Below, piece by piece: positions 1-38,777 of a stretch of 38,777 nt of DNA. The stretch comes from Thermodesulfobacteriota bacterium (lineage in GTDB: Bacteria > Desulfobacterota > Desulfobacteria > Desulfobacterales > SURF-7). Position 1 is the first letter of the stretch. Each line of letters opens with the position of its first letter. The stretch lies in contig JBMORA010000066.1 of NCBI GenBank assembly GCA_049320885.1, positions 1 to 38,777 of the forward strand. The letters run 5' to 3'. The notes under the pieces are model-generated. The model did no database searches. It was not told the DNA's origin and saw only the letters and a program-made list of their open reading frames with translations. Made by a program: the position numbers and the translations under genes.

Positions 1-123
1 TCAATCAATCCCAATCGGGATTGACGGGGTTGTAAAAACAGGCTTTTTGCCAGAATTGCAAGTTGAATGGGTAGTTATTTTATAAGTATAAGTAATCATT
101 AATCAGTTAACCGGACAGCAGTG
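1..123 (-). mobile_element. Probable terminus of an IS4-family insertion sequence; element continues off the window start
   Basis: 107-123 reads CACTGCTGTCCGGTTAA on the minus strand, resembling IS4-family (DUF4372-type) terminal IRs as I recall them. AT-rich subterminal DNA, a perfect hairpin TCAATCCC-AATC-GGGATTGA at 5-24, and position at the sequence edge. Confidence 0.55.
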
Positions 124-300
124 ATTTCAGAACATTCCGGCACCAAATTTTCGCATACCTATTGTGCGGAATGCGCCCGGAAAGCGATGGAAGAAATCGA
201 ATCAAGAAATAGATAACGGAACGGAGTCAGGACTACCGGCGGCGGATGTTGTAGGATGAAAATTTTTTAATAAATTTCATAATGTTGTGATAGATTCATT

Positions 301-2424
301 ATGATAGAAAAGCCCACCTACGAGGATTTGGTAAAACGAGTTCAGGAGCTGGAGCAGGCGGAACGGCAGCGAAGCGCGGCCATGGATCGGCTCGCGCAAT
401 TCAATCAGCTCATGACGGGCATGCTGGAACACACCCATATCATGACGGTATTCCTGGATCCCGGCTTCAATTTCATATGGGTGAACCGGGCCTATGCCGA
501 CACCTGCAAACAGGAACCGGCCTTTTTCCCGGGGAAAAACCATTTCGATCTTTACCCCCATGAAGAAAACAAAGCCATTTTTCAACGGGTGGTGGACACG
601 GGCGAGCCGTTCTTTGTGGCCGCCAAACCGTTCGAATTCCCGGATCAGCCCGAGCGCGGCGTCACCTATTGGGACTGGAGCCTGGTCCCCGTGAAAAATG
701 CGGACAACACCGTCAGCGGACTGGTCTTCACCCTGACGGAGGTGACGGAACGTATCCGCATGGAGGAGATGCTGATAGAAGGTAAGGAAACCTACCGCAC
801 GGTGGCCGACTTCACCTATGACTGGGAATACTGGGTGGCTCCGGACGGCAGCCTGCCCTACGTATCACCCGCCTGCGAGCGCCTCACCGGTTATCGGCCG
901 GAGGAGTTTCAACAAACCCCGGGCCTGCTGAGCCGGATTGTGCATCCGGATGACGAATCCGGCATCATCGATCACATCAGCGGAGCCTGCAGGATGCCGG
1001 ATGACCAGCTCTGCCGCCTGGATTTCCGTCTGCTGACCCGCGCCGGAGAGGAACGCTGGATTTCCCACGCCTGCCGGCCCGTTTTCAGCCACAGCGGTCA
1101 GTACCGGGGCAGACGGGTCAGCAACCGCGACGTCACCGATCGCAAACAAACCGAAAAAGCGCTACAACAGGCCCATGACGAGCTGGAAAACCGCGTCGCG
1201 GATCGGACGGAAGAACTGCGCAAGGAAATCGCCGAACGGGAAAGGATTACGCGGGAGAAGAAGGAAGTCCAACGCCAGAAGGTGGAAAGCCTGGGGCGCA
1301 TGGCCGGCGCCGTCGCCCACCATTTCAACAATCAACTGGCCGTGGTCATCGGTAACCTGGAACTGACCCTGGAAAAGCTGCCCCGCGATGAGGCCGCCGC
1401 GGCGAATCTGAATTCGGCCTTCCGGGCAGCCCGCAAAGCAGCGGAAGTGAGCGGGCTGATGCTGACCTATCTCGGGCAAACCGCCGCCAGGAAAGGACCG
1501 ATGGATATCAGCGAAACTTGTCGCCTGAGCCTGCCGCTGCTCCAGGCCGCCCGGACCGGCGGAATCGCCATAACCATCGATTTTCCCACCCCGGGGCCGA
1601 CCATCAACGGCAATGCAAACCAGATTCAACAGATCCTGAAAAATCTGACCATCAATGCCTTGGAATCCTTGAAGGAGGATCGGGGAACCATTGCCCTCGG
1701 CATCCGCCGGTTCTCCGCTCCGGATATTCCGACCCTGAATCGATTCCCCATGGATTGGCAGCCGCGAAGAACCGATTATGCCTGCCTGGAGGTGGCGGAC
1801 ACGGGCTGCGGTATCCCGGAAAAGGAAATCGGCACTCTTTTTGATCCGTTCTTTACCAATATATCCACCGATCAAGGACTCGGCTTGCCCGTGGTTCTCG
1901 GAATCGTCCGGGCGCATGACGGTGCCATAACCGTGGAGAGCGCTCCGGGCCGCGGCAGTATCTTCCGGGTATTTTTTCCCGTATCGGCGGAAGAGATATC
2001 GCGACCTGCGCGGAAAGGTTCCGGTTTCCAGCCCCTTGAAGGAACCGCGACGATCCTGCTGGTGGAAGACACCGCCACGGTGCGGAAAATGGTGGCGATG
2101 ATGCTCCGGAGCCTGAACATAACGGTTCTGGAAGCCGAAGACGGCATCGAGGCCCTTACAATCTTCCGGCAACACCATACCCAAATTCACTGCGTGCTAT
2201 GCGACGTCATCATGCCGCGCATGAACGGCTGGGAAACCCTGGCCGCCCTGCGCACGATATCCCCCGGTCTCCCGGTGATCCTGTCCAGCGGCTACGATGA
2301 GGGACAGGTCATGGAGGAATACCATGCCCATCGGCCGACCCTCTTTATCCGCAAACCCTTTTCCAAGAAAGAGCTGGAAACCGCGGTTCAAACCGCATTG
2401 GCCTGCCGGCCAGCCGGGCCATAA
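301..2424 (+). CDS. PAS-PAS hybrid sensor histidine kinase / response regulator
   Basis: 707 aa. Two PAS/PAC-like regions, H-box AHHFNN, N-box NLTINA, G1 DTGCG, F-box LFDPFF, and C-terminal receiver (LLVED...CDVIMPRMNG...KPF). Confidence 0.93.
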   Translation: MIEKPTYEDLVKRVQELEQAERQRSAAMDRLAQFNQLMTGMLEHTHIMTVFLDPGFNFIWVNRAYADTCKQEPAFFPGKNHFDLYPHEENKAIFQRVVDTGEPFFVAAKPFEFPDQPERGVTYWDWSLVPVKNADNTVSGLVFTLTEVTERIRMEEMLIEGKETYRTVADFTYDWEYWVAPDGSLPYVSPACERLTGYRPEEFQQTPGLLSRIVHPDDESGIIDHISGACRMPDDQLCRLDFRLLTRAGEERWISHACRPVFSHSGQYRGRRVSNRDVTDRKQTEKALQQAHDELENRVADRTEELRKEIAERERITREKKEVQRQKVESLGRMAGAVAHHFNNQLAVVIGNLELTLEKLPRDEAAAANLNSAFRAARKAAEVSGLMLTYLGQTAARKGPMDISETCRLSLPLLQAARTGGIAITIDFPTPGPTINGNANQIQQILKNLTINALESLKEDRGTIALGIRRFSAPDIPTLNRFPMDWQPRRTDYACLEVADTGCGIPEKEIGTLFDPFFTNISTDQGLGLPVVLGIVRAHDGAITVESAPGRGSIFRVFFPVSAEEISRPARKGSGFQPLEGTATILLVEDTATVRKMVAMMLRSLNITVLEAEDGIEALTIFRQHHTQIHCVLCDVIMPRMNGWETLAALRTISPGLPVILSSGYDEGQVMEEYHAHRPTLFIRKPFSKKELETAVQTALACRPAGP

Positions 2425-2447
2425 AAACCGCTTCAATAAGGATTCGC

Positions 2448-3356
2448 ATGAAAAACAAAATTTCGCCGCCGCCGGAACCGCTGGACGCCGCCACCGTGAT
2501 TCTGGTGCGGGAGAAGTCCGGCGGAAAGGCATGGGAAGTGCTGCTGATGCGGCGCCATGAAAAGCAGGATTTCATGGGCCAGGCGTTTGTGTTTCCCGGA
2601 GGCCGGCTGGACCCAGCGGACGGTGATCCCCGGTTGGCGGAATTCGCAACGGGGATATCGGCGGAAGAGGCGAAAACCCGCCTGAATGAAACGGGACTTT
2701 CCACGGAAACGGCGCTGGGTCTTTTTTTTGCCGCCATCCGCGAGACCTTCGAGGAGTCCGGGGTGCTCCTGGCGGTTCCCGCTTCGGGCGGGCGCATCGA
2801 TTTCGACGATCCCGGGGTTCATAAGCGTTTTGCCGCATACCGCAAGCGGATTCACCGGCAGGAGATGACGCTGGCGGAACTGGCCGAAGCAGAACGACTT
2901 CTGTTTTCGCTGGAGCGGATCGCGCCGTTTGCGCGCTGGATCACCCCGGATTTTGAGCCCAAACGGTTCGACACCCGTTTTTTCCTGGCGCGGATGCCGG
3001 TGGGTCAGACACCCCTCCACGATGCCATCGAGATGACCGAAACCCTCTGGACGCCTCCCGGTGAGGCGCTTCGCCGGCAGGCGGCCGGCGACCTGCTGCT
3101 GTTTCCACCCACGTTGAAGACCCTGGAGGAAATCTCCCGGTTTTCCTCCCTCCCCGGGCTCTTCTCCTTCGCCGCGGCCCGCCCCATCCGGCCGATCCTG
3201 CCCCAGGCCCTGCGCGACGGGACAACCCGCGGGATCAAATTGCCCCACGACCCCGAGTACACGATCGAGGCCTATAAACAGCCCCATCGCCCGGGGGAAA
3301 CATCCCGGATCGTGCTGCAGGACGGCCGGTTCACGGCAATGGCATTCGAACAATAG
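2448..3356 (+). CDS. NUDIX hydrolase (NUDT19-like, possible CoA pyrophosphatase)
   Basis: DAATVILVR, FVFPGGRLD...AAIRETFEESG (Nudix box with insertion), WITP..EPKRFDTRFF, PPT motifs. Confidence 0.88.
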   Translation: MKNKISPPPEPLDAATVILVREKSGGKAWEVLLMRRHEKQDFMGQAFVFPGGRLDPADGDPRLAEFATGISAEEAKTRLNETGLSTETALGLFFAAIRETFEESGVLLAVPASGGRIDFDDPGVHKRFAAYRKRIHRQEMTLAELAEAERLLFSLERIAPFARWITPDFEPKRFDTRFFLARMPVGQTPLHDAIEMTETLWTPPGEALRRQAAGDLLLFPPTLKTLEEISRFSSLPGLFSFAAARPIRPILPQALRDGTTRGIKLPHDPEYTIEAYKQPHRPGETSRIVLQDGRFTAMAFEQ

Positions 3357-3376
3357 AACCCCGCCCCACCTCGGCT

Positions 3377-4405
3377 CTACGGCTTGATCATGACCTTCAT
3401 CTGGTCGGACGAACCCGACGACAGGCGTTCGAATGTCGCCTGGACCTCGTCAAAGCCGATGGTGCTGGTGACCATGCTCTCCACGGCGAGCCGCTTGCAG
3501 GCAATGAACGCCAGGGCCGTGTCGAACTCCTCCGGGTGGTAGGCAAAGGACCCCTTTGTCCGGATTTCCTTGATCACGGAAAGAATCGTCGGCACCTGCT
3601 GCATGGCGAGGCTGATCCCGGCAAGGACCAGGACGCCCCTAGGCTTCAGGGCGGAAAGCGCCGTCTGGTATCCCTGGTCCCTGGCCGTTGTTTCAACAGC
3701 CGCATCGAAGCCGCCGCCCGACATTTTTTTGAGCCTGCGGCCGAGTTCCGGATCCCTGCCGTCCAGGATCGCGTCTGCGTCGCCTTTCCTTTCGGCAAAG
3801 GCTTTTCGAAACGGATCCACTTCGGACAGAACCACCAGGGAGGCCCCGGCGATCCTCGCCCAGGCCGCAACCAGAACGCCGATGGGACCGCCGCCGGTGA
3901 CGAGAACGCGGCGGCCGGTGGTCACACCCGCCCGGCGCATTGCATGTAGGGCCACGGCGGCGGGTTCGATCATCACCGCCTGCCCGTCGGAAACCGAATC
4001 CGGCAGCGCTCTCACCATATCGGGCCGCAGCAGCAGGTATTCCGCATAGGCGCCGGGACTGTTGTTCCCGGGAATGGGCCGTTTCATGCCCTGAAGGCAG
4101 ATATTGTCCGCGCCGGTGCGGCAGCTTTCGCAGGTTCCGCACAGGTTGAGGGGCAGGGCCGTGATTCTTACCCCTTTTGGGAGATCGGTCCGCGCGCCGG
4201 GATCATCCACCGTTCCGCAGAATTCGTGCCCCGGGATCAACCCCGGTTTTCCATCCATACCCCGGCCCGCATCCCAGTAATGAAGGTCCGAACCGCAGAT
4301 ACCACAGGCGGAAACCTTCATTCGCACCTGCTGACCGTCCGCCTCCGGCAGGGGGAGTTCCGTAAGGTTCAATGATCGTGGGCCGTCCAATCGGATCGCG
4401 CGCAT
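3377..4405 (-). CDS. Zn-dependent medium-chain alcohol/polyol dehydrogenase
   Basis: CGICGSDLH, GHEF, structural Zn C-x2-C-x2-C-x7-C, GGGPIG Rossmann motif. ATG at 4405 with a GAGGT RBS just after the upstream stop codon. Confidence 0.92.
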   Translation of the reverse strand: MRAIRLDGPRSLNLTELPLPEADGQQVRMKVSACGICGSDLHYWDAGRGMDGKPGLIPGHEFCGTVDDPGARTDLPKGVRITALPLNLCGTCESCRTGADNICLQGMKRPIPGNNSPGAYAEYLLLRPDMVRALPDSVSDGQAVMIEPAAVALHAMRRAGVTTGRRVLVTGGGPIGVLVAAWARIAGASLVVLSEVDPFRKAFAERKGDADAILDGRDPELGRRLKKMSGGGFDAAVETTARDQGYQTALSALKPRGVLVLAGISLAMQQVPTILSVIKEIRTKGSFAYHPEEFDTALAFIACKRLAVESMVTSTIGFDEVQATFERLSSGSSDQMKVMIKP

Positions 4406-4407
4406 GC

Positions 4408-6504
4408 TCAAACCTCTTTCTTTTTTTCCACCCGACACAACAGGGCCTTGATGGGCACCGAGGCGGTCACGGGGCACAGGGGCTGATCATCGGTGATGAT
4501 ATTGATATTAAGCGTTTCCCAGCCGTCTTTCTCGCCGTACCAGTACCCGTGCGGGGCATGGACCACGCCGGGATGAATATGGCGGTCGAAGGACGTCTTG
4601 ATGTCCACCCGGCCCCGCGGGGACCGAAGATCCACCCATTCCCCGTCCCCAATGCCCAGGGCCGCGGCCGTATCCGGATGAATCTGGAGCAGGGGGTCGG
4701 GAGAGCGTTTTTTAAGGGAAGGGATATTCCGGTGGGAGGAATGGTAGAACACGATGTTCCGTGCCCCTGTTGTCAGAATCAATGGATAATCGGCCAGCAG
4801 ATCGGGGCGGCTCACCGGACTTTCACCGGGCTCGCGGAACACGGGGAGGGGGGAAATCCCCAGGGCGTTCAAATACTCCGCGTAGAGTTCCACCTTGCCC
4901 GACGGCGTCTTGAAGCGGCCTTTCTTCTCGTGGGTTTTATAAGTCAGGGGGGTGGCATAAAACCCCATGGTCTTGAACCGTTCAAAGGTGAGGCCAATGG
5001 GCTCGAGGCGGTGATCCAGGGCCTCTTCCACGGTGGTGAAATACCCGGTGAGGTTCATTTTCCCGGCCAGGTCGATCAGGATCTGCTTTTCGTCCCGGCA
5101 GTCCGGCAGCGGCGCCACGCATCTGATCTGGCAGAATACATGATTTTTCATGAGCAGGTCCTCCACGTCGTCCCGTTCGGACCAGTGGGCCGGGGGCAGG
5201 ATAATATCCGCGAGCTCCGTAGTGGGGGTATGAAAATAATCCACGGCAAAGAGAAAATCCACGGCAGAAAGTACCTTGTGCACCCGCCGGGAATTGGGGT
5301 AGGCGCAGACACTGTTGTTGGCGAAAAGTCCCAGGGCCTTCACCGGATAGGGTCTGCCTTCCTCGATGGCCGGCCAAACGGTCTGGGGCGGGCAGGGAAT
5401 GGGAATGAACTCCAGCAGGGGATAAGTGTCGAGCCCCAGTTTTTTCTTGGCTGTCTCGGGAGGAAGGCTGGCCGCCGGGCTGTAGTCCGGTCCGTAGCAG
5501 CTCCGGCGTTTTGTCGGCGGATGGCAATGGAGATTGCCGCCGGCCACGTCCAAATTTCCCGTAATGGCGGAGAGGATGGTGAGGGCGCGGGCCAGGTCGA
5601 ACGCGTCGTTGGCCTGACAGACCCCGCCCATGCCCGGACCGATACAGGCCGGACCATTACCGGCAAAGCAGGCCGCCGCCGCCTCGATTGTTTCCGCCGG
5701 TATCCAGGTGATCGCGGAGCAGCGTTCCGGCGTGAATTCCGCCACATGGGTTTTCAATCGATCGAACCCGCTGGTCCAGCGCTCCACGAAATCCCGGTCG
5801 TACAGGTTTTTTTCCAGGATCACATGGAGGAACCCAAGGGCCAGGGCTACGTCCGTCCCCGGGCGGATCTGGAGGAAATGGTCGGCCTTGTGGGCGAAGC
5901 GGGTGCGCCGGGGGTCCACCACGATGAGCTTCGATCCGTTTTTCAGACCTTCATTGATGTCGTGAAGGTACAACCCGGCCCAGGACGCCTCGGGATTGTG
6001 CGCCCAGAGAAGCATGCACCGGCTCCGGGCGTAATCCGGGTCCACCAGGGTGAAGCCGCAGGTGGCGCCGCTGCCCACCACGATGGGACCGCCGCTCATG
6101 TTGGACGGGGCCATGAAATTCGGCGAGCCGAACCGGAAAAGAAAATAATTGAGATAGGGCGCCAGGCCCCGGGTGGTTCCCGAGCCCAGCACCACCGATT
6201 CCGCGCCCCAGCGTTCCCGGCAGTCGAGCAGCCGCTCGCCGATCCTTTCCAGGGCCTGATCCCAGGAAACGGCTTCCAGCGCACCGCTCTTGCCGCGTCT
6301 GTTTCTGGCAAGAGGCTGCCGGATCCGGTCCGGATGGTACACCATCTCCGTCAGTGCCCGGCCTTTGGGACAGATGAACCCATGGCTGAACGGATGATCC
6401 TTGTCGCCCGTGATCCCCGTGATCTTGCCGCCCGCCACGGTCACCAGCACACCACAACGGGAATGGCATTCAAAACAAATGGTTCTAATGGTTGTCGCCT
6501 TCAT
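4408..6504 (-). CDS. Mo/W-bisPGD (DMSO reductase superfamily) oxidoreductase, acetylene-hydratase-like clade, cytoplasmic
   Basis: N-terminal 4Fe-4S motif CFECHSRC...CPKG, SWDQAL, VDPRRT, IRPGTD, PYPVKA, TPTTELADIILP, TPSGKVEL, C-terminal HPDTA...SPRG domain. No Tat signal. Confidence 0.9.
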   Translation of the reverse strand: MKATTIRTICFECHSRCGVLVTVAGGKITGITGDKDHPFSHGFICPKGRALTEMVYHPDRIRQPLARNRRGKSGALEAVSWDQALERIGERLLDCRERWGAESVVLGSGTTRGLAPYLNYFLFRFGSPNFMAPSNMSGGPIVVGSGATCGFTLVDPDYARSRCMLLWAHNPEASWAGLYLHDINEGLKNGSKLIVVDPRRTRFAHKADHFLQIRPGTDVALALGFLHVILEKNLYDRDFVERWTSGFDRLKTHVAEFTPERCSAITWIPAETIEAAAACFAGNGPACIGPGMGGVCQANDAFDLARALTILSAITGNLDVAGGNLHCHPPTKRRSCYGPDYSPAASLPPETAKKKLGLDTYPLLEFIPIPCPPQTVWPAIEEGRPYPVKALGLFANNSVCAYPNSRRVHKVLSAVDFLFAVDYFHTPTTELADIILPPAHWSERDDVEDLLMKNHVFCQIRCVAPLPDCRDEKQILIDLAGKMNLTGYFTTVEEALDHRLEPIGLTFERFKTMGFYATPLTYKTHEKKGRFKTPSGKVELYAEYLNALGISPLPVFREPGESPVSRPDLLADYPLILTTGARNIVFYHSSHRNIPSLKKRSPDPLLQIHPDTAAALGIGDGEWVDLRSPRGRVDIKTSFDRHIHPGVVHAPHGYWYGEKDGWETLNINIITDDQPLCPVTASVPIKALLCRVEKKKEV

Positions 6505-6538
6505 GCCGCCTCCGGCCCGGTCTCTGCAGGCCCCCCTA

Positions 6539-6600
6539 AATTATAAACAATAAATCTTTTTTGTTTGAACAATATTGATTTATTGTTTAAACAATGTCAA
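6539..6600 (-). promoter_or_regulatory. Sigma70 promoter for the Mo-enzyme operon overlapped by three phased GntR-type operators
   Basis: Minus strand TTGACA (6600-6595), 17 bp, CAATAT (6577-6572). Palindromes TTGTTTAAACAA (6583-6594), TTGTTTGAACAA (6561-6572) and AATTATAAACAA (6539-6550) at 22-bp spacing. Confidence 0.7.
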
Positions 6601-6659
6601 GATAAAATGCAAGCTTGACGCAATGAGGGTTTTGGTTGTTTACAGGTACAGGACCTGAC

Positions 6660-7424
6660 ATGAAAAAAAACTCCCCATCGGTACAGGAAATTGTCGATCA
6701 GCTGCTCCGGCAGATTTACCGGAAGCAACTCCAACCGGACGAAAAACTCCCCCCCCTCCGCAGCCATGCCGAGGATCTCGGGGTGGAACCGGCCGCCCTC
6801 CGGTCCGCGCTGAAGCAACTGGAAACCATGAATCTCCTGGACATCCGGCGAAGCGACGGGACGTATGTCAAGCCCTTCCCGCGCCATGCCGGACTCGATT
6901 TTCTGGCCCGGCTTTTCGCCATCAATGAGCCGCCGGGCGATGAGGGGCTGGTGGACGAATTTCTGGTGGACGAGACCCTGGCCTTCTGGAACATGGTCTT
7001 CCCGGAAATCATGTACGCGGCCAGCCGGAATATGTCGCCCCTGGATGTGAAAGCCTTCATCGACATCATCGATCGTCAGATCCGGGACGTGGATATCATC
7101 GCAACCCTTGTCGCCCTGGACATTGAGCTCCAGGACCGCATCGCCGAACGGGCCAACAACATCGTGGTCACCCTGCTGTTCAATTCCCTGACCCCCCTGC
7201 GTCACAGACTCACGGATTATTTTTACCGGAAGCTGGACCGCGGCACCCGCCTCCACTTCCTTTCCATGAAAAAAAAGGGCCTCTGCCGCCAGATGAGCGG
7301 GAATCTGGATCTCAAATGGTCGGCGGAAGAGCACCGGAAGGCCCTTGAATCTTACCGGGAAGCCATCCGCCAGGCAACGATGCACCATATGATGCAACAA
7401 ATCACCGGGGAGGAGAAAAGTTGA
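6660..7424 (+). CDS. GntR/FadR-family transcriptional regulator
   Basis: N-terminal wHTH LQPDEKLPPLRSHAEDLGV...LRSALKQLE...GTYV and a helical FCD-like C-terminus. Divergent from the Mo-enzyme operon; ATG at 6660. Confidence 0.88.
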   Translation: MKKNSPSVQEIVDQLLRQIYRKQLQPDEKLPPLRSHAEDLGVEPAALRSALKQLETMNLLDIRRSDGTYVKPFPRHAGLDFLARLFAINEPPGDEGLVDEFLVDETLAFWNMVFPEIMYAASRNMSPLDVKAFIDIIDRQIRDVDIIATLVALDIELQDRIAERANNIVVTLLFNSLTPLRHRLTDYFYRKLDRGTRLHFLSMKKKGLCRQMSGNLDLKWSAEEHRKALESYREAIRQATMHHMMQQITGEEKS

Positions 7425-7448
7425 CATTCACCGGTTTTATGCTATCAA
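7421..7448 (+). promoter_or_regulatory. Putative sigma70 promoter
   Basis: TTGACA 7421-7426, 16 bp, TGc-TATCAA extended -10 at 7443-7448, upstream of the 7513 gene. Confidence 0.45.
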
Positions 7449-7512
7449 TTTGGTCAGCGCTTCGGCGCCGGGGCGGGACGGAATATCCAACCAACCTTTC
7501 GGGAGAAACTGC

Positions 7513-8220
7513 ATGCAGAACAATGACAACCGCTGCACCCTTGTGATTCCGGTCATCATCCTGGGCCTTCTGCTGGGCTTCTTCCCGACGAATGAAGTCG
7601 CGGAGGCGGAACCCGAGTGGAATGTCGAAATCTCCGGCAGCCAAAAGGGCATTGACGGATTTCATGTCTCCGTGGGCGATCACTATAAAACCCCGGCAAC
7701 GGAGGTAGTGGTCATCCGGGAACGCGGCATCGCCGATGAAGAGCTGCCGGTGGTCTATTTCCTTTCACAAAGAGCCCGGGTGGCGCCCGGAGTGATCGTG
7801 GACATGCGTCTCAAGGGAATGAGCTGGATGGACATTACCGTCCATTTCGGGTTTGGGCCTGAAATGTATTATGTCCCCGTGACCGTCATCGAAGATCACC
7901 AGCCCCGCGGACATGCTTACGGCTATTATAAAAAGCACAAGAAAAAAAAGGATTGGAAGAAAATACACCTGAAAGACGCGGATATCATCAATCAGGTGAA
8001 CCTGCGCTTCCTGTCCGAACACTACCACTGCCCGCCGGAGCAGGTGATCCGTTATCGTTCCGAAGGCCGGAATTTCCGGATGATCGACCATGATTTCAAA
8101 ACTTCGGAACACCACCCGCCAAAAGATCAATCCGGAAAGCCGGACGACCATGGCAATGCCCCTGGAAAGAAAAACAAGGAAAAGCATGCGGCCAAGGAGT
8201 CCAAGCACGGAAAAAAATAA
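7513..8220 (+). CDS. Exported hypothetical protein with Lys/His-rich low-complexity segments
   Basis: ATG at 7513, hydrophobic signal-like stretch LVIPVIILGLLLGFF...AEA, GHAYGYYKKHKKKK motif and a His/Lys-rich tail. Confidence 0.7.
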   Translation: MQNNDNRCTLVIPVIILGLLLGFFPTNEVAEAEPEWNVEISGSQKGIDGFHVSVGDHYKTPATEVVVIRERGIADEELPVVYFLSQRARVAPGVIVDMRLKGMSWMDITVHFGFGPEMYYVPVTVIEDHQPRGHAYGYYKKHKKKKDWKKIHLKDADIINQVNLRFLSEHYHCPPEQVIRYRSEGRNFRMIDHDFKTSEHHPPKDQSGKPDDHGNAPGKKNKEKHAAKESKHGKK

Positions 8221-8295
8221 CCGCCCGGCCACCGGATTTTAAAGTACACGGTAGCGCCGGAAAGACCATGTAAAAGTATTCGTTTTCATGCTTGC

Positions 8296-8353
8296 GACTT
8301 TTTCGGAGAAAAATCCGAAAAAGTCTTGACTTTTTCGGAGCGGATGCCAGAAT
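8296..8353 (+). promoter_or_regulatory. Promoter with three alternating 12-bp repeats (operator) before the AAA ATPase gene
   Basis: GACTTTTTCGGA (8296-8307), its reverse complement (8314-8325), and GACTTTTTCGGA again (8328-8339). These overlap -35 TTGACT (8326-8331); extended -10 TGc-CAGAAT at 8345-8353. Confidence 0.7.
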
Positions 8354-8360
8354 GGTCGAC

Positions 8361-9491
8361 ATGGAGCGCGCCCTCGCCAAACCGATTCTGGACGATCTGA
8401 CGAAAAAAATCATTCTGATCACAGGCCCCCGGCAGACCGGCAAGACAACCTTGGCCAAAATGCTGTCCGACCGGTACGATTATCTGAATTACGATAATGC
8501 CGACCATCGGATTCACTTGCTGAGAAAAACATGGGATCGCGCCCGGGATGTGATCATTTTCGACGAGCTCCATAAACTCAAGAACTGGAAATCCTGGCTG
8601 AAGGGCATCTTCGACACCGAAGGGATTCCACCGGCGCTGGTTGTAACCGGAAGCGCCAAACTCGATACGGCGCGCAAGGTCGGGGATTCGCTGGCCGGCC
8701 GTTTTTTTCAATTTCGGCTCCACCCCCTGGATCTGAAAGAAATCAGGGTATCCCTGCATTCCGACAACCCTGCCGCCGACCTGGATGCCTTATTGAATCT
8801 CGGCGGATTTCCGGAACCGTTTCTGAACGGCACGGAACGCTTTTACCATCGCTGGAAAAAAAGCCACCTGGATATCATTTTAAAGCAGGATCTGCCGGAA
8901 ATGGAAAATGTGCAGCAGATCCTGGCCGTGGAAACGCTGATCCAGCTTCTGAAAAGGAATGTAGGGACTCCGGTTTCCTACAGCTCCCTTGCCAGGGATC
9001 TGCAGTGCTCCGATAAAACCATCAAGCGCTGGCTGACGATCCTTGAAAACATGTATGTGGTTTTCCGGGTGCCGCCGTATCATAAAAACATCGCCCGGGC
9101 CATCCTGAAATCCCCCAAATACTATTTTTACGACAACGGCCAGGTGGATGGGGACCCGGGTGCAAAGCTGGAGAATCTGGTGGCCTGCGCCCTTCACAAG
9201 GAAATTCACTTTCAAGCGGATTGCCTTGGGGAAGACCTGAAACTCCATTATCTGCGCAACAAGGATGGTCGGGAAATCGATTTTCTGGTGACCCGCGGGG
9301 GAGTTTCCAGCCTCATGATCGAAGCGAAATGGCGCGAGGAGCAGCTTAGTCCCAATTTTTCCATTTTTGAAAAGAATCTGGCCAAGCCGAGGAAAATCCA
9401 GCTCGTCAAGGAACTGAGCCGGGAAAAAACCTACCCGGACGGCGGCGAAGTGCGAAGGGCGTGCGACTGGCTGGCCCGGCTGCCCCTATAA
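8361..9491 (+). CDS. AAA_14 ATPase with C-terminal DUF4143 (PD-(D/E)XK-like) domain
   Basis: Walker A GPRQTGKTT, Walker B IIFDELH, TGS, SLAGR, GGFPE, internal HTH (SLARDLQCSDKTIKRW), PKYYFYD, EIDF...IEAK. Confidence 0.9.
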   Translation: MERALAKPILDDLTKKIILITGPRQTGKTTLAKMLSDRYDYLNYDNADHRIHLLRKTWDRARDVIIFDELHKLKNWKSWLKGIFDTEGIPPALVVTGSAKLDTARKVGDSLAGRFFQFRLHPLDLKEIRVSLHSDNPAADLDALLNLGGFPEPFLNGTERFYHRWKKSHLDIILKQDLPEMENVQQILAVETLIQLLKRNVGTPVSYSSLARDLQCSDKTIKRWLTILENMYVVFRVPPYHKNIARAILKSPKYYFYDNGQVDGDPGAKLENLVACALHKEIHFQADCLGEDLKLHYLRNKDGREIDFLVTRGGVSSLMIEAKWREEQLSPNFSIFEKNLAKPRKIQLVKELSREKTYPDGGEVRRACDWLARLPL

Positions 9492-9628
9492 CCATCCGAA
9501 CGGATCGGTCCTTGCCCGTAAACCGCCCGGCATGGTATGGTGACGGCAATGGAAATGCTTGGCGTCTCGCGGTCCAGGCGACGCTTCCATTGACTTCATA
9601 ACCTCCTGCATGAAACCGGAGATTCCCG

Positions 9629-11470
9629 TTGGGTTATCACAATTTACGGCATTGTCTGGCGGATCTGGAAGCCGGGAAACAGCTGATCCGCATCCATGAG
9701 GAAGTCGATCCCTTTCTCGAAGTCGGCGCCGTCCAGCGCCGGGTGTTCCGGCACAAGGGGCCGGCGCTCCTGTTCACCAATGTCAAAAACTGCGCCTTTC
9801 CCATGGTGGGCAACCTGTTCGGCACCCTGGAGCGCATGCGGTATATTTTCCGGGACAGCCTGCGGGACATTGAGGCGTTGGTCAAGCTGAAGGTCGATCC
9901 CGCCGGCTTTATGAAATCCCCCCTGAAGTTCGCCCGCATCCCCAAGGCCTTGTTGAGCGCCCTGCCCCAAAAAACGATCGACGGCCCGATCTTGAAGCGC
10001 AAGACCGTCATCTCCGCCCTGCCCCGGCTGACCTCATGGCCCCTGGACGGCGGCAGCTACGTCACCCTGCCCCAGGTCTATTCCGAAAGCCTCCTCCGGC
10101 CGGGATTCGCCGGTTCCAACCTGGGCATGTACCGGATCCAGCTTACGGGGAATCAGTACGCCATGGATCGGGAAGTGGGCCTGCATTACCAGATCCACCG
10201 CGGCATCGGACCGCATCATGCCGAGGCCATCCGCGCGGGTCGACCGCTGCCGGTCAACATCTTCGTAGGCGGTCCTCCGGCCATGACCCTGGCGGCGGTG
10301 ATGCCCCTGCCGGAAGGCCTGCCGGAAATTTTTTTCGCTGGCATGCTGGCGGGCCGCCGCCTGAAATGGATCGTCAGGCCCGGCATGCTGCCCGTTCCGG
10401 CCGAAGCGGATTTCTGCATCTGCGGCGATGTGGACCTCCTTCGCCAGCTCCCGGAAGGTCCTTTCGGCGATCATCTCGGGTATTACAGTTTAAGCCACGA
10501 TTTCCCCGTACTGAGGGTCCGGGAGGTCTTTCATCGCCCCGACGCCGTCTGGCCCTTTACCACCGTGGGCCGGCCGCCCCAGGAAGACACGGTATTCGGG
10601 GAATTCATCCATGAACTGACCGGTCCCCTGGTGCCCACGGTTTTCACCGGCGTCCATGAAGTCCACGCCGTGGACGCTTCCGGCGTACATCCCCTGCTGC
10701 TGGCCATCGGCAGTGAGCGCTATGTGCCCTATGCCGCGGACCGGCGGCCCCAGGAAATCATCACCTGCGGCCTGTCCCTTTTGGGCAGCACCCAGACCGC
10801 TCTTTCCAAATATGTATGGATTGGCGCCCGGGAAGACGCCCCGCATCTATCCACCAAAAACATCCCCGATTTTTTCCGGCATATGCTGGAGCGGACGGAC
10901 TGGGAAAACGATCTCCATTTCATCACCCGCACCACCATGGACACCCTGGATTATTCCGGCATCAACCTGAACCAGGGCTCCAAAGTGATTCTGGCCGTCG
11001 CCGGCCCCCAGCGAAGAACCCTCGGGACGGACCTGCCGCCGGGACTCTCGCTGCCGACAGGCTTCCGAAATCCGGTGCTCTTTTCCCCCGGCATCCTGGT
11101 CATCGAAGGCCCGCGCCACCAACTGGCCAGGGACCGCCGGGATCCGGAACTGACCCGTCTCGGTGAGGAACTCCTGCCCCGCGCCGGCCTGAACCATTTT
11201 CCCTTGATGGTCGTCACGGATGATCCGGCCTTCACCGCCCGATCCTGGGAAAATTTCCTCTGGGTGACCTTCACCCGCTCGGATCCGGCCACGGACATCT
11301 ACGGCGTGGATGAGTTCACCCACTGCAAGCACTGGGGCTGCCGGGGTCCCCTGATCATTGACGCGCGGTTGAAAACCTACCACGCGCCGCCCCTTGTACC
11401 CGATCCGGAAGTGGAAAAACGGGTGGACGCCCTGGGAGCGCCGGGGAAGGTCTTGCACGGCATCATATAG
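9629..11470 (+). CDS. UbiD-family (prFMN-dependent) decarboxylase, long type, possibly menaquinone pathway
   Basis: GPALLF, NLFGT, WPLDGG, NLGMYRIQ, EGPFGDH catalytic motif, TVGRPPQED, DTLDYSG. TTG start. Confidence 0.9.
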   Translation: MGYHNLRHCLADLEAGKQLIRIHEEVDPFLEVGAVQRRVFRHKGPALLFTNVKNCAFPMVGNLFGTLERMRYIFRDSLRDIEALVKLKVDPAGFMKSPLKFARIPKALLSALPQKTIDGPILKRKTVISALPRLTSWPLDGGSYVTLPQVYSESLLRPGFAGSNLGMYRIQLTGNQYAMDREVGLHYQIHRGIGPHHAEAIRAGRPLPVNIFVGGPPAMTLAAVMPLPEGLPEIFFAGMLAGRRLKWIVRPGMLPVPAEADFCICGDVDLLRQLPEGPFGDHLGYYSLSHDFPVLRVREVFHRPDAVWPFTTVGRPPQEDTVFGEFIHELTGPLVPTVFTGVHEVHAVDASGVHPLLLAIGSERYVPYAADRRPQEIITCGLSLLGSTQTALSKYVWIGAREDAPHLSTKNIPDFFRHMLERTDWENDLHFITRTTMDTLDYSGINLNQGSKVILAVAGPQRRTLGTDLPPGLSLPTGFRNPVLFSPGILVIEGPRHQLARDRRDPELTRLGEELLPRAGLNHFPLMVVTDDPAFTARSWENFLWVTFTRSDPATDIYGVDEFTHCKHWGCRGPLIIDARLKTYHAPPLVPDPEVEKRVDALGAPGKVLHGII

Positions 11471-11503
11471 GGATCATATACCCGGCAAAGCAGCCGGACG
11501 CGG

Positions 11504-11540
11504 AAAAAAAGGGGTACAAGCCCCGAAGGACCTGTACCCC
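11504..11540 (-). terminator. Intrinsic terminator of rplM-rpsI
   Basis: Minus strand GGGGTACAGGTCC-TTCG-GGGCTTGTACCCC followed by T7. Confidence 0.85.
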
Positions 11541-11569
11541 GTTGAAGCAGATGGGAATGGCAGGGAATT

Positions 11570-11965
11570 CTATCGTTTGGAGAACTGGAATCTCGCGCGG
11601 GCGGCTCTTTGACCGTATTTCTTCCGCTCCTTGACCCGCGAATCGCGTTTGACGAATCCGGCTTTTTTCAGCACCTGACGCAGATCCGGATTGGCCAGGA
11701 TCAATGCCCTGGTGATGCCGTGACGAACCGCGCCTGCCTGCCCCAGCACGCCGCCGCCCTTGACTTTCACCATAACGTCAAAGGATTCCCGGGTATTGGT
11801 GAGCAGCATGGGCTGGGCCAAAATGATTTTGGAAGATTGCACGGTAAAATAATCGTCCAACGGCTTGTCGTTCACGGTGATTTTTCCCGTTCCCGGCATG
11901 ATCCATGTGCGGGCTACGGCATTTTTTCGCTTTCCGGTGGCATAGTAAACGTTTTTCTTTTCCAT
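11570..11965 (-). CDS. rpsI: 30S ribosomal protein S9
   Basis: [12 protein letters not shown]...[13 protein letters not shown]...KERKKYG...QFSKR. Confidence 0.98.
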
Positions 11966-11993
11966 AAATTACCCTGGTATCCGTCTCCGGTTG

Positions 11994-12428
11994 TTACAGT
12001 TCGATTTTCTCGGGTTTCTGAGCGGCATGGGGGTGCTCATTCCCCGTATACACTTTCAGTTTGTTGATCATTTTCCGACCCAGCCTGTTTTTGGGCAGCA
12101 TGCCTTTCACAGCGAAACGGATCAGTTCCTCCGGCCGTTTTTCCATCAATTTTCGAGCGGTAATGGACTTGATGCCGCCGGTATACCCACTGTGACGATA
12201 ATAGGTCTTTTGGTCCCATTTCCGGCCGGTCAGCGTGATTTTATCCGCATTGATCACCACCACCGAATCGCCGACGTCAACATGGGGCGTGAACAGCGGA
12301 TTGCATTTTCCCCTCAGGCGCGCGGCGATCACGGAGGCCATCCGACCCAGGACCGCACCGTCGGCGTCCACCAGAAACCATTTGTCCTGATTATCGGTAT
12401 CCTTGGCATTGTATGTGTATTTTTTCAC
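11994..12428 (-). CDS. rplM: 50S ribosomal protein L13
   Basis: WFLVDA...LGRMAS...FTPHVDVGD...[10 protein letters not shown]...GMLPKN...[11 protein letters not shown] start. Confidence 0.98.
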
Positions 12429-12463
12429 TTTCCTGACTCCCCTTGAGAATGTAGAATTCGATT

Positions 12464-12492
12464 TATTTAGAGGAAACCCGGAATGATGTCAA
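12464..12492 (-). promoter_or_regulatory. Sigma70 promoter of rplM-rpsI
   Basis: Minus strand TTGACA (12492-12487), 17 bp, TAAATA (12469-12464). Confidence 0.6.
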
Positions 12493-12531
12493 GCAAAAAT
12501 TTGGGGAAATTCCATTTTACAGCCAGGGGAA

Positions 12532-12561
12532 TTGACAGTTCCGCCCCGGGTTGCCTATAGT
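12532..12561 (+). promoter_or_regulatory. Sigma70 promoter of the CYTH gene
   Basis: TTGACA 12532-12537, 18 bp, TATAGT 12556-12561. Confidence 0.6.
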
Positions 12562-12617
12562 GGTCACGGCAGGCGGTTTTTCCCCGGAAACCCGTTTCAT
12601 TATTTTAAGGACACAAA

Positions 12618-13238
12618 TTGAACCCATTGGAAATCGAAGTCAAATTCCATCTGCAAGATATCGGCCCCATCCGGGAACGGATTATCCGATCGGGAGCCGA
12701 GTCCCAGGGCCGGTTTTTCGAAACCAACATCCGTTACGAGGACGCCGAAGGCTCCCTGGTCCGCAAAAAATCCCTGCTGCGGCTCCGCAAGGATCGCAAG
12801 GCCACCCTGACGTTTAAATCCGAACCGGCCCTGCCGGATCCGGATTTCAAGGTCCATCGGGAGTTGGAAGTAGCGGTGGACGATTTTGAAACCACCGACG
12901 GTATCCTGCTGGCCCTCGGCTTTCACCGGGCCCAGACCTATGAAAAATGGCGGGAGACCTTTCTGTCCGGCAGGACCATCTTCTGCATCGACACCCTGCC
13001 CTTCGGCGCTTTTCTGGAAATCGAAGGCCACCGCGACGATATCCGGGCGGCGGCCCAGCAGATCGGATTACCTTGGGAAAACAGAATCCTGTCCAATTAT
13101 CTGGCGCTGTTCGACCAGTTGAAAAAAGCCTGTTCCCTCCCCTTTTCCGACATCACCTTCGACAATTTCAAAACCGTTACTCTGGATGAAAAACAGGTGG
13201 CCGGACTCATGGCCGCTAACCGGCATCTTTCGGTTTGA
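12618..13238 (+). CDS. CYTH domain protein (class IV adenylate cyclase / triphosphate tunnel metalloenzyme)
   Basis: EIEVKF (ExExK), LLRLR, LTFK, YEKWRE, FLEIEG. Confidence 0.9.
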   Translation: MNPLEIEVKFHLQDIGPIRERIIRSGAESQGRFFETNIRYEDAEGSLVRKKSLLRLRKDRKATLTFKSEPALPDPDFKVHRELEVAVDDFETTDGILLALGFHRAQTYEKWRETFLSGRTIFCIDTLPFGAFLEIEGHRDDIRAAAQQIGLPWENRILSNYLALFDQLKKACSLPFSDITFDNFKTVTLDEKQVAGLMAANRHLSV

Positions 13239-13252
13239 CGCCGGGACGCCAT

Positions 13253-13633
13253 TTATAATTTGATCCGGGGGAAGAAGCGTTTTTCCACCACCGCGGGGGT
13301 CTCGTCCATGGTGAACGACTGCACCGTGGCGTTCAGCAGGCCGCCGCTTTCCATGACCAGATCCCGGCAAGTCGCCGCCCCCGTGAAGCGGCCGGTGGAT
13401 AAAATCACCAACGACTCCGTGGCCAGAACCTCGCCCTCGAAAATCCCGCCGACAGTAAGGGTTGCAGCTTCCACGTCCCCGTATATCGAACCCTCGTCGG
13501 CAATGATGATATCCTCGCCCTTCACATTGCCCCGCACACATCCGCGCACCACCAGACTGCCCGTGCTGACGATGGTTCCAGTGACTTCCAGTTCGTTGTC
13601 GATGATGGAGAGATTCTTGGACCGCTTTTTCAC
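13253..13633 (-). CDS. Bactofilin (polymer-forming cytoskeletal protein, CcmA-like)
   Basis: SIIDNELEVTGTI..TGSLVVRG.VRGNV...IIIADEGSIYGDV..ATLTVGGIFEGEV beta-helix repeats. GTG start overlaps the upstream stop. Confidence 0.9.
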   Translation of the reverse strand: MKKRSKNLSIIDNELEVTGTIVSTGSLVVRGCVRGNVKGEDIIIADEGSIYGDVEAATLTVGGIFEGEVLATESLVILSTGRFTGAATCRDLVMESGGLLNATVQSFTMDETPAVVEKRFFPRIKL

Positions 13634-15459
13634 GAGGCGTCTCCTGGAATATTTTTAAAATACACAGAACCGATGTTGATCCGATCCCGCAGAATCTCCA
13701 GACGGTATTCGCCGTTGGAAGAATACGTGGTCATTCCGGTAAGGGGGATCACATCGTCCATCTTGAGGAGCTGTCTGCTGGCGTTCGGTCCGGCCAGGAA
13801 CGCGCTGACCCGATGGTTCTGGTGGACATTCGTAATGATATCCATCAGCCGGACGGGCTTTCCGCCGTCGATCCACGCCGTCCCTCCCGGGACGATGCAT
13901 TGCATGGTGTTGTTTTCCGTTTTGAGGACAATATAATCCAGGGTGGGCTCTTCCAGCTCCACCATCAGGGTTCCAATGCTCCGTTGCCCCGATTCCACCA
14001 CCACCTGGTATCTCCCGCCCCGCCGGTCCAGGGAATAACGGGTCCACAAATCCTTGGCCGTATCGATGACATAGCCCCGGTCCTCTCCCTGATTGCGGTT
14101 TGTATCCCCCACGAATCCCTTGAAATTGACCACCAGTTCCGATGGGTCGGCCGTCCCGCTGATCACGTTGATGATCTCAAACACATCCCCCTTCACCAGC
14201 TTCACACAATCGTTGTTTCCGTAGGTGCGCTCTTCTCCGTTGATCCGCAGCCGGAAAAACAGGTAATCGGATCTTCCGCCGCCGGGGCCGGCCTTCGCGG
14301 ATAAGGCCGCGGGGAGTTGCTCCTCCGGTTCTCCAAAGGCAAGATGGACATGGCCGCAGGGGTGATGGTCCTTGCGCACGACAATCCGCGTCGGCCGCTG
14401 GATGATCACCGGCTTGCGGGTATCGTTCATGGTTCCGGAACCCTCGATATCGGCGCACAGTCCGCGCTCATAATTGGCGGCGATATGCATGATCATGATC
14501 CTGTCGCCGGGCCGGATATGCAATGTCTGCCGATTTTCCAGCAGGACCGGCAGGGAATCGTTCACCGCGATGGTCAGATACCTCAATTCCGGCGGATCCA
14601 GCCGAATCCCGGGGCTTTCCGGCCGGATACCCATGGTTTCCATGAAGACATTGATGGCCAGGTTGTGCTGCCGCACCTGTTCTTCCAGGGGGAGGGCTTT
14701 GCTGGTTTCAATTCCGAAGGCCGGAATCCCGCAGGTATACAGGGCATAGTAAGTGGCGGAACGCCGCTGTTCCTTGTGCAGAGTATCCCTCTCATGGGTC
14801 CGGTGATTGTTGAAATGGAAATGGTGCTGCTGGTCAGGTATCTGGGAATTGATCCGCGCGGCCACCTCCCGGGCCATTTCCCCCAGGTGTATGGTCGTCC
14901 CCTTGGGGGACACCGGAAGGAAGACGTCACAATCCGCGATGATGGACTGACCATAGCGCAGCGGATTCCGATCCGGGCTTTCCCATTTTTCCGAAAAAAA
15001 ACCGGAACCGTCATGCAGATTCAGCAGCAGATCGCTTTCCGCAATCAATTGTTTAAGGATTTCCACCACCCTGGTTTCATAATTGTCCTTGCGGTCATCG
15101 CCGAACTTGCGATTCATGTCTTCGTTGATCTGTCGGCGGTTCAACACAATGGATTGAAAGTTGGCCCGGGGAACCACGATCAGGCTGCCTTTCAGCAAGG
15201 AAAAATCCGCGTACAGATCCGCCGACAGAAATCCGCCGGGTTCATCCCCCTGAATCCCGCCGATGAGCATCAAGGTCTTGCCCTGCTCACGGCCGATGCT
15301 GCGATAGACATGCAGCTCATGATCCGTGCCCTCGAAATAGATCTTGTGGGTCTTTTGGGCCGCTGCCGGGTTGGTCAGCAGAAGGAAGAGACCCACCAAA
15401 AAGCCGCCTGCCCGCCATAGGGGTATGGACAACGATTTCATTTGGTTCGGTAGCTTCAT
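13630..15459 (-). CDS. M99/M14-like peptidoglycan DL-carboxypeptidase, Csd4/Pgp1-like
   Basis: Signal peptide, GGIQGDEPGG (Gln-x-x-Glu Zn ligands typical of Csd4/Pgp1), DMNRKF, LNLHDGSGF, PAFGIETSK. ATG at 15459 overlaps the upstream TGA. Confidence 0.85.
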   Translation of the reverse strand: MKLPNQMKSLSIPLWRAGGFLVGLFLLLTNPAAAQKTHKIYFEGTDHELHVYRSIGREQGKTLMLIGGIQGDEPGGFLSADLYADFSLLKGSLIVVPRANFQSIVLNRRQINEDMNRKFGDDRKDNYETRVVEILKQLIAESDLLLNLHDGSGFFSEKWESPDRNPLRYGQSIIADCDVFLPVSPKGTTIHLGEMAREVAARINSQIPDQQHHFHFNNHRTHERDTLHKEQRRSATYYALYTCGIPAFGIETSKALPLEEQVRQHNLAINVFMETMGIRPESPGIRLDPPELRYLTIAVNDSLPVLLENRQTLHIRPGDRIMIMHIAANYERGLCADIEGSGTMNDTRKPVIIQRPTRIVVRKDHHPCGHVHLAFGEPEEQLPAALSAKAGPGGGRSDYLFFRLRINGEERTYGNNDCVKLVKGDVFEIINVISGTADPSELVVNFKGFVGDTNRNQGEDRGYVIDTAKDLWTRYSLDRRGGRYQVVVESGQRSIGTLMVELEEPTLDYIVLKTENNTMQCIVPGGTAWIDGGKPVRLMDIITNVHQNHRVSAFLAGPNASRQLLKMDDVIPLTGMTTYSSNGEYRLEILRDRINIGSVYFKNIPGDAS

Positions 15460-16316
15460 GGACGCCTCCCAACCGGGAACGACAAAGGGAATTCCGCCGC
15501 ATGCATCAACGCGCCGTTCGGATCGTAGATCAGAATGACCGCCGTGGTGAATTCTTCCGGAGATGGTTGGTTTTTCACGGCAAAAGTTACCGTCTTGTAG
15601 CGCCATATCCGGAAGAACTGACCCTTCTCCGGTGTCTGCGGACGGCCTTCGACCAGCGGAACTTCCGGGATCGCCCGCCAATGCGCCGGGTCCGGATTAT
15701 CCCCCTTCAACAGGACGAAACAGGTCCCGGAGGTCGCCTGCGACGACTGTTGAAGACTGTGGATGACGAAACGCAGCCGCAGCGCGCCGCTTCCCCGCCC
15801 ATGGGAAACCCGGAAATCGCGGACCTCAATCTTTCCCGCCGTTCCGCTCTCCGTTGCCACCGGTGGTCCGGGTGCGGGCGCTGGATCGTCCGGGGCTGCG
15901 GGGGTTACGGACGGAACCGGAGCCGAACTGTTTCCGGAGGCACTCCCCTCCCCTCCCCTCCCGGCGCCCGCCGCCTCTTTCACTTTGGATGCGGATCCCG
16001 CCGCCATGAGCCTGGCGTTGAGGATTTCCATTTCCTCCGCAAGGACGCTGTTCCGGTGATGGAGTTCCGCCACCTGCCGCCGGAGGACGGCATTTTCCGT
16101 CAAGCCTTGTTGCAGCAGGATGCCCGCAACCACCGCCGCCGCGATCACCACCAGCAGCAAGGCCGAAAGGGATACGACTGCCGCCTTGAAGCAGGTGACG
16201 GTGACGATTTTGCCACTCCCGCCCACAAACAAAACCTGCCAGCTCCGGCTTCTTTTACTTCCCGGGGCAGCGGGGATGGTCACATTCTTTTCCATGTTTC
16301 CCGAAATATTTTCCAT
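15456..16316 (-). CDS. Hypothetical single-pass membrane protein (TM, coiled coil, Pro/Ala linker, C-terminal beta domain)
   Basis: AAVVSLSALLLVVIAAAVVAGILL TM segment, heptad region and PAAPDDPAPAPGP linker. Overlaps both neighbours; alternative start at 16295. Confidence 0.7.
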   Translation of the reverse strand: MENISGNMEKNVTIPAAPGSKRSRSWQVLFVGGSGKIVTVTCFKAAVVSLSALLLVVIAAAVVAGILLQQGLTENAVLRRQVAELHHRNSVLAEEMEILNARLMAAGSASKVKEAAGAGRGGEGSASGNSSAPVPSVTPAAPDDPAPAPGPPVATESGTAGKIEVRDFRVSHGRGSGALRLRFVIHSLQQSSQATSGTCFVLLKGDNPDPAHWRAIPEVPLVEGRPQTPEKGQFFRIWRYKTVTFAVKNQPSPEEFTTAVILIYDPNGALMHAAEFPLSFPVGRRP

Positions 16317-17659
16317 CGGCCGCCTTCCCGTTTCAGGAACAGACTTTTCCTGCCGACCGCTTTATAACCGCTGGATTCATAGGTTTGGATGAAACTGGCG
16401 ACGGTGGTGGTGTCCCCCCGGTCGATGGAAAGGTTCTTTTTCGATATCTTGATATAGCGATATTTCCGGCTTAACTGCCGTTTGTATTTCAGCCAGTCGT
16501 CCCGATTCATGCCCTCGGCCCGGAACCCTTTGGAGTAATGACTGCCGTAGCGATCCATATCCTTGGACGCCCAGGCATGCAGCCAGTCGTCGATCAACCC
16601 GGCGATTTCCTGTTTCGTATCGATCACCGGTTTTTTTTCGGTCACCGGTTCCGGAGCGCTTTTCGGTTTCGGCTCCATTGCCAGACAGGCGGCCAGGAGC
16701 GGGTAATCCGATTTCGGCGGCGGCTCCTGGATCCCGGGCTGGAACTCATCACCGATGATCCGGAACCGGTCATGATTCCTGGAAATGAACAATTTACGGG
16801 TTCCCACCGGGATTCGCTGTTCCCCGGTTGTCACCGTCTGTTCAAAGAGGGCCACGTATACATCCCTCTCTTTCACCAGAATCGGCCGTTCCCATTCCAC
16901 CACCGGCGACTTTCCATCCTCGGCCAGTCTTTTCCGGGTTATCGACCAGGCCGGCCACCAGGATATCTCCGGAAGGTATTCCGGATCGTAAAAGGATAAA
17001 TACTCCTGATAAGTGCCGGAGGAAACGGCCCGGTTCCATTGCCGCAGGAAGTCCGTCAATTGCTCGCCGATCAGGCGGCTCTGGCCGGCCGGAACATATG
17101 CCAGTTTTTCCACGACGATGATCGGCGTCCGGTTCAGGGTGACAAAGGGGGAAAGCGCGTTGATATCGCCGTTATCCAGCACGATACACCCGTTGGAGTT
17201 CATTGGTTTGATGGGCTTGTTGGTGCCGTGCATCCAGATGGAATTCCCCTTGCGTTGCTGCCGGCGATCCATGAAATTCGGATAATCCATGGGAAAAGCC
17301 CGGTCGCCGTAAACCGCGGACAGATATTTTTTTTCATGGGACTGCAGGAAAAAATACACGCCTTCCGGGGTTTTTTTATCGCCGGAGCTTGTTTTCGCGC
17401 CGTTGACCTCCCCGGTGGAACAGGCAACACTCATTTCCTGACGCCAGACGTCGTCAAGACTGTACAGAAACAGCCGCTGGCTGGCTTTTTCCACCAGGAT
17501 GACGGTTTCTTTTTTTTCACCGGCCCCCGGGACGATCAGATTGTCCGGTATCAGGGCCTCGGCCGGTTGTTCCGGTCTGCCGGTGGATATCGCGGTTCCG
17601 CTCGACAACAAGAAAATCCAGGTCAACACCACCATCATTCGAAGACAACGACTCAACAT
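16280..17659 (-). CDS. YkuD-family L,D-transpeptidase/carboxypeptidase with NTF2-like C-terminal domains (Csd6/Pgp2/Bd1075-like)
   Basis: Signal peptide, GDKKTPEGVY, DYPN, IWMHG...SNGC catalytic His/Cys. Two W-x3-(W/V)-x7/8-Y-x3-Y NTF2-like modules; the last ends KREGGRWKIFRE. Confidence 0.88.
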   Translation of the reverse strand: MLSRCLRMMVVLTWIFLLSSGTAISTGRPEQPAEALIPDNLIVPGAGEKKETVILVEKASQRLFLYSLDDVWRQEMSVACSTGEVNGAKTSSGDKKTPEGVYFFLQSHEKKYLSAVYGDRAFPMDYPNFMDRRQQRKGNSIWMHGTNKPIKPMNSNGCIVLDNGDINALSPFVTLNRTPIIVVEKLAYVPAGQSRLIGEQLTDFLRQWNRAVSSGTYQEYLSFYDPEYLPEISWWPAWSITRKRLAEDGKSPVVEWERPILVKERDVYVALFEQTVTTGEQRIPVGTRKLFISRNHDRFRIIGDEFQPGIQEPPPKSDYPLLAACLAMEPKPKSAPEPVTEKKPVIDTKQEIAGLIDDWLHAWASKDMDRYGSHYSKGFRAEGMNRDDWLKYKRQLSRKYRYIKISKKNLSIDRGDTTTVASFIQTYESSGYKAVGRKSLFLKREGGRWKIFRETWKRM

Positions 17660-17685
17660 CCCCTCCTTTTCATTATTTTCCAGAA

Positions 17686-17714
17686 ATTATAGAGTATTAT
17701 CATATATCTGTCAA
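17686..17714 (-). promoter_or_regulatory. Consensus sigma70 promoter of the cell-shape operon
   Basis: Minus strand TTGACA (17714-17709), 17 bp, TATAAT (17691-17686), then an AGGAGG RBS before ATG 17659. Confidence 0.85.
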
Positions 17715-18523
17715 CGAACCGACACCAGGACCGCATCCCCCGGACCTGCCTGGCAATATCCGCGGGCATTTCCCCGGTTCAGCGCGATCTCCAGATAACC
17801 GCTGCTGCCGATGATCGCCAGCAGTTGTCCGGCCGGCACATCCTGGTAACAGTCCCGTACGCCGGCCACGGTGCACGCGCCGATCCGGATCGACAGAGAA
17901 CTCTTGTCCAGGGATCGCCGTTGCAGAAATTCCTCCAGCAAATCCGATTTGATATCGGTAATGAGGTTGCCGAACCGGTCCACGGTCGTGACCCTTCCGG
18001 CCACCTCGGTTTCATTGCGGATCACGGCCCGCGGGCTATCCAGGCGAACCAGCTGCTGAACGGACAGCGGCGGCCCCAGCTCCCGGAGCGGGACTCCGTT
18101 TGCGACATGTCCGGCAACCGGGGCGAAAATATCCCGGCCATGAAATGTCCGACTGACACGGGGTCGGAAATACCGGGCCTCCTCGATGCTCACACAATTG
18201 TGCGTCCCGCCGGTTTCCAGGATACCGGTCAGGACCCCGTTGTCCGGCGCCAGAAAGATGTGGCCGTCACTTTCGAGGGCCACGGCCCGGCGATGGCCGC
18301 CCACGCCCGGATCGACGACCACGACATGAACGGTGCCCGCGGGAAAGCAGGCGTAAGCGGAATGAATAATCCGGCTGGCCTGATCAATCGCCTGGGGTTC
18401 GATCTGATGAGTGATATCAATAATACAGGCGCTCTCATGAACCGCAAGAACGGCCCCCTTCATCATGCCCGCATAGGGATCCCGCAGGCCGAAATCGGTT
18501 GTCAGGGTGATGATCTTCGGCAT
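17711..18523 (-). CDS. SAM hydroxide adenosyltransferase / chlorinase-fluorinase family (DUF62)
   Basis: ITLTTDFG, DITH, VVDPGVG, APDNG, SRTFHGRDIFAP, DRFGN, GYLEIA. Confidence 0.93.
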   Translation of the reverse strand: MPKIITLTTDFGLRDPYAGMMKGAVLAVHESACIIDITHQIEPQAIDQASRIIHSAYACFPAGTVHVVVVDPGVGGHRRAVALESDGHIFLAPDNGVLTGILETGGTHNCVSIEEARYFRPRVSRTFHGRDIFAPVAGHVANGVPLRELGPPLSVQQLVRLDSPRAVIRNETEVAGRVTTVDRFGNLITDIKSDLLEEFLQRRSLDKSSLSIRIGACTVAGVRDCYQDVPAGQLLAIIGSSGYLEIALNRGNARGYCQAGPGDAVLVSVR

Positions 18524-18553
18524 GGTTCCCTTCCGGTTACGGCGCCATCCGTT

Positions 18554-19582
18554 TCAGGAAATGTCAAAGCCAAGGTGCCGGTAGGCGGCTTCCGATGCTT
18601 TCCGGCCGGAGGATGTCCGGATGATCATCCCGATCTTCAAGAGATATGGTTCGATGACGTCCACCAGCGTATCGGTCTCCTCCTGCAGCGTCGCCGCCAT
18701 AGCCTCGATTCCCACCGGTCCGCCGTGATAGTAGGTAATGATCGTTTTCAGATAACCGCGGTCCAGTTTGGTCAGGCCCTGATCATCCACCCCCTCCAGC
18801 TTCAGGGCGTCCATGACCGTTTCAAAGGACATTTCTCCGTCCGCGCGCACCTGGGAGTAATCCCGCACCCGTTTCAGCAGCCGGTTGACGATCCGGGGGG
18901 TTCCGCGGGAACGCCTGGCGAGTTCAAAGGCCCCCTCGTCGGATGCCTTCATGTTCAGCAGGGCCGCCGAACGCTTGGTGATGGTGATGAGATCCTCCAG
19001 TTCGTAAAAATCCAGATTCCGGAAAATGCCGAACCGGTCCCGCAACGGAGCGCTGAGCAGACCGACACGGGTGGTGGCGCCCACCAAGGTGAAGCGTTTC
19101 AAGCGGTAGCGGTGGCTGCGGGCATGCATGCCTTTGTCAAAAACGAAATCCACCGCGAAATCCTCCATGGCCGGATACAGAAATTCCTCCACGGTTTTCG
19201 GCATCCGGTGAATCTCATCCAGAAAGAGGATATCCCCTTCGGCCAGATTGGTCAAAATCCCGATCAGATCCCCGCCTTTCTCCAGGGCCGGACCGGAAGT
19301 AGTCACCAGCTTGCCGCCCATTTCCGTGGCGATGATGTGGGCAAGGGTGGTCTTGCCCAGCCCCGGTGGTCCGTGCAGCAACACATGATCCATGGGCTCG
19401 CCGCGTTTTTTGGCCGCCTGAATGGCGATTTCAAGGGTTTCGATGGTTTCGGATTGTCCGATGTATTCGGCCAGTGTCCGGGGACGAAGGGAAAGGAATT
19501 CGGGCTCCAGATCCATGGGCAGGTTTTCCCGCGATAAAAGCCCCTGCCGCTGGGATGAAAAGGACAGGATTTCATCGGTCAT
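18554..19582 (-). CDS. ruvB: Holliday junction branch migration helicase RuvB
   Basis: [48 protein letters not shown]. Confidence 0.97.
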
Positions 19583-20196
19583 CTGTCGGCCTCATTGCGG
19601 TAGACTTCATCAAAAAGAGCTCCCGGTGTCTGGACGACCGGATTGCGTTCCAAGGCCTTGGCGATCATATCCCGGGCGTCGGCCGGTTTGTGACCGAGCT
19701 GATTCACCAGGACGTCGTATACCGGCTGGGTGAAGTCCTCCTGCACCGCCGCATATCCGGTTACTTCCTTGCGGATCAGGGCGAATTTTCCCACCCGGCC
19801 CTCCAGCGTCGCGATGATCTTCTGGGCGGTGCGGTTGCCGATGCCCTTCAGCCGGCTCAGGGTTCCCACATCCTTTTGCTCAATGGCCCGCGCCACTTCC
19901 CGGATGGGCATGGTCAAGGCCTTGACCGCCTTGAGGGGGCCGATGGCCTCCACGGAAATGAAATGCTGGAAAAACTCTTTTTCCGCCTCCAGGTTGAATC
20001 CGATGAGCACCGGCTTCGGTTGTCTCTCGGTCTGGTGGTAGTAGATGTAAAAAGCCACGGGCGCCCCGCGCTCCCGGCCATCGAGGGTTCTCATGACGAA
20101 GGCGGGCAACAGGACTTCATATCCCACCTGGCCGGCGAGCAGCAGGATTCGTTCCTCATCCTTGTTCAGCAGTTGTCCTTCAAGATAGGCGATCAT
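19579..20196 (-). CDS. ruvA: Holliday junction DNA-binding protein RuvA
   Basis: MIAYLEG, GVGYEV-like GQVGYEV, HhH motifs IGPLKA and [10 protein letters not shown]. Lies between ruvC and ruvB; ATG at 20196. Confidence 0.93.
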
Positions 20197-20212
20197 AATT
20201 CCCTGCCGGAAG

Positions 20213-20707
20213 TCATGATGAAAAAGCCGAACCGTTTCCGTAGCGGAACTGTCCGATGATGGCCAGGGCCATGGCATCCGACGCATGATCGGGGCGGATC
20301 GGCCCGGGATGCCGCAATAAATGGCGGACAGCGAGTTCCAGTTGCTCCTTGCCGGCGTTGCCGTTACCGCTGAGCAGTTGCTTGGCCTCCCGCACCGGCA
20401 CTTCGAGCACCGGAATGTTCTGGCGGCTGCCGGCCAGCAGGATCACACCGATGACCTTACCCAGCAGAATACCGGATTTGGGATATCTCGGCAGGGAGAA
20501 GACATCCTCCACCACCATCAAATCCGGCCGCTCCGCCTCCAGCAGTTCGCCCAGCCTTTCGTATATCCTGGCAAGCCGGCCTGGCAGCGGCATATCCGGG
20601 GAGGTTTCGATACTGCCGAAGGAATAGGCCTCGATGGTCGTTTCCCGTCCGACAACGATACCGACGCCGGTTGCCGCAAGCCCCGGATCGATTCCGATGC
20701 TTTTCAC
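20213..20707 (-). CDS. ruvC: Holliday junction resolvase RuvC
   Basis: IGIDPGLAATG, VEDVF, GNGNAGKEQ, DHASDAMALA. Confidence 0.95.
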   Translation of the reverse strand: MKSIGIDPGLAATGVGIVVGRETTIEAYSFGSIETSPDMPLPGRLARIYERLGELLEAERPDLMVVEDVFSLPRYPKSGILLGKVIGVILLAGSRQNIPVLEVPVREAKQLLSGNGNAGKEQLELAVRHLLRHPGPIRPDHASDAMALAIIGQFRYGNGSAFSS

Positions 20708-20746
20708 GGCCGCCTCGCTCCGGCCGGAATCGCCCGGCTGCAGCTG

Positions 20747-21625
20747 TCAGAGTCCCTGCTGTTTCTGTTTGGCAATGACGGCCTCGTTGGTTTGCGGGAA
20801 CTTCCGGATCAGTTCCTGCAATACGAGTTTGGCGTTCTTTTTATCGCCGATCTGCTGAAAGGCAAGTCCCTGTTTCAACAATGCGGCGGGCACCTTGTTG
20901 CCGTTGGGATATTTCTTGATGACCTCATGATATTCCAGAATCGCTTTTTCATACCATTTTTCCTGATAGTAGGATTCGGCGATCCAGAATTGAGCGTTGT
21001 CGGCGTTTTCCGACCTGGGATTCACTTGCAGCAGTTTTTTGAAGCCCTGCCGCGCCCCGGTCATATTCCCTTGATCGAAATCACGCTTGGCGCTTTCATA
21101 CAGCTCGGTTTCATCGGCGTCGGAGGAAACGGCACTTTCCGCCGCGACCGGAGGTGGATTCTCCGGCACGATCACAGGCGTTTTTCCCGTGGACCTCTCC
21201 GGGGGGGCCTTGCCCGCTTCCAGGCCGAGGTGCGTTTCGATCCGGATGATCCGGTCCGTATTCTGGGTAATGGTGCGATCCAGACGGTTGAAGCGTTCTT
21301 CCAGCTGGACGCCGCCGCTGGAGGATTGTTTCATGGAATAACGCAATTCTTCCATCTGGCCGTTCAACAGGTTGAGTTCCTCCCGCAGCGCATCGACCTG
21401 ACTCCGCAGACTGGCATAACTGCCGCGGGTGTCGCTCATGGCTTCTTCCCGGTTCCTGGCGGAACTTTCCAGCTGGGTGCTGAACCGGCTCATCTGCTTT
21501 TCCGATTCGCCTAGCTGCATCTCCAGCTGGGCCAGACGGCCCTCCAGCACCATCATGTCCTTCCGCATGGCGCAGCCGCTTGAAAGCGCCAGCGCGCCGA
21601 TCAACATCAGAAGTGTCATTCTCAT
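20747..21625 (-). CDS. cpoB: Tol-Pal system protein CpoB/YbgF (lipoprotein signal, coiled coil, TPR)
   Basis: LSSGC lipobox, ADNAQFWIAESYY...AILEY...YP.GNKVPAALLKQG. Directly downstream of pal. Confidence 0.92.
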   Translation of the reverse strand: MRMTLLMLIGALALSSGCAMRKDMMVLEGRLAQLEMQLGESEKQMSRFSTQLESSARNREEAMSDTRGSYASLRSQVDALREELNLLNGQMEELRYSMKQSSSGGVQLEERFNRLDRTITQNTDRIIRIETHLGLEAGKAPPERSTGKTPVIVPENPPPVAAESAVSSDADETELYESAKRDFDQGNMTGARQGFKKLLQVNPRSENADNAQFWIAESYYQEKWYEKAILEYHEVIKKYPNGNKVPAALLKQGLAFQQIGDKKNAKLVLQELIRKFPQTNEAVIAKQKQQGL

Positions 21626-21756
21626 GGCTTCTGCTCAATCCGCTTGTAATCGTTATCGACGTTGCGTCCCCCAAAAAGAAAAACGCAAGCGGCGCCGTCC
21701 TGCCTGCCGCTTGCGTCTCCATTTCAGCATGATTGCCCCGGCAATCCGGCTACACG

Positions 21757-22293
21757 TTACTTAATCGTAAAATGAGCCCGTCTGTTTTTCGCATAAGCGT
21801 CTTCCGTCTGGCGGGGATCAACCGGCATTTCCTCGCCGTAGCTGACGGTGGAAAGACGGGAGGATTCGATACCCAGATCCACCAGGAAAGCCTTGGCGCT
21901 CTGGGCACGACGGTCACCCAGGGCGATGTTGTATTCAGTGGTGCCGCGTTCATCGCAATGGCCTTCCACCACAACCGCTTCATCGGGGTTGTCGCGCATC
22001 CAGGCGGCTTTGCGTTGCAGAATTTCCTGGGCCGTGGCGGAAAGGGAAGAATCATCAAACGCGAAATTGATGTCCTCGGCCATGAAAGCCTGGCGGGCTT
22101 CTTCCAATTCACGGCGCTCGGCATCCCCGCTGACGGAGACTTCCGGCGCAGCCGCCGGTTCGGATTCCTCCACTGCCGCGACCGGAGCCGTCGGAGTGGT
22201 TTCTTCCGTCTGTTTTTTCTGGCAGGATACGGTCACCAGCATGGCCGACATCATCGCGATTAACAAAATTCCCTTGAATACCTTGATTTTCAT
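21757..22293 (-). CDS. pal: Peptidoglycan-associated lipoprotein Pal
   Basis: Lipobox [44 protein letters not shown] at 22293 with a GGAGG RBS. Confidence 0.95.
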
Positions 22294-22321
22294 GTTGCCT
22301 CCTCTTACCTCTGCATTGTTG

Positions 22322-23668
22322 TTAGTTATTGTCAATTTTCGTTGACCATTTTGGCTGCGTCTGGGCTCCCGGCAGGGTTAGCAACCGCCGCTGGTCGGTC
22401 CCAAACACCGTCATTACATATATTCTTTCAACCCCCTCGCGGGACGAACTGAACGCGATCAGGCTTCCGTCCGGCGACCATGTCGGCGATTCGTTGTCAC
22501 CCGCTTGCTGGGTTAGGGCCCTGGGATAATTTCCGTCCGTTCCTATTATATATATGTTGAACCGCCCATCCTTCGAAGAGGCATAGGCGATTTTATCTCC
22601 GCGAGGCGACCAGGCAGGCGATGTATTATATCGCCCCTCAAAAGTCAACCGTCTGACCTGGTCCGTTTGAAGATCCTGGATATATATCTGGGGCGTCCCG
22701 GCTCGCTTCGATACAAACGCCATCTGACGTCCATCGGGCGAAAACGATGGCGAAACATCTATCCCCCAATTTCTCGTCAGTCTTTTAATCATTTTCCCTG
22801 CCCCGGTCAATAAATAAATTTCCTGATCACCGGAAAAAGAAAGTGTCGCCGCCAGGGTGAAAGCTCCTGGCAGCCATGCCGGCGTGATGTTGACCCCTTT
22901 TTGATCCACTACCCAGGTTTTATGATTCCGCAGATTTTTAATGTACAGGTCGGGTTTGCCCCGGGAGTAATCCGTATACGCCAGGTGTTGACCATCCGGC
23001 GCCAGGGCCGGAGACAGGGAAATCCGCTTGGTGTTGGTGAGCTGTCGCGGGTCATAGCCGTCGAAATCACAGATGAACACTTCCTTTGCGCCGGTACCGC
23101 TGGAAACGAATACGATCTTGCTGTCGAAAAGACCTTCCCGGCCGGTGAGCAGCCTGACCACCTCGGCGCAGAATTTCCGGATGATTTTCCGCTGGTCTTC
23201 CGGCTTGCTGCTGTAACGTTTGCCGATCAGCAGGCGTGACTTGAAGGTATCGAACAGGCGCAGTTCCAGCAGCAGGTTGCCGTCCTGGATCTGGGCGCCG
23301 CCGGTGATCAGCAGTTCCGCACCGATGCCGGTCCAATTTCGGAAATTGATTTTTTCCGCGGAAATCCCGGTCTCATGGGGATATTCCAAAAAAGCGCCAT
23401 GATCGACGATTTTAAAATATCCCGTAAAATCAAGAGTATCTTCTAAAAGCCGGGCCGCCTCGCGGGCGATGGTTTCCGCGCGTTCATCCCCGCCGGAATT
23501 CTGAAAACGCGGCACGGCGGTGGGAATTTTTTTAATGTAGGGATTGGTGATGTCGATATAATCATATCCGGCGACCGCCGGACCGGCGGACATAACAACC
23601 CAGACAAGCGCCGCCAGACAACCCTGAAACAACCGCCTCATCATTTTTTCTGCCATTCTTCCATGCAT
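22322..23668 (-). CDS. tolB: Tol-Pal beta-propeller protein TolB
   Basis: TolB_N region followed by PD40 repeats ([24 protein letters not shown]). The true start may be a few codons downstream. Confidence 0.95.
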
Positions 23669-24528
23669 TATTGCAAACCCGCGGGCGTAAACCGCAATCC
23701 CACATTCAAAAAAGGCTCTCGGAAACCGGAGGGAAGCGGCGGCAGGGGACTTGATTTGAGCAAGGCCTTTTCCGCCGATTCATCCAGATATTGGTTCCCG
23801 GAGCGCTTGTCAAACCAGAACTCCCGGATTTCTCCGTTGGGCATGATTTTAACGCCGAGGAGCGCCTCCAGTTCCTTCCGATCCCCGGCCAATTGTTCCG
23901 AAAAGGCCCAATTTTTCTGAATGTAAAAAATAATCTCGGCCTTATAAATTTCCAGGGGGCCGAAGGCCGCATTTCCGCCGCCCCCCCCGGTGCCCCCCGG
24001 CAGGCCGAAGCGGCCGGGCCGCTCCGGTTCCACATCCTGAAGTTTCCGCGCCAGACGCTCCAGCGTTTCCGCATAGGAGTCGACCGCCTCCTTATCCGGA
24101 CCGGTCTTATCGGCCCCGGCCTTATCGACCTTGGCCTTCACCCGGGTGACGGCGCTGTCGATCACCTTGGACTTGTCATACGAACTTTTCTTCAGGGAGG
24201 TTTTGGGCTTGAACGCCATCGCCGGCGGCTTTTCCACCACCGCCGGCTGGGCCGGTTGCTTGACCTCGGCAGCCGGTTTCTTCAGGACAGCCTCCTTTTT
24301 CGGCGGCGCCGGACGAAGCGTATCGCCGGGCGGCGGACCGGGCGCGGCCATGGGCACCAGATCGACGCTGATAAAGGGCTGCGAATAATCCCGTGACGAT
24401 GACAGATTGGGTATGACCATCAACAGAATAATCGCCAGCAGATGCCCGGCGGTTGAGATCAGCAGAAAGATCGTCAACCGGCGGGTCTCGGTTTCCATTC
24501 CGCTCAACCAGGTCGATACCGCCTGCAT
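23668..24528 (-). CDS. tolA: TolA / TonB-C-terminal domain energy transducer
   Basis: TM with S-x3-H (STAGHLL), Pro/Lys-rich linker and TonB_2 C-terminus (IQKNW...SGNQYLDESA...PLPPLP). Between tolR and tolB. Confidence 0.85.
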   Translation of the reverse strand: MQAVSTWLSGMETETRRLTIFLLISTAGHLLAIILLMVIPNLSSSRDYSQPFISVDLVPMAAPGPPPGDTLRPAPPKKEAVLKKPAAEVKQPAQPAVVEKPPAMAFKPKTSLKKSSYDKSKVIDSAVTRVKAKVDKAGADKTGPDKEAVDSYAETLERLARKLQDVEPERPGRFGLPGGTGGGGGNAAFGPLEIYKAEIIFYIQKNWAFSEQLAGDRKELEALLGVKIMPNGEIREFWFDKRSGNQYLDESAEKALLKSSPLPPLPSGFREPFLNVGLRFTPAGLQ

Positions 24529-24533
24529 CCCAG

Positions 24534-24968
24534 CTATTGTTTACTCCCTGTTTTGTTGTTCGTCTTTTCCTCCGGCTCGGTCAGCATGCCCAATTTCTCG
24601 ACCCCGGCGTTCTTGATATCGGACATCACCTTCACCACCAGTCCGTAGGGGATGGTTTTGTCCGCGCGCAGGAAGACATTCCGATCCCGCCGGTTCTCCA
24701 GCACCTTGACCAGTTTCTCCTGGAGAAAGCCGGAGTCGACCTGCACATCGTTGATATAGACCTGGGCGTCCTTGTTTATACTGACAACTAGCTGGTTTTC
24801 TTCCGTTTTCAAGGGGGCATTGCTGGCTTCCGGAAGGGAGACGTCCACTCCTTGAACCATCATGGGCGCCGTCACCATGAAAATGATCAGCAACACCAGC
24901 ATGACGTCCACGAAAGGCGTCACGTTGATTTCCGACATCATGCTGTCATTGGATCCGCCGGCTTTCAT
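24534..24968 (-). CDS. tolR: TolR
   Basis: EINVTPFVDVMLVLLIIFMVTAP, LRADKTIPYG. Confidence 0.95.
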   Translation of the reverse strand: MKAGGSNDSMMSEINVTPFVDVMLVLLIIFMVTAPMMVQGVDVSLPEASNAPLKTEENQLVVSINKDAQVYINDVQVDSGFLQEKLVKVLENRRDRNVFLRADKTIPYGLVVKVMSDIKNAGVEKLGMLTEPEEKTNNKTGSKQ

Positions 24969-25696
24969 CGCTCCTTCTCCTTGCCTCTCAGGATATCCCG
25001 CTCGATGATATTCAGAAAATCAGCCGAAAAGCTGATCAGCTCCGATTCGATAACCCGGATTTTCTGGGTGAAATAATTATAGGCGATGACAGAGGGGATG
25101 GCCACCGCCAAGCCCGCCGCGGTTGCAATCAGGGCCTCCGAAATACCGGGCGCCACAACCGCAAGACTGGCCGAACCGCGCATGCCGATGCCGTGGAAGG
25201 AGTGCATGATCCCCCACACCGTGCCGAACAGTCCGATGAACGGCGTCGTGTTGCCGGCCGTGGCCAGAAACGGCACCATCTGGGTCAACTGGGTGACCTC
25301 GGTGTTGATGGCCCGGCGGAGGGAACGCTTGACATTGTCGATTCCGGACACGAAAAGCGCGGGGGAAAGGGAATCGCCCCCCCCTTCCTGGCCTGCCACC
25401 GGCGCACCGGTGCGACTGATTTTCTTCAACTCGATATAACCGATCCGGAAGATTCTGGCCAGCGGGCTGTTCTGCAGCTGCTTGGCCCTGGCGAAGGCAT
25501 CGGACAGATCCCGGCTTTTCCAGAAATAATCGATGAAAACCGCTGATTCGTTGTACGCCCTGCGGATATAGGTATACTTCACAAAAATGATCGCCCAGGA
25601 GGCGATGGAAAAAAACGCCAGCAGCAGCATGACCAGCTGAACCATCACGCTGGCGTTCAGAAACATATGAAAAAGATCCAGTTTGTCAGACATCAC
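24965..25696 (-). CDS. tolQ: TolQ
   Basis: FLATAGNTTPFIGLFGTVWGIM, VAPGISEALIATAAGL. Confidence 0.95.
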   Translation of the reverse strand: MMSDKLDLFHMFLNASVMVQLVMLLLAFFSIASWAIIFVKYTYIRRAYNESAVFIDYFWKSRDLSDAFARAKQLQNSPLARIFRIGYIELKKISRTGAPVAGQEGGGDSLSPALFVSGIDNVKRSLRRAINTEVTQLTQMVPFLATAGNTTPFIGLFGTVWGIMHSFHGIGMRGSASLAVVAPGISEALIATAAGLAVAIPSVIAYNYFTQKIRVIESELISFSADFLNIIERDILRGKEKER

Positions 25697-25845
25697 CCAC
25701 CACCCCGACCATCCGTTCCAGCTGATCCGTCCTCATCCGTTGCAACCGATCCATCCGTGCAATAACAAAGCCCACACGACATCGAAGGGAGTGCAGGCTT
25801 TAGGGTCTTGTTCATCTTGGAACCGTATTTGAAATTTAATCGGGT

Positions 25846-25874
25846 AGACTATTCGACTATTACTTCGATGTCAA
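25846..25874 (-). promoter_or_regulatory. Sigma70 promoter of the tol-pal operon
   Basis: Minus strand TTGACA (25874-25869), 17 bp, TAGTCT (25851-25846). Confidence 0.6.
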
Positions 25875-25916
25875 GTGAATTTAACTCCCTCGCTTACCCT
25901 CATTGTTGTTACACGG

Positions 25917-25955
25917 AAAGGGAAAGCCCCCGCTTTCGACAAGGGGGGCTTTTTT
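25917..25955. terminator. Hairpin terminator downstream of groEL, possibly bidirectional
   Basis: AAAGCCCCC...GGGGGCTTT stem with a T6 run on the plus strand and TTTCCCTTT on the minus strand. Confidence 0.7.
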
Positions 25956-26003
25956 ATCCCGCAGGTCAGTAACTTGCAGGGCGTCGTCACGGGCACATCA
26001 TGG

Positions 26004-27662
<1,659 letters not shown>

Positions 27663-27680
27663 CTATCCTCCCTCGTTTAT

Positions 27681-27968
27681 TTATTCTATAATGCCAAGAA
27701 CATCGTCTTCACGCATGATCAGGTATTCCTCACCGCTGATTTTGACTTCGGTTCCGCCGTATTTACCGAACAGGATTCGATCGCCTGCTTTGATTTCCAA
27801 GGGAATCTTTTTGCCATCCTCACCGACTCTGCCGGAACCGACCGCGATGACTTTCCCCTCAATGGGTTTTTCCTTGGCTGTGTCCGGAATAATGATGCCG
27901 CCTTTTGTCTTCTCCTCTTCCGCAACACGCTGTACCAGAATTCGGTCTTGTAATGGTCTGATTTTCAT
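27681..27968 (-). CDS. groS: Co-chaperonin GroES
   Basis: [10 protein letters not shown]...[16 protein letters not shown]...KYGGTEVK. Confidence 0.99.
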
Positions 27969-28139
27969 CTTGTCCTTTCTCCTTTTGTTGTCGACATAAT
28001 TGAAGGTTTTATATCATTACCCGTTTGTCAATCATGGCTTCGCTTGATTTTCGGAAAAACTAATCACCCGTTGTCATTTGTAAAGGGCAGCCTCCATCAA
28101 AATCATCCGGTAACCGGCTTCACCTGGAATGACTCCGGA

Positions 28140-28415
28140 TCAATCCGCTTTTTTATCAGCCGCCTTGCTCTCGGCCTTCTTGGGCTCGGGGCTGTCAGCC
28201 GACGACTTTTTTTCGCCGGATGCCGCGTTTTTGGATGAATTGGCATAATCCGTCACGTACCAACCCGATCCTTTCAAATGGAAGGAGCTTTGAGAAATCA
28301 ATTTGTGGAGCTTCCCGGAACAGTGGGAACATTTTTTCAGCGGTTTTTCGGAAAGTTTTTGAAACACTTCCTCATGGACGCCGCATTGCATGCATTCATA
28401 TTCATAAATAGGCAT
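28140..28415 (-). CDS. FmdB-family zinc-ribbon protein
   Basis: MPIYEYECMQCG...CSHCSG...FHLKGSGWYVTDY. Confidence 0.92.
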   Translation of the reverse strand: MPIYEYECMQCGVHEEVFQKLSEKPLKKCSHCSGKLHKLISQSSFHLKGSGWYVTDYANSSKNAASGEKKSSADSPEPKKAESKAADKKAD

Positions 28416-28540
28416 CTTCTTCCTCCCTAAAAAAATATATTTTTTACATATATTATTAGATAGTTATGTGCATCCCCGATCAAATCTGAAATAAGATAGT
28501 CAGTGTTTGGTTTTTGTCAAGCAGGTTATACCAGGTTTCT

Positions 28541-29083
28541 TCAGGAAATATACAGACTGTCCAGGGGCAGTCCCCAGTTGCGGAAAAAGGAGAAGGTCTT
28601 CGGCATTCCGGTTATCTGGACCCCCCTCAGAATCTGATGGGTTTCCTGATGGACCCGGCTTTCTTCCAGCAGTTTTTCTTCGGGATTGGCGTCGAAACCC
28701 ACCAGGAATCGACTGAAACGAATGATGTGGACCAGTTCGTGGGTAACGATATAGAGGCAAAAGGGGAACAGGGTCAAGGCCGGGTGCTCCCGCAGGGCCG
28801 CCAGGATGGCATGGTCCTGGAGACAGATCTTGTAAAAATCATAAACCGAAGATCCCAGAAAGGCGTCTTTCTTCCGTCCCTTATAACGCACAATCTGGGC
28901 GAAAGGCCCGTGCACGATCTCCATCGGCTCCAGACCATCCAGGGTTTTCACGTCATATCGATGGCGCAGCCACTGGTTGATGGACAGTTTGTAATAGTTG
29001 CCGACCAGTTCTTCGGAAACGGAAACGGCCTGATTGACGTCGTCCAGTTGCGCCGGTGTAAATTTTTCCAGTTTTCCGTTCAT
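28541..29083 (-). CDS. Hypothetical protein with HExxH motif (zincin-like)
   Basis: YIVTHELVHIIRF and a downstream EE (LEESRVH). Likely ATG at 29083; the ORF extends to 29107. Confidence 0.7.
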   Translation of the reverse strand: MNGKLEKFTPAQLDDVNQAVSVSEELVGNYYKLSINQWLRHRYDVKTLDGLEPMEIVHGPFAQIVRYKGRKKDAFLGSSVYDFYKICLQDHAILAALREHPALTLFPFCLYIVTHELVHIIRFSRFLVGFDANPEEKLLEESRVHQETHQILRGVQITGMPKTFSFFRNWGLPLDSLYIS

Positions 29084-29194
29084 TTTTTCGTAAAAAAAGA
29101 TGGACAAACAATTTCGTTTGGTGTTAGGGTCACAATTTATTTATAGGTTGAAACATTGGGTTACTGATTTTATCGCACGATTGGAGGTGGTCAG

Positions 29195-29293
29195 TTGGGA
29201 AGTGTCATCAAAAAACGTAGAAAGAAAATGCGCCGGCATAAACATAGAAAATTATTGGCCCGTACACGCCACCAACGCAGAAAAGGCAAATAA
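29195..29293 (+). CDS. bS22-like small ribosomal protein (AURKAIP1/COX24/DUF1713 family), 32 aa, absent from the ORF track
   Basis: TTG start 4 nt after a GGAGGTGG RBS (29183-29190). Translates MGSVIKKRRKKMRRHKHRKLLARTRHQRRKGK, matching the mycobacterial bS22 pattern. Confidence 0.9.
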   Translation: MGSVIKKRRKKMRRHKHRKLLARTRHQRRKGK

Positions 29294-29321
29294 TTCCGCC
29301 TCATTTCTTTTCAGTCTGCAA

Positions 29322-29404
29322 AGAAAAAACAGGAAAAGCCGATACCCCGGAACCGGACAGGCGGACGCGCCTCAAGGTCCGGGTGTGCTTTTTCTGTTTT
29401 TTCT
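29322..29404. terminator. Long hairpin between convergent bS22-like and hflC genes (bidirectional terminator candidate)
   Basis: 18-bp outer stem AGAAAAAACAGGAAAAGC / GCTTTTTCTGTTTTTTCT (one G-U) with inner stems including AGGCG-GACG-CGCCT. Confidence 0.55.
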
Positions 29405-29489
29405 GTTCCTCTCCATCCGCATCCGGTTCATTTATCCGCTTTTCCGCTCCCCTCCCGAAAGCCCGAACAGCCATGTCTCCCGGTCCCGA

Positions 29490-30434
29490 TCAATTCCCGG
29501 TGGATGAGTATCCGTTCAGGTATTTCAAAAATTCGGAATCCGTGGACAAAATCACGGAACTGTTATCACTCAACGCATCGCTGTAAATCTCCAGGGTTCG
29601 TACAAAGGAATAGAATTCCGGATCATTGCCGTAGGCCTTGGCAAGCAGTTTCGTGACCTCGGCGTCGGCCTTGCCTTTGATTTCCTGGGCGGTCCGGTAT
29701 GCCTCGGAGGTGATCCTTTTTAAATCCCTTTCCTTCTCTCCCATGATTTTCTGGGCCTCGCCGACGCCTTCCGACCGGAATTTCTCGGCGATCTGTTTCC
29801 GTTCCGCGATCATCCGGCCGTAAACCGATTTCTGAACCTCCTCCACATAATTGATGCGTTTGATTTTCACATCCACCAGTTCGATGCCGAATTCGGCCAG
29901 CTTGGGCTGGGCCTGCTGCATGATGCCGAGAGTGATTTTTTCCCGGCCGACTTTCACCCGATAGATGGATCGCTGCTCCTTCTCGGTGCCGTCCTCCTCC
30001 AGATCGAACAGCAGTTTGCGGTTGCTTTTCCGGACGCTCTCGATCAGCGAATAGGAAGTGACGTAGTTCCGCACCGCCGGGTCGATGATATCGTCCAGAC
30101 GCCCCAGGGCCCCCATCATCGTCCCCACGGTTTGAAAAAATTTCACCGGGTCGACGATTTTCCAGCGGGCGAAGGCGTCCACCCAGATATAGGTTTTATC
30201 CAGGGTGGGAATCTGCCCCGGGTCACCGTCCCATTCCTGAAGATTTTTCGGAAAATAATTGGCGACATCCACCAGCGGCACCTTGAAATACAGCCCGGGC
30301 GCCGCCTTGGGCTCCCCGATCACCTTGCCGAAACGGGTCACAACCACTTGCTCGGTTTCATCCACTACGTACGCCGAAGCGAACAAGCCAACGGCGATCA
30401 GCGCCGGTATCAGCAGCAAACTTGTGTGTTTCAT
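29490..30434 (-). CDS. hflC: FtsH modulator HflC
   Basis: VDETEQVVVTRFGK, PGLYFKVP, RMIAER..IAEKFRSEG, DPEFYSFVRTLE.Y. Confidence 0.95.
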   Translation of the reverse strand: MKHTSLLLIPALIAVGLFASAYVVDETEQVVVTRFGKVIGEPKAAPGLYFKVPLVDVANYFPKNLQEWDGDPGQIPTLDKTYIWVDAFARWKIVDPVKFFQTVGTMMGALGRLDDIIDPAVRNYVTSYSLIESVRKSNRKLLFDLEEDGTEKEQRSIYRVKVGREKITLGIMQQAQPKLAEFGIELVDVKIKRINYVEEVQKSVYGRMIAERKQIAEKFRSEGVGEAQKIMGEKERDLKRITSEAYRTAQEIKGKADAEVTKLLAKAYGNDPEFYSFVRTLEIYSDALSDNSSVILSTDSEFLKYLNGYSSTGN

Positions 30435-31474
30435 TTCATCTCACCCCGTTGATTTCCTAAGTTGAGTAAGGGCAACAGGTTCTTCTGGTCCGCGTCGACA
30501 ATATATTTCTGGCCGAGCTTGGGAAAAATCTCCTGAATCCTCTCCAAATAAATCCGCCGTTTGGTCACATCCTTGGCCTTGGCGTATTCCTCATAGAGCG
30601 CCACGAAACGCTGAGCGTCGCCTTCCGCCCGGTTGACCCGGTCCAGCGCATATCCCTCGGCCGCCTTGATGGTGCGTTCCGCCTCGCCGCGGGCCGCCGG
30701 GATGGCCTTGTTGTAATCCTCCTTGGCCTGGTAAATCATTTTTTCTTTCTCCTGGACCGCCTGGTTGACCTCGTTGAACGACGGTTGGACCGGATCGGGC
30801 ACATTGGTCTTTTTCATTTCGATGGTCACGACGTTGATCCCCGTCTCCGCATTGTCCAGCTCCGCCTGGAGCACCAGCTTGGCCTCGTCGGCGATTTCCT
30901 CCCGTTTGCTGATCACTTCGTCGATGCTGCGGTCCCCCACCACCAGCCGCATGGCCGCCTCGGACATGTCGCGGAGAATCCGGGTCACGTTATGGACCTT
31001 GAACAGATAATTGATCGGATCCTTGATCCGGTATTGGACGATCCAGGGCACCACCGCCACGTTCAAGTCGCCGGTCAGCATCAGCGACTCGCTGATGTTG
31101 CCGTCGTCGGCCGTGAAGCGGGTGGCGCCGGAGCGCATATCCCGGAAACCGAATTCCTCTTTTTGAATCTGTTTGACCTTTACCTTGGTGACCTTCTCGA
31201 TACCGGCGGGGAATTTGAAATTGAGGCCGGGAGAAGTGGTGCGGACATATTTGCCGAAGCGCTGGACGACGCCCACCTCGTCCACGCCGATGGTGTAGAA
31301 CATGGACTGCCCGAAAAAGAGGGCCACCAGGATCACGGTGATCAGCACCGGTCCGCCGGAAAACTTGAACCCTTTCAATTTATTGATGAATTCATCCATC
31401 TGGGGAGGGACGCCCCGTTGCTCCTGGCGGTGCTGCCTGTTTTGCTGCTGTAGTTTTTCCCAATCCCAACTCAT
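30431..31474 (-). CDS. hflK: FtsH modulator HflK
   Basis: EVGVVQRFGK, MLTGDLN, VQYRI, P.PVQPSFNEV, IPAARGEA, A.DVTKRRIYLE. Confidence 0.95.
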   Translation of the reverse strand: MSWDWEKLQQQNRQHRQEQRGVPPQMDEFINKLKGFKFSGGPVLITVILVALFFGQSMFYTIGVDEVGVVQRFGKYVRTTSPGLNFKFPAGIEKVTKVKVKQIQKEEFGFRDMRSGATRFTADDGNISESLMLTGDLNVAVVPWIVQYRIKDPINYLFKVHNVTRILRDMSEAAMRLVVGDRSIDEVISKREEIADEAKLVLQAELDNAETGINVVTIEMKKTNVPDPVQPSFNEVNQAVQEKEKMIYQAKEDYNKAIPAARGEAERTIKAAEGYALDRVNRAEGDAQRFVALYEEYAKAKDVTKRRIYLERIQEIFPKLGQKYIVDADQKNLLPLLNLGNQRGEMK

Positions 31475-31699
31475 TGTCTTTTCCTATTTATTTTTGGTTA
31501 CCCGTGACGACGGGAGTGGTTGCTGGAAAAACATCCCGATTTGAAAACAACGGGCATGAACGGGTGTCCGAGGCGAATGCGCCCCCTGTACGGTTATGCC
31601 CGACAATAACATTATTTACAGAAATATCATAAAGTATCATCTGTAAATGACACGGTATCACAAGTCAAGGAAAAACCAAAGATTGCCCATGGCTTTTGC

Positions 31700-31729
31700 T
31701 TGACAGCGCCGCGTTTATCTGGCTTTAAT
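31700..31729 (+). promoter_or_regulatory. Putative sigma70 promoter
   Basis: TTGACA 31700-31705, 18 bp, TTTAAT 31724-31729, upstream of a GGAGG RBS. Confidence 0.55.
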
Positions 31730-31752
31730 GGTCACGCCGCCGCCGGGGGAGG

Positions 31753-32076
31753 ATGGAGATGGAACGGAAATCGAATCAGGAGTTTCATCCGATCGGTCAG
31801 TTGATCGGCGATATCATGAGGAACTGCCGACAGTCCAAGGACATCCGCTTGATGAACATCTGGAACATATGGGATGGGGCGGTGGGTGCCGCCATCGCCG
31901 AAAACGCCCAGCCGGCGGCATTCAAGGGGAAACTGCTGCTGGTTCATGTAACCGATTCTCCCATGTTGCAGCAGATTCGCTTTGTCAAGGAAGACATCAT
32001 CCGGCAGGTCAATGCCGCCCTCGGCGACCCCATGATCCAGGATATCCGTTTCAAAATCGGCCCGCTGGGAAAATAG
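31753..32076 (+). CDS. DUF721 / DciA replicative helicase loader-like protein
   Basis: IW..AVGAAIAENAQP...G.LLVHV.DS..LQQIRF.K..II..VN..LG...I.DIRFKIG pattern. Confidence 0.85.
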   Translation: MEMERKSNQEFHPIGQLIGDIMRNCRQSKDIRLMNIWNIWDGAVGAAIAENAQPAAFKGKLLLVHVTDSPMLQQIRFVKEDIIRQVNAALGDPMIQDIRFKIGPLGK

Positions 32077-32098
32077 GCGGCCCCCTGTTGTCATACGT

Positions 32099-32827
32099 AT
32101 GCCCTCAGCCCATGCCACCGACACGTTTTTCAACGGCAAACTGACGGTCCGCCAGGACCGCGACGGTTACCGGTTTTCCATTGACGCGATCCTGCTGGCC
32201 GGCCACATCACCCCGCGGCCCGGCGACCGGATCGTCGATCTGGGCACCGGCTGCGGCATCCTGCCGCTGATTCTCGCCTACCGTTTTCCGCAAATCCGGA
32301 TTGTCGGGCTGGAAATCCAGCCGGCCCTGGCTGTCGTCGCCCGGGACAATGTTCTGGAAAACCGCCTTTCGGACCGGATCGAAATCCGCTGCGCGGATAT
32401 GCGCAAAATAACGGCAATGGATTTTCCCCGGCCGGTGGACATGGTGATCACCAATCCCCCTTACCGGAAATCCGAGTCGGGCAGAATCAATCCGGATCGT
32501 CAGCGGGCCGTCGCCCGCCACGAAATCGAGGTCACCCTGGAAGATGTCGTGGACGCGGCCGTTCGCATCCTGCGCACCTCCGGAAAATTCATCGCGGTCT
32601 ATCCGGCCCTGCGCGCGGCCGAACTGATTCATGCCATGCGGGCATCCGGCATCGAACCGAAGAAACTGCGGACCGTGCATTCCAGAAACGGCGACGACGC
32701 CAAACTCGTGCTGGTGGAAGGACGGAAAGGGGCGGGCGCGGGCCTGACCGTTTCCCCGCCCCTGTTCATTTATCGGGAAGAAGATGATGCCTACACCGAG
32801 GAAGTCAACGGTCTGTTCCAGCCTTGA
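32099..32827 (+). CDS. tRNA1(Val) A37 N6-methyltransferase-like (TrmN6/YabB family)
   Basis: Q...GYRFSIDAILLA, DLGTGCG, NPPY, ARHE, LVEGRK. Confidence 0.88.
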   Translation: MPSAHATDTFFNGKLTVRQDRDGYRFSIDAILLAGHITPRPGDRIVDLGTGCGILPLILAYRFPQIRIVGLEIQPALAVVARDNVLENRLSDRIEIRCADMRKITAMDFPRPVDMVITNPPYRKSESGRINPDRQRAVARHEIEVTLEDVVDAAVRILRTSGKFIAVYPALRAAELIHAMRASGIEPKKLRTVHSRNGDDAKLVLVEGRKGAGAGLTVSPPLFIYREEDDAYTEEVNGLFQP

Positions 32828-32833
32828 TACCCA

Positions 32834-34159
32834 TCAGCCAAGGGGGTTGATCACCTGCCCGGTGATGGGCTTGGGATAGAAATAGGTGGTCTTCCTGGGC
32901 ATGATGAGGCCCGCCTCGGCAATGGCCCGGACCTGATCGATTTTGGTGGGATTCAACAGAAAGGCGATTTTGCAGCCGCCGGAAACGGCCGCCTCCACCG
33001 CCCCGACCGCGTCGCTGGAATAGGTGATGAACCGTTCGTCATCCAGCCGTCCCTGGTCGAAACCCAGTATCTCCATGAGGATCAATCGGGTCAATACCGT
33101 GACATCCAGGGACTTGAGGGCCGGGGGAATGTCGCCGCCGGATAGCCGATCCATGGCGCCTTGACGGAGCGTCAACAGATACAGCTCCCTCCGTCCGGCC
33201 ATCGCCACCCCGATGGTCGCGTTGTCCCGCCGCCGTTCCAATCGATCCAGGAAGAGCTCCCGGGCCGGACGAAATTCCTCGGGAGTGAAGGGGACGGTCT
33301 CGATCTCGAACCAATCGGCGGCGGCCCGGATGAAGTCCGCCAGTGCATCCGCCGGAACATCCGAAAGCAGCCGGTGGGCCGGCAACACCACAAGACCCGG
33401 GTCTTCCATGCTGCACAGATACATCATCATATAATTGGCCGGATGATCCGGACGCCAGTCCGGAGTTTTATCGGAAAGCCATTGGCGATAATTCAGGGCG
33501 GTCTCATACCGGTGATGCCCGTCGGCGATGAAAAGACGCTTGGCCGCGAAGGAACGTACGACGAAGTCGTGCACCGCTGGTTCGGTTATCACCCACATGC
33601 GCTGCCGCAAGCCATGATCCTCCACGATGTCCATCACCGGCGGGCTGTTTTCTGCGGCGGCCAGGAGCCTTTCCTGGATGCCCTCCTGATCCGAATACAG
33701 GGAGAACACCGGGCTGAAATTGGCGTGGCAGGCCTTCATCAGATCCAGCCGCTCGGATTTGACCTTGGAAAATGTTTTTTCATGGGGCAGGATAATTTTG
33801 TTTTCAAAGGGTTCCAGCTTCACCTGGACGATCATGCCGTGGCGGGAAACCGTGCGGCCTTTCCGGTTGAAATCCACCCGGCTCAGATAGATGGCCGGTT
33901 GGGAATCCCGGCGGAGAACACCCTGCCGTTGCCATTCAGCGAAAGCCGCCGCGGCCCGGGTGTGGGGGTTGTCCCCGGCCGTATCCCGCGGGCTTGGCGG
34001 GTTCAGATCCAGACGGATGATATTATATGGATGGCGGTTGAAATATTTCTCCTGTTCCGCCGGGGAGATGACATCGTAGGGCGGTGTAACAACCTCGGTA
34101 ACATCTTTTATGATATCAGGATTGTATCGAATACCGCGAAATGGTGCAATCATCGCCAT
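32834..34159 (-). CDS. DUF1015 family protein
   Basis: IAPFRGIRY, PPYDVIS, PHEKT, IADGHHRYETA, LPAHR, MPRKTTYFYPK. ATG at 34159. Confidence 0.9.
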   Translation of the reverse strand: MAMIAPFRGIRYNPDIIKDVTEVVTPPYDVISPAEQEKYFNRHPYNIIRLDLNPPSPRDTAGDNPHTRAAAAFAEWQRQGVLRRDSQPAIYLSRVDFNRKGRTVSRHGMIVQVKLEPFENKIILPHEKTFSKVKSERLDLMKACHANFSPVFSLYSDQEGIQERLLAAAENSPPVMDIVEDHGLRQRMWVITEPAVHDFVVRSFAAKRLFIADGHHRYETALNYRQWLSDKTPDWRPDHPANYMMMYLCSMEDPGLVVLPAHRLLSDVPADALADFIRAAADWFEIETVPFTPEEFRPARELFLDRLERRRDNATIGVAMAGRRELYLLTLRQGAMDRLSGGDIPPALKSLDVTVLTRLILMEILGFDQGRLDDERFITYSSDAVGAVEAAVSGGCKIAFLLNPTKIDQVRAIAEAGLIMPRKTTYFYPKPITGQVINPLG

Positions 34160-34377
34160 GGTGGTCGTCCCTTCTGTTTTTTCCGCCTGCTGAAAAACCC
34201 GATGAAACATCGGATAGCCGGAGATTGAAATGCATAAGCTCGAATTGATACTAAAAAGCACCCCCGAATTCAAGACAAAAGATCGACCCGATTCCAAGGC
34301 GTTTTTCTGTGATTAGGCCATTGACAGCTGCGGATAAACAGGATATTGAAGGGCACCGGCGTTGAAGGCGGGCTTAA

Positions 34378-34464
34378 GGAGAGGTGGCCGAGAGGCTGAA
34401 GGCGTCGCTCTCGAAAAGCGGAATCCTGGCAACGGGATCGTGGGTTCGAATCCCACCCTCTCCG
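34378..34464 (+). tRNA. tRNA-Ser (anticodon CGA), long variable arm, CCA not encoded
   Basis: GGAGAGG acceptor pairs with CCTCTCC, followed by discriminator G. Anticodon arm TCGCT-CTCGAAA-AGCGG, variable arm ATCCTG-GCAA-CGGGAT, T arm GTGGG-TTCGAAT-CCCAC. TTGACA at 34321. Confidence 0.95.
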
Positions 34465-34548
34465 CTCTATAACTCCCCGAAATCACACAATAAAAACCAA
34501 TTCCTGAATCAAAACAAACACAAGCTTGCAGGCAATTGATATGATTGC

Positions 34549-34689
34549 CAATTTTAGTCCATGTCGTTTGTGAGCAAATTGTGAGCAAATTTCCCAAGTA
34601 AGTTACCCCTTCATTGTGGCCAGAAACAGCCTTTGGCTTGGTATGAATATTGCTGTCTACAATTTTTAGCATGTCGTTTGTGAACAATT
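34549..34689 (+). repeat. Integrase arm-type-like direct repeats
   Basis: Tandem TTGTGAGCAAA x2 (34568-34589). CATGTCGTTTGTGA at 34560-34573 and 34670-34683, 110 bp apart. Confidence 0.65.
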
Positions 34690-34725
34690 CGAGAACCCAG
34701 GCAGCTAAATATTAACCTGTTTAAC

Positions 34726-35236
34726 TCATTGTAAATATGATTGTAATTTCATATATACAAGTATTCCAGGATATTAGGAAAATGCAATTTTTATTCGCAA
34801 TGATAATAAGTAAGTACATGCTTATGGCACAAAAAACATGTGTTTTTGTTAGAGCTGAAGTGAATAATCATTATGTGAGGGGCAGAAAACGACACGAAAG
34901 TGCATCTGTCCCCCCAGCAGGCAATAGGCAAACTCGATCAAGCCTATCGACAGCGGGTTTATCCGACCGTCGGGATCGTTGAGCCCTGGGATAGTGTGAG
35001 AGCATGTTGAAATCATTGCGAAATATGATGGCAGATTTCATATATGTAATCATTTCATAGAACTAAGAAAATGCAATTTTTATTCGCAATGAAATTAAGT
35101 AAGTACATGCTTATGGTATAAAAAACAGGTGTTCTTGTTAGGGGCTTAGGGTAATAATCATTATGTGAGGGGCAGAAAACGACACGAAAGTGCATCTGTC
35201 CCCCCAGCAGGCAATAGACAAACCCGACCAAGCATA
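34726..35236 (+). repeat. Diverged duplication of a ~220-bp non-coding unit (period ~290 bp) with an identical 65-bp core
   Basis: Copy 1 ~34726-34945, copy 2 ~35013-35236. Identical AATAATCA...GCAATAG at 34863-34927 and 35153-35217. Confidence 0.9.
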
Positions 35237-35258
35237 GCTTGTGTTGGGTGTTTTTTTT
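35222..35258 (+). terminator. Intrinsic terminator closing repeat copy 2
   Basis: ACCCGAC-CAAGC-ATA-GCTTG-T-GTTGGGT-G followed by T8. Confidence 0.7.
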
Positions 35259-35302
35259 GGTTGAATCAATAATAACTATCTGGTTAAAATGGAGAAAATG
35301 AC

Positions 35303-35506
35303 ATGAATGGACAAGCCAAATTAACAACATCCATCGCCTTCCGACCGTCTTTTCAGGATCGACTGGACTCGACAGCAGGAAAATACGGGGTTTCACGCTC
35401 CCAGCTAATAACCCAAGTATTAAGCGTTGTATTGGATCGTCTTGAACAACCGGGAAAATGGATTCAATTTTCACGAAATGACTTTGAACGCACTTTAACG
35501 CTTTAG
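35303..35506 (+). CDS. Ribbon-helix-helix (CopG-like) DNA-binding protein
   Basis: TTSIAF (beta strand), DRLDSTAGKYGVSRSQLI (helix-turn-helix part of RHH); GGAG RBS. Confidence 0.75.
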   Translation: MNGQAKLTTSIAFRPSFQDRLDSTAGKYGVSRSQLITQVLSVVLDRLEQPGKWIQFSRNDFERTLTL

Positions 35507-35753
35507 TCCTATCTAAAATCCCAAGATTATTCTCTAAAAACCCTGGATCAGTGCCAACATTGAGGAAAGCCCGACACAGCTTGCCTCAATGAGTATTGAA
35601 TTTCAAGGGTAACATCGTGTCTCTATCTTTCTGCAACACAAGGTGAAATATGGGGAATGTTAGAGCTATATCCATCAAACGAAAGACAATATGACGAAAC
35701 ATAACAGCATCATACAAGATAAAGGGGGTGATTATACGAAATGAAGGAGCAGG

Positions 35754-36206
35754 ATGACCAATCAAGACAAACTGAGATTCACGATGGCCGAATGGCTGGC
35801 AAAGTACCCATGGACACACTGGGCGCATCTGCGGTTCAATCATGACAGGATATCCGGCGAACAAGCGGAGAAATGCTTGAAGGGATGGCGGTTGAAGCTG
35901 ATCAAACGTGAGCGGTTACAGGTTGCCACATTTGGGATAATAAACCACCGCCCTACCAGCCACCTTCACATCTTGCTTATGGGTATCAACCGGCAGGGTA
36001 AAACCCTGGACGATGTCGAAGACGGCAACTGGAAGGTTTACGCAAGACTCTGGCCGGGCAGTGCCGTTATTGATCCTATCAAAGATAAGGGGGCGATAGA
36101 ATATATGGCCTTTGCGAATACCCCAGCAGGACATTATGAACTACTCATGCCCTACAATACAAAGCTACTGGCAAGGTCATTCTCCAAAGCGCCAGTAATC
36201 CATTAA
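35754..36206 (+). CDS. Small HUH endonuclease, rolling-circle Rep-like
   Basis: Motif I-like WTHWAHLRF, motif II HLHILL, W.G...I.PI.D, and motif III-like GAIEYMA. AAGGAG RBS. Confidence 0.7.
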   Translation: MTNQDKLRFTMAEWLAKYPWTHWAHLRFNHDRISGEQAEKCLKGWRLKLIKRERLQVATFGIINHRPTSHLHILLMGINRQGKTLDDVEDGNWKVYARLWPGSAVIDPIKDKGAIEYMAFANTPAGHYELLMPYNTKLLARSFSKAPVIH

Positions 36207-36265
36207 CGTCTGGTTGCAGCGATTGCAAAACGCAACCAGCACAATGAAAGGAAAATCACAGAACA

Positions 36266-36745
36266 ATGGCAAGACCGTGTAAATTAAATCAAACCATCCA
36301 GGATTCAATTGTGGAAGCCATCGAAGATGGACTCACCTACAAGCAGGCCGCTCAGATCGTCGGCGTTGATGAAACAACCTTCCAGCGATGGAAACGGAAA
36401 GGAAAGGAAGCGATCTCCGGCAAATATCACCAATTTTACCAGGCCATAAAAACGGCGAATGTAAAAGCCCGGTATATCCTTCTGGAGCGTATCCGCCAGG
36501 CTGGAGAGGGAAAGCAGATCATCGAGACCACCAGCGAAGTCCTTGACGCTGGGGGAAAAGTGATCCGACGAATTGTCGTCAGGAAGGAGCATCCCCCAGC
36601 TTGGCAGGCGTTGGCATGGATTCTTGAGCGACGATTCCCGGATGAATTTGGACGAAAGGCGAAACCAGAACCAGTCGAGGAACATGACCCATTGCAGGAG
36701 TGGGTTGATGCCCTGGTGGCGGCTGAATCAATTCAACAACAATAA
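36266..36745 (+). CDS. Phage terminase small subunit-like HTH protein
   Basis: MARPCKLN...GLTYKQAAQIVGVDETTFQRW HTH and C-terminal WQALAWILERRFPDEFGRK, a pattern I recognise from phage TerS-like proteins. Confidence 0.7.
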   Translation: MARPCKLNQTIQDSIVEAIEDGLTYKQAAQIVGVDETTFQRWKRKGKEAISGKYHQFYQAIKTANVKARYILLERIRQAGEGKQIIETTSEVLDAGGKVIRRIVVRKEHPPAWQALAWILERRFPDEFGRKAKPEPVEEHDPLQEWVDALVAAESIQQQ

Positions 36746-36760
36746 GGAGAACACAACACG

Positions 36761-37420
36761 ATGAACATCAAAGATTTGAAACGCATTGAAAAACTGGCAA
36801 ACAACCTGAGACAGACCGTCCCAGCCTCACACACGGACGCTTTTCGAATTTACCAAGCGCCAGGTGAAATTTCCGATGCTATTGATGCCGCCATTGAGCT
36901 GGCGAAACTCGATGCCGTTAAGGAATACATCGAATCAAAGCCTGACGGCAGCCGTGATACCGCATCCCTTTCAAAAATGCAGAGTCAGCGCACTCTGTAC
37001 GCACGTCGCGTTGAGGCCGCCAGCGAACTGGAAAAGAAGCTGGTCGGTATCGCTATCGATTTTCAGATTGAACAGGAAGCAAGGGCGGCCGGGGCGATCA
37101 ACCACAAGCTTGTGGCAATGTGCCTGAAGGGGAAAAATGTCCTGGAGCATTCCGTTGATTCGGATGGGAATTTAAGCATATTCGTGGATGGCTTACCGGC
37201 AAAAGATGCCGTAAAAGCCCTCACACTGAGCCAGGACACGAGAATTTTGTTCGATAGTGATAGGCCCATCAACAAGCCCGGCAGTTCTCGGCCATTCGAT
37301 GGGAAAAATCCGTGGTTGAAGGAAACTTTCAACCTCACCCAGCAAGGCATTATTTGGAAACAAGACCGAGCCCTTGGTGAAAGGCTGAAAGCCGCTGCAA
37401 AGGCCGCACAGACCGTTTAA
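36761..37420 (+). CDS. Phage capsid scaffolding protein-like (GP20/DUF4355-type)
   Basis: Helical N-terminus, AGAIN...DG...GL..DAVKAL...LF core, and C-terminal KNPWLKETFNLTQQG...LKAAA motif typical of scaffolds. AAGGAG RBS. Confidence 0.65.
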   Translation: MNIKDLKRIEKLANNLRQTVPASHTDAFRIYQAPGEISDAIDAAIELAKLDAVKEYIESKPDGSRDTASLSKMQSQRTLYARRVEAASELEKKLVGIAIDFQIEQEARAAGAINHKLVAMCLKGKNVLEHSVDSDGNLSIFVDGLPAKDAVKALTLSQDTRILFDSDRPINKPGSSRPFDGKNPWLKETFNLTQQGIIWKQDRALGERLKAAAKAAQTV

Positions 37421-37443
37421 CATCATAATTAGGAGGTTTACTT

Positions 37444-37692
37444 ATGGAACAAGATAGTTTGAATTGGGAAGATGATTATCGGAATAAATTGAATTGGGAA
37501 AAGGTTAAGGAAATTCGGAAAATGTATAAGGAAAGCAAAGGCGGTTATAAAAAGCTGGCAGAAAATTTTGGCGTCTCGGTAAAAACGATCAGAACGATAG
37601 TTCGAGGCGAGTCATCAAAGGTGCAGGCTGAGAAAGATTGCTCTTATTGTAGACCATTGTGGATGAATATACTTGGGGAAAGAAACAAATAA
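37444..37692 (+). CDS. Small HTH DNA-binding protein (paralog 1)
   Basis: LNWEKVKEIRKMY...GYKKLAENFGVSVKTIRTIVRG; AGGAGG RBS. Confidence 0.75.
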   Translation: MEQDSLNWEDDYRNKLNWEKVKEIRKMYKESKGGYKKLAENFGVSVKTIRTIVRGESSKVQAEKDCSYCRPLWMNILGERNK

Positions 37693-37719
37693 TCCGCACC
37701 ATAAAGAAGATGCTGAGAA

Positions 37720-37749
37720 CCATTAAGGGGCTTTACAGCCCCTTAATGG
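37720..37749. repeat. Perfect 13-bp inverted repeat between the HTH paralogs
   Basis: CCATTAAGGGGCT-TTAC-AGCCCCTTAATGG. Confidence 0.85.
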
Positions 37750-37767
37750 GACAACAGGAGACCACTC

Positions 37768-37932
37768 ATGGAACCAAAGAAAATGACCTGGGAAAAGGTT
37801 GATGAAATTCGGAAAATGTACCGGGACGGCGTTGGCGGCTATAAGGTAGTTGCAAGGAAATTCGGCGTGTCGGCAACAATGATCAGATTGATAGTCCTTG
37901 GCAAATCATGGAAAGAAGCGAATCGGGTTTAG
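37768..37932 (+). CDS. Small HTH DNA-binding protein (paralog 2), 54 aa, absent from the ORF track
   Basis: CAGGAG RBS. Translates MEPKKMTWEKVDEIRKMYRDGVGGYKVVARKFGVSATMIRLIVLGKSWKEANRV, a clear paralog of 37444-37692. Confidence 0.8.
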   Translation: MEPKKMTWEKVDEIRKMYRDGVGGYKVVARKFGVSATMIRLIVLGKSWKEANRV

Positions 37933-38400
37933 GGGCTATCCATACTGATAACCATTAATGGCTTGCTGGGCATCTGCAACAGGATGGGCGCCCAGCTTGT
38001 TGATGATTGATTGATGTCTGTGTGATGTTAATGGTCCTTTTACTAAGATTCTAAACTTATAGCATATTCATTTGATAATAGTTGACATCTGAAGTCGTAT
38101 ATGATTATCGATTAATTATAGTTCGATTCGTTTCCCATTCACAAATTCTATTCGCTTAAACTGGAGGGACTGTTATGCTGCTTTCTCGGGACTCCAGTGG
38201 AAAAAATAATGCATGTAAAAAAGGCGATCGGTAGTATTCACTCTGTTAATTGCAAATTTTTGATAAATAAATCAAATCCTATGTTCATGGTGAGGCTGAT
38301 AACAGAACTACTAAGCTTAGGCGGATTTGAAGTGGGCGTTTGAGTCACTGCCTATTATATAAAACTTAAAATTGACTCTTGGTGTGATAAGGCAATTGAA

Positions 38401-38650
38401 ATGAATATTAGAACGTTACACTGCGGAAAGTCCGTAAAGAACTACCAGCTTTGTATTGAAAAGATGGTGGCTGGGTTCACAAGACGAGGTCCGGAAAAAG
38501 GTGACCTTATTTACCTTTGCATCAGACAGAGCAGAAGAACGTTTTGCACTGCACGCTTCTATTTAGATGAAGTAACCAGTGAAAAACCCTGGCCAGACGC
38601 AGACCGCTATGTAATAGCTTTCTCCACGCGAGATATAGAATATTGCCAAC
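38401..38650 (+). pseudogene. 5' part of a gene (EVE/PUA-like N-terminal domain) interrupted by an IS21-family element
   Basis: About 83 codons (NYQLC...VAGF...EKGDLIYL...PWPD..RY), then the frame runs into IS terminal repeats at 38651. Confidence 0.55.
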
Positions 38651-38777
38651 TGCGTATTCCGTTCCATTGTGACCACCGATTCCGTTTTATTGTGACCAGT
38701 CATTCCGCTGCATTGTGACCACCGATTCCGCTCATTGTGACCACGTAAAAAGAGCCCTTCAAAGCGACGCTGGATAA
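38651..38777 (+). mobile_element. IS21-family insertion sequence end
   Basis: Starts TGCGTATTCC. Four ~23-bp tandem repeats ATTCCG-n4-ATTGTGACCA at 38656, 38679, 38702 and 38725, then AGCGACGCTGG; located at the window edge. Confidence 0.85.

Follow-up and report, generated by a model that had tools for sequence, protein, structure and literature searches.

The window, i.e. the whole analysed stretch of 38,777 nt, ends within an integrative element that has defined borders in the tRNA-Ser(CGA) gene. An earlier note on this DNA described the tRNA gene, a shift to AT-rich sequence and six co-oriented ORFs, all of which were recovered at the same positions. The stretch 34465..37932 given there does contain the gene run, but 37932 is not the end of the element, which continues to an IS at 38651 and past it for another 3.7 kb on contig C42 of genome G000. 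On that contig lie genes for a serine resolvase and a tyrosine integrase as well as a copy of the tRNA 3' end; the integrase and the tRNA duplicate had both been predicted to lie beyond the IS. The features of the two arms are the following.

34378..34465, + strand: tRNA-Ser(CGA), the integration target (ARAGORN, Rfam)
34442..34465, + strand: attL core, 24 bp, equal to the tRNA 3' end
34568..34687, + strand: three 10-bp direct repeats by attL; two further copies beside attR (C42:3753 and 3764)
34746..35236, + strand: non-coding tandem duplication, period ~290 bp, 85% identical
35303..35506, + strand: RHH (CopG-like) regulator, 67 aa, weak profile matches
35558..35591, + strand: hairpin 5' of the HUH gene, −10.9 kcal/mol as DNA, an energy without shuffled-sequence comparison
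35754..36206, + strand: single-domain HUH endonuclease, 150 aa, with H70, H72 and Y117 (probable, from homologues, motif and fold)
36266..36745, + strand: terminase small subunit (TerS), phrog_4102 family, 159 aa (phrog_4102, E 4e-24)
36761..37420, + strand: capsid-scaffold-related protein, 219 aa
37444..37692, + strand: HTH protein copy 1, 82 aa
37720..37749, no strand: perfect 13-bp inverted repeat between the HTH genes
37768..37932, + strand: HTH protein copy 2, 54 aa
38401..38650, + strand: 5' part of a cargo gene interrupted by the IS (remainder at C42:135-1130)
38651..38777, + strand: IS left end; the opposite end begins contig C42
C42:1402-2046: serine resolvase
C42:2081-2503: 140-aa protein without assigned function
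C42:2612-3709: tyrosine integrase (PF00589, E 4.5e-17; phrog_1, E 2e-38)
C42:3829-3852: attR, exact second copy of the 24-bp core (tRNA-Ser(CGA) 3'-end copy)

Without the IS the element measures 7.9 kb, and the 24-bp att core has two copies in the entire genome. GC content drops from ~0.60 to 0.39–0.51 directly 3' of the tRNA gene, with 44.5% for the island versus 55.8% for the whole genome. The 9-mer common to the 10-bp repeats occurs 14 times in the genome, including 4 times at the element's two ends, and the repeats are probable candidates for integrase arm-type sites. Among four relatives with a located tRNA (G001, whose tRNA-Ser(CGA) site was not located, was left out), the site is empty in three, with 185–328 bp to the next tRNA-Ser, and holds 2.3 kb with integrase scraps in the fourth. 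The element is rare and patchy among relatives, and 151-bp pieces identical to it were found in a sediment sequencing run from another study. Members of the integrase family are also used by larger, prophage-like elements inserted at this tRNA site (L309); none of the loci of the nearest integrases (L308–L310) has the HUH-TerS-scaffold module.

The six + strand ORFs of the window arm are separated by gaps of 247, 59, 15, 23, and 75 bp, respectively. Since the longest stop-to-stop frame has 224 codons and the gaps are short, this arm conceals no TerL, portal or capsid gene, in agreement with what had been reported for the island ORFs. Both arms lack TerL, portal, capsid and primase genes; every long frame in them is assigned, none to a primase or helicase. 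Profile matches of the RHH gene are weak (RHH_4, E 0.13; CopG-like phrog_7325, E 0.015), and its product is 35% identical to that of the gene upstream of TerS in another island, L003. The two HTH genes share 72% DNA identity across 133 nt. HTH matches of all three regulators are weak and sub-threshold, with no AlpA or MerR among the matches listed. Regarding non-coding features, the tandem duplication is a candidate origin or promoter region and the hairpin a candidate nick-site hairpin, while promoter-like sites are at chance level (8 versus 8.3 expected). Once the IS is removed, the cargo halves rejoin into a single 415-codon frame; PADLOC gave no credible match for the cargo or other island genes. 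The IS, whose ends we take to be IS21-like, is flanked on both sides by an identical 5-bp target duplication, and no transposase was seen.

As for the HUH protein, it has no Pfam or NCBIfam match and its PHROG matches are at chance level. A full HMMER scan returned 187 homologues at E ≤ 0.001; without exception, the closest of them (14/14) and those in a further alignment (20/20) carry H70, H72 and Y117. A His-hydrophobic-His motif and a downstream catalytic Tyr thus lie on a HUH fold, as in the REP_ORF2-G2P family, whose cut-off (PF23343) is passed by the relatives L318 and L319, with L082, L083 and L317 below it. The structure model (pLDDT 95) finds rudivirus ORF119 as its best fold match; 7 of the 8 top rows are Rep or NS1 nickase domains, and the best comparison reaches Z 7.7 and rmsd 3.2 with 103 aligned. 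The nearest Atlas clusters are also Reps (features 0.96, TM 0.74). Judged by homologues, motif and predicted fold, the protein is probably related to the REP_ORF2-G2P family and a rolling-circle initiator. Its relatives mostly lie in tRNA islands with integrase and resolvase and without packaging genes (e.g. L082 and L317). A word-indexed homologue search recovered the query alone, the alignments either gave no pattern that could be used or led to no confirmed locus in genome or viral contigs, and tblastn gave no match at E ≤ 1 in plasmid and phage collections.

The profile match of the next gene strongly suggests a real TerS family member. Among 36 viral loci scanned, the longest ORF downstream of a phrog_4102-family TerS is TerL (23) or portal (10) in 33. 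In the TerS tree, a quick tree with many long branches, the island TerS proteins group with TerS of the phage contig L148 in a single clade (SH-aLRT 97).

The same phage contig also offers a comparison for the scaffold-like protein, which is 29% identical to the L148 scaffold (phrog_206) across 119 columns (pairwise E 1e-7). It also matches the scaffold of L172, and both phage scaffold genes directly precede the major capsid gene. The homology covers the C-terminal half; the N-terminal helices are common only with the copy on another contig, L092. Against PF06810 the protein scores 16.8 bits, under the Pfam cut-off of 35; 10 of 16 weak tblastn records bear a scaffold name; structural matches stay below TM 0.55, with none at E ≤ 0.001 in Foldseek against the PDB; and a word-indexed search recovered the query alone. 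A predicted complex of residues 100–219 with the L148 capsid protein scores 0.38 versus 0.00 for the best control, a score to be read against a mark that 116 of 157 solved pairs and 2 of 215 mismatched pairs reach, with values of 0.60 or less among those reaching it belonging to only 18 solved pairs but to both mismatches. At least 96% of the contacts recur between runs, the partner pLDDT is 61–63, and a pairing of the two proteins is weakly supported. Several weak but agreeing lines support a scaffold-related product, the weakest of the HUH, TerS and scaffold calls. The labels of the earlier note fare accordingly in order: TerS is strong (phrog_4102), HUH holds by homologues, motif and fold, scaffold holds though below cut-off, and RHH is weak.

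The gene order recurs on L092, an unrelated metagenome contig, as HUH, a 148-codon unknown, TerS (43%) and scaffold (48%), without TerL, portal or capsid between them. L092 is 2.9 kb long without a visible integrase or att site, and no origin sequence common to it and the window was found. The nearest HUH homologue (P0003, 57%) and a close TerS homologue (P0155, 67%) each lie on a 16,787-bp JGI contig, probably the same one. Only two full HUH-TerS-scaffold examples are known. The scaffold was not found by pattern search in 185,579 species genomes, nor in IMG/VR or 400 class genomes; 360 order genomes gave a single weak match, within a 610-codon frame. A clear TerS-like neighbour was present at 1 of 13 other genomic HUH loci (L083), and island L003 combines RHH, TerS and resolvase but lacks HUH and scaffold; the modules thus appear loosely coupled. 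The 80 resolvase-anchored loci added one new HUH locus (L229) and zero TerS-scaffold pairs. The findings that the earlier note had named as fatal to its proposal did not materialise: the folds are supported, the trio recurs and no head genes intervene.

Regarding a helper, genome G000 (98% complete) showed no TerL, portal or capsid gene with the queries used, so a resident helper was not identified; two phrog_2 matches in it were rejected, both being partial and the better one a helicase-type AAA domain. Amplification was not seen in the probable source run, where depth is 16.6–18.1 for the island contig versus 21.7 for the flank, a comparison made from contigs, which cannot reveal rare circles. 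No excised circle or particle was seen either.

We consider it probable that the island is a helper-dependent PICI-like satellite with SaPI-type packaging, i.e. its own TerS and a competing internal scaffold, in which an HUH Rep replaces the primase-helicase. As far as the sequence indicates, it most likely travels in, and reshapes, helper phage particles. During helper phage growth the tyrosine integrase would excise the element at the 24-bp core, and the HUH protein would nick an origin, probably in the 0.8-kb non-coding stretch before the RHH gene or at the hairpin before the HUH gene. Rolling-circle copying would then be carried out by host helicase and polymerase; the RHH protein would keep Rep in check, and the resolvase would turn multimers back into monomers. 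The island TerS would bind its own DNA and recruit helper TerL, while the scaffold-like protein would bind the helper major capsid protein via its conserved C-terminal motif, compete with the helper scaffold and alter or block procapsid assembly in the fashion of CpmB or Rcm. Since the island TerS and the C-terminal half of the scaffold resemble proteins of L148, a candidate helper would be a phage with phrog_4102 TerS, phrog_206 scaffold and phrog_247 capsid, as on that contig. Rolling-circle Reps usually yield monomer circles, however, and TerL packages concatemers, which counts against the satellite reading.

The same genes could instead belong to an integrative rolling-circle element in which TerS and scaffold are retained only as phage-interference (defence) proteins jamming packaging and head assembly, and which is itself poorly packaged. 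Purifying selection on the two genes fits this equally well, the HUH family is mostly found without packaging genes, and neither helper nor amplification was seen. TerS, however, has its complete length including an undamaged N-terminal HTH, and in both examples its gene comes after the Rep gene in the same orientation, a self-packaging layout. Moreover, an element without conjugation genes needs a vehicle; this one is rare and patchy in relatives, and identical pieces occur in another study's sediment run. A purely defensive role is unlikely.

Decay of a prophage, or a chance mosaic, would leave a head module stripped of TerL, portal and capsid beside an unrelated HUH island. Both TerS and scaffold have relatives in a single phage head module (L148), the integrase family serves prophage-like elements at this tRNA site, and the island contains a gene broken by the IS as well as two internal duplications. 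Prophage debris is disfavoured, however, because the HUH-TerS-scaffold order, including the TerS-scaffold junction, recurs in L092 at dN/dS ~0.2 (dN 0.46–0.54, dS 2.3–2.5 for TerS and scaffold, i.e. synonymous sites near saturation). In addition, the two scaffold copies have ~90 N-terminal residues in common that are unmatched in phage scaffolds, the 15-bp TerS-scaffold junction has a ribosome-binding-like sequence and no TerL or portal scraps, and both att ends and the integrase reading frame are undamaged. Already weakened by L092, this account is improbable.

HUH folds are common to Reps, relaxases and TnpA, and a Tyr after the HUH motif is the order typical of Reps. That the protein is a relaxase or transposase, in an element mobilised by a conjugative helper or replicated by helper-phage proteins, would fit the ISDra2 transposase fold match (E 0.057), the missing Rep profile match and the relaxosome-like placing of RHH beside HUH (BfmA-like match, E 0.17), but is the most improbable account given the Tyr C-terminal to the motif, the Reps among nearest folds and Atlas clusters, the L318 relative at the Rep position heading a filamentous-prophage-like (inovirus-like) run with a Zot-family gene, the L082 relative matching a replication-initiation PHROG, and an island without a coupling or mobilisation gene.

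Compared with PICIs as SatelliteFinder defines them in the available text of PMC10085698, the helper-dependent satellite proposed here has a small terminase, an integrase (on C42, with the att duplicate) and no tail, holin, portal or head-tail genes. Its scaffold-related protein is a candidate for the capsid-morphogenesis role, which may include size redirection; the primase-replicase module is absent, with the HUH protein in its place. The same text lists a PICI variant in which terS precedes the capsid gene and no primase-replicase has been identified. According to the accessible parts of the SaPI literature, type-1 SaPIs, such as SaPI1 with its CpmAB and TerS (PMC6893505), and PICIs are likewise chromosomal elements of ~8–10 kb with integrase, own TerS and cargo, without capsid, portal, TerL, tail or lysis genes, and with a helical scaffold-like protein that has a C-terminal motif in common with the helper scaffold. 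As for its form, Rcm of SaPIpT1028 (PMC12409344) is, like the island scaffold, one larger helical protein, and no CpmA-like partner was seen in the island. The island differs from these elements, so described, in its HUH Rep, in having an RHH and two small HTH proteins instead of an AlpA, MerR or Stl match, in its serine resolvase, in an integrase placed last, beyond the cargo and in the same orientation as every other gene, in a 219-aa scaffold still recognisable as a phage-scaffold homologue, and in a probably Desulfobacterales-type host (from named relatives of integrase, resolvase and TerS).

Other satellites share single traits. cf-PICIs have their own capsid, portal and TerL, for which neither island arm has an ORF. 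Tycheposons (bioRxiv 10.1101/2020.12.28.424599) and VEIMEs (PMC9618062), in their main texts, combine a tyrosine integrase with an optional small serine recombinase and terS at a tRNA site without capsid, as here. The tycheposon primase/helicase/polymerase module is absent from the island, and the main texts name primases, helicases, polymerases or RepA/ParA rather than HUH Reps, although supplementary datasets may differ. Some VEIMEs carry replication genes of a plasmid-like kind and are packaged in concatemeric form, but no capsid scaffold is named for either group, the word being missing from the VEIME main text (PMC9618062), and PICI-like tycheposons, according to the text available, were never seen with cargo, which the island carries. 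PICMI, as presented in the available part of PMC10803314, resembles it in minimal size (6 kb), integrase and helper-packaged rolling-circle-type concatemers (for the island, packaging is presumed), and differs in its fis site, AlpA, primase and lack of terS or a capsid-remodelling gene, in contrast to tRNA-Ser, TerS and no primase here. PLE of Vibrio cholerae, compared by description (bioRxiv 10.1101/2024.04.22.590561, in part), also depends on helper TerL and has a scaffold, TcaP, and packaging-redirect proteins; TcaP is external, however, and PLE relies on RepA and on pac mimicry with Gpi/GpsAB. SRCE satellites of haloarchaeal spindle-shaped viruses follow the same principle of a rolling-circle Rep with an incomplete virion module, but, in the available text, are archaeal and plasmid-like and carry a spindle-virus capsid protein or ATPase rather than tailed-phage TerS and scaffold (bioRxiv 10.1101/2025.02.15.638363).

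The proposal of a new satellite class is not supported by this comparison, since TerS plus an internal scaffold without capsid, portal and TerL is already the SaPI type-1 module in the accessible text of its sources (CpmB, PMC6893505; Rcm, PMC12409344). Of the combination called unfamiliar, the packaging kit is known, whereas no HUH-Rep satellite with TerS and scaffold was found in the literature searched, which held few subscription journals and no supplements. The part without a published precedent in that search is an HUH Rep as the replicon of such a satellite.

Somewhat short of an even chance, in our view, is the fuller proposal that the island is the first representative of a satellite family not yet described, from anaerobic sediment or biofilm bacteria. 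In this scenario a rolling-circle replicon driven by a minimal, single-domain HUH Rep would have acquired TerS and scaffold from a phage with a phrog_247 capsid and remodelled the N-terminal half of the scaffold into a size-switch, so that the heads are small and suit a genome of 8 kb. The CpmB/Rcm strategy would then have arisen independently on another kind of replicon. If the satellite reading is true, it raises the question of how an HUH Rep supplies the concatemers of TerL, and detectors based on primase-replicases would miss such satellites or score them incomplete. It would also provide a capsid size-switch whose phage-scaffold ancestry is still legible in sequence, with a candidate helper capsid at hand, and would show that a rolling-circle replicon can be combined with the satellite packaging kit of TerS and competing scaffold.

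As an earlier note had described, AT-rich DNA follows tRNA-Ser(CGA) in the window, which spans its contig (C66) from end to end: the tRNA ends at 34465, GC content falls immediately after it, and all six ORFs are in place. These are separated by intergenic gaps of 15-247 bp, and a frame check of the window arm gives no frame longer than 224 codons, so no large gene is hidden there. A genome-wide BLAST with the island as query shows that the IS that closes the window contig has its opposite end at the opening of contig C42, and an exact repeat of the tRNA's final 24 bases lies at C42:3829-3852. Both the integrase and the tRNA 3'-end duplicate that had been predicted past the IS are present on C42. 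The main genes of the two arms are as follows:

35754-36206, + strand: HUH gene
36266-36745, + strand: terminase small subunit (TerS)
36761-37420, + strand: scaffold-like gene
C42, beyond the IS: serine resolvase (PF00239, E 1e-28)
C42, between resolvase and integrase: unknown, 140 aa
C42, ahead of attR: tyrosine integrase (PF00589, E 5e-17)

The IS is flanked on either side by identical five bases, the gene that it splits forms a single 415-codon frame when rejoined, and without the IS the island measures 7,905 bp (44.5% GC). This cargo gene (window 38401-38650 plus L001:135-1130, on C42) has no family match in Pfam, NCBIfam, or PADLOC; relatives annotated as hypothetical, at 37% identity, occur on two Clostridium botulinum plasmids.

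The DUF1015 gene, tRNA-Ser(CGA), tRNA-Ser(GGA), and dnaX are contiguous in 3 of the 5 relatives searched, another has a 2.3-kb remnant at the tRNA-Ser(CGA) site, and in one this tRNA was not found; this confirms the contig join and the insertion site. The 10-base direct repeats close to both att sites are probably integrase arm sites. Since the attL tRNA has no encoded CCA end (window 34462-34468) and CA stands directly after the attR copy, the encoded CCA seems to have been replaced upon insertion. At the same tRNA-Ser site in a genome of the same genus (G002), L336:1700-3957 is an AT-richer stretch of 2.3 kb containing integrase fragments, and at L309 a related integrase lies within a larger prophage-like element ahead of tRNA-Ser(GGA)-dnaX. 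On the basis of these two loci, the site is an integration hotspot.

The HUH protein has no matching family in Pfam or NCBIfam. A full scan gave 187 homologues, most of 130-200 aa; H70, H72, and Y117 are invariant among the 14 closest, and Y134 is nearly invariant among 60. The structure model (pLDDT 95) matches rudivirus ORF119 first and Rep and NS1 nickase domains next, with a best Z of 7.7, middling alone, and 7 of the 8 top rows of the Rep/nickase kind. In the Atlas, the protein adjoins PF23343 (REP_ORF2-G2P). The family occurs in 7/401 genomes of the order and 6/401 of the phylum, the island's own genome included. In other genomes, an integrase stands at a tRNA beside the HUH gene in 6 of 13 loci (two integrases read by eye), 4 of them with an att duplicate, and one locus (L318) has the gene in the Rep position of a filamentous-prophage-like run. 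Homologues, conserved residues, fold matches, Atlas placement, and loci therefore make Rep the likeliest role. The L318 run (5628-9719) comprises HUH, 107-aa, 63-aa, 475-aa, 101-aa, and Zot-family products, its Rep belonging to the island's HUH family. Two att-bounded tRNA islands, L317:8599-15554 and L082:3394-9899 (6.9 kb and 6.5 kb, respectively), carry HUH, integrase, a resolvase-like gene, and unknown ORFs, with no packaging gene recognised.

As for TerS, it matches phrog_4102 (E 4e-24). The viral TerS scan retained 80 loci, 77 with a downstream ORF suitable for testing; 36 of these ORFs were scanned, excluding phage contig L148 (scanned separately), loci that looked like near-copies, and everything beyond L200, and gave 23 TerL, 10 portal, 1 methyltransferase, and 2 without assignment. 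L148 holds the nearest viral relative (49%), in the order TerS, TerL, portal, holin-like, scaffold, major capsid. A quick 49-row tree places in one clade (SH-aLRT 97) the window TerS, four metagenome TerS, and those of metagenome contig L092, L003, and L148. L003:1967-18411 is a Desulfosarcina island, its ends not found, with integrase, ASCH-like gene, and cargo and without scaffold; its TerS is sister to that of L148, its RHH and resolvase are 35% and 62% identical to the island's, respectively, and a 185-aa unknown occupies the HUH place. A 16.7-kb tRNA-Met island (L083:6791-17072 with L322:8566) has an integrase, HUH of the island's family, cargo, a 58% identical resolvase, and a TerS-like gene of a different family (phrog_1889, E 7e-10).

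The scaffold-like protein matches PF06810 under the cut-off, its Atlas neighbours are viral clusters, some called scaffold, and scaffold is named in 10 of 16 weak tblastn records, SPP1 gene 11 among them. Residues 106-209 match the L148 scaffold (E 1e-7), and a two-row profile matches the scaffolds of L148 and L172, both directly 5' of a capsid gene. A C-terminal NPW-x(5)-NLT-x-QG motif is common to the island, L092, L148, and L172, and for the N-terminal ~90 residues the L092 copy is the sole match. The model combines a long helix with a small alpha/beta domain and a flexible tail. Co-folded with the L148 capsid protein, residues 100-219 scored 0.38 versus 0.00 for the best control, which is weak support, as passes at ~0.38 are oftener wrong than right unless the pairing is likely a priori.

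The trio recurs in L092, 1 of at least 56 metagenome TerS loci, in the island's order and strand: HUH, a 148-codon ORF without Pfam match, TerS, scaffold. Identities to the island are 32% (HUH, over 104 columns), 43% (TerS), and 48% (scaffold), with dN near 0.5 and dS of 2.3-2.5. Against recurrence, the scaffold was found in no other collection searched, and L092 is not long enough for element ends to be visible. The closest HUH relative (P0003) and a close TerS relative (P0155) are each on a single 16,787-bp JGI contig, probably a third, putative example. The element is real, bounded, and recurrent. In L092, 21-bp tandem repeats (1-115) lie 5' of HUH and 17-bp repeats (2817-2930) lie 3' of scaffold, both possible iterons.

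The island is complete only in the probable source run, at a depth (16.6-18.1) slightly below that of the flank (21.7); a sediment run from a separate study has two identical 151-bp island pieces. The search of the island's genome for head genes of a helper was negative. We favour, with reasonable confidence, a PICI-like satellite whose mobility, excision, replication, and packaging are predicted. The island would be excised by its integrase and replicated by a rolling circle initiated by the HUH protein; its TerS would direct helper TerL to the island's use, and its scaffold would compete at the helper capsid. Interference with the helper without self-packaging is a rather unlikely reading. 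Prophage debris is very improbable, and a non-Rep role of the HUH protein slightly more so.

The satellite reading was compared with parts of published works (PMC10085698, PMC6893505, PMC12409344, PMC10803314, PMC9618062) and preprints (bioRxiv 2024.04.22.590561, 2025.02.15.638363, 2025.08.03.668216, 2020.12.28.424599). Literature searches turned up no satellite of tailed phages that combines an HUH Rep with TerS and scaffold; satellites with rolling-circle Reps are described for archaeal spindle-shaped viruses (bioRxiv 2025.02.15.638363). Judged by its genes, the packaging module would operate like that of type-1 SaPIs as presented there. By the same sources, the island lacks the primase-replicase that serves as a PICI criterion yet would work like a PICI, and it is therefore not filed as a member.

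The 69 genome loci of the island's TerS family belong mostly to about six Methanosarcinaceae MAGs, several with at least 8 copies; the observation covers L004-L071 and, from the metagenome loci, part of L093-L147. Across 22 loci compared by eye, primase- or polymerase-like genes and small HTHs recur upstream, and no TerL-sized gene recurs. Possibly, these archaea carry many small TerS-bearing elements.
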